From Eledone cirrhosa (lineage: Eukaryota), in contig OZ024752.1 in NCBI GenBank assembly GCA_964016885.1, positions 44,144,001-44,208,000 of the forward strand: 64,000 nucleotides of DNA, given 5' to 3'. The notes below the pieces were generated by a model. The model saw nothing but the letters and a program-made list of their open reading frames with translations, was not told where the DNA came from and ran no database searches. The translations under genes were made by a program, and so were the position numbers. Positions 1 through 64,000 of the stretch are shown here, piece after piece; the first letter of the stretch is position 1; the number at the start of each line of letters is the position of its first letter.

Positions 1-2759
1 CTGGTTGGTTGAGGTTCAGATGAATTTAGAATTGCATCATGAAACGCTCTATCTTGCCGTCAAGCTTGTTGATATGTATCTGTCTAAAGTTACAATCAAA
101 CGTTCATACCTTCAACTTGTGGGGACTACTGCCATCTTCATTGCTTGTAAATATGATGTAAGTCTATAAATATTTGAATGTTTTTCTTACAATCTACTCT
201 CACTTCCTGTGATTTTTAGCTTATTACTGTTAGGTCACTTAACACTCTCATCAAATAGTTGCTGCTGACTTGCTAGAAATAACAGCTAGATTGCCCTCAA
301 ACAAACCCTACTGTCTTAAAAACGAACACATTGGATAAGATATTCCTAAATATGCCTGCATAGTCCTGTAACAACTGAAGTCGTAGAGGTGCCATATTGA
401 CATAACAGTAGATCTCAGTTTGACAATCGCCACAGACAGACGAATGCAAGAAAGTTCTCCAACCCAAGTTAACCAGGAATCTCTAAAATTCTTCCCACTG
501 AAGTTAACAAAGAACTTACTGGATCTACCAGCTCATAATATAATATAAAATTAAATCAAAAATTTTTTAACACTACAAGTGAAGTCATTCTTTTACTTTT
601 TTTCAAATATCTCTATATATATATATATATACATACATACAGGAAGAATTGAGCCCAGTACTTGACTGGTAGTTTTTTGGGGGGTTTTTGTGGTGTACTG
701 TAGAAAAGGTTGGAGTTTCTGATAGATGTGGTATCAGCAACATTGTATAGAGTTTGATTGATTGTAATGGAAAGGTGGAATTTACAGCTAACACTTGTAT
801 TAGCTGGGTACCTGTGAGGTATCTCACATGTTTAGCTGGGCATCTGTGAGGTGGTCCTCAGACCCTGTACAGTGAATTTCTCTTTTGTGGAAATACTACT
901 TTCTCTGCTGGAGTAAGGTTGTGTTGTCTGTAGAGTATATTTTCAGTTCAATTATATCCAACTTAACTCGTCCAATGATCAACAACTGCCTTTTCTTTTT
1001 CTAAACAATAGGAACGCATTCTTCCACAGTGTCAGGATTTCTTGCATATGAGTGACAATGCTTTTTCAATGGAGAAACTATTTGAAATGGAAATGAAAAT
1101 GTTTGTTACTGTAGACTATCACCTGGGTTTCCCACTTTCTTATAGATTTCTTCGGCGCTATTGTAAGGTAATGAGAGATTCCTTTTTTCTTTTTTTTTTT
1201 GTCTTTTGATCCAATCAGTTTTTTTTTGTTTTTTTTGTATTATTGTCTTATGTTTTTTACAATCTATTCTAGGTTGCTAATTTTGAAACGAAAACTCTGA
1301 CACTCGCCCGCTACATCCTTGAATTATCACTTCTTGACTACAGTTTTGCTTATGAAAAAGAGTCTTTGAAGGCAGCTGGTTGTTTATGGTTGGCTTTAAA
1401 GATGGAGGATCTCAAATGGGTTGGTTTCTTTCTTTAACCCTTTAATGACTATATTTCTAATGAAATACTCCGTTTCAGTTAATTAATGAATAAATTTGAG
1501 AGATTTACTAAAATTACTGTATTTCCCAGCATCGAAGACGCTGCTTTTTTCCTAAAATAAGTCTAAAAAATCTACCATGCGTCCTGGAGGCCGAAGGTTG
1601 TTTATTTTTCAAATTTTTGGTTGTCAAAATTAGGGTGCATCCTGGAGGACGAAACCTCTTCAGCACCAGGAAATACGGTATTTCAGCACTAAAATAGTAA
1701 CTTAATATAAGGTTCTTATATAGAATTATGTTGGAAGATGTTAATTTAAATTGGCTGCTTTATTTCATAGGACCAGAACCAGGTTTGGCAGGGGTTGGTA
1801 ACAAAATAGTTAAACATAATTTTACTTAATTTTTTCTAAATTTTATCCAAATTTCAGAATGATATGCTAACTCACCACTCGGGTTACTCCGAAGAAGAAG
1901 CAAAGGAAATGTCGAAGAAACTTAATCACATGTTGCTAAAACCCACATTCAATCAAGTCAATGAAGTTTATAATAAATATTCAAATCAGTAAGTTCTATT
2001 TTTATTTTGTAATGTGTATGGAGGAAAGAGTTGAAATTGTAGGGGTCTGGTTGGGGTGAAAACATTTCTGATCAATTTTGTTACATTGTAGCATTAATGT
2101 AACACTGATATACAGCATGGATATGTACTAGCAGAATACCTGGCATGGTAACTGTAAATGACCCAGTATTAAAACTAAGACATGACTGAAGACGAGGAAA
2201 TGTAATTTAGGGGGTTAGTTATGGGGGATGCTTGTCATGTGGCCCATGTTTTAGTTTGGCATATTCATATAGTACTGAATTGTCTTTAGTTCACTCCAGT
2301 GTTTATCTATCCTCTCTCCTACGTACGTTGTTGCCATGTATCTGCAGGCACCCTCTGTATATCTTATGTTATGTTTTTAGTTTTACAATTTATTTGGTGA
2401 CTCTACATATTACACATTTCTTATTTGTAGAGCGAGTTTTCTTAAGGGGGTGAGTTTTATTGATCAGGGATTTTATGGTAGTTCCTGGCTTTTCTACCAC
2501 TTTAATATTTAAATAGATGTTTCTTATGACCTTTTTAAATCAACTAGCTTGATCACCTTCTGGGGTTGCATCCACAAACATGACACTCTGGTATCTCTGG
2601 CTAGCCTACCATGAGTTGGCTTTCCTTATCTTTTTCCTAAAACCTTGCAAAACAAATTACATCACTGCCAGAATTATATATAATTATATTTTTTTGTTTT
2701 TCAGAGTTTTCTTGGATGTGGCAAATATTCCTAAATTGTCGATGGTGCAACTTGAATAG
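1..2759 (+). CDS. CCNB3: G2/mitotic-specific cyclin B3, 5'-truncated by the window edge; exons <1-157, 1012-1167, 1273-1419, 1858-1988, 2705-2759
   Basis: Manual splicing at GT-AG sites keeps the frame: WLVEVQMNLELHHETLYLAVKLVDMYL...LQLVGTTAIFIACKYD|ERILP...FPLSYRFLRRYCK|...TLTLARYILELSLLDY...|...KYSNQVFLDVANIPKL...stop. This is a cyclin box, and the C-terminal KYS.xVF..VA.IP pattern is typical of B3. Confidence 0.9.
1434..1814. mobile_element. piggyBac-type MITE (family 2), interrupted by a Tc-type MITE
   Basis: TTAA-CCCTTT start and degenerate ...AGTTAA end; related copies at ~19948-20153 and ~57871-58097. Confidence 0.6.
1517..1678. mobile_element. Tc2/pogo-like MITE with TA target duplication
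   Basis: Terminal inverted repeats CTGTATTTCC...GGAAATACGG, with TA on both sides (1515-16, 1679-80). Confidence 0.65.
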
Positions 2760-3420
2760 TTTTTGGCTCATCTGAAAATGTAAATATAGATTGCAGCAAG
2801 AAAGCATCTGGTTTGCGAGTCACAGAGAAAGCTGTTGGATTTTAGATTATGATTGGTTAATTGCTTGTAAATGCCGAGTATGTGTCGTTGGTGATAGCTT
2901 CTTAACAGCTTTTTATTTTTATTTTACTGTACAAAACTTCATGAAGACCGATATTTTGGCGTTTTAACTTTTTTAAACTTCCGAACTATATCTTACCTCA
3001 AAGGTTTACCGAATTGTTATTTAATTTTGGCTATATTTTTTTCTTCTAATTTTCTAAAAATATTTTTTTAGTCCATGTATAAGCAAGTATTAGCTGAAAT
3101 TAAATTAATGGAGAAATTCAGCTGAATTGAAGGTGGGTTTTGATATAGATAAAAAATAAAAATTGTTTCGGGTTTTTTTTTTTAATTTTTTTTATGTCTT
3201 TTAAATCTGGAAGAAAATTTTAGAGATTTAGTTATTTTGAAGGTTTCGAATTTTTTTTAATTTTTTTTTTTTTATTTCATTTATTTAGTAAGTTTACTTA
3301 GTTTATATTTCTTCCAGTTAAGTGGTACATTTACAAAAGTATATTAGTTTATAGAATAAAGAATGCTACATAATTATTTGTTAGAGTTTAGTATATAGTT
3401 TTTTAAAATAAAATCCTGAT
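2760..3420 (+). promoter_or_regulatory. Cyclin B3 3' UTR with U-rich CPE-like tracts and AATAAA signals (~3355, ~3407)
   Basis: Several TTTTAT/TTTTTAAT tracts and long T runs upstream of AATAAA hexamers. Confidence 0.45.
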
Positions 3421-3553
3421 ATTATTTTGGCCTACAATTTCTTTCATAATATATAAATTCAATAGGTAATCAGGTTACTACTTTATTAGCTGTGTGTGAG
3501 AAAAAAAAAAAAAAAATATTGGAAGTATGGTAGCAAGAAGCCAACAGTATTCC

Positions 3554-3597
<44 letters not shown>

Positions 3598-4101
3598 TTA
3601 ATTTTTTTAATTTACATTAGCAAAGGGGAAATAAGTGTGGTTTCTTTTATAATAATTTGGTTTGTCTTCTGGAATAAGAATTAAGTTGTATCTTGATTAT
3701 AAGTTATTAAAGTTTTTAAAGTAATTATTCAACTGTGAAAATGTATGAAACTTCGAACTTTTTTTTTTTTTTCAGAATTTTAAATGCGGAAGAAACTATT
3801 TTTTTAGAAATTTAAGTCAAATTATTTTTACATATGCTAAAATGTTTTAAATGTGTAAAGTGTTATGTAAGACACTTTAATTGTTGGTTTGTCAACTTTT
3901 TTGCATTTTAGTTAATTACCTTTTTGTGTTATTTAATCAAGAAACGACTTGGAAGTTTAAAAAGATAAAATGTATAGATGAGATATTTCCCCTTTGTAAT
4001 ACATTTGGGCTTAATGTATGTGATTAAATTTATCAACATCAGTCTTTTGCACTTGGCCATTTCTTTCAAACCATTTTACAGATTTTATTTCATGTATTTT
4101 G

Positions 4102-4293
4102 TTAACCCTTTATCATTACTCTATATTTCCTATTGTATTTTTGTGGTAAAGGCTTTACCTCACATAATATCGAATCTATGAGATTTTGATATTATTTATT
4201 TTGAGAATACCTTAAGTATAAACAGGCGGTTTGAACAGAAAGAGGTGAGAGAATTCTAGCTGGATACAGCTGGCTTAAATGCTAAAGGGTTAA
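4102..4293. mobile_element. piggyBac-type MITE (family 1)
   Basis: TTAACCCTTTA...TAAAGGGTTAA; homologous copies or fragments at ~13580-13797, 14979-15194, 23447-23645, 35660-35863, 42760-42930, 59412-60060, 60537-60670. Confidence 0.7.
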
Positions 4294-5807
4294 TCCTTTT
4301 GTGAGCATATCCAGTAAGATATTACCTTTGTATTTTAATTATCAAACTAAGAGGTTTAGTGAAATAACTTTGAACATAATATATGAATACTTAATAGTTT
4401 CTACTTTTGGCACAAGGCCAGCAATTAACCCCATTGCATTACTGGTACTTTATTTTATTGACCCAGTAAGGATGTAAGGCAAAGTTAACCTCAGCGAAAT
4501 TTGAACACTGTGTTGCAAAGCATGGTTTCTGACACTCTGATTACTGTCAATCCACGGTAATCTAATGTAACGAGATTTTAGTTCATTTGAATATAAATGT
4601 TAACTCTGGGTATTGAGTCCACACCTGTTAGATTTGCTGAAATGAGTTATGTTGCTCTGAACATGTTTAGTCAATAGATCTAAGAAAACTGCTTGCCTAT
4701 AGGGTTTTGATTGGTGGCATGCTGTCAGATTGCACCATCACAGCATGTGCTAAGGGGCCTTTTGCAGTCTGATGTGTTAAGGGGCCTCTCACGGTCTGAT
4801 GTGTTCCACTGTTTGAGTCACACCAATATTGTCTTAAAATTTATTGCACCCCACCCTCTGTGTCAGCAGTCAACTCAAACCCTTGCTAATGTTAGGGTAA
4901 CCTGAGGTCCTGTGATGGTGAAGCCGATGTCCTCAACATAGCTAATACTAATTTACCTCAAAGCCAGAAATGTTTATTCTCAAATAATTCTTTGAAGTTC
5001 AATAAATGACTGGAAGGTATGTTGGGCAGGTGGAATGTCCCACTTTTGCAGAATTACTCATAAACTGACTGGGACTTGCCTTGAATAGAACCCATTTAAC
5101 GCATGCTAGCATGAAAAAATGGACGTTAAATGATATATATATATATATATATAAAATCACATATACACACAGAATAACAATTTTAAAATGCCATTTCTTT
5201 TGCTGTTTGTGCCAGATGATAAATGGTCTCACATTGGTGTAATTTTTTTGCTACAAGAAAAACAAGTTGTTTCACAAATCTCAATTTTTTTTTTAGTTTT
5301 ATCATGCTGAACAAATTCCAAGTGGTAAACATTACAAGTGTTATGATGTAAGATAATAGCTATTTCACCTTAGTTCAAGTAACTATATGATAATTAAACC
5401 CCCCCCCCCCCCCCCCCCCATTTAATTGATGATAATAGTTGGACTTTAACAATTTGACATTGTTTTGTTTCTGGGTTTTTAAGGTATTTTATTTTGTATT
5501 AATTAATGTACTGGTTGTGTACACCATACTGTAATACTAACATAGGTAGCAGGGTGAAATGTTATTAGAATTGTTTTGGAACGCCTGTCCAATGCAAGTT
5601 AGAAATAAGAGTAAAGCAAGGTCCAACAAGATTTTGTTTCGAAGTTGCACAATTGTGGCTTTCCTAAAATAACTAACCACAATATATTATCATAAATAAA
5701 TACGACTTGCATAAATAAGAGATAAATATCTTAAGTGTTTAACAAATTGTTTAATTAAAGGTTTCAGCTCTCTTAAAGTTAGTCTTGAGTCTTCATATGT
5801 TTCTGAA

Positions 5808-5915
5808 GGCAGCGAATTGGCAGAATCATTAGAACCTCAATGTTTTTGTATTTGTTTCGGCTCTCTCAGTTCAAATCCCACCGAGGTCAGCATTGCCTTT
5901 CATCCTTTCGGGGTC

Positions 5916-5961
<46 letters not shown>

Positions 5962-6015
5962 ATAAAATAAATAAAATAAAATTTTTAAAGTACCAGTCAA
6001 GTACTGGGATCAATG
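5808..6015 (+). mobile_element. tRNA-derived SINE (family A)
   Basis: GGCAGCGAATTGGCAG head, GTTCAAATCC B-box and GCCTTTCATCCTT..GGGGTCGAT..AAAGTACCAGT body; many other copies in the window. Confidence 0.65.
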
Positions 6016-6493
6016 TAAGTTGTGGGGCTGGGCTGTCATTGGTCTCAGTGTTAAGATGTAACTTGTGGGGTTGGGCTGTTTTCTATTAACTAGTATTTCC
6101 ATTAAGTGACTGGTCATGTTTTAATTCATATGCGCTATTAGTTTTATCTAAGATGAAAGTGTTTTGTGTGTAATCTAGTAGTGTTGTGAAGCTAATCTTT
6201 TCTAGAAGGTACTGGAGTACTTACGGAAGGAAATGTTAGAAACTAAGTTGAGGAGGTCAGCTTCAAAGAGCGGGGGGAGGGGGGTCGTTTACTTTTGGTT
6301 GATAATTTCTGGTCCCAAGGTTATACAAATGGACTGTTCCTGTGACCCTCCCCCATTGTGAACAAGTGATTTCCATCTGAAATCCTTAACCAAATCTGTC
6401 ACAGGGCTGATATGAACCAAACATATTAAATTGTAAAGGAGGTGAATTGTCAGAGCCATTACAACATTGATTAGAATGCTTTACTACAATGGA

Positions 6494-6527
<34 letters not shown>

Positions 6528-6661
6528 TTTATATATACCTCAGACCAGTAGCTATGCATCTCTTAAGTACATTTCAATAAAAAGAATATATATATATATG
6601 TGTACCCATGCTAGCATGGAAGATAGATGTTAAATGATGATATATTCCCTTTGATATATAT

Positions 6662-9545
6662 ATTTCATTTCATTTCATTTCATTTGAGTTTGAGTCCATG
6701 CTCAGGCCAGAGTCTGGTGTGGTTGCCAGGTTGTATTCTCTGTTTAATTTTGACATGTGTAGGAGCGAGTTTGAGTCAGTTTGTGCTCGTTGTGTATATC
6801 CTGGGAGATGGGGTTCATCTCTAATGGTGCTTAAGTATCTATCCAGCTGCAATTTGAATGATTCCACACTGCATCCTGATAGATTTCTGACATGTACCGG
6901 AATGGAGTTGAATAGTTGTGCCCCTCGAACCAACAGACTTGACTCTCGCAGGGTTTTTGCTGCCTGGCCAGCCTTTTTGTTGATTGGTGGTAGCTGGCAG
7001 CGTCTTCCGTGGCGCAGTGAGTGGTAGGTTTTGATACCAAAGTTTGGCACCTTTTGCTCTATCATTTTCCAAATGTATATAATTCGGTATCGCTCAAATC
7101 TTCTTTCTATTGAGTACATCTTCAAGGTTTTGAGTCTTTGCCAATAGTCCAGGTCCCTCGTTTCTGAGAAGTATGAGGTAAAATTTCTTTGGAGCGATTC
7201 CATCTTAGATAGTTGGCCCTTTGTTGTTGGTGACCACAACTGAGAACAGTAGTCAATCCTTGGAAGTATCATACTGTTCCAGAGGGTTTTCATTGTTGAG
7301 GTATCTCTTGATTTGAAGGTGCGCAAGATCCACCCGCTGTACTTTTTTGCAGTAAGACAGACTGAGTCAAGGTGTTCTCTGAATTTTAGGCTGGTTCCCA
7401 TGTGGATGCCTAAATCTTTCACACACTGTTTTTCCATTATTTGTTGTCCTGATGGGTTTCTGTAGTTTGTTGTATTTTTCAGATCTTGATCTGTTCCGTA
7501 GCGAATTAGTTCAAACTTCTTATCATTGAACAACATGTTGTTTGTTTCCTGCCATTTGTATATGGTGGTCAGGTCCTTTTGTAAGGCCTCTGTATCCACC
7601 TCGTCTTTGATTTGTCTCATGACCCTGGTGTCATCAGCAAAGGATGAGACGTTGCTGGTTGTATCTTCATCTATGTCAGAGATGAGGATGAGAAACAGGA
7701 TCGGGCCGAGTACTGTACCCTGAGGAACACTGCTGGTCACAGGTGATGGTGTTGAATGGGTTCCATTCACAGTGACTGTTTGAGTTCTATTTGTAAGGAA
7801 CTCATGTATCCATGTACCAACTTTTCTTCCTACTCCTAGCTTTCGAAGTTTGTGTCCCAGGATGCTATGATCTACCTTGTCAAAGTCGAGGTAAATAACA
7901 TCTGTGTTGTATCCATTCTCTAGATTTTCTAGGATTTGGTCATGGTGTGCCAGTAGTTGGGAAAGACATAATCTACCTAACCTGAATCCATGCTGGTTGC
8001 AATTCATCAGATTGTTGGATTCCAGGAACTCAACCAGTTTTCCACGAACTATTCTTTCGAAGACCTTGATAATGTGTGATGTCAGTGAGATTGGTCGGTA
8101 GTTCTTTGGTTTTGATTTGCTGTCCCCTTTATGTATTGGAGTTATGTGTGCTTCTTTATATGTATTTGGTATTTTGCCATTCTCCATAGATTCCTTCCAT
8201 ATCATGTAAAGGGGTTTCAACAATTGTACCTTGCAGTTTTTAAGTATCATGGCATTGAAACCATCAGGCCCCGCAGCCGAGTGCATGGGGAGCTTGTCTA
8301 TGGCTCTTTCTATGTCTTCTGGGTTGAAATCAATGTCGGATAGGGTAGGTTTAGTATGGTCGATATCCTTGAAGAATTCTCCTGGGTCATGGATCTTCAT
8401 GGTTTTAGATGGCTCACTGAAGACACTTTCATACTGTTGACCCAACATTTCTGCCATTTCAATAGGGTTATTCACTACATCCCCATTTTGTCTCTGGAGA
8501 GGTCCTATTGTTGACTTGATATTCGAGTATTTCTTTGCAAAACTGTAGAAACATTTGGGATTTTTTTTTTTTGCACATATTTCTTCGATCTTGTTTAAGA
8601 ATTTCTTGTGTTTATCTGGCCCAGTAAGGTAGAGATCCCAGTCAATGATTTGTAACTGGTTGTTAATAGTTTCCCAATTTGCCTGGTGATAATCATACCT
8701 GCATAGCTTTGGCATGTCCTTTTGTTTAAGAGTTGTGGCATTGGGCTCATTACCAATGTGTAAATGCATTTCAATAATATTGTGGTCTGAAAGGATTGTT
8801 GGGGTTGAGTGAAGGTCAAATAGCGTGTCCTCGTTGGTGAAAACCAAGTCGATCGTATTATTATTTCTAGTTGCTTCTGTCATCATTTGTTTGAGGTATA
8901 ATTTCTCTGTGACTTCCAACAGTTTGGCTGCCTGTATTTGTTTAGTATGTGTCCATGTGATGTTAGGGAAGTTGAAGTCACCAAGGAGGATAATGTCTGG
9001 CATTGGACTCGCCATGTTTCCCAGAATTTGTTGGAGCTTTGTCAGTGGCTCAGTGAAGGATAATGTTGGGCTGTTTGGCGGTCTGTACATTATTGTTACA
9101 ACTGTATTAAGTTGGATGATTTTTATGCACAGCAGGTTGCAGTAGGCATTTGATTCATTGACAAGTTCTATACATGCATAGGTATCATGGATATACATGA
9201 TAACGCCCCCATGGGATCTGCCTTGTCTATCACATCTGAAGATGTTGAATCCATTGATTGAGATTTCGCTGTTGCGGATGTTTTCGTTGAGATGACTTTC
9301 AGTAATTCCAATTATTTTGGAGTTGTTTTCTGTTGCTAATTCTTCCAAGAAAGGGACTTTACACTGTTTTGTTTTCGGATAAAGACCCTGGATATTTGCT
9401 GTTATTATGCTTGTTGTACCGGATACATCTGCCCTATTGTTGGCAAGACTGTTGTAGTTGCTGGGACTGTGCTGACTGGATATTCGGTCTGCTGGGCTGT
9501 CTGTATTTGTTGTATGTGCCCTGTAAGTCCAGGTGTCAGCCTTTG
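6662..9545 (-). mobile_element. Non-LTR retrotransposon of the CR1/L2 (Jockey) group, 5'-truncated, ending in a (GAAAT)n tail
   Basis: ORF 9348-6670 stays open upstream through TANIQGL to ~9555. APE motifs (GITESHL, YRPP, GDFN, SDH) and RT motifs (NYRPISL, PQGTVLGP, FADD). Confidence 0.92.
6670..9348 (-). CDS. LINE ORF2 (APE endonuclease + reverse transcriptase), with probable internal in-frame deletions
   Basis: 892-aa ORF in the track with the motifs above; YLDFDKVDH lacks the usual xKAF and the EN-RT linker is short. Confidence 0.75.
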   Translation of the reverse strand: MEELATENNSKIIGITESHLNENIRNSEISINGFNIFRCDRQGRSHGGVIMYIHDTYACIELVNESNAYCNLLCIKIIQLNTVVTIMYRPPNSPTLSFTEPLTKLQQILGNMASPMPDIILLGDFNFPNITWTHTKQIQAAKLLEVTEKLYLKQMMTEATRNNNTIDLVFTNEDTLFDLHSTPTILSDHNIIEMHLHIGNEPNATTLKQKDMPKLCRYDYHQANWETINNQLQIIDWDLYLTGPDKHKKFLNKIEEICAKKKNPKCFYSFAKKYSNIKSTIGPLQRQNGDVVNNPIEMAEMLGQQYESVFSEPSKTMKIHDPGEFFKDIDHTKPTLSDIDFNPEDIERAIDKLPMHSAAGPDGFNAMILKNCKVQLLKPLYMIWKESMENGKIPNTYKEAHITPIHKGDSKSKPKNYRPISLTSHIIKVFERIVRGKLVEFLESNNLMNCNQHGFRLGRLCLSQLLAHHDQILENLENGYNTDVIYLDFDKVDHSILGHKLRKLGVGRKVGTWIHEFLTNRTQTVTVNGTHSTPSPVTSSVPQGTVLGPILFLILISDIDEDTTSNVSSFADDTRVMRQIKDEVDTEALQKDLTTIYKWQETNNMLFNDKKFELIRYGTDQDLKNTTNYRNPSGQQIMEKQCVKDLGIHMGTSLKFREHLDSVCLTAKKYSGWILRTFKSRDTSTMKTLWNSMILPRIDYCSQLWSPTTKGQLSKMESLQRNFTSYFSETRDLDYWQRLKTLKMYSIERRFERYRIIYIWKMIEQKVPNFGIKTYHSLRHGRRCQLPPINKKAGQAAKTLRESSLLVRGAQLFNSIPVHVRNLSGCSVESFKLQLDRYLSTIRDEPHLPGYTQRAQTDSNSLLHMSKLNREYNLATTPDSGLSMDSNSNEMK

Positions 9546-10703
9546 TTAGAGATGCCTACTGGCTGTAGTAGGTTTTACTATGTATTTAGGTAAGGCGGGT
9601 CTTCTCTGTTACTGAGTACCGCCAAAGGTCTCGGTCCAGTGACATTGTCTTGGAGAGGTGTAAGTGTGTGAGGTCGGAGTTTATCAGCTCGTCCCAGGTT
9701 TTTCTAGGTCTGCCTATTCCGTGGCTACCGTCTATCTTTATTGCCCTGCACTTTGTTATACAGCTATCGACTTTCATGCGCATCACGTGTCCATACCAAC
9801 GTAGCCTTCTCTCGAGTAAACAACATCTGATCCCTCTTATTTCTAATTTTTTCCTTAGTTCGTTTATGCTTTGCCGTTCACGTATATTACTGTTACACAT
9901 CCAGCGGAGCATGCAAGCTTCATTCCTCTCTAGTCTGCGTATATCCTCTGCACACAATGCCCAGGTCTCACTGCCATGCAACATTGCTGTTCGTATGCAG
10001 GCATCGTACAACCTGCCTTTCATTTTTAGGGAGAACCCTTTAGCAGCTAATAGTGGTATAAGCTCTCTGAACTTTTTCCAACCAGTTCTGACTCTAGCTA
10101 CTGTACTTTCAGAGCACCCTCCCCCACTGCTGATTTTATCACCCAGGTAACGGAAACTGTCCACTATTTCTATAGAACCCTCTGCGCAATTGAAAGAGCT
10201 AGTATTTTGTGGGCACTTGCTGCTACTTATTGCACCAAGCCACATGTAAAATCTATGTTCTTAGTTAGCTTACCTGTGATCCCACTACATCTTTTATGCA
10301 CCCATACTTTGCATTTAGGACATAAAATGGAGTTTCTACCTACGCCTTTCCTACACACCGAGCACGACCATTTCCCAGAAGGGACCGCCACCTTATTTTC
10401 TTTCCTACAAACTAGAACTTTAGTCTTAGCCAGGTTAATTTTAAGGCCTTTTGATTCTAGGCCGTGCTTCCATGTTTGGAATTTCTTCTCTAGCTCGGCC
10501 ATTGATTCCGCTATGAGTGTCAGGTCGTCTGCGTATAGGAGTTCCCATGGGCAGCCGGTCTTGAACTCCTCTGTTATAGCCTGAAGGGCAATAATAAATA
10601 GTAGGGGGCTGAGAACAGAGCCCTGATGGACGCCAACTTTTACGCTAAACTCTTCACTATATTCGTTGTTAATTCTAACCTTGCTGACTGTTTCTTTATA
10701 CAT
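9543..10703 (-). mobile_element. RTE-clade retrotransposon 3' fragment (RT C-terminal half with PHD finger), frameshifted
   Basis: ORF 10703-10227 (GVHQGSVLSPLLF, LYADD) and ORF 10245-9586 ([31 protein letters not shown]). Confidence 0.9.
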
Positions 10704-11473
10704 ATGAAGTGTGTATGATATGTGTATGTATATTACATATATTGTATATGCATGCTAATATATATAAATATATGTGCACATAAATATATATACGTGTATA
10801 TGTATGTATAATAGGGATATCGAATCTAACAAAGAAATTATTTGATTCATTAGAAAGACACAGTTGTTACAAAGAAAATATATTTTTACATATTTTAAAT
10901 CAAATTATAGTCAATTAAATCAACACCAGTTTGTTACTGCTGCTTTATCTTATTGACATCATAAGGATGAAAGGCAAAGTTAACCTTGGCAGGATTTGAA
11001 CTCAGACTATAAAGGGGCGTAACTCTATGCTGCAAATCATGGTGTCTACTGATACTGTCAATCTCCCATAATAATAATAATAATAATATCAAAATATTAT
11101 GGATGTGAAGAGAATGGTGTATACCTGTGCCTCCCCAGTCAAACCAGTGACATTCTGGTCTTAGTTGATGGTAACAACACCTATGTTCAGTGACTTGAGG
11201 TTGATGAGCAGGTGTCCTCGCAATTGGTCCTGCTTCTAAGATAAAACTGATTATCTTAAGTAAGGCCATGTTTGATAAAGAAGACAAAAAGAAGACCGTT
11301 ATCTGTGTTTAGGAAGGACTTGTTGATCCATCCTTGCTAACTGAGAACATTTCTATAAGAATATCATTGTATATCCTTCTTATGATGGACCCCTGGAAGT
11401 CAGCAATTATGTTGAGGAATTTCAATTTTATATTTGTGTATGTCTCTTGATTAATTTGTATGATTTTTATGTT

Positions 11474-11730
11474 TTGGTCAAACTATTGTTGGTGTGATGT
11501 TGTTATTTACCTGTGTTGGTCAAACTATTGTTGGTGTCATGTTGTTATTTACCTGTGTTGGTCAAACTATTGTTGGTGTGATGTTATTTACCTGTGTTGG
11601 TCAAACTATTGTTGGTGTCATGTTGTTATTTTCTCTCTGTGTTGGTCAAATTATTGTTGGTGTGATGTTGTTTTTTCTCTGTGTTGGTCAAACTATTGTT
11701 GGTGTGATGTTGTTATTTTCTCTGTGTGGT
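11474..11730. repeat. Minisatellite, ~39-42 bp unit (GTTGGTCAAACTATTGTTGGTGTGATGTTGTTATT...)
   Basis: About six tandem units read directly. Confidence 0.9.
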
Positions 11731-11736
11731 CTACAT

Positions 11737-12495
11737 CACAGGTTCTCAACCCATTTAAGCCAAACGCCCCCTTTTGTCCCTCGAAATCACGAAACGCCCC
11801 CCCCCCCCTATTTTTCAATATACTACTGATTTTTATATCAGTAGATTACTAAAAAATTGATTAACAATATTCCAAAGATGTGTGTATTATCTTATGTGTT
11901 GTATGTGGTCCTAGATGTGTGTATTATCTGATTATGTGTTGTATGTGGTCTTAGATGTGTGTATTATCTGATTATGTGTTCTATGTGGTCCTAGATGTGT
12001 GTGCTACTCGCTTCTGTTTTTTCTTTTCTTTTTTTTTTATTTGTAATATTATTTATACAATAGGGAATAAAATAGATCTACATAGTGTTAACTCGTTACG
12101 GTTGAGTCAATAATTTCAGACATGAAATACATTGTTATCGCTGAAGGAAAGATAAGATTCTAACTGGCTGCGCTCAAAGTGTCTTTGACCCAGTTGACTG
12201 TGGGTTTTTCCATTTTTAGGATCTCAATTACCGGTTAACTTCTCAATTACCGGACATGCCTGCATACCTGCTCACAGCTGCGGTCAGACTATAGTTATGC
12301 TGTCTGCAAGCTCATTCAAATGCATTCACACTGGCTGTCTCAAAGACATACAAATATGGCTTATAAAACTTACCAAAATAAAGAGCCTTCCAGCCCCCCC
12401 CCCCCCCCCCCCTAACGCGACCCTGCTCCCAAACGCCCCCCTGGAGTTCTGAAACGCCCCCTGGGGGTGCATATGCCCCCCGTTGAGAACCTTTG
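11737..12495. mobile_element. Non-autonomous hAT DNA transposon
   Basis: TIRs CACAGGTTCTCAAC / GTTGAGAACCTTTG and a perfect 8-bp target duplication GTCTACAT (11729-36, 12496-503); internal ~40-bp tandem repeats. Confidence 0.85.
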
Positions 12496-14159
12496 GTCTA
12501 CATGATACATTAAATTTTGGGTGGGGTTTGTAATTTATGGCTGTGTAATTTACCTTTTTTTTATTGGGTTTGCTTTTGATGTTTTTGCCAACAGACCAGA
12601 TAGCTTAAAAAAACAAAGCAGATAGGACATGTAGCCTGATAGATATTGCTGTAGCAGCAGATAGGACATGTAGCCTTATAGATATTGCTGTAGCAGCTGA
12701 CAAGAATACATTTGGAAAAAACAATTGAAAAACTGTCAAAGTGCAAAGACCTAAAAATAGAGATCAACTGTAAACCTATGGTAATAGGAGCACTTGGATT
12801 AATACTCAAATCATCGGACCTACACCTTAGGGTCCTTCTCTGCTGGGTCAGCAAATATCTACCTTCTCTAAAATGAGTAATTCTATGCCAATGTTAATCT
12901 ATTTGTAAGAATAAATGTCAGGAACTTTTGAATGAAAACCAATGTCAAGGATTTGGAGAGAAGATAGCAATGACTGGAACGTGATGAAACTAACAAACAT
13001 TGAATTTCCAAAGTGAGGAAATTACGTTTAACTCAGTATGTGGACATAACTATGTGTGTGTGTTTGTGTTTGTATGTTTATATGCATGTGTGTGTGTATG
13101 AGTGTTTGCCTGTATAAGTGTGTGTGTGTGTGTGTGAGTGCTTGCCTGTATGCGTGTGTGTGTGTATGAGTGTTTGCCTGTATAAGTGTATGTGTGAGTG
13201 CTTGCCTGTGTGTGTATGAGTTCAAATCCTGCCAAAGTCAACTTAGCCTTTTGTTCATCCAAAGTCGATAAAAAAAGAAATATTAGTCAAATACTGGGAT
13301 CGATTCTTTGTCTATACTCTTCTCCCCCCCCCCCTCTCTCTGGAGAGGAGATAAGCTCCACTAAGTTTCAAAGTAATGCTCTAGAAATGTATGTCAGTAT
13401 AGTGCCCCAACTATACCCTTGGCAGATATGAGACCATGATAGTAGTGTAATGGTTGACTGATCCAGAAAGAAGCATCTACTTCATAAAAAGAATACAAAA
13501 CCGTGTCTCATGAAAAATTTGATCACAAATTTTTTTTCTTTCATTTCTCTGAAAATGGATTAATAATATTTTATTAACACTTTAACATTTACATTACTCT
13601 ATATATATTATTGTATTTTCACAGTAGAGACTTTCCCTCACATAACTATCTCACATAATATCGAATCTATGATATTTTCATATCTATTTAGAGAACAATA
13701 CCTTAACATCAGTATGAGTGGCCAGTTACAGCCGTTTGCACAGAAAGAGGTGCAAAATTTCTGGCCTGGTACAACCGGTTTAAATGCTAAAGGCTTAAGA
13801 TGTACAATCAATTTTTAAAAGGAAGTCTAGTTTCTTTATAATCTGTTTTCTCAACAATTAAACATATATCATGCTAGCGTGGAAAGTGGACATTAAACGA
13901 TGATGATGATTATTATAGTTGGGGATGGTGATGTGTTGGATTGGTCGGAAAACTTGTAGTCGTGTGGGTTGCTATTTGTGTCTGTCGCATTAGTTGTGTT
14001 GTTTTCTGTGTCAGTGTGTGTCATCATCATCATCGTTTAATGTCCATTTTCTATGCTACATGGGTTGTGTAATAACAATATCAACAACAACAGCAATAAT
14101 AATAAAAATAGTTTCTGATTTAGGCACATGGCCAACAATAACAACAACAACAACGCATA

Positions 14160-14370
14160 CAAAACAAGATGGAGTAGCAGATTAAGTCCAGAAAGAAGAG
14201 GAGGCACAAAAGAGAACAGATAGTCATTGAGGGGGTCATAGAATGTGTGACAAAAGAACTTCATAACAACAAACTAACGAATAACTAGTAATAAAGATGA
14301 AATTTATATGGTGTGTGTATTTCTTATTGGCAATAACTGGCAACATTATCATCCCCAAATATAACAATGT
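14160..14370 (+). mobile_element. Decayed Penelope-like terminal repeat, inverted homolog of ~17470-17720
   Basis: AAAACAAGATGG...GAGGCACAAAA...GTCA..GGTCATAGAATGTGTGACAAAAGAACTT aligns with the reverse complement of 17615-17720. Confidence 0.6.
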
Positions 14371-16429
14371 ATATAATAATAATACAACAAATATAACAAT
14401 GTATATAATAATAATACAACAAATATAACAATGTATATAACAATAATACAACAAATATAACAAAGTGGATGTGTAAAAGATACGGCAAAAAGCACCCAGC
14501 ACACACTGTCAATGTGGTTGGCATTAGGAAGGGCATCCAGCCGTAGAAAACCAGCCAGAAACTCTCCTATACGACTGAGACACGGTCACCCTGACCCAAC
14601 TTACCTCTAAAAATGGACAAACCCATCTAACCCATGTTAGCATGGAAATGGGGGAGAGGTAGCTAGATAGAACAAGAGAGGGAGAAATAACATGTTGAGA
14701 GAGAGATAGAAGAAAAGTACCTTCTATTTTGTTTAGTTAAATAAGAAAATGAACTGAAAACTTGTTTGATCTTTGAATATTTTATTATGTGGGAATATCT
14801 TAAACCTGCCAAACCTGTCGTTTTAGACATTTTAAAATATTTTTCTAAAAATAGTGAGACTATAATGAAAATAGTTTCAATATGAGCAATTATGGATGAA
14901 TCTCTGGTGGAAGTTTCAAATATAATTTCAACTTAGATTGAAGTTTTTTCTTTAGAGATTCTGCTGTAGAAAATCTGTTTAACCCTTTAGCATTTAAACC
15001 CTGCCATATCCAGCCAGAATTCTCTCACCTCTTTCTGTTTAAACCAACTGTAACTGGCCACTCATATTGATGTTAAGGTATTGTTCTCAAAACAAATATT
15101 ATCAAAATCTCATAGATTCAATATTATGTGATGTAAAGCCTTTACTGTGGAAATACAACAGTAAATATAGAGTAATGTAAATGGTAAAGGGTTGAAGAAC
15201 TTTTGATGTATTAAAACTAATTATTTTCTTGCATCCAAATACTGATGTGGAAAGATTTCTTAGTGTCAAACAGTCTGAAATAATGGTTTCTCATTTAGGC
15301 AGAAGGAGAGTAATTTTGGGGGAGGGGAAAGTCAATTAAATCGACCCCCGTGTGTTACTGGTACTTTATTTTATCAACCTTGTAAGGATGTAAGGCAAAG
15401 CTAACCTAAGCAGGATTTGAACTCAGACTGTAAAGGGCCACAACTACTTTAAATTAAATAATGGTTTCTGAATTAGACACAAAGCCAGCAATTTTAGGGA
15501 AGGGGAAAGCCGATTAAATCGACCCCAGATATTTTTGCCTATTTTCCATTGTAATAATGTCTTTTGTTGCTAATGAATATAATTGCTACCTACAGCCTAG
15601 TTTGTGTACTATATATTGTAGTACTACAATATGTACCTGTTGCTAATGTATTTTAAAACTGATATAAATAAACATAATTCTCCTAGAAAGATATTTCAGG
15701 TTGGATAATTCCCACCTATGCATGAAACCATTTTCCCCATCTCATCATATCTTTTTCCATTTAATTTTAAACCCTCATACATGTTAGTCACATTTCATTT
15801 AATCAGAAAGAATTCCCTATTTACCTAAATAAATAACAATCTTTCAGGGTTATGCTCCAGTAAGCTCAGTGTTTTTTTCTATTCATTCCTTGCTCTCCTT
15901 TTTTATGCCCAAGTCGAAAAGATATTAGTGCCAATAACCTTCACAAACCATTCACAGATGAGAGGAGCTTATGTTAGTTTTACACATATGAAAGTTCACA
16001 GCCAGATTTTCATGTAGCTCCCTCTAGTGAGTTGAGATTCTGGGTCGGAGGAGCAGGATTGAATAAAGGGGTTAGCATGAGGCTAGATGGAGAAACACAG
16101 TGAGGGTAATGTGTGTGAGAGAGAGAGAGAGAGAGAGGGGGGGAGCGAGAGAGAGAGAGAGAGAGGAGTGTATTGGATGGACCTGTGTGAAGCCATTCCC
16201 AGACTGGAAGTAGCTGTTGAAATGGCAAGAGCTCAACTGTCGGGGTCCTGACTCTTTCATATATACATGTATGTGTGTGTATATATATATATCCCTTCCA
16301 TATACTGTACTGATTGTGTTGTTATTTCTGTTTACCTTTTACATACATATACATACATATATATCTATATATATCATCATCATTTTTTACTTCTGTTTTA
16401 CTTCCATTCTTCCACGCTAGCATGGCAGA

Positions 16430-17000
16430 ACATATATCATCATCATCATCATTATCATCATCATCGTTTAACGTCCATCTTCCACGCTTGCATGGGTTTG
16501 GACGGGAATTTTCCCACTTGAGGCAAGAGTGGTTGTCTTGCTCGTATAGGACTGTCTGGCGGGTTTTCTACAGCTGGATGCCCTTCCTAACACCAACCAC
16601 ATTTACAGTGTGGACTGGGAGGTTTTTACCATGTTACCTACACGGCCACATTACAGGGTAGACTGTGTGTTTTGTTGTCGTGACACCTACACGACCTCAT
16701 TTGTTTCGGACTGGGTGTTGTGGTACCAACATAACTTTACATCGAAAGGGGTGGTGTTAAGAGGTGCCTACTGACTGTAGGTTTCGCTTTGTACTTAGGC
16801 AAGGCGGGTCTTCTGTATTACTGTGTAGCGCCAAAGATCTCAGTCCAGTGAGATTGTCTTTGAGAGGTGTAAGTGTGTGAGGTCAGAATTTATCAAGTCG
16901 TCCCAGGTTTTTCTGGGTCTGCCTACTCCGTGGCTACCGTCTATTTTTATCGCCCTGCACTTTTTTATACAGCTGTTGTCTTTCATGCGCATCACGTGAC
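16430..17000 (-). mobile_element. RTE 3' fragment with 3' UTR and (GAT)n tail
   Basis: Reverse complement is highly similar to 30320-30870 (HVMRMKDNSCIKKCRAIK...). Confidence 0.85.
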
Positions 17001-17390
17001 CCTATATATATTGTGTTGATTGTGTTGAAAGTTCAGTTGTTCAAACAACAGACGTGACTGCTGTGAAATTATTTGAGTGACAGATTTTTCTGTCTGGTAT
17101 TTATCTGTTAAAATATATGAAAAGTAAACATTAAATACATTAAATTGATCTTGAAATTATTTATTTACTTTGATATATATGTATACACATATATACTCCC
17201 ACACATTCCCATACACACTTATACACACACACACATATATACATAGACATGGGTCGATCCGTTCAACCCATGGATGATGGATGCTAAGCAATGAGGTTGA
17301 TGATATATTTATGTGTGTATATATATGAAGTGTGTATATGTATGATATGTGTATATATATTACATATATGGTATATGTATATGCACACAA

Positions 17391-17422
<32 letters not shown>

Positions 17423-17464
17423 TTTCTGAATTTGTTTAACAAGATTCTTTATCTGAAAACGTGT

Positions 17465-18341
17465 GTTGAAACCGATATTGTTATACTTTGGGAGGGTCAT
17501 GTTGCCAATAAAAAACACACGCACCAGTTGCTTTCACTTCAATTTATTATAAATTAAATTTATAAATTTCCGGTTGGTTGGTTGGTTCCACAACCGGACG
17601 GTTGTTCATATATTGTCAAAGTTCTTTCGTCACACATTCTCTGACCTCTTCAGTGACTGGGGATTCTTTTCTTTGTTTTTGTGCCTCTCCTTTGTTCTGT
17701 CCTACGCCATCTTGTTTTTGTGTGTGTGTTGTGTGCTTAGTTTGCGCATGTGTTGCATCCGGGTGTCTGTGTGTGTTTATATTTGTTTATTTATTTGTTT
17801 ATTTACATGTTACTGGTTGGTTGTCTGTTCTATGTGTGTGTGTGTTTTCATTTTGTCCTTAATTGTAAGTTGTAATGTTGCTATTCCATTCATGTTTTCT
17901 ATTTAATTTTGGTTGGAGTTCATTTATGTTTATTGCCTCTGTGATTTGTCTAAATATTGCGTCTTTTCTGTGTGTAGATTCTATTTTTATTTCTATGTTC
18001 TCTAATTTGCCCTTATGTTCTATTTTAGCATGTTGGTGGAGTATTGATGATTCTTTTCTATCTTGAAGCTCTCGCCAGTGTTCATTTATCTGTTCCCCTA
18101 TACTACGAGCTGTCTCACCTATGTACACTATATTCTTATCTCTACATTGTCCTTCAGTACATCTTATGCTATATACTACATTTCTAGTTTTACAGTTAAT
18201 ATGGGGGCTTAGTTCACAGATTATACATTTCTTATCTATACAGGGAGGTCTTTGAAAAGGGTATGTATTGTTAATAAGTGTTTTTATGGAGGTACCTGGT
18301 CTTTTTACTATCTTAATATTGAGTTTATGTTTATCTAGGGC

Positions 18342-18345
<4 letters not shown>
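17465..18345 (-). mobile_element. Penelope-like element (Neptune-type) 3' fragment: Cys-rich linker, GIY-YIG endonuclease and terminal repeat
   Basis: Open frame from ~18345 to 17859: PPCIDKKCIICELSPHINCKTRNVVYSIRC...C...VYIGETARS...EH...H...H...RQITEAINI...PKLN. Both ends lie at or near (TA)n arrays. Confidence 0.88.
17615..17657 (-). ncRNA. Minimal type I hammerhead ribozyme motif in the Penelope terminal repeat
   Basis: Minus strand: GUCA CUGAAGA G GUCA-gagaaugug-UGAC GAAA GAAC UU UGAC; stems I and II are 4 bp each. Confidence 0.6.
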
Positions 18346-18432
<87 letters not shown>

Positions 18433-18594
18433 TAGATAAATATACATGGGTGTGTATGATTGTGTATAGAAGATTATATTAATAAAAGGAATTCCAATTT
18501 TGTCTGATTTACTCGTTTTATTTACAATCCTTTAACATTTATAATGGTATTAGAATGAAATAGTAAGATAGAATATTAAATGTTAAGTGTTAAT

Positions 18595-18633
18595 TGAACA
18601 AGTACTTTCATGCTTTCGCAATCTTCAGGTTCA
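18595..18633 (-). ncRNA. Minimal type I hammerhead ribozyme motif with palindromic stem III
   Basis: Minus strand: UGAAC CUGAAGA U UGC-GAAA-GCA U GAA AGUACU U GUUCA. Confidence 0.72.
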
Positions 18634-19149
18634 TATTCTGTGGTGACAGTCAAGTTTGCAATTTTCAACTGTAATGAGATGGGTAAATTGTGTGCCTTAT
18701 ATACAGTGAAAAGTGGCTACAGAATGCTAAATCTTGCAAACAGTATTTCGACCAATCGGTGTGTAGTTTCACTGGATTACTAAAGCTGATTGGTTTAGGT
18801 GTCACGGTTGGTTGAGCATGTCTAATGACTACTGATTGACCCTATCCAAAGCATCAATTGTTTTGCTATTTTTAGAAATGATGAAAATAGCATTTTCTAG
18901 TAATCATCACCATCAACATCACTTTTATTGTGGTCGTAGTTATAGTCATAGTCATAGTCATAGTAGGATTAAGACCCCATTATTATTGTTCATTTAGCTT
19001 GGGTTGGAATTTATCAATAAAATTCTTTCTTTGATTTTTCTCTTGATTTCACTTGGGCTGTGTAATTTGTAGAATGGAAATATTATAAATATTCTCTGAC
19101 CACATGTTGCTAGATGGTTACTCAGGGGTATCTGACGGACATTTGGGTC

Positions 19150-19410
19150 TCAGAGTTGCTGAAGCATGGAACAAACTGCCTGCATCAGTTGTTAGCTGTC
19201 GAGACACTGCATCCTTTAAAACTTCCATGCTTCCTGAGATTCGCCAAGACTACACCGAATATTCCCCCTCCATACACACGCACACATGTATATCATGACT
19301 CATGCACTATTCACTTCCCTGACATTTGTACATTATTCTATGTGCTATACATACACCTTTGATGAGTTGTAGTGAACCTGAACACTGTACACAATCTTTA
19401 GATAATTCAT
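19150..19410 (+). mobile_element. CR1-like LINE 3' end fragment
   Basis: RVAEAWNKLPASVVSCRDTASFK plus a conserved 3' tail also present at ~20555-20630, 31125-31203 and 53698-54110. Confidence 0.7.
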
Positions 19411-19477
19411 CATCCATGGAAGTCATGGTTAGCTAACTTTACTATGGACTTAATTTTTTTTTTAAATAATTATTATT

Positions 19478-19660
19478 TCTACTATTGGCACAAGGCCAGC
19501 AATTACCCAGTACATTACTGGTACTTTATTTTATCGACCCCGTAAGGATGAAAGGCAAAGTTAACCTCGGCGGGATTTGAACTCAGAATGGCAAGGGCCA
19601 TAACTCTATGTGTCAAAGCATGGCGACGACCCTCTACCGATACTGCCAATTCACCGCCCT
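19478..19660 (-). mobile_element. tRNA-derived SINE (family A), well-preserved copy
   Basis: Reverse complement is nearly identical to 53849-54026 and 22790-22965. Confidence 0.8.
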
Positions 19661-20354
19661 TTTTTTTAATAATAATAATACTAAGAATAGCTTGAATATA
19701 AATTATACAGACATAGCATAGACATTTACATTTTACTTGCTTGAGTGAATGTAGCATGACCAAATGGTTAAAAAGTTTCCATCACAGTTATGTGGTTCCT
19801 CTAGATGATATTTTGGGAAGGTGTCTTTAACTATAGTTTTTAGTTGACCCAAGTTTTGTGAGTCAAATTGAGAAGACAGAAACTGATTAGAATACCATCA
19901 GAAAAATTATACTTGCAATTTTATGGTTTAGTCTTGAGAATTATTATTTAACCCTTTAGTTACCAACCCAGCTAAAACCAGTCCTGGTTCTATGAAATAA
20001 ATCCACCCATTTTAAAGGCTTCCAATTTAAATTAAAATCTTCCAGCATAATTTTTATATTAAGTTACTATCTTCGTAATGAAATAATTGATAATGTTATT
20101 AAATTCCTCAAAATTCTTCATATGGCATTATAAATACGGTCATTAAAGGGTTAAAGGTTCACCTTTCTGTGGTATATCAGCCACTTATTGTTGACCAAAT
20201 GACTGAAATATTCATCAGTTAACAAATGTTGTATCTGAATGTCTTTAAACTGGTTTGATAGACATATAAATACATAACATCCATATTAAAACACTTTCTT
20301 CATCATATACACTTTCAATTAATTAATGAGGCAGCCCCTACTGCTACTACTACG

Positions 20355-20401
<47 letters not shown>

Positions 20402-20629
20402 AGCCATGACATGATGCAATTGAGTGTGACTTGTATGGCTGTGGTTGTTTAGCTGAAGGTGAACCCTGATTGAGCAGGCTTATGATTAGAGATATTCAGC
20501 ATAAGTTAAATGTATCATTACAGACTGAATCAGTATGTAATTGAAGTTAATCTATGTACTATACATGCACCTTTGACAAGTTGTAGTGCACCTGAGCACT
20601 GTACACAATAATTTCATTATTATTATTAT

Positions 20630-21600
20630 TATTGTCCTCCCAAATGGTTTGGAGGACGAAATCTTACTCAGATATTGAAGATAGTGAGTTTGGCTTTTAT
20701 ATCTCCCTTCTTCTGATTACTAAATGTTGAAGCTGACACATTACTGCACCATCTCCTACAATTCTTGCACTTAATTCAGCCTCCTGCATTCCCTCACTCA
20801 TGAAAACTGCCCCGAGATATAGAACTTCTCTACCTGCTTCAGTGGAATTCCATTCACATGTAGAGTACACTGTACAGGCTTCCTTGAGAGGAAGAGTGTC
20901 TTAGTTTTCATAGCACTGATTTTCATTCCAGCCATGCAACAATTATCAACAAACTATCAAGTGTATGTCGGAGATCACCTTCTGCCGAGTTAAGTTATAC
21001 CAAGTCATCTGATATCATTTCCAACCTGGCTGCATATCAATCAGAACAGGTGACAATATGGACTCTGGACAGTTTCTGACTCTCGCATTCAATGGTTTCA
21101 CCATTTATATGATCACAAACACTAGTGTATTCATATCAAGACTTCAAGGCAACAAGAAACTGTCTAGCAATTCCATACTTCTGTTATCTAGGTGATCAAA
21201 TTAGCAATGTAACTAAAGCAGAGTAACTAAAATAAGAACGCTGTGGGGAAAGTTTGGGGAGCTACTATCTTTACCAACAACAAAGAAGTTATATATATAT
21301 ATATATATATATCATCAGTAACCCTAACATAGTGGGATTCATCTTATAACAATTAATAATTATACTGCTGCACCAGTAATTGGGTATGACACTATCTTGA
21401 ATTACCTGGTTGATTATGTGGGTGACTAACTTGGCTCCTTGTTCACCTGATGATTTCAGCAACTCAGCAACTATTCCTCGTAGTCCAGCAGCATTTCCCT
21501 TTTTCATATCCCTAATGGCTTCTTTGAATATATGACTGTTAACTTTAATATTTGGTCCCTATTTTGGGTCTATTTGGGATAGTCTCTCTTCCTTCAATGT
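20630..21600 (-). mobile_element. Degenerate RTE RT fragments
   Basis: MKKGNAAG..GIVAELLK...IPNYWCSSIIINCYK, and more decayed RT remnants in 20630-21185. Confidence 0.6.
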
Positions 21601-21748
21601 TATGTGAGGTAAAGCCTTTTCCGTAAAAATATAATAGTATATATAGAGTAATGTAAATGTTAAAGGGTTAAATTGAAATGTTTCTCGTGTCTTTAATAGT
21701 AGACAAACTGTTGTAAAAGTTTGCAGTAAACTGGAATGTTTAATGTGA

Positions 21749-22176
21749 TTGCAGAGACACTTTCTCCAGCTGCAACCTGGGCAGTCTGCGACTAACCCAG
21801 GTTCTGCTGCACGTTGGGCTGAGGAGGCCAAACTCTCCAAGTACCGGTCGCTCTCCGACAGGTTTGCGGTCGTACCCTTGGCAGTGGAGACTTCTGGAGT
21901 CCTTGGCCCTCGGGCTACCTCCCTACTCACCACCATAGGCACTGAGCTAGCCAGCCGCAGGTGTGAGCCTTGCGATTTGGAATGGCTCTTCCAGCGCATC
22001 TCCCTTACCATCCTCCAGGGAAACGCCTTCTCCATCCTGTCCGCCGGGGCTGTGGGGAGGCCAGCACGTGGAACCCCATTTGTTCACCATACGGATTAAC
22101 AGGCAAAGTTATAAACTATTGTAAATAAATGTTTGTGTTCGTATTCTATATGATACTATTAAAAAAAAAAAAAAAA
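21749..22176 (+). mobile_element. CRE-like non-LTR retrotransposon 3' end (restriction-like endonuclease C-terminus) with poly(A) tail
   Basis: AEEAKLSKY...VPLAVETSGVLGP...FQRISLTILQGNA, then AATAAA and an A16 run. Confidence 0.75.
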
Positions 22177-22551
22177 TACGAAAGCTTACGTAGACATAGT
22201 GTTGTTTTGTACTTTTCAAGAATGTTTTGCTAATGTGGTTTCATGTGGTACAGGATGTTAGGAGTTAAGTGGAATTAAGCAGAAAAAGGCCCAGAAAGAT
22301 TATTAACAAATATCAAAATAATGTCAACAAGAAAAAAAATAAGGTGCTTAAAGTTTGATAAGATACTTAAGGAGAATTTCTCTACCTTTATTTATTTTTT
22401 TTTAATTATTTAAAAAAAATTATTACATCATTTAGATTTACGTAAACAATATATTGATATCAGTTCAATATCTAAAATTGGTGTTGCTTTTGTTTGTTAT
22501 TTTGTATAGATTTTGATAAACGACTATATAATCTTGTTTGTTGTTTTAACA

Positions 22552-23123
22552 CAGAGGTTCTCAAAGTGGGCTCTACTGTCCCCAGGGGGGGGGGGGGGCG
22601 TTGAGAAGGTCCAGAGGGCACTGGGGCCTGGGGGGGGGGGGGGGCGTTGAGAAGGTCCAGGGGCACTGGGGCTTAAGGGGTGGTGGTTTAGAGATGATAT
22701 AATACTATATTAAATATGAAATGATATATATTATATATAGATATAGTAAAATAAAAAATATATATTTATTTATACATAGTATATATTATATAGTATCGTA
22801 GAGGGTCGGACGCCATGCTTTGCAGCAAAGAGTTACGGCCCTTTATGGTCTGAGTTCAAATCCTGCCGAGGTTAACTTTGCCTTTCTTCCTTATGGGGTT
22901 TGATAAAATAAAGTACCAGTAATGTACTGGGTAATTGCTGGCCTTGTGCCAAAAGTAGAAACAATTTTATTATATATAAATTATATTATATATAAATTAA
23001 CGATTTTATTTATTATATATTATTTACAATTTGTGTGAAGGTAGGTCTCACTGGAAATAGGGTTGGGGGGGGGACGGTAAGGATATTACAGAAGCCGTGA
23101 GGGGGTGGGTACAAAAAGAACTG
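22552..23123. mobile_element. hAT-type MITE containing a SINE insertion
   Basis: CAGAGGTTCTCAAA start, ...CTG end and 8-bp direct repeat TTTTAACA (22544-51, 23124-31); family A SINE at 22790-22965. Confidence 0.6.
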
Positions 23124-24289
23124 TTTTAACATAACAATACATTCAATTGACGGAGAGAATTGTTGGTTGACATCCTGTTGCTTTCTGCTCACCTTAGCAA
23201 AGCAGCATAAATGTTAATGGTTCAACATACACAACTAAAAATAGTTTGCATATTTTGATGAGATATGAAACAGATAGTTATCATACTTCACCCAAAACTG
23301 GGCAAACAGCATAAAACAAATAATAACAAACAAACTAATAAAACAAAACAAAAATGCATAAACAAACTCAGTAAAAATTCAATTGAAAGTTTCAATGTAA
23401 TCATAATTAGCCAATTAAAAGATTAAAATCATTTTAAAATTTTATTTAACCATTTACCATTTACATTACTCTATATACACTATTGTATTTTCATGGTAAA
23501 GGCTTTACCTCACATTATATCTCACATAACATTTACATTACTCACAGTAAAGGCTTTACCTCACATAATATCTCACATAATATTGAATATATGAAATTTT
23601 GATATTACTTATTTTGAGAACAATACCTTGACATAGGTATGAGCAGTGGGTCTTGTCAGAAGCAACTGTCTCCAACTGATTCGGCTAGATTCCCAAGTGA
23701 GACCAGCCAAGCTCAGGTGCTAGGAAGGACATCCAGCTGTAAAAACCAAACCAGAATCAGTTCTATATAAGCAAGACATGGTCACCTGACCTAGCATTGC
23801 CCACAATAGGACAACTCGTGCTAGCGTGGAAAAATGGACATAAAATGGTGATGATGATGATTACAGATGCATTAACAGTGTTTTCTTTCAATGCTATTTA
23901 GTACTACAGAATCTATAGATCTTTAACCAATTCTGTGTATATAAGCAGATATATACATCTTGTCTTTATATACAGAATATTCTTTGGCCAGAAAAAGAAA
24001 GAACTGGACTAGATTGAAAACTGTGGATTCATCAACAAGAGTGTAGTCATTTTAACTATCCACAGAAAGACTGCTTGTACATCCACTATTACAAATGTCT
24101 TAATAAAATGGAGAGACTAATTTGCATATGTAAAGAATTCTTGTCAGTCAAGTCTGTTGTAGATTGTAATATTGAAACATTGTATGTGAAATGTTGTCTT
24201 AGAAACACATGTGAAAAACATATGTTGTTTATCATTAGTATCTTTTGTTGATAAAATACTGGGTTGTAATTACTTCTTCTTCACCCACT

Positions 24290-24548
24290 TATTACTGAGA
24301 GGGTTGTGGGGTCAGAGTCTTCAAATACTCCTTCCAGCAGGCCCTGTCAGAAGTAACTGCCTCCGACTGATCTGGCTGAATCCCTAAGCAAGACCAGCCA
24401 AGCTCATGGATGTTATCCAACTATCTTGCACGGGGTCTACCCCTGAGTCTCTTGCCAGTTGGTTTTTGTTTGTAAAATTTGTCCAGCGATTCTTTCCTGA
24501 GACATTCTAACCACATGTCCATAGTATTGAAGCTGTGATCTCTCAATT
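24290..24548 (-). mobile_element. RTE 3' end fragment (different subfamily)
   Basis: IERSQLQYYGHVVRMSQERIA...GRP on the minus strand. Confidence 0.65.
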
Positions 24549-25564
24549 CAGTTTTAATTTCAAATAATCCATTTTAAAATAAAATATCATACATTTAATA
24601 TTACAGAAAACATGTAAAAGAAAAGGGAAAAATACTGATTATGTTATTTTTTATTGAAGGTTAAATAAATTTTTAATTAGAGCAGATAAAAGCAGAAGAC
24701 TTTAGATTGATCACCCTACAAAAATGTACTGTTACCTATATAACCTAAACTCAGACCAGGTACGAAGCTCGTAAGTTCTATAGAAGTATCAATATATTTA
24801 ATGTCTAGAGGTTTAGGGACTTTGTGACATGTTGATTAGAAAAAGATTCTATCTTTGTACACAAGATTATATGATAATATATAAAAGGTATGTAAAGTAA
24901 GAGGTTATCACCGAAGCCACTGTCAGAGAAGTTAGAAAATAAAATGAATTTAATTAGATTTTTCTGGCTGTGCACTCTTCCAAGTGTTTGTATATCTTCT
25001 GAAGATTACAAAGACAGCAAGGTTGATTCAATGGTCCTCTCAGAACCAAATATTCACTCATTGCAGCCTCTAACTCACAGATAGATGTGTTGTCAATTCA
25101 TTTTGCCATTTTTACTGCTCCTACAATAGTCTCTGCTTTCCACAGCTCATTAGTTATATTTCCTCTCTAAGCTAACTAAACATATCTTTCCTCCTCTTGT
25201 CCCGTTTATGACTCTTTCAGGCTTTGGAACTAACCACAAACCCTAATTCTTCCTTTCAACAATTTTAGCTTCAAATTATTTTCTCTTTACAAAATGACCA
25301 AAAATGAAAACCAGCCTAATCAATCTCACTAGTTTAGGTAAAGATTAACCCCTGACCAAGACCCTAAGGTTTTAGGAATTTCAGGCCCTCTCTGGCTTTT
25401 AAATCGTTCATCCCTCTACAGCAATAAAAAAAATAAAAAAATTGAAGGTTCCTAGTCCCTTCAGCCTAGTCAGCCTTGTGGTTAGAAAGAGATGCTTAAG
25501 GATCTTAGTAAAGATATCCCTAAAGTTCACAAACTCAACAGCCTTCTTTCACAATAATATATAT

Positions 25565-25905
25565 GACACATCTGGGACACCACATGTGACAAGTTCTCCA
25601 CCTCCAGCGTAGTCGTTTTGGCCACAAACCCCGGTACTGTGGCCCACCATGCAGAGGAAAGGAAGATAAACAAATATCGGGGATTGTCCAGCCACTTCCA
25701 GTTCTCACCGGTCACAGTTGAGATCTCAGGCGTACTTGGACCCCGTAGGTGCCGAGCTCCTCTGCAAGATTGGAATCTCAGTGGCCCATCTGAGGAAGGA
25801 GCCCCACGAGGTGGGGTGGCTGTTGCAGTGGGTGTTGCTGGCCATAGTCCACGAGAATACTTTTGTAGTCTTGTCCACAGGGTTCAGCCTCAATACCACC
25901 AAACC
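25565..25905 (+). mobile_element. Decayed CRE-like endonuclease fragment
   Basis: WDTTC...AEERKINKYRGLS...PVTVEISGVLGP, homologous to 21749-22099. Confidence 0.65.
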
Positions 25906-26339
25906 CTAGGCCCAGAGGCCAATTACCCCTCCCCATTCTTCTCTGACACTAGGACCCCTGCCTTTCCTTTATTTTCCCGTTTTTCTTTATATTTTCTTAT
26001 TTTACATTCCATACTTTCTTCTCTATCTATATTTTTTTCTTTTTCTATTTAATTGTTTTTTCTGTTATGAAAGAAACTAACATTAAATCGATGATATAAT
26101 CAGGAATATTAGATAATTTTCTTAAAAGGGGTGACCAAATTAAAGTGGTTGTCAAAAGAATTGACTACAATTAGTTCGCCATTTAAAATGTTTATTAAAC
26201 GAGTTGTTTATCATCTTTGAACTTCTCTCATCATTTATTGTATTACATAAACAAGTAAAATGTATCAATAATTTTACGTAATTAGTTATCTTTCACACCT
26301 ATCTTTGGAGTGTTCTAAGAGAAACCATCTTGATAACTC

Positions 26340-26456
26340 CAACCAATCAAACATTGCTTTCAGATCACATGGTTTTCCCTCTATATATATAAGGCCTTGT
26401 CAAGCTGATATCGGCCTCTTTTCCACTAATTCCTAGGGAAGGACGCTTCTATCAAA
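26340..26456 (+). promoter_or_regulatory. MAT core promoter: CCAAT (26343), TATA (26382-92), TCT/TOP-like start CTCTTTTCC (26416-24)
   Basis: Motifs read directly; about 30 nt between TATA and the predicted start. Confidence 0.65.
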
Positions 26457-29400
26457 ATGGCAGCGAATACCAACGGTAACCATTATGAAGATTTGGACAA
26501 GAATGTAGCTGATTATGAAAACAATACTTTCTTGTTCACATCGGAATCAGTTGGAGAAGGCCATCCAGGTAGGATTTGATTCTAATTATATTTGTTTTGT
26601 TATTCATATACGGTATAATGCTAGTGTATTTATGGAACATAACATCAATTGTTTTAGCCTGTCATTCTGATTCAGCCAGGAGATTCTCTTTAATGCATCT
26701 GTCTTTTCATTACACAATGTCTACATAGTTTTGTTGTTACTATTCCAGTTGTTCTATGTTTATTATAAAGAACATCTCCATCTCTGGGAGCCGGTTTCTC
26801 TCTCTCTCTCTCTTCTATTTCCACGTGATTATTTATTGCTAGTTTTTCTTTAGTTTATTTCTTGATACGATTTAAATCTAAAATGAAATTAAATATATTT
26901 TCTTCTGTTTTGTGTCGATCGTCAATCACACAATTTGGGTGCTTTATTTAATGATGGTTTCGTTGGTCGTTTTATATTATTCCCGCTAAATGGTTCTTGC
27001 TCGCACATGGAGAACAACAGAATCGTCTTGCTATTAAAATTCTAATTTCATTTTGTGATCGGTAAAGTGTTGTCATTGTTTACAAATTGTTATTTCAACG
27101 AACAAACCCCCCATGAGCTCAATATCGAACACGTGTAAATAATAACTGAATCTTTTCCTTTGTTTATCTTCCTAAGTCTTGTCTCTTTATATTTACTCTC
27201 AATATTCAGGGGAGTCACTTTCCTTAACGAAGCTCCTCTCTTTTTATATTCTTCATTAATCTTACTCTTTCTTTCCGCTACTCTAGCTTAACTAATTATT
27301 TTTATTATTAGTACCATAACTTTAGGGGGGATTTATTTAATATAAATAATTGCATGAAACGATCTTTTATATTTGTTGTGATTCCTCCTGTTATGATGTA
27401 ATTATTGCTTAATATAAAGTAATTTTGACATCAGTTTAATCCATAATTCGATGCTGTAACCAGGCAAAACAAGGTTTAATGATGTAAGGAGGGAGGGCTT
27501 TAACATTTTAAATCAAAATATGTTTTGTTATTTTTATTTCTCTTATTGTTTATGATGATACACGAGACATTACAAGCAATAATTGACACTAATTATGTTT
27601 TTACATCAATAATGTCTCCCGTTCCAGGTCGATTTTTGATGGTTGTTTTTTTTTTTTACTTTCTAGCAATAGATAAAAATAGACTGCAATTATCTTTATG
27701 TTTAAAGGTAATAATAGATTGTTATTATGTATAAAGGGATCATACTAAGCAGCAGTAATATAGTTGACTATATTCCTAAAACTGGGGTCTCGTACGATGA
27801 GAAACCCTTTTATGAGGTTAGAACATTAAATGTCACCTATTTTCATGTTGCACCGTTTAACTTTTCTAACGAACTTGCTACAAAATCATCTTTATGCCTC
27901 CAACAGAAATAATCATAAATATGGAATATCGCCAATTTTACATTGCTTCAATGTCTCTCATTAAAAACAAAACTGATTGTCCATTTTAATTCCACAATTC
28001 TGTATTTCATATGGATGCTGCATCGGTATTCTGCAGCACGGATTAAATTTATTCTTGTCCACCCTGGGAGGGTCGTGGGGACAGTCAAGTGCTCCTTCAA
28101 ACTGGTCCTGTCTCCAATTCTGTTGTAATAACTTTGACGTAAATGGTTATCTAATCTGGTAGTTCGTATTTCTTAAATTCTCTCAAGGTAGACTTTGCCA
28201 TTATGTTCTCTGTATAAAGGGAATTAAACTCTGGGTCAAAGCAGATGTTTTTATAAATAAACTAACTCTACGTTTAGCTGCCTCTTGCTATTGATGACAT
28301 TGGATCTTATATCTAGTCTACTGTTATCGTTCCCTCTTGAAACGGGACAAAATGTTTTAGATATGTATTTAGTGGTGGTGGGGACCTGAGATGATTGCAC
28401 GGTGGTGGTGTGTAAAGGAGGGCAGTTTAGGAAGGAAAAACTTAATGACTAACTGAACATCTTTGTTTTATATCAAAAGAGGTGGCAAGATAAGTAGATT
28501 CTATGGAAACAAACTCCCCTTTCTGATGGCTTTGTGTGGGATCTAAGTTGAAATTGAATTTCCATCTAAGTGTACACACCAGTGTAACTCAGCACACACA
28601 CCAGTGTAACTCAGCACATACACGAGTGTAACTCAGCACACACACCAGTGTAACTCAGCACACACACCAGTGTAACTCAGCACATACACGAGTGTAACTC
28701 AGCACATACACGAGTGTAACTCAGCACACACACCAGTGTAACTCAGCACATACACGAGTGTAACTCAGCACACACACACCAGTGTAACTCAGCACACACA
28801 CACCAGTGTAACGCGGCACACACACACCAGTGTAACGCAGCACACACACACTAGTGTAACACAGCACACACACACCAGTGTAACGCAGCACACACACTAG
28901 TGTAACTCAACCATTGAATTTCTCAGTTTGTACGATTTGAAAACAAAAATTATTTATTTATTTATTTAGAGCTTTCTCCTCCTTTTTCTCTGTTTCAGAC
29001 AAACTCTGCGATCAGATCAGTGATGCAGTCCTTGATGCTCACTTGGAGCAAGATCCAAATGCTAAGGTTGCATGTGAATGTGTAACCAAAACTGGGATGA
29101 TTCTTGTGTGTGGTGAAATAACATCTAACGCCAAAGTTGATTACCAGAAGGTTGTCCGTGATACTGTCAAGCGTATTGGCTATGATGACTCTTCTAAAGG
29201 TCAGATACCAAACATTATTTCCATCATCATCATCATCATCATCACTGTTTGACATCCATTTTCCATGCTGGTATGAGTTAGACGAGCTGTTGTGAGCAAT
29301 GTTAGGTCAGGTGACCATCTCATGCTCATACAGAACTGATTTTGGCTTGGTTTCTATACCTGGTTGCCCTCCCTAGTGCCAACCTCATTTTCAGTGAGTA

Positions 29401-32282
29401 CTGGGTGCTTTCTGTCGTGTCACCAGCACAACCACTTTACAGTGTGGACCGGGTGCTTTTTTGTGACACCTACACAACCACTTTACAGTCTGGACTGGGT
29501 GATTTTTTTTTTTTTTTTTGTTGTGACACCTACACAACCACTTTACAGAGTGGACTGGTGCTTTTTGTCTGTGTGTCCAATATATTTGTTGTTTTTAGTA
29601 TGTGCTTTGTATTTGTGTCTAGAAAGTTTTCCTCCATTTGTGTCTAGAAAGTTTTCCTCCATTAAAATGATTAAATTAAAAGTTATTTATTGTTAACATT
29701 TAAAATCTCTTCTAGGGTTTGATTATAAAACATGTAATGTCCTGTTGGCTGTTGAGGCTCAAAACCCTGAAATTGCTCAAGGAGTACATATTAATAGAAG
29801 TGAGGAAGATATTGGTGCCGGAGACCAGGTGAGACAGTTTACTTCTAAATTAAAACACATTGCTTTATAATGTTTGTCATTGAATTTATTTTAACTCTGC
29901 TGGCATTGACTAGTTTCTATATGCACAGATGGTTCTATAGAAATAGTGGACACCCTCCATTACCTAGGTGACAAAATCAGCAGTGATTGAGGGTGCTCTG
30001 AAAGTATAGTAGCTAGAGTCAGAACGGGATGGAAAAGGTTCAGAGAGCTTATACCACTATTGGCCGCTAAAGGGTTCTCTCTAAAAATGAAAGGCAGGCT
30101 GTATGTTGCCTGCATACGAACACCAATGTTACATGGCAGTGAGACTTGGGCATTGTGTGCAGAGGATATACGCAGACTGGAGAGGAACGAAGCTTGCATG
30201 CTCCGTTGGATGTGTAATAGTAATATACGTGAACGTCAAAGCATAAATGAACTAAGGGAGAAATTAGGAATAAGAGGGGTCAGATGTTGTTTACTCGAGA
30301 GAAGACTACGTTGGTATGGTCACGTGATGCGCATGAAAGACGACAGTTGTATATAAAAGTGCAGGGCGATAAAAATAGACGGTAGCCACGGAGTAGGCAG
30401 ACCCAGAAAAACCTGGGACGACTTGATAAATACCGACCTCACACACTTACACCTCTCCAAGACAATGTCACTGGACCGAGATCTTTGGCGCTACACAGTA
30501 ATACAGAAGACCCGCCTTACCTAAGTACAAAGCGAAACCTCCTCTAACAAAAATACACCTCCGTCCCACTACCCCCACCCTATCCACACCACCCCTTTCG
30601 ATGTAAAGTTATGTTGGTACCAGTCCAAAGTCATGTAGGTGTCACGACAAAAAAACACACAGTCCATGCTGTAATGTGGCCGTGTAGGTAACACGGTAAA
30701 AACCTCCCAGTCCACACTGTAAACGTGGCTGGTGTTAGGAAGGGCATCCAGCTGTAGAAAACCCGCCAGACAGTCCTATACGAGCAAGACAACCAATCTT
30801 GCCTCAAGTGGGAAAATTCCCGTCCAAACCCATGCAAGCATGGAAGATGGACGTTAAACGATGATGAGGTATACTTCACCCTGTGTCATTGGGTCCAGAC
30901 AAGTTAACACCCTTATAAATTGCTTGGGAAGGCACATGGCTTAGTGGTTAGAGAATTGGATTCACAATTGTGAGGTTGTGAGTTCAATTCTCGTACTGGG
31001 TGATGCATTATGTCCTTGAACAAAACACCTTTATTTTTCACGTTGTGGCTGGTAGATAATATCAGCAATGGAAAGACAAATGAAAACCTTGTTTCCTTGG
31101 CCCGATTCGACGAGCTCCACACTCTCCTATGTACTATACATGCACCTTTGATGAGTTGTAGTGCACCTGAGCACTGTACACAATAATTTCATTATTATTA
31201 TTAAACTATAACTACTGCAATCTGCAGTTATAGTTTGTATAGGAGAGTGTGTAGTAATAGGTGGAGTTTGTATACATTACGCTCTGTAATGTGGTTGGTA
31301 TTAGGGGGGGGACATCCAGCCATAGAAACCATGCTCCCAGTACACTCTGTAATGTGGTTGGCGTTAGGAAGGATATCCAGCTCTAGAAACCATGCTCCCT
31401 ATCAAGAACAAAATATAACAACCCATCTAACCCATGCTAACATGGTAAATAGTTGTTTTTAAACTGTTGATGATGATGATGATGATGATGATGATAATGT
31501 AAATATAACTATAAAAATACAAATAGGTGTATCTTCCATGATCTGGTTCTTTGGAGGCACATGGCTTAGTGGTTAGAGCATTGGCCTTGCAATCGAAAGG
31601 TTGTGAGTTCAATTCTCAGACCGGGTGATGTGTTGTTTCCTTAAGCAAGACACTTTATTTCACATTGCTCCAGTTTACTCAGCTGTAGAAATGAGATGAT
31701 AGGGATTGGGGTCCATATCATTCCACTCCAGAGTGGTTGTTCAGGTGCCACAGCAAAAAAGCACCCAGCACTCACTGTAAATGAGGTTGGTGTTAGGAAG
31801 GGCATCCAGCTGTAGAAATCAAGCCAGAATCAGTTCCCGTCCCACCCTTGCAAGCAGGGAAAAAGCGGACGTAAAATGAAATGATGAATGATGACAATCT
31901 AGATATATGTGTATTGTGTTTACATATATATATTGGTGCAATATATATATATGGAGGCACATGGCTTAGTGGTTAGAGCATTGGCCTTGCAATCGAAAGG
32001 TTGTGAGTTCAATTCTCAGACCGGGTGATGTGTTGTTTCCTTGAGCAAGACACTTTATTTCACATTGCTCCAGTTTACTCAGCTGTAGAAATGAGATGAT
32101 AGGGACTGGGGTCCCTATCATTCCACTGCAAAGTGGTCGTGGAGGTGCCACGGCAAAAAAGCACCCAGCACTCACTGTAAATGAGGTTGGTGTTAGGAAG
32201 GGCATCCAGCTGTAGAAATCAAGCCAGAATCAGTTCCCGTCCCACCCTTGCAAGCAGGGAAAAAGCGGACGTAAAATGATGA

Positions 32283-32335
<53 letters not shown>

Positions 32336-35300
32336 AATGATATTAGTAAATGGAAACTATATATTTCTAGAGATATGTATATATATTATGTTTACATACG
32401 TCATTACCCTATCTACATTTTCAAATGTAGGTGGGGTGCTATAGAAGTGGTTGATAGCTTCCGGTACCTAGGATAGATTAGCATGGGAGGGGGGTATTCC
32501 GAGGCCATAGTATCTAGAATAAGGATGGGTTGGAAGAAGTTTAGGGAGCTGCTTCCTCTGCTGACGAAGAAGGGTTTCTCCCTGCGTACGAAGGGTTGGT
32601 TATATGATGCCTGTGTGAGGAGCGCGATGTTGCATGGTAGTGAGACTTGGGCAGCAACTGCAGAGGATATGCGAAGGCTGGAGAGAAATGAAGCAAGCAT
32701 GCTCCGTTAGATGTGCGTGAACGACCCAGCATGGATGTGTTGAGAAAGAAACTGTGTCTGGTGAGGGATAGAATGTAGTGTGCGAGAGAAGAGACTGCGG
32801 TGGTATGGACATGTGATGCGCATGGAGGATGACCGATGGGTGAAGAAGTTCCAGGAAATGCCAGTTGAAGGAAGACGTGGTAGAGGTAGACCACGAACAT
32901 AATGGGCGGAGGTGGTGAGAGCTGACCTCAGATCACTGAAGCTCACGGAGATAACAAAGGGCCATGACAAGTGGAGAGATGCTGTGCTGAATAAGACCCG
33001 TCCCACCCTTGCAAACAGGGAAAAGCGGACGTAAAATGATGATGATGATGATATATATACATTGGTGCAGTATATATTTCCAGAGATATGTATATATATT
33101 ATGTTTATATACATACATTGGTGCAGTATATGTATAGATCAATAAATATTTTCACATTCTCTTTTAGTGATAATACCTTTAGTTGCCAAATATACCATCA
33201 GGGTATATACCATCAGTGGTGGGTAGATAGGTATATTGTGTGTTAGCATTGAGGACATTATTTGGAAACAGAGTTATGGCCCTTTACGTTCTGAGTTCAA
33301 ATCCCGCCGAGGTTAATTTTCACTGAAACCAGTTTTTCAAGACTATAATTATCTAAAGCTTTTTCATTAAATTTTTATGAGAAATGTTATATAGTTTAAT
33401 GAGAATGTTATATAATTTAATGAGAAAGTTATATTACTAAATCCTTCCAATTTTTTTTTTCTTCCAAAATTGAAACACGTCAGCAGTGTCTTTCATTAAA
33501 AATATAACGAGATTTAAAGAAGTCGGTTTTTTTGGTGATGACGTAATTTTGAGGTCAATCTTTTCCTCATAAACATAGAGAAATGACCTAATTCTGGATC
33601 TATACTATTTGTTTTCAATTATAATATAAAACAATCTGAAATTGAGAAGAAAATTTGAAGCAGTTTTATTTTGTTTATTAAAATATTTTCTTTTCTTCAG
33701 TGATGGTCATTGATTTAATTGTATTTGTGAAATAACACTATTTTGTGATCTTATAACACAGGTTGGGGGTAAATGGGTTGGAAAGGTTGGTGTCCAGTGG
33801 TATTGGGAGGTTATTTTGCAGTGTCAAATATTTTTATTTCATATATATATATTAGACATCTATGGATGGTTTTGAGTTGAAATGTCATATTTGAATGGCT
33901 AGTTCTTTGTTTATACAATACAATTTTATTGATGTGGGTTATCGTGGAAGATGGATGTTAAACGAAGATGATGATGATGGCTAATTATAGCATTGTAAAC
34001 CTGATAAAATAGGTCACTTGATGATTTATCTGTGGATTTCACTTTTGCTAAGGAATGTCCTACAGAAATGTATATTGAATGGTACTTTTCTTGTTTCGTT
34101 GATTTTTATGTTTAGATTTTGTCTTGTCTGATATTCAATTTATTCATCTTGTAAAGTCTATTGACAGTACTAAATGTTGGGTGGTGTTTTATATATTTTA
34201 TATGAATAGCTTTCACTTTTATACAAGTGAAGTTGATTGAGAATGGCCAAGAAATGTTTAGCCACCATTGGGATATGAGAAATTCCTGGACTGCTAGGAG
34301 ACAATTATTGTATTGCTAGTTGTATGAAAGGGTTAGAAGCTGAGGAATTGTGGATATTAGTAATAACAGGTTTCTCATTCTGTGTAAACAGAGAGGTGTA
34401 AGGCTGTATAGTACCAAGACATTGAATGAGGAAAGTGGTATGACTAGATGTTGAGTATGATCTATTGTGCAACATTATTGCATGAATAGTTAGGTGCAAA
34501 GCAAGATAATAATTGAATGTCTACCATCATTATTGACAGCTCTGGTCCACTAGTAACTGTTGACATACTTGTGACATGGAATAAAACCTGTAATACTAAG
34601 GTGATGAGTCATGGAAGACGTTACACTGGTTTTATAATACGGAAGTGTTTTTGTATTAAAACTTTCCATCGTAATTTTATTTGAACTTTTTGATAAGTAA
34701 TGCTCCAAATATTAGCTTACTAATGAAAAAAGTTATTTCATTAAATTCCTCCAAATTCTTGATTATTTTCCAAATTGAAACACCTGGCTTCAGAGACACA
34801 TTGATAGCAAATAAACGAAGTTACTGGGTGAAATACGTATTATGTCTAAAGGCATAAGTGGTGAGATTAGACTTAATAAGTTTGGGCTTGGAGAAAAATA
34901 ACAACATACCATAACGCAGACAATCCAACTCAGACAAACTAAAAAAATGTTAAATATATAAAAGACAGTAAAACAGTTTAATCTTTGCAATTGTAAGCTC
35001 ATTTTCAAAACAATTTGACAGGTTTTAGAGAATTGTTTTTCTTTCCTTCTGTTGTTTAACCTCAGATTATCAAGTTGTCCATTTATTTCCCAAAGCAATA
35101 TGGTTGGAGTCAAGGAAAATATGTCTGTTATTTCTAATACGTTGAACAACTACAAAGAATTTAACTTGTTTGGTAGTATTGGAATACATTTTGATAATGT
35201 TACTGTGACACTTCTAGCTACACAGATTTCACATTAGTTTTTATGTAATCTAAAATATTTTCATTCCTGCATGAATGACTTGATAGAAATAGTTTTGACA

Positions 35301-37020
35301 AGATTGGTAACACAGAATTAATGTCTAACACATTGTGTTAACATCTTTCAATGATTAGAAGTAGTTTTGGGTTAAGCTTGAAATATTTTTTGCAAGAAAT
35401 CATTTCTCCTATTTCACATGTGAATATTGTTGGTTATTTTTCTGACTTTGTTACGTATCTTTTGTTTCCTTATTCAGGGTCTTATGTTTGGCTATGCTAC
35501 AAATGAAACTGAAGAATGTATGCCACTAACTGTAGTTCTTGCTCATCAGCTCAATGCTAAAGTTGCTGTATTGAGGAGAAGCGGAGATCTTTGGTGGGCC
35601 AGACCTGACTCCAAATCACAAGTAAATAAATTTATCTATTATCTTTTTTATTTTAGAATTTAACCCTTTAGCATTTAAACCAGCTGTATCCCACCAGAAT
35701 TCTCTCACCTCTTTCTGTTCAAACCGGCTGTAACCAGCTACTCATACTGATACTAAGGTATTGATCTCAAAATAAATATCAAAATCTCATAGATTTGATA
35801 TTGAAGCCTTTACAATGAAAATACGATAGTAAATACAGAATAATGTAAATGTTAAAGAGTTAACTCAGAATTGTAGTCTATTTCTAATGCTTTTTGTTTT
35901 TCTCCTTAAGTGTTTTCTTTCTTAAAATGTATAAAATATTGTTTTTCAGGTAACTATTCGTTACAAATCTGAAAATGGAATGACCATTCCCCTGTATGTT
36001 CACAGCATTGTCATGTCTGTCCAACATGACCAAAATGTTTCTCTAGAACAACTAAGACGAGAATTGAAAGAAAAAGTTATAAATGCTGTTGTCCCAAGTA
36101 AATACATGGATGAGAAAACTGTCATACATCTTAATTCAGCAGGAAATTTTATCTTGGGCGGACCTATTGTGAGTTTCAAATGATACTTGGTTTTGTTTGT
36201 CTTTGATCACTTAAGCCTTCATATTTTGCCAGTATGAAAAGCTTGCATTAGTTTACTATGATTTAAAGCTAGTGTGTTATGTGTACTTGTGTACAGTGTA
36301 CACATAGTTCCAGTTGGTATTTGTCACTAGTTTAGTACTGAAATATGAATTTCTTTATATTTTGTATCAGTATCATCTAAATTCTATTAATCATCCTCTT
36401 GTACCTAAAGAATTAAAATATTTCACCTTCAAAATGATGGCATATCTTTGATTTTAGTGATATTTTTTAAGACCTTTAAGATATTGAAGACAGAAATGAC
36501 CGTGGTGGGGTGTTATCTCTGAGCATGCTTTGTGTCTCCCTATTTATATACACATATATATATACCTGCTATGGTTATGTAGCTTATAATTGAATGGAAG
36601 GGAGCATGGGTGGCATGTTGGTGTAATGGTAACACATTGGTCCGGCAAACCAAATATGTGGGTTCGTGTCCCATCTATGTCTATACTCATCCTTTAGGTT
36701 TTTTTAAAATCCCAACTAACAAACTAATTTTATTTAATCAAATATGGCGTAAGCACATGTTACTACCTAATTTTCAAATTCACTAGTTGTTTGTTAACAA
36801 AGCCTGCTTTGTGTCTCCCTGTTTATTTATATATATATATATATATATATAAACCTCCCAGTCCACACTGTAAACGTGGTTGGTGTTAGGAAGGGCATCC
36901 AGCCGTAGAAAACCCGCCAGACAGTCCAATACGAGCAAGACAACCAATCTTGCCTCAAGTGGGAAAATTCCCGTCCAAACCCATGCAAGCGTGGAAGATG
37001 GACGTTAAACGATGATGATG

Positions 37021-37081
<61 letters not shown>

Positions 37082-38177
37082 CCAAACAGCATTGCTTCTT
37101 AATTTTTTTTTGTTCTTTTCATTTCAGGGTGATGCAGGATTGACAGGGCGCAAGATAATTGTTGATACTTATGGTGGATGGGGTGCCCATGGAGGCGGAG
37201 CGTTTTCTGGAAAAGATTTCTCCAAGGTCGACCGTTCGGCTGCCTATGCTGCCCGTTGGGTAGCTAAATCTTTGGTTAAAGCTGGCTTGTGTAAAAGGGT
37301 TCTTGTTCAGGTTAGTTTGATTTCAAACACATTTGAATTGTTGGCTAAGATTTGTGAATATATCCATTGTGGGATATCTTGTAAGAGTAACGATCATTTG
37401 TTTATAATTAGGGAATATCAGAGTTGTTGTTTGGCATAAACAACTTCCAGCGGCTTCTGACAGGACCTGCTAGGAGTGTATGCAAGACCTTTACCATGAA
37501 TATACAATAGTAAATGTGATGTAAATGATAACGGGTTAAAGTATGTAGTATTTTACTGTTTTTAAGTATAGCAATGTTTTGTAAACATTAAATATAATTA
37601 GCAGCATGGTATTCCATTTAATTTCCCACTAGCTGTTATAATATAGTTGTATGTAAACTTTCTATACAATCATTGTGACAGATCTACATAGGAACTTGTT
37701 TGTTCAGTCTGTGTAACTTGTAAATTATTTTCACAACAGATTTATTTATCAACCCCAGAAGGGGTTTCATATATAGATGAGATATATAATCTCTGTTATT
37801 TATCTTTTTCCTTTTAGATTTCCTATGCCATTGGAATAGCTAGGCCATTATCCATCAGTGTTTTCAGTTATGGTACATCTAAAAAGACTGAAAAAGAATT
37901 GCTGGATATTGTCAATGAGAATTTTGATCTGAGACCTGGCATGATTGTCAAGTGAGTCTTTGTATTTGTTCAATTTTTATTTTCTATTTTTATTTTATTT
38001 TTCGGTTTTATTTGAATCTAAACTTTTTATTTATTTTATTTTTTTTTTTTTTTCAAAATTTTTCTATTTTTCAGAGAGCTCAATTTACGTCGTCCTGTCT
38101 ACCAAAAGACGGCATGCTATGGGCACTTTGGAAGACCTGAGTTTCAATGGGAAATCCCTAAAAAGCTAAAATATTAA
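26457..38177 (+). CDS. MAT2A: S-adenosylmethionine synthetase (methionine adenosyltransferase), 402 aa; exons 26457-26568, 28999-29199, 29716-29828, 35478-35621, 35950-36168, 37128-37310, 37818-37951, 38075-38177
   Basis: [11 protein letters not shown]|[18 protein letters not shown]|[54 protein letters not shown]-stop. All junctions are GT-AG and the total of 1209 nt is in frame. The symbol names the closest vertebrate homolog. Confidence 0.96.
28574..28910. repeat. Minisatellite, 22-24 bp unit CACACACCAGTGTAACTCAGCA, in MAT intron 1
   Basis: About 15 tandem units read directly. Confidence 0.92.
29925..30868 (+). mobile_element. RTE 3' fragment with complete 3' UTR, in MAT intron 3
   Basis: Nearly identical to the reverse complement of 9543-10185; ends GGACGTTAAACGATGATGA. 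Confidence 0.9.
31553..32285 (+). mobile_element. Two tandem, nearly identical tRNA/CORE-type SINEs (31553-31893, 31953-32285) with RTE-type tails
   Basis: tRNA head (TGGCTTAGTGG A-box, GTTCAATTC B-box), CORE-like CCTTGAGCAAGACACTT, and a tail matching the RTE end at ~32995-33050. Related copies at ~30928, ~50505 and ~54715-54940 (minus). Confidence 0.8.
32425..33050 (+). mobile_element. RTE 3' fragment (second subfamily)
   Basis: [46 protein letters not shown]; (GAT)n tail. Confidence 0.85.
36612..36682 (+). pseudogene. tRNA-like cloverleaf with anticodon GGC in MAT intron 5; probably a pseudo-tRNA or SINE head
   Basis: GGCATGT TG GTGT-AATGGTA-ACAC A TTGGT-CCGGCAA-ACCAA ATAT GTGGG-TTCGTGT-CCCAT CTATGTC T. 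Confidence 0.6.
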
Positions 38178-39690
38178 GTTGGAAATGGTTTTAATATTCT
38201 AAGACTTTTTTTTTTTTTTTTTAATATATATGTGTGTGTGTGTATATATATTCTCAATCATTGTTCCTCTCAATTTTAATTTGTTTGTGTAACCTTAAAT
38301 GATACTGACAGTTGTAATCCACAGTGAATGAATAGGCAGACATTTTCAGCAACAGGACACCATTTTTTTTTTCTTTTTAAATTATAATTTTGGGGGTTTT
38401 TATGTAGAAACTCCTAAATGCTGCAACATATATAATATATATATTTTTTTTTTATATATATATCTATATATATGTATATATAGTTTAGTTAATTTAGTGT
38501 TTTGACAACTAATTCTGTTTTTTCTGGGGTTGGGTTATTATATCTAAGAAAGTTACTCAATCAGGTATATTCGAGTTTGTTAAAATAACTGTAGTACAGT
38601 GCTAAAGGGCTCTTGCACTCTATTACAGTGCCAAACTTGGTACCTGTATTTTGTATAAGCTAGCATGGAACTGTATTATGGTAACGTTGTTACCATAATA
38701 CAAGTAACTAGATATGGTGTCCGTTGGGTTCCTGTCTGATTCTCTTTATCTGCTGCAAATGTGTCATTAACTTCGGCTTCTTATATGCACATTTGTCTTG
38801 TGTTTATGAAGATTCATTGGAAAAGAGCACTAGTTATAAACACTCGGGATTACATTGACACAATGGACAGCATTGCAAAGAATGAGGATAATTGCAGTGC
38901 TCTCTATTGAGAAGGTTGGTATCGTTAAAATTAGAAGCAAATGTAGAAATATTTTTATCTATGAAATATTTTTTGTGTGTATGCTTTTCATTGTATTACC
39001 CTGTTTCATTCCCTAAATAATACATAATTCATGAACTTTCATTTGTAGACAGATTTATGTGGACATGTGTAACTTTTTTATTCCTACACAAATATGCCAT
39101 TTTCTTCAAGCTGAGTTCCATTAAGACTTACTACAAGAGATGACTTTCTGTGCTAAAAAATATTGAAGGCTACTCATGCCAACATTTTCATTATGTTCTA
39201 AAAATCATCTCCTATGTATCTATCATGGTTGTAATAATATGTAGAGTGGGATTGGTTATAGAACAGTGTATATATTTTATTTTTCATCATTTTTAGACAA
39301 AAATGTTGAGGAACATTGATTTTGGAATATAAATAAACTTTGACTTTTGAAGAGAAGCCTCATTTTAAAACTACTTTTTGGCTATTCGTCTTTTTCTGCT
39401 GCCTGTCTATTTATAGTTATTTCACATTCTTTATCTTGATGATTTAGAATATACTGTTTTAAACAAGGTCATTTTTGATTATACATTCCTAACTTTTATT
39501 TGGGTTTTTTTTTTCCCTTTTCTTTCCATGATTGTTGGGTGGAGGGAAATTTTTTTTTTTTCTTTAACTGACAATGTATTGCTGACGAAACTGCAGGATA
39601 TAAATTTCTACCTACTTCGTTTTGCTATTATTCTAAAATATCCAGGTGTGAAACTTTCTTTTTAATAAATAAATAAAACTAACTTGCAGT
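38178..39690 (+). other. Probable MAT 3' UTR (~1.5 kb) ending at clustered AATAAA (~39664-39677)
   Basis: Non-repetitive AT-rich sequence after the stop; overlapping AATAAA hexamers, with an earlier one at ~39332. Confidence 0.5.
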
Positions 39691-42600
39691 ATTTTTCAAT
39701 ATTGACTGTTTATTTATATAAAATCACAATTTGTATTTTCATAATTTGTGTTTAAGAGTATAGATAGTGTAACTGATAAATGAAATATTACTTCACAGTG
39801 GACACCTTTCTTCAAGCCAATGATTGAACCTGGTAGAAATAGCAGCCATATCTCACTCAGTAGATATATATTGAATGTAGTCATGGGTTTCCTGTACAGA
39901 AAGGAACAGATAGGATGTTTGTTCATTGATTTGCCTGAGGCTGAACAAGAACAATTCTAGCAGCTCTTACGTTGCAGAATGTTTGAAAAGTATTTTTTTT
40001 ACACTGGTTATTCTACAAAATTATATTGGTGTTTAGGATTTGAAAGTGATAAAAAGTTTTGTGTTCATAATTAGATTAGATCTGTGTCCTCGATGTTCAA
40101 TAAGTGAGTGTTAGGTTGAAGAAGAATATTAGATTGTTGTGGAATTACTGCCTAACCAGATGCCTAGGTTATGTGGATGTAGTTGATTTAGAAAGTCAAG
40201 TGATTTGATGAAGATTTGACTGCTATGTCTAGCAAGTTGAGCGACCACAGAGACTCGTATAGTTGTGTATTGGTAGATTCCATTATTATGGAAGAATGTT
40301 GGGATATATAATAGTGCAAGTGTTCAACAAACTGTCAAGAGAATCTTATTTACAGGACTGAGTTTTCATGTATCCTGCATGTATTATTGATTGAGAGGTT
40401 TTATGAAGTACAATTGAATTGACATCCAGGCAAAGTATACAGGACAGGCTGTTAACTTGGTTCTTTTATTGAAGAAATCTGAGGAAGATGAAGGACGGTA
40501 CAGTTGGGTTTTGTAGAAGGCCAGTGGCAAGATGGCTATATGCTGTACGGTGAAGAGATGTAGATATTTTGGTAGGTAATAATACTAAACAAGGTACACC
40601 ACAATAACAATTACCTTTGCATAAGACATATGGGATAGAAAATAAATATAATTTCCCTCGGTTTACTGGTGGTATATAATGTCAATGTTTGAGGAAAGAA
40701 GGGCAAAGCTGATAATATTGAACCCTTGCTGAAAAACAGAAGAGTCTAATTTCGCCGTCACTTTTCTGAATTATTTCCCTTGTCTTGCAGTTTTTTTTTA
40801 TAAGTTTGGTGCAATGTCAGAGGGAGAGTTTTGTAAGTAAACACATTGGGGAAAATAGCTGGTAATCTGAAGCTGCTTGAAATAGAGAATATCATTCTTG
40901 CTAGCAAAGTCACCTCCTTAATAGAGCATTGTATGTCTAATTTACCTTACAATGCAACTGGTAAATAGAAAAAGTGAATAAAATATAACGAGTGTATATA
41001 CATATATATTTGTATCAATTATACATCCATGCTATCCTGGGTTGGAGGTCTTGCCTTGTTCTACAGGAACAAGTGTTCAACTTTTACTTTCCATGTCTTG
41101 GGGTGGTGGGGGGGTGATTCAGTCTCTGAAAAGAATTGGTGTTCTTCTGCAAACCTTACACCAACATGCTACACCTGAGATGTACAGAAAATCCATATTT
41201 ACAAAGAATTATTGTCAGTTATGGTGGATGCTTTAATATTCTATCAAATATTAGTCAAGCCTGAAAACATTGCATTTTAATGTTATCAAAGAAAAACTGA
41301 CTTCATCTTTTATATTGACATTGTCTTGTTTGTTTTTTCTTCCACAATAAATTTATACATAGCTGTAACTTTAAAGTATTAAACTATGCTTAACTGCACA
41401 ACCTTTTTACATTTGACAGCAGGAGTGATATCAACAGCAAAGTACTGGACTATCTTGCAGTATGAATTTTTTTTTTGTCCTTCTTATGGTCATCTTAGTT
41501 TATAAGTTGTAATATGTTCATAAAATAATTTAGAGACATACCTTATTGTATTGTTCAAAAGTTATTACATCTGTGATGTCAACTATTTGACATGTTTTTC
41601 TTGATATACAATGATTTCATCAACCAATTAGTTTTTATTATATATTTGACATACCTAGATCCTAATTTGTTAGTGCAATTAATACCTGAATCTCCAAAGC
41701 TACAACACTGTAAAGGCCATCTGCAATTAAGAAATTATAAAATAGTTACTTTACATTTATTCTCACCTAGATTTTAAATAAATAGCAAGTAATAGGAGCC
41801 AGTTTGTCTTCGAGTCCACTGGATACTAAACTGTCCGGCAATGGAAAGAAGAGTGAATTTATGAGAAAATTGACACTGAAAACAAATTGAAGGATCTGCA
41901 TCTCATTTATGGTCGACACTCCACTGAGTACATAAGAGGTTGTCATGTCTTTGGCACAACTGAGGGGTCCTGCCCCCCCCCCTTTTTTTTCAGGTTTTCT
42001 ATGGCTGGTTACCTTTTCTACCACCAACCACTTTACATACAGCATGTACTGGGTGCTTTTATCATGTAGATCGCCACACTATATATATATATGCGTCCAC
42101 TGCAAAGTGGTTGTAGAGGTGTCAATACAAAAAAAGCACCCACCACTCACTGTAAATGAGGTTGGTGTTAGGAAGGGCATCCAGCCAAAATCTGTTCCCG
42201 TATGAGCAAGACAAGGTCAGCTGACTGGACACTGCCCACAACAAGACAACCCGTCTAACCCATGCTAGAATGGATCTAAAACAGTGATAATATATATATC
42301 ATCATCGTTTAACATCCATTTTCCACGCTTGCATATATATATAAAAGCAATTGTGAAATATGTAATAGTCAACTGATTTCATGAAAAAATAAAAAAAACA
42401 ACACTATCAATGACTTTTGTTATTTTTCATTAAACTCTTAATGTTTGGTTTAGTATATGTGGACATGTTTCATATCATGAATGAGGCTCAATCCTGTTCC
42501 TGTCTTGTATTAGATGCAGCCAAAAACTTGATTTTAGTGCAAGATAGCTATTAGATGTATTTGCCATGCAAGAGCAATGGTGTCATAAGAATGAAAAGAA

Positions 42601-42929
42601 GAAAAAGGAAAAAGCTTGTACTGTGTATGCAACATACTTTTTTTTAATTATTAAAAAAAAAGGACATTTTCTGAAATAATTAGTGATTCCCCTGGTTGAT
42701 TAGCATCAAAATTCCTCTTACTAAAATATAAACTCGTATATATATTGACTGCATCTAATTTAGCATTTACATTACTTTATATGTACTATTGTATTTTCGT
42801 GGTAAAGCCTTTATCTCGCATAATATTGAATCAGATTTTGATATTATTTATTTTGAGAACAATACCTTAACATAAGTATGAGTGGCCAGTGACAGCTGGT
42901 TTGAACAGAAAAAGGTGAGAGAATTCTGG

Positions 42930-43125
42930 CCGAAGAGAACAAACTGTCCAAGTATCGGATACTCTCTGATAGGTTTGTGGTAGAGTCTGTAGCAATGGAG
43001 ACTTCTGACGTTCTTGGTCCCCAGACTATCAGAGTGGAGTAGGCTGCCTGCAGATATAAATCACACAGGATGGAGTGGCTGTTTCAACATGTCTCCCTCT
43101 CCTTCCCCCAGGGCAATGTATTCAC
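42930..43125 (+). mobile_element. Decayed CRE-like endonuclease fragment
   Basis: AEENKLSKYRILSDRFVVESVAMETSDVLGP, homologous to 21749-22099. Confidence 0.6.
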
Positions 43126-45814
43126 CGTCCTGTTGGTTGGGACCAAGAGGCAGATGACATATTTGAAAACAGGATTTCTACCAATAACTTTTCAATCGAT
43201 AAAATTGTAAGAATCTTGAATATATTAGAAACATTGAAAACATTCTTAATACATTCAAAGCGAAATTTGACGAATTCCTCCAAATGATTCCAGATTTATC
43301 TGCTGTCGACAGTTATGCACAATTCTGAGCCCAAAATCTGATTTATTGTTAGAGATGATTAAAGGGGGTGGAATAAATCTCAGTCTTGGAAGTTTTTAAT
43401 TGCAATAAGAAATAAAATGCATACAAAAATGAGAACATTTATCGCTAGAACGGGCGTTAAAACAGCTAAATGCTGTCAAAGACAGAGATAGGCAAAAATA
43501 CCTCAGAGTACAGAGAGACAATGCACAACGTGGGTAGACAGGCAGACGAAACAGAAATAAGATAAGGATTGACTTTTAACGTTTGTTTTCAGCTTGACAA
43601 TGTTAAATTGTCTCCCTTTGACCAGGTCTGAAGTTGAAAAAAAAAAAAGAAATTATCTCTGAGTAATTTTGAATCAACTACAGCTTCGATATGACATCAA
43701 TTTGGAATAATAACATGTGACAAGAAAATTGTTCAGATCATGTCCTGTAGTGTGTTGCAATCGAATAGTAATTTGTTAACTATGAGACATGTTTCCACAG
43801 TCGTTGCAAATATTGCCGTTAGGTACAAATGTAGAGTAAATAAGCGCCAAGATCTGGTCCGGTAAATTGATGGAGATTATGTCACTGAGAGGAAGGTATA
43901 TCAACTAGTGGTGTCTGGTTGGGCTTAAAGAACAACCACGACTTCACGGAGAAAGCATCGCATCTCGCCATAACGAAAAGAATTAGTACAACCAAACTAT
44001 TACGTTAACTAAGTGAGACTAACGGTCGTTCCCTGTTGTAATAGTAACTGGGGTACCGTACCAACGAGGGAACAAATAGAGGGAGAGAGAAGATGAACCT
44101 CTACATCATTGACTGGGTGGCATACCTCAGTTGCTCCCTGCAGATAGATAAATACAATGCTAGGTAGGTATGTAGATAGAAAGATAAATTGATAAAAACA
44201 AAATTAGTTTTCGCTCTAACATAGTGGATATGTAAATGCATTCGTGAGTTTTTATATCGACTAATGCTAATATTTGATTCGTTTGCAAGCAAACAGCCTC
44301 ATTACACTATGTTTTAGACGACCATCATCATCCTTTTGTTCTAGCCACCGCTATAATAAAAAGATATGCGTGTTAGTATATTTTTAATTATCTATATTTT
44401 AGCTTTATACTATACTAAGGGAATATGTAATTTATTCACGTTTATAATAACATATAATGACACAATGCTTACAGGAAAGTCATAAAATCACTTATATCAG
44501 CACAGGTGGATAAGTTCCTTCAGAATGAAAATATAAACAGTAAATTTACAGTAGAATAACATAACAAATATGTTTTAAATATATACATAAATAACATTAC
44601 AAATGCCTCGGTAACACTACAAGGTGATAATGAAAGATATATTCCTTCAATGCTACAATATTAAAGAAAATGTAAAAGAGGGGGTGAACAACGGAGCCAA
44701 TATTTATAAGGTTCCTAGCAATAATTAATTGTATAGTGTAAAATGTAATCTAAAAATAAAGCTGGAACATATTCGATCATAAATCTACTGAAACAGAGTC
44801 TACTTGGAGCTAAACAACAGTCTGTTGGGTTCCCCCAAAATATTCCAGAGGTGTAACAAGGGAAAATAGCTCCTATGGCAAACATTGAAATTGCGCCCCT
44901 GCCCATCCAGCAAGCTATATTGTAAGACAACGGGATTGACAGTGTAGTTTAAATAAATGAGGGTTTAGGGTATTAAACTGTATTTTCATTTGTTCTACAG
45001 GTATCCTTTACGCTTAAGTATACGTAAAGTATTGGCAAAAGTGTTAGTATATTTAAAGAGATCTGTGTAATACTGATCTTTGACAACTATTAAAACCCTA
45101 TTAAAATATTTGACAAGTCATACTATGAGGTATCCCTCTCTGGGATCATGTAGTTCCCAGCACTATTTTTTACCTATGGACCTAATAATTTATATAAATT
45201 GTTTAATGGTCCAGCCACCATAGTGTTTCTCTCTAATGCCAATCAAAGACAGATCATACATCTGAAGTTTCTTTTTTCACTCTGACGATAGATTATCTGA
45301 CTTTAATAGAAACGGCTCCTAGTCTAGACCGCCACCATGGTAGGTGCCAAGGGTGCAGTACGCTAATACGTCTCTGCCGTTGACCCTAATGATGTGAGGC
45401 CTATTATCGCACTTGCTGGTCAATTGATGGTCGTTTTCTTTAATCTTTTATATTTGTTAAGTAGTGTATCTATTTTCTTTTTGTAAGAATTATAAATAAT
45501 TTGTAATGTTATTTATACAATTATAAATAAATATATTTCGTATTGAATTTATAAGGTCCTATTTATTATATGTGTTTATATTTTCATTGTGTAAGAATTA
45601 TAAACAATTTGTAATGTTATTTATACGACTGTAAATAAAGTTTATACGACTATAAATAAAGTTCCTAGACTGGAATATATTCTACTGGAGTCGAGTTGTA
45701 AACAAACTAATATAAATTATATGGCGAAACAATCGAGGTTATATTCCCCACTGAACATTCAAAACAACAATAACTACAAAGCTATCAATAAATTAATTCT
45801 ATCTACTCTCTATA

Positions 45815-45985
45815 TGAAACTATCGATGATAGTAAAAATAATTAAAGCGATAGTTTATGCATGTGATTGAATTGTTTACTTCCGGGCTATCGATAAATTT
45901 TTAAATACGTGTCGACGCCTTTCTATAAAATTTGACATTGTCGTGTTTTCACTCCTGTTACTCTGGCTAAAACTTCACAGACAGG
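45815..45985 (+). promoter_or_regulatory. HGSNAT promoter region with DRE-like TATCGATA and ETS-like ACTTCCGG motifs
   Basis: CpG-enriched patch just upstream of coding exon 1; ACTTCCGG at ~45878, TATCGATA at ~45888. Confidence 0.5.
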
Positions 45986-48900
45986 ATGAACCGACAAATA
46001 CTCTCGCTTTTCTGTATCATTTGCTGTAAGTAGATTACATATTTTATATATTTGTTTTACAAGGGTTTTGACATGAAATCGTGCGTTGAAAGAGATATTG
46101 TTATATTTAGGGAGGAGGGCCATGTTGTTAAAATATATTGAAACGAAAACCCAACAATCATTGTTGTTTTTTTAATATATTTCTGGCAATATCATAACAT
46201 GACCCTCCCCAAATATAACAATATATATTTATTATATATTTATATATATTTGTTTATATTTATTTACCCCAGGACTTCTCCGTTGTTATTTCTCGTCTAT
46301 ATTTTAAAGGGGTGTCTTGATCTCTTTTAAAAAAAATATTTACTGTTATTTTAATACTTTAGTGGCAACAATAATTATTCTTAACTCTAACAAATTATCT
46401 GTATTCTTATAAGATTTCATTATTTCCTCACGTTTCTGTAAAAAAAACCCCGAATTTAGCGACAAGAGGGGAAAAACAAACTTTTTATCTTGGTCAAATT
46501 TGGTTTTAATTTACTTGAAAATTAAATGTAAGATTCGTTAAATCATCAGATTTAAACGAGTCAACAGAGGAAACCACGATATATTTGAAATAACAGCCAA
46601 ATTCCCCACAAATTACACCTGAGTTGTGTTGAAAATATAAATAATTAATTATAATCCAGAATAAAAGAAAAATGGTTGCAATTGGAACGCCTTTAATAAC
46701 AAGTTTATTAAACCACAACAACTGGCCTGGGGCTAAATAACTAGACATGTCCCGTGACAGATTTTTCTATTGTGCTTAGGTGAGCTTAAGCCCAGGATCC
46801 CGTTAACCAGGGGAACCCATCTTTCTGCCAAAAATGTTATTTACCTGCTCCAGGGCCCTATAACTAGCACAGAGCCTCATTTGTCCTAAATCCGGCACTG
46901 CCCGTGTCCCCTACTTAACTTTTTCTCTAACTTCAGATATTCTGATATAACTGTTAATGGTTGATTACTATGTTGATAGATCCAGTTTATTAGTGTTGTT
47001 TATACACAGTTTATATTTTTTTTATAAGTCGGAGAAGGCACACATGCCACAACATGTGGTTCTAGAACTTCTCTAATATTTTGTTTGAGACAAGCCAACA
47101 CACTGGGGGCATTGTAAAAAGCAAGTACCCTCACGAGCATCACCTGATACATCGGTAGGGCAAGCCACCAACGACGACGAGAGCTTTGTTGTCAGATGCT
47201 CAGCTCCTCCATAAACATCTCAAACATCACAGGCTAATCAAAAATAGTTTGCCGATAATTCCTGTTGTTTTAGAATATTATTCTGTTCTGTTATGGATAA
47301 TTTGACCCTCATCTCGGATGTAGGAATGAGCAGTTGTTAGCTGTGGTGGCCCAAATTAGATATCTACCCCTTTTCCCATTAACTATAATTTATAGAAACA
47401 AATAAAATTTCAAATAAAATGCATTTTATAAGCGTATTTACAGAAACTAAATACATTTCGTCGTTTCCATTTCGATTTTTCATTTTACTTCTTAAAATGT
47501 TAACTTTCAGAAAACCCACTTTTCTTTCTTGTCTCTATAGAAAAGAAATGTTTCTGGTTTAAAAAAACAAACATTTTTTAATTCATTGTTATTTTCTTAA
47601 CGAGCCACCAGACCAATCCTTTTCTTTATTCAGAATAATTGTGTTAATTTGTATTTTAACTTTTATTATGAGAATAAAGCCAGAAATTGGCAAGATGTAC
47701 TTGTTGACATTATGTCCTGCCAAACTTGAGCATGTCAGTTATCTTTAAATGATAAAATAAAATAACTCCAGCAATTCCCCCGCTAATTTGTCCTGTTAAT
47801 TAAGACATGTTCAACTAACTCTCCATTCTCTCTTTCAAATGTTTTAAATTTATATTTTAGACATCCATTTTACTGTATATTTTGTGCTATATTATCTTTC
47901 TTTCCTTTATTCATTTTTGTCGTCTTTTAAAATAAATAAGGTTGGAGTAAACATACTTTAGTATAGTAAGGTTGTCAACATATAGCTGACAATTGCTTTA
48001 CTCGTGACTTGTGTGTCACGGTAACCTGACGCAATTTTGACATTTGTTGAATCAGTTTCTGTCTCTTGGTCAACAAGACTTTAGTTTGAGAGTGACACGA
48101 AACTAACGAGCAGCCGGATCTGAGGAGCAGAGGTCATTGTAGTAGTTGTAAAATAATGTAGCGAGAGGTAACATCTCTACTATGGAGGTCAACTATTTAT
48201 TTCATGGTCTTGGTTTGTTCGAGTAATTCTAGTCAAGGGACAGTTTGGTGGAAATCGATGAGTGGAAACACTAAATAACCGTTCATTTTTAATTACATTA
48301 AATTTTGAAGTAATTTTTTTACAAAGAAATTTCTCCATGTTTCCTTTGTTTGACGATGTGTTTTGTGTTTGTATTTGACCTTTAATCAGTAATAGAATAC
48401 ACAAGATAAACATCGGTTGATGAAATGATAACTTCTTCTGTCCTCACAATTGGTTCCAAATTGTGATGAGAAATAATATAAATAATGGTTTAAATACGAC
48501 CTAATAAAACATTACAATGAATAGATATATAAATCAATTATTCATGTATTTTTCTTAATATATATATATATATATAAAAATATATATATAAATATATATA
48601 TATATAAATTGTTCTTCAAACCATTTTTTGTCTATTGTAATTAGAAATTCATCGTAATGTCACGTGTCCGACTAAAGCTGTCATAAGTCCGGTTTCTGTT
48701 GTATGAACTGCCATAACAATTAGTCATGGTTGTATCACAAAAGTAAGAACATCTGTTTAGACGAGGTTAACGATTTATTAATCTGTAGAGAATAAATTAA
48801 GTGAAGGGATGTCAGATTAGCAGTTATTTTCTAATAGATTAGAAACAACGAGTGTTATGTTGGATCAGTAAAATAACCTTGTAATGTGGCCTTTGCTGTG

Positions 48901-51900
48901 TATTCTAAATTTTTGTGTATGAGGGGTCCCCCCAAACCTGAAATGCCCCGGGCCCTCCAAGGTCTAAATTCAACCCTAACCACCAGATCATTGACCTATA
49001 ATCTCGGAGACATAACTTTCGCATATAGAAGAATCGCATCTGGGTCACCAGTTGAAGCAAAGTCTAATTGTAAGTAAACATCACTACTAAAATACTGGTG
49101 AAGTAAAACTAGTTACTAAGTTAGTATCTAGGTACTTGTGTTGACTTAGTCACCGAATTTACCACAACCAATAGACTTCGCTTCATGAGTATATATATAT
49201 ATATATATATATATATGGTACCCCAACATTGCCTCAGTCGGCTCTAACATAAAATAAAGTAAAGAGTATATATATAATGTGTGTGTGTGTGTAAATTGAG
49301 AAACTGGCATAAGAGGGATCAGATGCTGTGTACAGGAGAGGAGATTGTGGAGGTATGGACATGTGATGCGTATGAAGGATGACAGCTGAATAAAAAGGTG
49401 CAGGACACTCAAAGCTTACAGAAGAGAAAGACCTAAGAAAGCTTGGAATGAGGTGATAAAAGCTGACCTCATACAATTGCACCGCTCAAAAGAGATGACA
49501 CGGGATCAAGATCTCTGGCATTATACAGTACTGCAGAAGACCTCTCTTCCCGTGTACACAAGATGAAGCAGCATCTAGTGGTCTCTAGCATAGATAGGTA
49601 TAAATGGCTGATATAATTACAAAACGTTATGGTGATTGACTGGGTTAAGAAGTCTTACTAGGAATATATTTGGGTTATCTTGGTGGCTGGATATATCCAC
49701 TTCTGCTTAGTTCATCATTTTCAGATAATCAGAAAATGTTTATATCAATGTACTTTATGAAAGTATTATATTGAGTTTTTATCTATTGTTGTAAATTTTC
49801 TGTTACTTAGTTACTATCAAATAAGACAAGGAATAAGAAATGTATTAAGTAATCCTGCTGATACTGCCAGATTGTTGCCTATTGTTGTTGCTGGTTTGCG
49901 TGTTTGTTACTGGAGTATTATATACTTCATGTTGTGTATAAAATTACCCCTTACCCTTTTGTCTTTTCTCTCAATATGGCCACCCCTTCTGTTATTATTT
50001 ACTACTACTTACAACACTATTGTATTTCTAGAATTTTGTTACATAAATTTTGTATACAATTATAAAGAATTTTCTCTGCTTGTTTGTTTTGTTTTTTTCC
50101 TGCTCCATTGCATTTACTCATGTATTTGAAGAGAAAGAGGTGAGAGAATTCTGGCTGGATGTGGCTGGTTTAAATGCTAAAGGTTTAAGCCATGCATGTC
50201 CTATTTACTAACATTTATTTCATTATTTTCATAATGATGTGGTTGATGAAATAATTTACTGTTCAACTTTCTGAATACATTCCACTCCTGCATATTTCAG
50301 ATATGTAAACACCTTCACTAATTACCATTATTTGACTATTTCATTGTTGAATAACAAAACACTATTGTTAAATTTTACTTTAACCTTTCTGTTACTGTAT
50401 TTATAATGAAATATTTTAATCAATTAATGAAGAATTTTGGAAGGGTTTACTAAAATTATGTTGGAAGGTTTATATATCATTATATATATATATATGCATT
50501 ATCGTGAATGCATGTGGTTTTGTGGTTAGGGAATTCGGCTCACAATCATAAGGTCATGAGTTCAATTCCCAGTGGCGTATTGTGTCCTTGAGCAAGACAC
50601 TTTATTTCACATTGCTTCAGTCCACTTAGCTTGCAAAAATGAGTTGTGCCTGTAATTCTAACGGCCAACCTTGTCACATTCTGTGTCTTGCTGAATCTCC
50701 CTGACTACTACGTTAAGAGTACACGTGCCTGTGGAGTACTCAGCCACTCGCATGTTAATTTCACAAGCAGGCTGTTCTGTTGATCAACTGGAACACTCGT
50801 CGCTATAATTAATGTTTTAATGTATTCTTTTCTAAATTCTATTCCAGGTCAATGTATATTTGCTGTGGAAGATGATTCTTTTGAAAGCGTTTTTGTCTGT
50901 GAAAATAAAACACTGAAATCCAGAATCAACAAAGCCACCGTAATAATCAAAAGTGAATCTACAGCAAACTTGACTTTCTATTCTCAAAGTACAGAATGTT
51001 GGAAAGTTAGTGTTTCTATTGCTTCTTGTGCTCTGTTGATCATATTGTGTATATTGTATGTATATATATATCATCATTTTACGTCCACTCTTCCCTGCTT
51101 GTATAATGACTGTATGTATTTAATGACTATATATTGTATGTATATATATTGAGTATATATATATATGTATAATGACTGTATATGTGCATGTATATAATGA
51201 CTATATATTGTATGTGTATATTGAGTATATATGTATGTATATATTGAGTATATATGTATGTGTATATTGAGTATATATGTATGTGTATATTGAGAATATT
51301 ACACATACATATCCATGCAGCCTAACACGCACATGTGTATAGTAGAAGATTGTAGCAATTACCTAAATACCATGTGACCAATATCTCTTATGTTCGGAAT
51401 AAAATTGAGTGATTGATTGTTTTTCATTTTTCAGTGTAAATTAAAGTTAGTTGCTTACATCAAGCCTGGAAGTATATGTCTCTTAAGAGTGGATTCCCGA
51501 TGGCCTGTACAGTTTAAAGTTCAGGAAGAAGAAAATGACTTATGTCAGTAAGTATTGATAGTTTTTGTTTTCTATATTACAAATATAGGAAGAATATATG
51601 ACAAGATAGAATGTCTGTTTGAAGATCTTGTGAAGATCTTTCATTTTTCCTGCTTAGATATACATAGAAAATGTTTCCCATCCAAATTAAAGTACCTTTC
51701 TTTTGTTTAATTCTATCTTCCTTTGTTTCTGTCTTCCTTTGTTTTAAATATTAAAGTGTGTTTTTCTATTTCTATTAGTACAGAGTTTGTGATATATATT
51801 ATGAGAAACTGAAGCTTATTGACTTGTTACTCTGAATTTCATGCTAGCAACTATTCAAACTACTGAAGCTAAAGATGTGACAATATCAAAGCAAAAATAT

Positions 51901-54900
51901 TTGTAAACACATCAAATGATGATTAATTATCGAAATTTGATTCATTGCTAAAAAGAAATGTTAGAAAATGTCCCACATTAATAAGGAAACATGTATTTGA
52001 TGGGTTGGATGGGTATATATACATGGGTTGGATGGGTATCTATACATATTTCCTTGTGGTTCATTGGCTGATATACACATCTGATAACATCAAAACAGTT
52101 CAATAAAATCTGAAAATCAATTAAAGAGTATTTTGAGTATATATGTATGTATATATTGAGTTATGTCAGGTCACCAGTTGGTGCTACTGGTAACATGTAT
52201 CCCAGTACAACCTGTCTCATGGTCGGGTCGTTGGCGACTAAACTGGCAACCCCACCAAGGTTTCTTGGTGAGGAGGGTGACTTTGGACATCCTGCAGGAC
52301 TAAAAACAAAACCTGTCAAAGGGCAAAGGAGTTCTTAAGAGTCAATGGCCATCCAAATTCACCAGGAGAGATGACCCCTTAGCCTTTGTCAAGGCAGAAT
52401 TCTAGGAGAAGGAAAACTCTGATATAACACCTGCAACCCTGATGGTATCCAATGATGTTGACTTGTTCTTCTTTTTGGTAAATATCATCTTGGTTAAGAG
52501 AGTGGGACTGGCTTTGTGCAGTGCCTTTGCTCACTATAAAAGCTTCACGGCACAGGCATTGCTTTGTATCTGGAGATATCTCTGCACTTGTCATCACATG
52601 GTACCATGGGCCCAGCACTATGTGTCAATAGTTGTCGCAAGTGTTGTGTTTGTACCAGAGTTTTCAAGTCGCTGGCTGGACTAAAAAGTCACACTTGTTC
52701 AATGCATCGGTAGGGGTTCTCCTACATGGATATAAAGTAGTGGCCGTACTCGAAAACGAGTTGGCATCCACCATATATTGAGTATATATGTATGTATATA
52801 TTGAGTATATATGTATGTATATATTGAGTATATATGTATGTATATATTGAGTATATATGTATGTATATATTGAGTATATATGTATGTATATATATGTGTG
52901 TATATATTGAATATATATGTGTGTATATATTGAGTATATATGTGTGTATATATTGAGTATATATGTCTGTATATATCAGTATATATGTCTGTATATATCA
53001 GTATATATGTCTGTATATATCAGTATATATGTCTGTATATATTGAGTATATATATGTGTGTATATATCAGTATATATGTGTCTATATATCAGTATATATG
53101 TGTATATATTGAGTATATATCAGTATATATGTGTGTATATATTGAGTATATATGTGTGTATATATCAGTATATATGTCTGTATATATCAGTATATATGTG
53201 TATATATTGAGTATATATGTGTATATATTGAGTATATATGTATGTGTATATTGAGTATATATCAGTATATATGTATGTATATATGTGCGTATATATATGG
53301 AGTATATATGTATGTGCGAACTGCAGCATTCTTCTGTTATTCCAATGTCAGTATTCTCCCTACTGACTGAGCCAGGAAACCCCTGCCAACCATTCTCTCT
53401 AGTACAACTTCTTGATATTTGTCACAATACATATGTTTATGGCCAGTCACACACACACACACAGATAAAGTTATACACATACATATGCTTTTCTACTTTC
53501 AATTTTAGGAGCTCTACATTCCATTTTAAAGAAAATGGTATTTACAATTTATTGGTTTACAACAGAACAGAATGTTCTCAGAAACTCACAAATAAGCCAG
53601 CAGACGTCAACATCCGTATGTTTTTACTTTAATTTTGATCTATTTTTATATTTCTCTGTAATGAATTATACATTTGTTATGATAATGAAATAATAATCAG
53701 AGTTGCTGAAGCATGGAACCAACTACCTATATCAGTTGTTGAAGCATGTTGTAACACTGCATCTGATATTCTCCCCTCTATACTCTCGCATGTATCATGA
53801 CTCATACACTGTTCACGTTCCTGACAATTGTACATTATTCTATGTACTCTGGTGGATTGGCAGTATCGGTAGAGGGTCGGACGCCATGCTTTGAGTTACG
53901 GCCCTTGCCATTCTGAGTTCAAATCCCGCCGAGGTTAACTTTGCCTTTCATCCTTACGGGGTCGATAAAATAAAGTACCAGTAATGCACTGGGTAATTGC
54001 TAGTCTTTTGCCAAAAGTAGAAACACTTATTCTATGTACTATACATGCACCTTTGATGGGTTGTAGTGCACCTGAGCACTGTACACATTAATTTTCATTA
54101 TTATTATTATTTAAATTCGAAAGAAAATAGGATTTACAAATATATTTTTATCGATCTTGTAGGATTTCTTTTATATCTGCTGCTATAATATAAAATAACT
54201 ACAGATGCTCGTTTTCATGTTTTAAGATTAAAAATACTCCAATACAGATTATCTGATTAATTTAACTATTTTATGTACTTTACATCTGTTTTTCTAGCCA
54301 TTTATATCGTCATAGCTGTTATATTTTTCATCATCATATTGAGAAATGCTTGCTACTTTAAAAGGTAACATATTCTTCCTTTTTTATTATATAAAACTGA
54401 ATTTCTTACTTTCAACTTTTTTTATGATGATGATGATGTGTAGTTGTTTTATGTGGTTTTCCTTCATTGCAGAAGTGCATTCTTCAGAAAAATTGTTGCA
54501 CGATTTAGTCAAGATAAATTAATTGAAGCAGTAAGTTTATCAATGTTTCTTTTTCTTTTTTTTTTTTGTAGTGGTGGTGGTGGTTAGTCCTTATTGTACA
54601 GAGCATTTTAGCCATGACTGTCCTGTCTTTGACTGGACATCATGTATACCTTCTTTTGTCTTCTTCTGCTATCCTTCTTTCTGAGGTGAAGCATTCATTT
54701 TGCTTTTTCTAATGGCTAGAATATCCACACCTTCATAAACAACCACACCACCGATGTTGTCTAAGGGAAGGACAATGGCCGATACAGCTTGGCACTATTG
54801 ACATTGCAGCTAATTTCTGCAGTTGAGTAAACTGGAGCAATATGAAATAAAGTGTCTTGCTCAAGGGCACAACACATCACCCAGTCAAAGAATCGAGCTC

Positions 54901-55654
54901 ACAACCTCCTGATTACATTACTAAGCCATACACCTTCCCATATAGTCTACATTATTCATCATCTCCGTTTCTAAAATGTTAGTGTTGTACAGTTTGAGGG
55001 ATATTTGGCTGTTTCTTTCTTTATAGTTTAGTGTATTTTGATAATTAATGTTTTCTTAGGATCTGGGTTCACCAGACAGCATCAACCCGACAGACGATAA
55101 TGAGAGTTTCCACAGTCGTATACTGATACGTGAAAGATTAAAATCTCTTGATACATTTCGAGGGTAAGCAATCCATTAGTTCTTATCAATAATAAAGAGG
55201 AACAACCAGATTTCAATTCTGATATTCCACTTAATATTTATTCATAATAAATCAGAAGAAATTGTTATCTTCAAAAATATTCTTAAAACGACTGAATTGA
55301 TAATGTATTGATCTATTAATTTCAAAGTTCATAATTCTACATTGTCTTTTGTGTCCTTAAGTAATATTGAAAATTGGTTTGTTTGAAAAGAGGCACCATT
55401 AATGATGTATTTATTAATGATGTATTTATTAATGATATATTTAGTAATGATGTATTTATTAATTATTTTAATATTGTATCTTCTTCCAGAATTAGTATCA
55501 TAATCATGATATTTGTCAATTATGGAGGTGGTCAATATTGGTTCTTCAAACATTCACCTTGGAATGGATTAACAGTTGCAGATATAGTATTTCCCTGGTA
55601 AAATAACCTTTCTTTATTCATTGTCGTTGATCCACTTTTCTGTATGTATGTCTG

Positions 55655-55701
<47 letters not shown>

Positions 55702-58700
55702 TGTATGTATGTATGTACTGTATCTATGTATGTATGTATGTATGTATGTATGTATGTATGTATGTCAGGTCACCAGTTGGTGCTACTGGTAACATGTATC
55801 CCAGTACAACCTGTCCCATGGTCGGGTCGTTGGCGACTAAACTGGCAACCCTACCAAGGTTTCTTGGACATCCTGCAGGACTAAAAACAAAACCTGTCAA
55901 AGGAGCTCTTAAGAGTCAATGGCCATCCAAAATCACCGGGAGAGATGACCCCTTAGCCTTTGTCAATGCAGAATTCTAGGAGAAGGAAAACTCTGATATA
56001 ACACCTGCAACCCTGATGGTATCCAATGATGTTGACTTGTTCTTCTTTTTTGGTAAATATCATCTTGGTTAAAAGAGTGGGACTGGCTTTGTGCAGTGCC
56101 TTTGCTCACTATAAAAGCTTCACGGCACAGGCATTGCTTTATATCTGGAGATATCTCTGCACTTGTCGTCACATGGTACCATGGGCCCAGCACTATGTGT
56201 CAATAGTTGTCGCAAGTGTAGTGTTTGTACCAGAGTTTTCAAGTTGCTGGCTGGACTAAAAAGTCACACTCGTTCAGCGCATCGGTAGGGGTTCTCCTAC
56301 ATGGATATAAAGTAGTGGCCGTACTCGAAAACGAGTTGGCAGCCACCATGTATGTATGTATGTATGTCTGTATGTTTCCATTGTTTCTGTATGTCTGTTT
56401 AATTTCAGGTTTGTCTTCATCATGGGAACATCTATGGCGTATAGTTTTCGAAGTATGATGCGCAAGGATTTAAAAAAACGGACAATTATGAAAAAAATAA
56501 TTTGGAGAACATTAGTGTTATTTTTCTTTGGCATAATAATCAACTGTATGAATACAAAGTGTAAGTTTTGTTTATTTAATATTTCTGTTTTTATATAATA
56601 AATTGTTGTAAAATTAATTAATTAATTCTATTTTATTTATTTGAACATCTTCTTTGAAAACGTTCCAGAAATTTGAAGAAATATTAATACATAATTGTAA
56701 ATGTCATTCAGATTGGGGTAAGACAAAATAAAATTTGAGGTTGAACTGGTCGTGAGAACTTGTAATTGATAAAATAATGAAGGGCAGGAAAAAAATGGAA
56801 TAAAACAGTTTTGAGCTATTTACACTGGCCGTAACCTTCACTAATAATGATAATAGTAATAATGTTAACAATGATGATGATAGCTCTCATAATGTTTATT
56901 ATAATAGGACTGTGTTATAATGTTGAATATCAACTTGTATTTTTGTTTTTCATCAGCTATCAAATTGGGTAAAATCCGAATCCCTGGAGTTCTACAACGG
57001 TTTGCTGTCACATATTTTATTGTAGCTGTAACACACATGTTTTCTGCCAGACCAGCAGATAGCCACCAGGTAAATTATTGGAATTATCAACAGTTTAGAT
57101 GTTATAATTAATTCATTTCTCATTTCTGTTCTTTACATATAATTATTGTCAAATAGGATGTAAAATTTATTTTTTTTAAATTTTATTTTATTTCATTTTT
57201 ACGTGCATTAAATGAATTTTTTAAAAACTTTGTGACAATGAAATTCTTATCATTGTTGGCAGCTCACCTTACCGAGGTACCAGGTGATGTCTGCAGGTGT
57301 GGTACCACAAGCTTTATATATGAATATAAAATACTTATTTTTTTAATGTTTCAGTTTGTTTGGTGGAGTCCAATCCAAGATCTTGTTATTTATTGGCTTG
57401 ACTGGGCTGTTGGATTAAGTCTACTTGTTATCTATCTTAGTTTGACGTTTGGTTTACATCTGCCAGACAACTGTCCACAGTAAGTTTAACTTGGAAACAT
57501 TTTCTTCTTTCATTTCACTTACCCAATACACTACTTGAGAAATAATTTATTTAAAATTCTATTTATTATTATTGTTATTATTTTATTTTATTCATTATAT
57601 ATATTTTATTGCCATAGCTATCTTAGTCTTTTAAGTCAGGCTGCTGTCATTGACGCCATTAGCTGTTTTAACAGATATTCTTCTCTTGAGTTTCCTCATT
57701 TTTCTATGAATTCAAATATACTCACACTTCATCTCAGAAATGTGTTTATTTAATTAAACCATCTTTTTGGGATTGAAATTTTGCTGAGATATTGATGGAA
57801 AAAATAATCAAAGTGTTACCTCATCATTACTAGAACAATTCATGAAAATAACGATAAAATAATCTTTTGTGTTAACCCTTTTGCTGCCAACTTGGCCAAA
57901 TCTGGCTCTGGTTCTATGAAATAGTCACCCATTTTAAAGGTTTCCAAATTAAATTAAAATCTTCCAACATAATTTTATATAAGAACCTTACATTAAGTAA
58001 TGAAATAATTAATAATTTTAGTAAATCCTTCAAAATTCTTCATTAATTAATTAAAATAGAGTGTATTTCAAAAAAAATGTGTTCATGAAAGGGTTAATGG
58101 CTATTTTAAATAAATCTGTATCTTACAAGGTTTTTATATTCTTACATGTTTTTGTCAAATACATAAAGTTCCTCGCTTTCTTTCTTTTCTTCAGAGGGTA
58201 CTTGGGACCTGGTGGGTTAAGTGAATCTGGTCTTTACAAGAATTGTACAGGTGGTGCAGCTGGCTACATTGATAGACAGGTCTTTAAAAAAGAGCACATG
58301 TATCAAAGAGGAACATATAAGGTATTTCTAATGTCTTTACTACTCTCAACATTACCTAAATATGACCAACTCACCGAGAGGAATTGGTAAAGTGTCAGGC
58401 AAAGTACCTTATGATATTTGGTAATGTACTCATTCTGAGTTGGAACCCTTGTCCAGATCCACTTTACCATTCTGGTCCCTATATAGGTTCTGGGGTCAAT
58501 GTTATTAGCTATACTCTAAAAGCTGGTGACCCAACATTGCTCCATTTTACTGAAACTAATAAGAGAACTCTCTCTCTCTCTCTCCTTTACTTTAACTCTT
58601 AGCTTTAAAGTTGGCTTTAATTTGGATAGTTGTGTATTTCACCACTAGGGGTCACTCCATTTACTTCTGTAATTCACCGCTAGGAGTCACTACAGTTGCA

Positions 58701-60225
58701 TTCCAATATGTCTACCAAACATAGCTAACTATCGTCATCTCTGGTTTTCTCTTAATAGGAAATCTATGATTCTCACAAAAGTTATGATCCAGAAGGACTT
58801 CTTGGCTGCCTTACAACATGTGTCATTTGTTTCCTTGGATTACAGGTTTGTTTAATAGTTTTTAAAAAATGTTATCATCATCATCATTTAACATCCATTT
58901 TTTTCCATGCTAGCATGGGTTAGACGAGTTGTCCAGTTGAGAGACAAGCCAGATCAAATGAATGTGTCTTCTCATACAGAAGTAATTCTGGCTTGGTTTC
59001 TATAACTGGATACCAACACCAACCACATTTGCAGTGTGGCTTATATTTGAGTATATGGCACAGTGGACTGTAGAATTCTGCCTCAAAATATCTCATCCTA
59101 CCCATCTGATATTTATTTAAATGTACCATTTCTTGATTCTATCCTGCTATATGGCTGAGTAGGAATTGTGCTAAGTTATGGAATTTGAGGCAATCTCATA
59201 ATCTGATTGAGAGATATTTCTTTCTTTTTCAGGCAGGAAAAATATTTCTTATGTTTCGAATGAATTTAGAAAGAGTAAAACGATTTCTTATCTGGGCTGT
59301 TGCTATGGTGAGTTCCAGTTATTTATTGATTTCATTGTTTTATTGATTCTGTTCTATTGAAATATTATTTCTTAACAGCTATAAAGACATGTTTTATGGG
59401 AAGTTGGGATGTTCAACCCTTTAGCATTTATGTTACTCTATATATACTATTGTATTTTCACAGTAAAGGCTTTACCTCACGTAATATCTCACATAACATT
59501 TATATTACTCTATATATACTATTGTATTTTCACAGTAAAGACTTTATCTCACATAATATCTCGCATAACATTTACATTACTCTATATTTACTGTTGTATT
59601 TTCACAGTAAAGGCTTTACCTCACATAATTATTTCACCTAACATTTACATTACTCTATATATACTATTGTATTTTCACAGTAAAGGCTTTACCCCACATA
59701 AATATCTTACATAACATTTACATTACTCTATATATACTATTGTATTTTCACAGTAAAGACTTTATCTCACATAATATCTCGCATAACATTTACATTACTC
59801 TATATTTACTGTTGTATTTTCACAGTAAAGGCTTTACCTCACATAATTATTTCACCTAACATTTACATTACTCTATATATACTATTGTATTTTCACAGTA
59901 AAGGCTTTACCTCACATAATATTGAATCTATGAGACTTTGATGTGATTTATTTTGAGAACAATACCTTAACATAAGTATGAGGGGCTGGTTATGGCCTGT
60001 TTGAACAGAAAGAGATGAGAGAATTCTGGCTAGATATGGCCGGTTTAAATCCAAGGGATTATTAATTTTTTAAGATAAAATCTAAATAGTACAAAACTGA
60101 CAAAAAAAAAAAATGTTTCAATGTCTGACATTTCTTATTTTACAGGGTGTAATTGCATTGATTCTTACAGAAGCTTCACTAAATGATGGACCGATTCCTA
60201 TCAATAAAAATCTTTGGTAAGGATA

Positions 60226-60305
<80 letters not shown>

Positions 60306-61147
60306 ACACACTGTTCACTTTCCTGACCTTTCTACATTATTCTGTGTAATTATTCTAAAGTATTTCAACAAGAACTCCATTTATTTTTTCAGGTCTTTGT
60401 CGTTTATTTGTGCAACATCTTCATTAGCGTTCATCATGCTTACATTCTGCTATCTCACAATTGATGTGTGGTCCATCTGGTCTGGAGCTCCCTTTTATTG
60501 GGCAGGTAAGTCACTTTACACACTCACCTCCTCACTTAACCCTTCACCATTTATATTACTCTATATATACTATTGTTTTTTCACGGTAAAGGCTTTACCT
60601 CACATAATATCAAATCTGAGATTTTGATATTATTTATGTTGGGAACAATACCTTAACATCAGTATGAGTTAATATACCAAGTGGTGATATTTGTTTGTTC
60701 TACATGAACAGAGATCCTGCTGCCCGGCAGGATTAGGAGAGGGCCCAGAGCTGGCTAAAAGGACACGTGATCTGATGGGTATTGTAAGTATGTCCAATGT
60801 CCCTAAAATATGTACCTGTATAAATTCAATTCAATATATTTCTCATGTGTAAAATTTGACTTTGTAAACCCCTCACTGCCACCCATCACCAAATATTAGT
60901 AATCTTAATAATAATTAATTATGTAAGTTTATTGCAATTTTAATGTTTATTTATATCTCTTTCTGTTGTAGGAATGAATGCTATAGCTTTGTACATGGCT
61001 CACGAAATATTTTCTAGCAAATTTCCAGTTTTCTGGAAAGTTGAAAGCAATCACACAAATATTTTTATACTGAATATATGGGGTACAGTATTTTGGCTGA
61101 TAGTTGCAGCTTTTATGCATTACAAAGAAGTATATTTCACAGTTTAA
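45986..61147 (+). CDS. HGSNAT: Heparan-alpha-glucosaminide N-acetyltransferase, 597 aa; exons 45986-46025, 50848-51005, 51435-51547, 53509-53615, 54298-54364, 54473-54530, 55060-55163, 55490-55597, 56409-56560, 56957-57069, 57355-57479, 58195-58321, 58759-58845, 59233-59307, 60146-60216, 60393-60505, 60972-61147
   Basis: Signal-peptide-like [19 protein letters not shown]; [94 protein letters not shown]. Total 1794 nt, in frame. Exon 1 is inferred from phase and signal peptide. Confidence 0.92.
49285..49560 (+). mobile_element. Decayed RTE 3' fragment in HGSNAT intron 1
   Basis: [24 protein letters not shown]. Confidence 0.7.
52165..52772 (+). mobile_element. ~600-bp non-autonomous retroposon, copy 1, in (TATG)n-like simple repeat
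   Basis: Highly similar to 55764-56347; internal CTAGGAGAAGGAAAACTCTGA resembles RTE 5' UTRs; 3' stem-loop ACTCG-AAAA-CGAGT. Confidence 0.75.
52775..53315. repeat. Complex (TATATATTGAG/TATATGT)n minisatellite
   Basis: Tandem ~18-20 bp variants; a related array lies at 51140-51300. Confidence 0.85.
53849..54026 (+). mobile_element. Family A SINE inserted into a CR1-like 3' tail
   Basis: 14-bp target duplication TTATTCTATGTACT at 53835-48 and 54027-40; the flanks rejoin into the tail seen intact at 19150-19410. Confidence 0.85.
55764..56347 (+). mobile_element. ~600-bp non-autonomous retroposon, copy 2, in (TATG)n
   Basis: Same family as 52165-52772, with two small deletions; flanked by TATG repeats. 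Confidence 0.75.
59412..60060. repeat. piggyBac-type MITE whose ~61-bp subterminal segment is amplified into ~8 tandem units
   Basis: Repeats of CATTTACATTACTCTATATATACTATTGTATTTTCACAGTAAAGGCTTTACCTCACATAAT..., followed by the normal MITE body. Confidence 0.85.
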
Positions 61148-64000
61148 TCCCACTGGAGAGATGTCTGGACATTTTCATTGAAACTATATAAAGTGAGCTT
61201 ACTTCTTGTTTTTATATTTTCTGATCTGTTATTTTCTTATTGTAATTGGAAGAAATATTTTGTTCTGTAAAATATGCTGTTTTCATCGAAGAACTTTTAT
61301 ATAGAAATGTGCATATTTTATTCACTATGAAAATTAAAATATATCTTATATAGGTGTAGGTCATCATTATCACCAATGTTTAATGTCCATTTTCCAAGCG
61401 AGCATGGCTTAGATAAGCTATCCTGTTGTTAGACTTGCTCAAACAGAACTGATTTTGGCTTGGTTTTCCTTCCTAACACCAACCACATTTACAGTGTGTA
61501 CTGGGTGCTTTGTTGTACACGACCACATTATAACAGGACAGCTCGTCTAACCCATTCTAGCATGGAAAAAAAAAATGGACGTTAAATGATGATGATGAAT
61601 GGGGAGAAAATGAAGTGCTTTACTACTTTTTAAAAAAATATTCCAAACTAAACAAATTCCCTAAAATAAAATTTACAAAATATATTTTTTCAAGAACATA
61701 AAAAAAAATAAAATCCCTAAAACTGTATCAAATATTGATATTATTGCATATAATTAATCTAAATACCATTTTGTATATAAGAGCATCAATCATATTCAAT
61801 TTTAAATATATTAAACAGTTTTTTTGCCAAGTGAGATTATATTAAATTTGAAATTTACTATTTTTAGATTTATGACATTGAGATGTGATGTTTCTATTCA
61901 AACAAGAAGATTATAGAGCTCCTGGTTTAATGTTGAATGTTCTGACATAATAACCACGAAACCTTCAACTATAACTTGATTCTGCTTTCCTGCAATGTTC
62001 AAAAATCAAGTTAATATTCTCAGACAAACACGTGTAACTGTTTTATGATTAAAATAAATATGCTAGGGATAATTGTAATGTATTTCAAATCCTGCCCTGG
62101 TTAACTCTGCCTTATAACGAGAGTAAAGCAATAAAATGTGCCAAACAAGAACTATGATTGTTACATTCAACTCTTAAAAGTGATGTCCTAGCATGGTTAC
62201 TGACCTCCAATGAAAGAATAGGAAACTTCAGTTTTTTAATCTTTAATATAAAGTGTTCTAGCTGGAATCTAGAACTACAAACATTAACCCCTTCTTGTGG
62301 TAATGTTGTTTAACCCACCTACAATATACAATTGGGAGTATCCATTTCCTTCAACACCGGTCTCATAAAAGGGTTTCACTTGAAAGCTAAGAAAGTTACT
62401 GTTCACTTATAGAGTAATCTTGGTACTTACTACAATAAGTTTTGTTCCCAACTATTTTTATTTAAAGTTAGGTACTCTAAGTACGAGTGCTGGAATTACA
62501 AACCATTAATCATTTGGTTTTGTGCTTTATTTTCTTTGCATATTTATCTTAATATGCTCCATTAAATTGCTACCAATATTTTCCTCCAACACATTGGAGT
62601 ATGTGATAAGACATATTTCAGAGGTCATGTTTAATTCGTCACAACGATGCACCTGTCTTAAAATATAAACATCTAATCAGGTGGGTTATTACTCTAAACA
62701 GTTTCCACCTTAACTCCAACATAAATATACTCATTTTTTAATGTCTTCTCTTCAATAGAAGCCAAAATACTCAGCTTCTTTATGAATTCTTTCTACAATT
62801 TCCTTTATTAATAAGATAAATATTTTTACAGACATTAATCAGTTATTGATATGTCCTTTCCAGATATAACTCTTATATTTCACTGTTTTATTACATAGTT
62901 AATATCTTTAAGAGATTTAAAAGTTTTAAATAGTTTAATTCAACCTTATATGACATTCTTATATCATCAACCATTTTCATGTTTATTCAGTTCTGCACAG
63001 ACTTGTTACAGTTTGCAATATTAAAATATAATCAATTTTTATATCAACCTTTTGAGTTTATATTTTTTTCATCTTTGCAAATGTTTATTCTAATCACTGG
63101 AACTTAGCAGTTGTCCATTTTAATAAGTTTTATGTTATATGTTATAACAATCTTAAAATTTGATTACATTCCATGATATTATGAAAAATCCTTTTTTTTT
63201 TCTTTTAATTGCACTTATTTCTACATTTGTAAAACTATGGTGAGGATAATTATCCAAAATGATTAAACTTTTGTGTTGCCTCATTATTAAGATATGTTCC
63301 AGCTTCTTGGTATCAAATTTCTACATAACCTGGACACAATTAGCTATATGTTCAAAATAGTTTTTACTGTATATTCAGTGTAGAATGTTCACACAAAATA
63401 CATTCCACATTGTTTGTTTTAGAATGAACAAGAGCTCATACTAGAGTAGGTAATACTTAAGGTGATGATTTTAGTAATAAGTTCTAAGCTTAATAAACAC
63501 AATAAAATAGCTTTATTCATTTAGTTACATCGTTATCGTAATTCTGCTGAAATACTTTTTTTTTAAATGTATACAAAACATGGAAGATGCGATCAAAATT
63601 AAAAGAAATTCGAAATTGTCACTGCAAATGTTTTGATTTCCATTGGTAATAAGGTAACATCGAGACCTTGCTTTTTGATATAAGGACCTGAAATTGGATT
63701 TAAAACTGTTAGAGTTTGAAGCAAAACTTGAAAAAAGGGATTTAATTTGTTGACGGTTTTAACAAGATATTTTGAAACTAATATTAACTAATATCAACAA
63801 TTTTCAAATAATTTTAGTTTTTCAGGGCTTAAAATGGAGCAGCTATTGTTTGTTTGTATGGCAGAAAGTAAACTAATGCTTGATTAGCCATGAGGAAGAG
63901 ACTTCCGTTGGTTTTTGACGATGAGTACTCTAGTTATTTGATCAATAGAAGAGCTTGTATAAGTGGCTGAGCATTCTACAAACAGGTGTACTGTTTTGTA

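What the first reader, a model, noticed from the sequence alone, without database searches (positions are those of the whole stretch)
18595..18633. Second, different minimal hammerhead with a palindromic stem III
Minus strand: 5-bp stem I UGAAC/GUUCA, CUGAAGA core, UGC-GAAA-GCA stem II (with a U-U mismatch next to the core), GAAA, and palindromic AGUACU before a CUU site. A palindromic stem III is the hallmark of minimal hammerheads that cleave as dimers in Penelope repeats and animal retrozymes. No ORF explains this 39-nt motif.
Basis: partly seen in the sequence, partly recalled or inferred. Interest (0 to 1): 0.72.

Follow-up and report, generated by a model that had tools for sequence, protein, structure and literature searches.

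The report
Penelope hammerhead with traces of cutting
This is one of thousands of genomic copies of the small hammerhead RNA motif already known from the end repeats of Penelope-like jumping genes; it is predicted to cut only as a pair, and a few copies that begin exactly at the predicted cut site suggest it likely does cut, rarely, in the living animal.

Summary
The motif is real and correctly described. It lies in the 3' pseudo-LTR of a dead, 5'-truncated Penelope-like element (PLE). Longer copies put an RT and GIY-YIG ORF upstream, and three loci carry the ORF between two hammerheads 4.2-4.3 kb apart. Its core pattern has 6,021 exact matches in the genome. A related family keeps the fold through compensatory changes. 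The U·U mismatch and dimer-type palindrome have published precedents, so this is a new member of a known kind; the scan met the class before on other DNA. Most copies run through the cut site. The extra lead: 5 of 27 break-point rows at the predicted scissile bond join it, with 0-1 nt microhomology, to distant ORF pieces or 18S rRNA, against 0 of 45 rows at four control positions. That is what reverse transcription of a cut RNA would leave. The class was defined after seeing the first cases, the numbers are small and no RNA data were available. Cleavage itself is untested.

The parts
18595..18633 (-). Minimal type-I hammerhead motif, family A: 5-bp stem I, intact core, stem II of U10.1·U11.1 plus 3 bp and a GAAA loop, palindromic stem III, CUU site
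   Evidence: 6,021 exact core-pattern matches in G000 and 0 for the reversed control
18600..18607 (-). Palindrome of stem III (6 bp, A15.1 to U16.1); extends to 8 bp if A14 pairs with U17
   Evidence: sequence; co-folding of two copies
18599..18600 (-). Predicted scissile bond, U17 (18600) / G1.1 (18599); other copies of the family show junctions at this place
18646..18672 (-). Imperfect hairpin 13-40 nt upstream of the motif; commonest 5' end and inversion point of family A copies (inferred: likely the RNA's 5' end)
18983..19161 (-). 3' remnant of the element's ORF (end of the GIY-YIG endonuclease), frameshifted; the copy is 5'-truncated at 19161
   Evidence: 91% identity to residues 373-418 of the L019 C-terminal ORF piece; Pfam GIY-YIG on that piece; match boundaries
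18445..18982 (-). 3' UTR / pseudo-LTR of the family A Penelope-like element
18345..18444 (.). (TA)n microsatellite at which the copy ends; full elements carry a (TA)n tract between pLTR tail and ORF start
17615..17657 (-). Neighbouring hammerhead of a different PLE family (B), with G10.1-C11.1 and an extra nucleotide; this copy's palindrome is mutated
17859..18345 (-). GIY-YIG-like ORF remnant of the family B element
   Evidence: translation; weak tblastn link of family B loci to the family A endonuclease; no Pfam hit at E 0.01

Best explanation
The 39-nt motif is a minimal hammerhead in the 3' pseudo-LTR of a 5'-truncated Penelope-like retrotransposon, predicted to cut only when two copies pair through the AGUACU palindrome, and likely to cut only a small share of the element's RNA. 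Shown: the anatomy, the element, the copy number, the two-hammerhead architecture of longer copies and covariation between families. Inferred: in a transcript spanning pLTR-ORF-pLTR, or in two RNAs held by the element's protein, the palindromes form a 6-bp stem III and the stem I strands swap between copies, giving two active sites. U10.1·U11.1, the CUU triplet and a competing A14-U17 pair would make it slow. Most RNA is reverse-transcribed through the site, from the internal (TA)n tract back to about position 18672. Occasionally the reverse transcriptase meets the 5' end made by cleavage, then folds back or jumps to another RNA. This solo, ORF-less copy has no same-family partner in the window and is likely inert.
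For: Element: the match to other loci runs 19161 to about 18445; upstream ORFs in those loci hit RVT_1 and GIY-YIG; L011, L012 and L213 hold RT/EN hits between same-strand hammerheads 4,202, 4,302 and 4,202 bp apart. Selection on the fold: family C (endonuclease 52% identical) keeps core and palindrome; 5 of 11 pairs change on both sides, 0 of 500 shuffles reach that, and slid controls give 0-2 (10 sequences: the window copy and 9 family C copies). In 30 copies picked by a 25-mer outside the motif, variants shared by 3 or more copies number 0 in the 39-nt motif and 37 in 342 flanking nt, while the private mutation rate is similar (1.5% against 1.1-2.7%). Precedent: U10.1·U11.1 occurs in natural hammerheads (PMC3088659) and in an axolotl family that cleaves better as a dimer (PMC7229834). 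Family E of this genome also has it, with 27,698 pattern matches. Rare cutting.
Against: No cleavage assay and no RNA data. CUU is in the slowest class of NUH triplets (PMC8879150 passage). The lowest-energy dimer (-16.4 kcal/mol) pairs A14 with U17 and would be inactive. The G10.1-C11.1 pair and the extra nucleotide of the published consensus are absent. At least 6,021 copies run through the site, against 27 filtered rows that break there. Total break counts show no strong excess: 27 at the site against 13 and 23 at the nearest controls. Most family C departures involve single sequences, and the both-side changes rest on one sequence each. The 30-copy sample includes both arms of inverted pairs, so it is not fully independent. 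One DNA run of another sample shows a palindrome-breaking variant at 18604 in about 15% of depth. In Anolis, hammerhead mutants did not affect insertion in vitro and no reads ended at the cut site (PMC11167929).
Confidence: 0.8

Rival explanations
1. The motif is a conserved protein-binding or dimerisation structure of the pLTR that no longer cuts. Junctions at 18599 arise because reverse transcriptase stalls where the 8-bp intermolecular palindrome helix begins (U17 is its first base), or from local palindromes.
For: The lowest-energy dimer helix starts exactly at 18600. CUU and U·U are weak variants. Many breaks near the site are snap-backs driven by microhomology. Total break counts are not sharply peaked.
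Against: All catalytic core positions are kept across families A to E, and family D shows the U3-A8 core swap. The distal joins have 0-1 nt microhomology, unlike many of the joins 4 nt away. In L203, L205, L208 and G000:C4:214593112 both arms stop at the same base.
Confidence: 0.12
2. The joins at 18599 are made at DNA level: the element's endonuclease nicks an older copy there and a new cDNA is primed internally on the ORF, or the RNA starts there from a pLTR promoter.
For: A PLE protein cuts its own pLTR DNA and starts reverse transcription internally (PMC11167929). pLTRs hold promoters (PMC6765202 passage).
Against: None of the four ORF-joined loci, nor the rRNA locus, keeps the upstream half of a hammerhead within the 4.5-5.9 kb fetched. 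The donor ends differ in all four. The dominant 5' end is about 70 nt upstream, at 18663-18673.
Confidence: 0.05
3. The motif belongs to a non-autonomous tandem retrozyme that spreads as a small circular RNA.
For: Short copies of about 200 bp are common. Family E in the same genome forms 424-bp arrays.
Against: Among the first 100 listed family A copies, neighbours within 10 kb are 21 inverted pairs and 2 same-strand pairs (2,205 and 4,202 bp); none is a short direct repeat. This copy ends in an ORF remnant.
Confidence: 0.03

Closest known systems
Minimal hammerheads (min-HHR) and small-palindromic-helix-III variants in pLTRs of metazoan Penelope-like elements (Cervera and De la Pena 2014, PMC4209133)
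   Same: Type I, intact core, short helix I, palindromic positions 15.2-16.2 with a 2-nt insertion, location in pLTRs around an RT plus GIY-YIG ORF, mostly solo truncated copies, inverted pairs 100-700 bp apart, predicted dimer action. U17 is common in their Figure S3.
   Different: No extra nucleotide after A9 and no G10.1-C11.1; helix II is only 3 bp over a U·U mismatch. I saw no row with this helix II among the sequences printed in Figure S3 (read by eye from machine-read text, two of three parts of the file).
Axolotl HHR_Amex2 retrozyme hammerhead (PMC7229834)
   Same: U·U mismatch at the base of helix II, short helix III, better cleavage as a dimer.
   Different: It sits in 350-bp tandem retrozymes expressed as circular RNA and has loop-loop contacts; family A sits in an autonomous element and no loop 1-loop 2 contact is evident.
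Hammerhead of the Anolis Poseidon element PAc (Frangieh et al. 2024, PMC11167929)
   Same: pLTR hammerhead of an EN+ PLE; uncut RNA is the main template; preference for AT-rich targets.
   Different: There the motif overlaps the ORF start and no ends were found at the cut site. Here it lies about 150 nt before the (TA)n tract, and rare genomic junctions map to the cut site.
Neptune/Nematis-type EN+ PLEs (Craig et al. 2021, PMC8557442)
   Same: C-terminal GIY-YIG, CX4CXXC linker before it, DKG motif, (TA)n association, tandem and inverted insertions.
   Different: Clade not placed by a tree here.

Membership tests
min-HHR of metazoan PLE pLTRs | Intact core C3-A9, G12-A15.1, U16.1, H17 | tested here: met
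   core nearly invariant in the 24 of 30 sampled copies that cover it
min-HHR of metazoan PLE pLTRs | Short helix I (2-5 bp), type I topology | tested here: met
   5 bp; covaries with family C
min-HHR of metazoan PLE pLTRs | Palindromic 15.2-16.2 and loop 3 | tested here: met
   AGUACU; other families in the loci use other palindromes
min-HHR of metazoan PLE pLTRs | Located in pLTRs flanking an RT plus GIY-YIG ORF | tested here: met
   L011, L012, L213; Pfam hits
min-HHR of metazoan PLE pLTRs | Consensus traits (over 80% of published motifs, not universal): extra nucleotide after A9 and G10.1-C11.1 | tested here: not met
   U10.1·U11.1 and no extra base; consensus in PMC4209133; U·U precedent
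min-HHR of metazoan PLE pLTRs | Self-cleavage as a dimer in vitro | not testable with these tools
   energy model only
min-HHR of metazoan PLE pLTRs | RNA ends at the predicted site in vivo | tested here: inconclusive
   genomic junctions only: 5 of 27 rows against 0 of 45
EN+ Penelope-like element, Neptune/Nematis type | Single ORF with RT, then CX2-5CXXC linker, then C-terminal GIY-YIG | tested here: met
   broken but readable in L019 and L029
EN+ Penelope-like element, Neptune/Nematis type | Placement in the clade by RT phylogeny | not tested
   no reference set fetched
Non-LTR retrozyme | Head-to-tail repeats of a few hundred bp without ORF | tested here: not met
   0 short direct repeats among the first 100 of 6,021 listed copies
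Non-LTR retrozyme | Expressed as small circular RNA | not testable with these tools
   no raw RNA reads laid

The most novel reading that the evidence does not exclude
The genome holds fossils of hammerhead cleavage in vivo. Family A retrocopies begin exactly at the scissile bond and are joined without microhomology to ORF fragments, to an 18S rRNA fragment or head-to-head to each other, and a 455-bp family D array starts within 1 nt of its own cut site. A PLE hammerhead with a U·U mismatch and a CUU site would therefore cut a small share of transcripts in the germ line, and the PLE reverse transcriptase would jump templates from the cut end. In this reading, seamless re-joining or circularisation of cut RNA could be hiding among the 'uncut' copies.
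Probability: 0.55. Interest if true: 0.58.

Novelty: new member of a known kind. Interest (0 to 1): 0.33.

Why it matters
The motif class has been known since 2014, so its presence here is expected. What is open is whether PLE hammerheads cut in vivo and what for: Craig et al. call the function unclear, and Frangieh et al. found no RNA ends at the site. If the junction signal holds, thousands of dispersed copies give a sequence-only readout of cleavage and of template jumping by a telomerase-like reverse transcriptase. The same genome holds a young, intact family (D) suited to a reconstituted test.

Tried and rejected
Rfam at gathering score found only a tRNA-like hit in the window. No RNA holder listed for the stretch, so expression was not examined; 2 of the 4 listed runs were laid, both as contigs. 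The pattern had the wrong length and gave 0; one search corrected it. An alternative parse, with the first GAAA as core, no stem II and a hairpin stem III, costs +1.9 kcal/mol and does not fit families B and C; rejected. An A x B heterodimer within the window is rejected: the stem I arms are not complementary and B's palindrome is mutated. A co-mobilised A-B unit is rejected: L011 and L015 have other DNA between A and B, and identities differ (about 96% against 88%). A palindrome as family code is rejected: A, B and C share AGUACU. Total break counts at the cut site are not convincing alone (27 against 13, 23, 8 and 1 rows; one-sided P about 0.07 among the first three). The replicate in family D was inconclusive, because the T-run after its site creates microhomology with TA targets (100 of 147 rows read by eye). 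Lunse et al. (RNA Biol 14:1499) could not be read; it may already list this family.

Full report
Observation. The motif is present as described on the minus strand, 18633 to 18595, with the scissile bond at 18600/18599. A descriptor needing the core, stem II of at least 3 bp, a palindromic stem III and stem I of at least 4 bp gave 1 hit in the window and none in 300 shuffled windows. As a monomer it folds stems I and II only and is no more stable than shuffles (z -0.28). Rfam does not report it.

Context. The window is part of a 3.0-Gb AT-rich animal genome, G000. It looks like a cephalopod from recall of its repeats; I did not test that. A 141-nt query returned 40 scored matches at 96-100% identity, and the 28-nt core pattern matches 6,021 times with 0 for the control. 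In 20 fetched stretches the shared sequence runs from window 19161 to about 18445, then (TA)n. Upstream ORF pieces hit RVT_1 and GIY-YIG. L019 shows a whole broken ORF with a DKG motif and a CX4CXXC linker, the linker that marks Neptune and Nematis elements (PMC8557442 passages). In 3 of the 6 loci I tested, RT/EN hits lie between two same-strand hammerheads 4.2-4.3 kb apart; the other 3 have one hammerhead downstream of the ORF. The window's copy keeps only the last 60 codons or so of the ORF and is the only family A motif in the window.

Comparative evidence. Other hammerhead families occur in the genome. B is the window's second motif. C has an endonuclease 52% identical to A. D is young, with intact 777-aa ORFs and a U3-A8 core. 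E has 27,698 pattern matches, many in arrays. On an alignment of the window motif with 9 family C copies, 89% of cells pair and 5 of 11 pairs change on both sides; shuffles and slid controls do not reach this. Those changes each rest on one sequence. In 30 family A copies chosen by a 25-mer outside the motif (the first 30 of 7,245 matches), shared variants avoid the motif (0 in 39 nt against 37 in 342 nt), while private mutations hit it at the background rate. This fits selection on source elements and neutral decay afterwards. The earlier conservation figure is biased by how those loci were picked and is not used.

Departures from the consensus. The published consensus has an extra base after A9 and G10.1-C11.1 (PMC4209133, parts 1-2 of 4 of the text and parts 1-2 of 3 of the supplement). 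Family A has U10.1·U11.1; family C mostly has A-U there, so the mismatch is likely derived. U·U at this place is known in nature and is the best tolerated mispair (PMC3088659, section 8). An axolotl family with it cleaves, more so as a dimer (PMC7229834, section 15). Family E has it too, with stem I variants that keep pairing. CUU is listed among the slowest triplets (PMC8879150 passages). Co-folding gives -13.8 kcal/mol for the active dimer, -8.4 for two monomers and -16.4 for a form pairing A14 with U17. A slow, dimer-dependent and possibly protein-assisted ribozyme is the expected result; protein assistance was shown for the Anolis element (PMC11167929, parts 1-2 of 4).

How copies are made. 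Eleven of 30 sampled copies begin at 18663-18673, at an imperfect hairpin. In the mixed set of loci held, 29 of 78 truncated hairpin copies start at 18672, partly through microhomology. Contig depth falls about tenfold above 18690 in two runs of one study. Among the first 100 listed copies, 21 neighbour pairs within 10 kb are head-to-head and 2 are same-strand. Most templates therefore spanned the hammerhead uncut, or were re-joined without a trace.

Traces of cutting. I counted copies whose match to the element stops at a given base, with matched filters. The cut site gave 27 rows. Controls 3 nt downstream and 4, 10 and 20 nt upstream gave 13, 23, 8 and 1 rows. All 72 rows were classified. 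At the cut site, four loci join G18599 to distant, different positions of the element's own ORF with 0-1 nt overlap. One joins it to 289 nt of rRNA-like sequence (SSU rRNA, 184.5 bits; the Rfam match spills into the flanks), with a second arm also starting at G18599. No control row has a distal ORF or rRNA donor: 5 of 27 against 0 of 45, Fisher P 0.006. One control row joins unrelated flank without a donor. The four ORF chimeras and the rRNA locus keep no upstream half of a hammerhead nearby. Of 48 inverted junctions near the site, 3 have both arms stopping at G18599 with a spacer of 0, 2 or 4 nt, read by eye; most others are microhomology snap-backs. In family D, a 455-bp tandem array starts within 1 nt of that family's cut site and runs into the ORF start, but the D break profile is otherwise confounded by a T-run. 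Caveats: I defined the distal-donor class after seeing three cases; filters catch only part of the events and differ by position; the control 4 nt upstream is biased against TA joins; totals alone are not significant; stalling at the 8-bp helix remains possible.

Novelty. The class, the dimer model and the U·U variant are published. Seven library searches (listings and abstract starts only) showed no paper describing this family or junctions at a PLE hammerhead cut site. Lunse et al. was not held and is known to me only from a review's passages (PMC6765202) and recall. I also saw parts 1-2 of 5 of bioRxiv 10.64898/2026.07.22.740005, passages of bioRxiv 10.1101/2021.04.23.441226 and of PMC6962438; bioRxiv supplements were not seen. 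A sequence look-up in the scan's notes found nothing. A word look-up, made after the junction analysis, found the same class on other DNA.

Verdict. A real, ordinary member of a known class in a dead copy, with a modest new lead that the family's hammerhead cuts rarely in vivo.

Noticed in passing
G000 genome-wide; L212:1227-4400, L214, L161-L172: Family E hammerhead with U10.1·U11.1, variable N7 and a different palindrome: 27,698 pattern matches, many in head-to-tail arrays of about 420-500 bp (424 bp x 7.5 in L212). Looks like a non-LTR retrozyme family.
   Followed up: partly
L026:7519-9849 (-), L101-L130: Young PLE family D: 150 scored matches at 99-100% identity, many with an intact 777-aa ORF, and a hammerhead with the U3-A8 core swap and only about 2 bp of stem I.
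   Followed up: partly
L311 (G000:C4:321064500-321072800): Inverted double array of a 455-bp family D unit that starts within 1 nt of the predicted cut site and ends inside the ORF; would fit a rolled circle.
   Followed up: partly
L208:535-823: 289-nt SSU rRNA-like piece between two family A arms that both start at the cut site.
   Followed up: yes
window 18646-18672 (-): Hairpin that marks the dominant 5' end and inversion point of family A; possible transcription start. No clear extra cap-derived G.
   Followed up: partly
window 17615-18345 (-): Family B PLE remnant with its own hammerhead directly after the (TA)n tract; family A copies also lie near family B copies in L011, L015 and L086, probably through shared TA targeting.
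   Followed up: partly
window 6670-10754 (-): LINE-type element: 960-aa ORF with APE endonuclease and RT, and a separate frame with RT and PHD-finger hits.
   Followed up: no
window 31552-32279 and 36612-36682: 400-bp near-tandem repeat starting with a tRNA-like head, and a tRNA-like Rfam hit; likely SINE-derived.
   Followed up: no
L021:3649 (+), L084:2365 (-), L027:5861 (+), L031:938 (-), L087:2972 (-), L048:2644 (-), L095:27 (+), L037:929 (+): Further hammerhead-like families with other palindromes, including an 8-nt AT-only one.
   Followed up: no
window 18604, run X4: A variant that breaks the palindrome at about 15% of depth in one run of a second sample, nearly absent in run X1.
   Followed up: no
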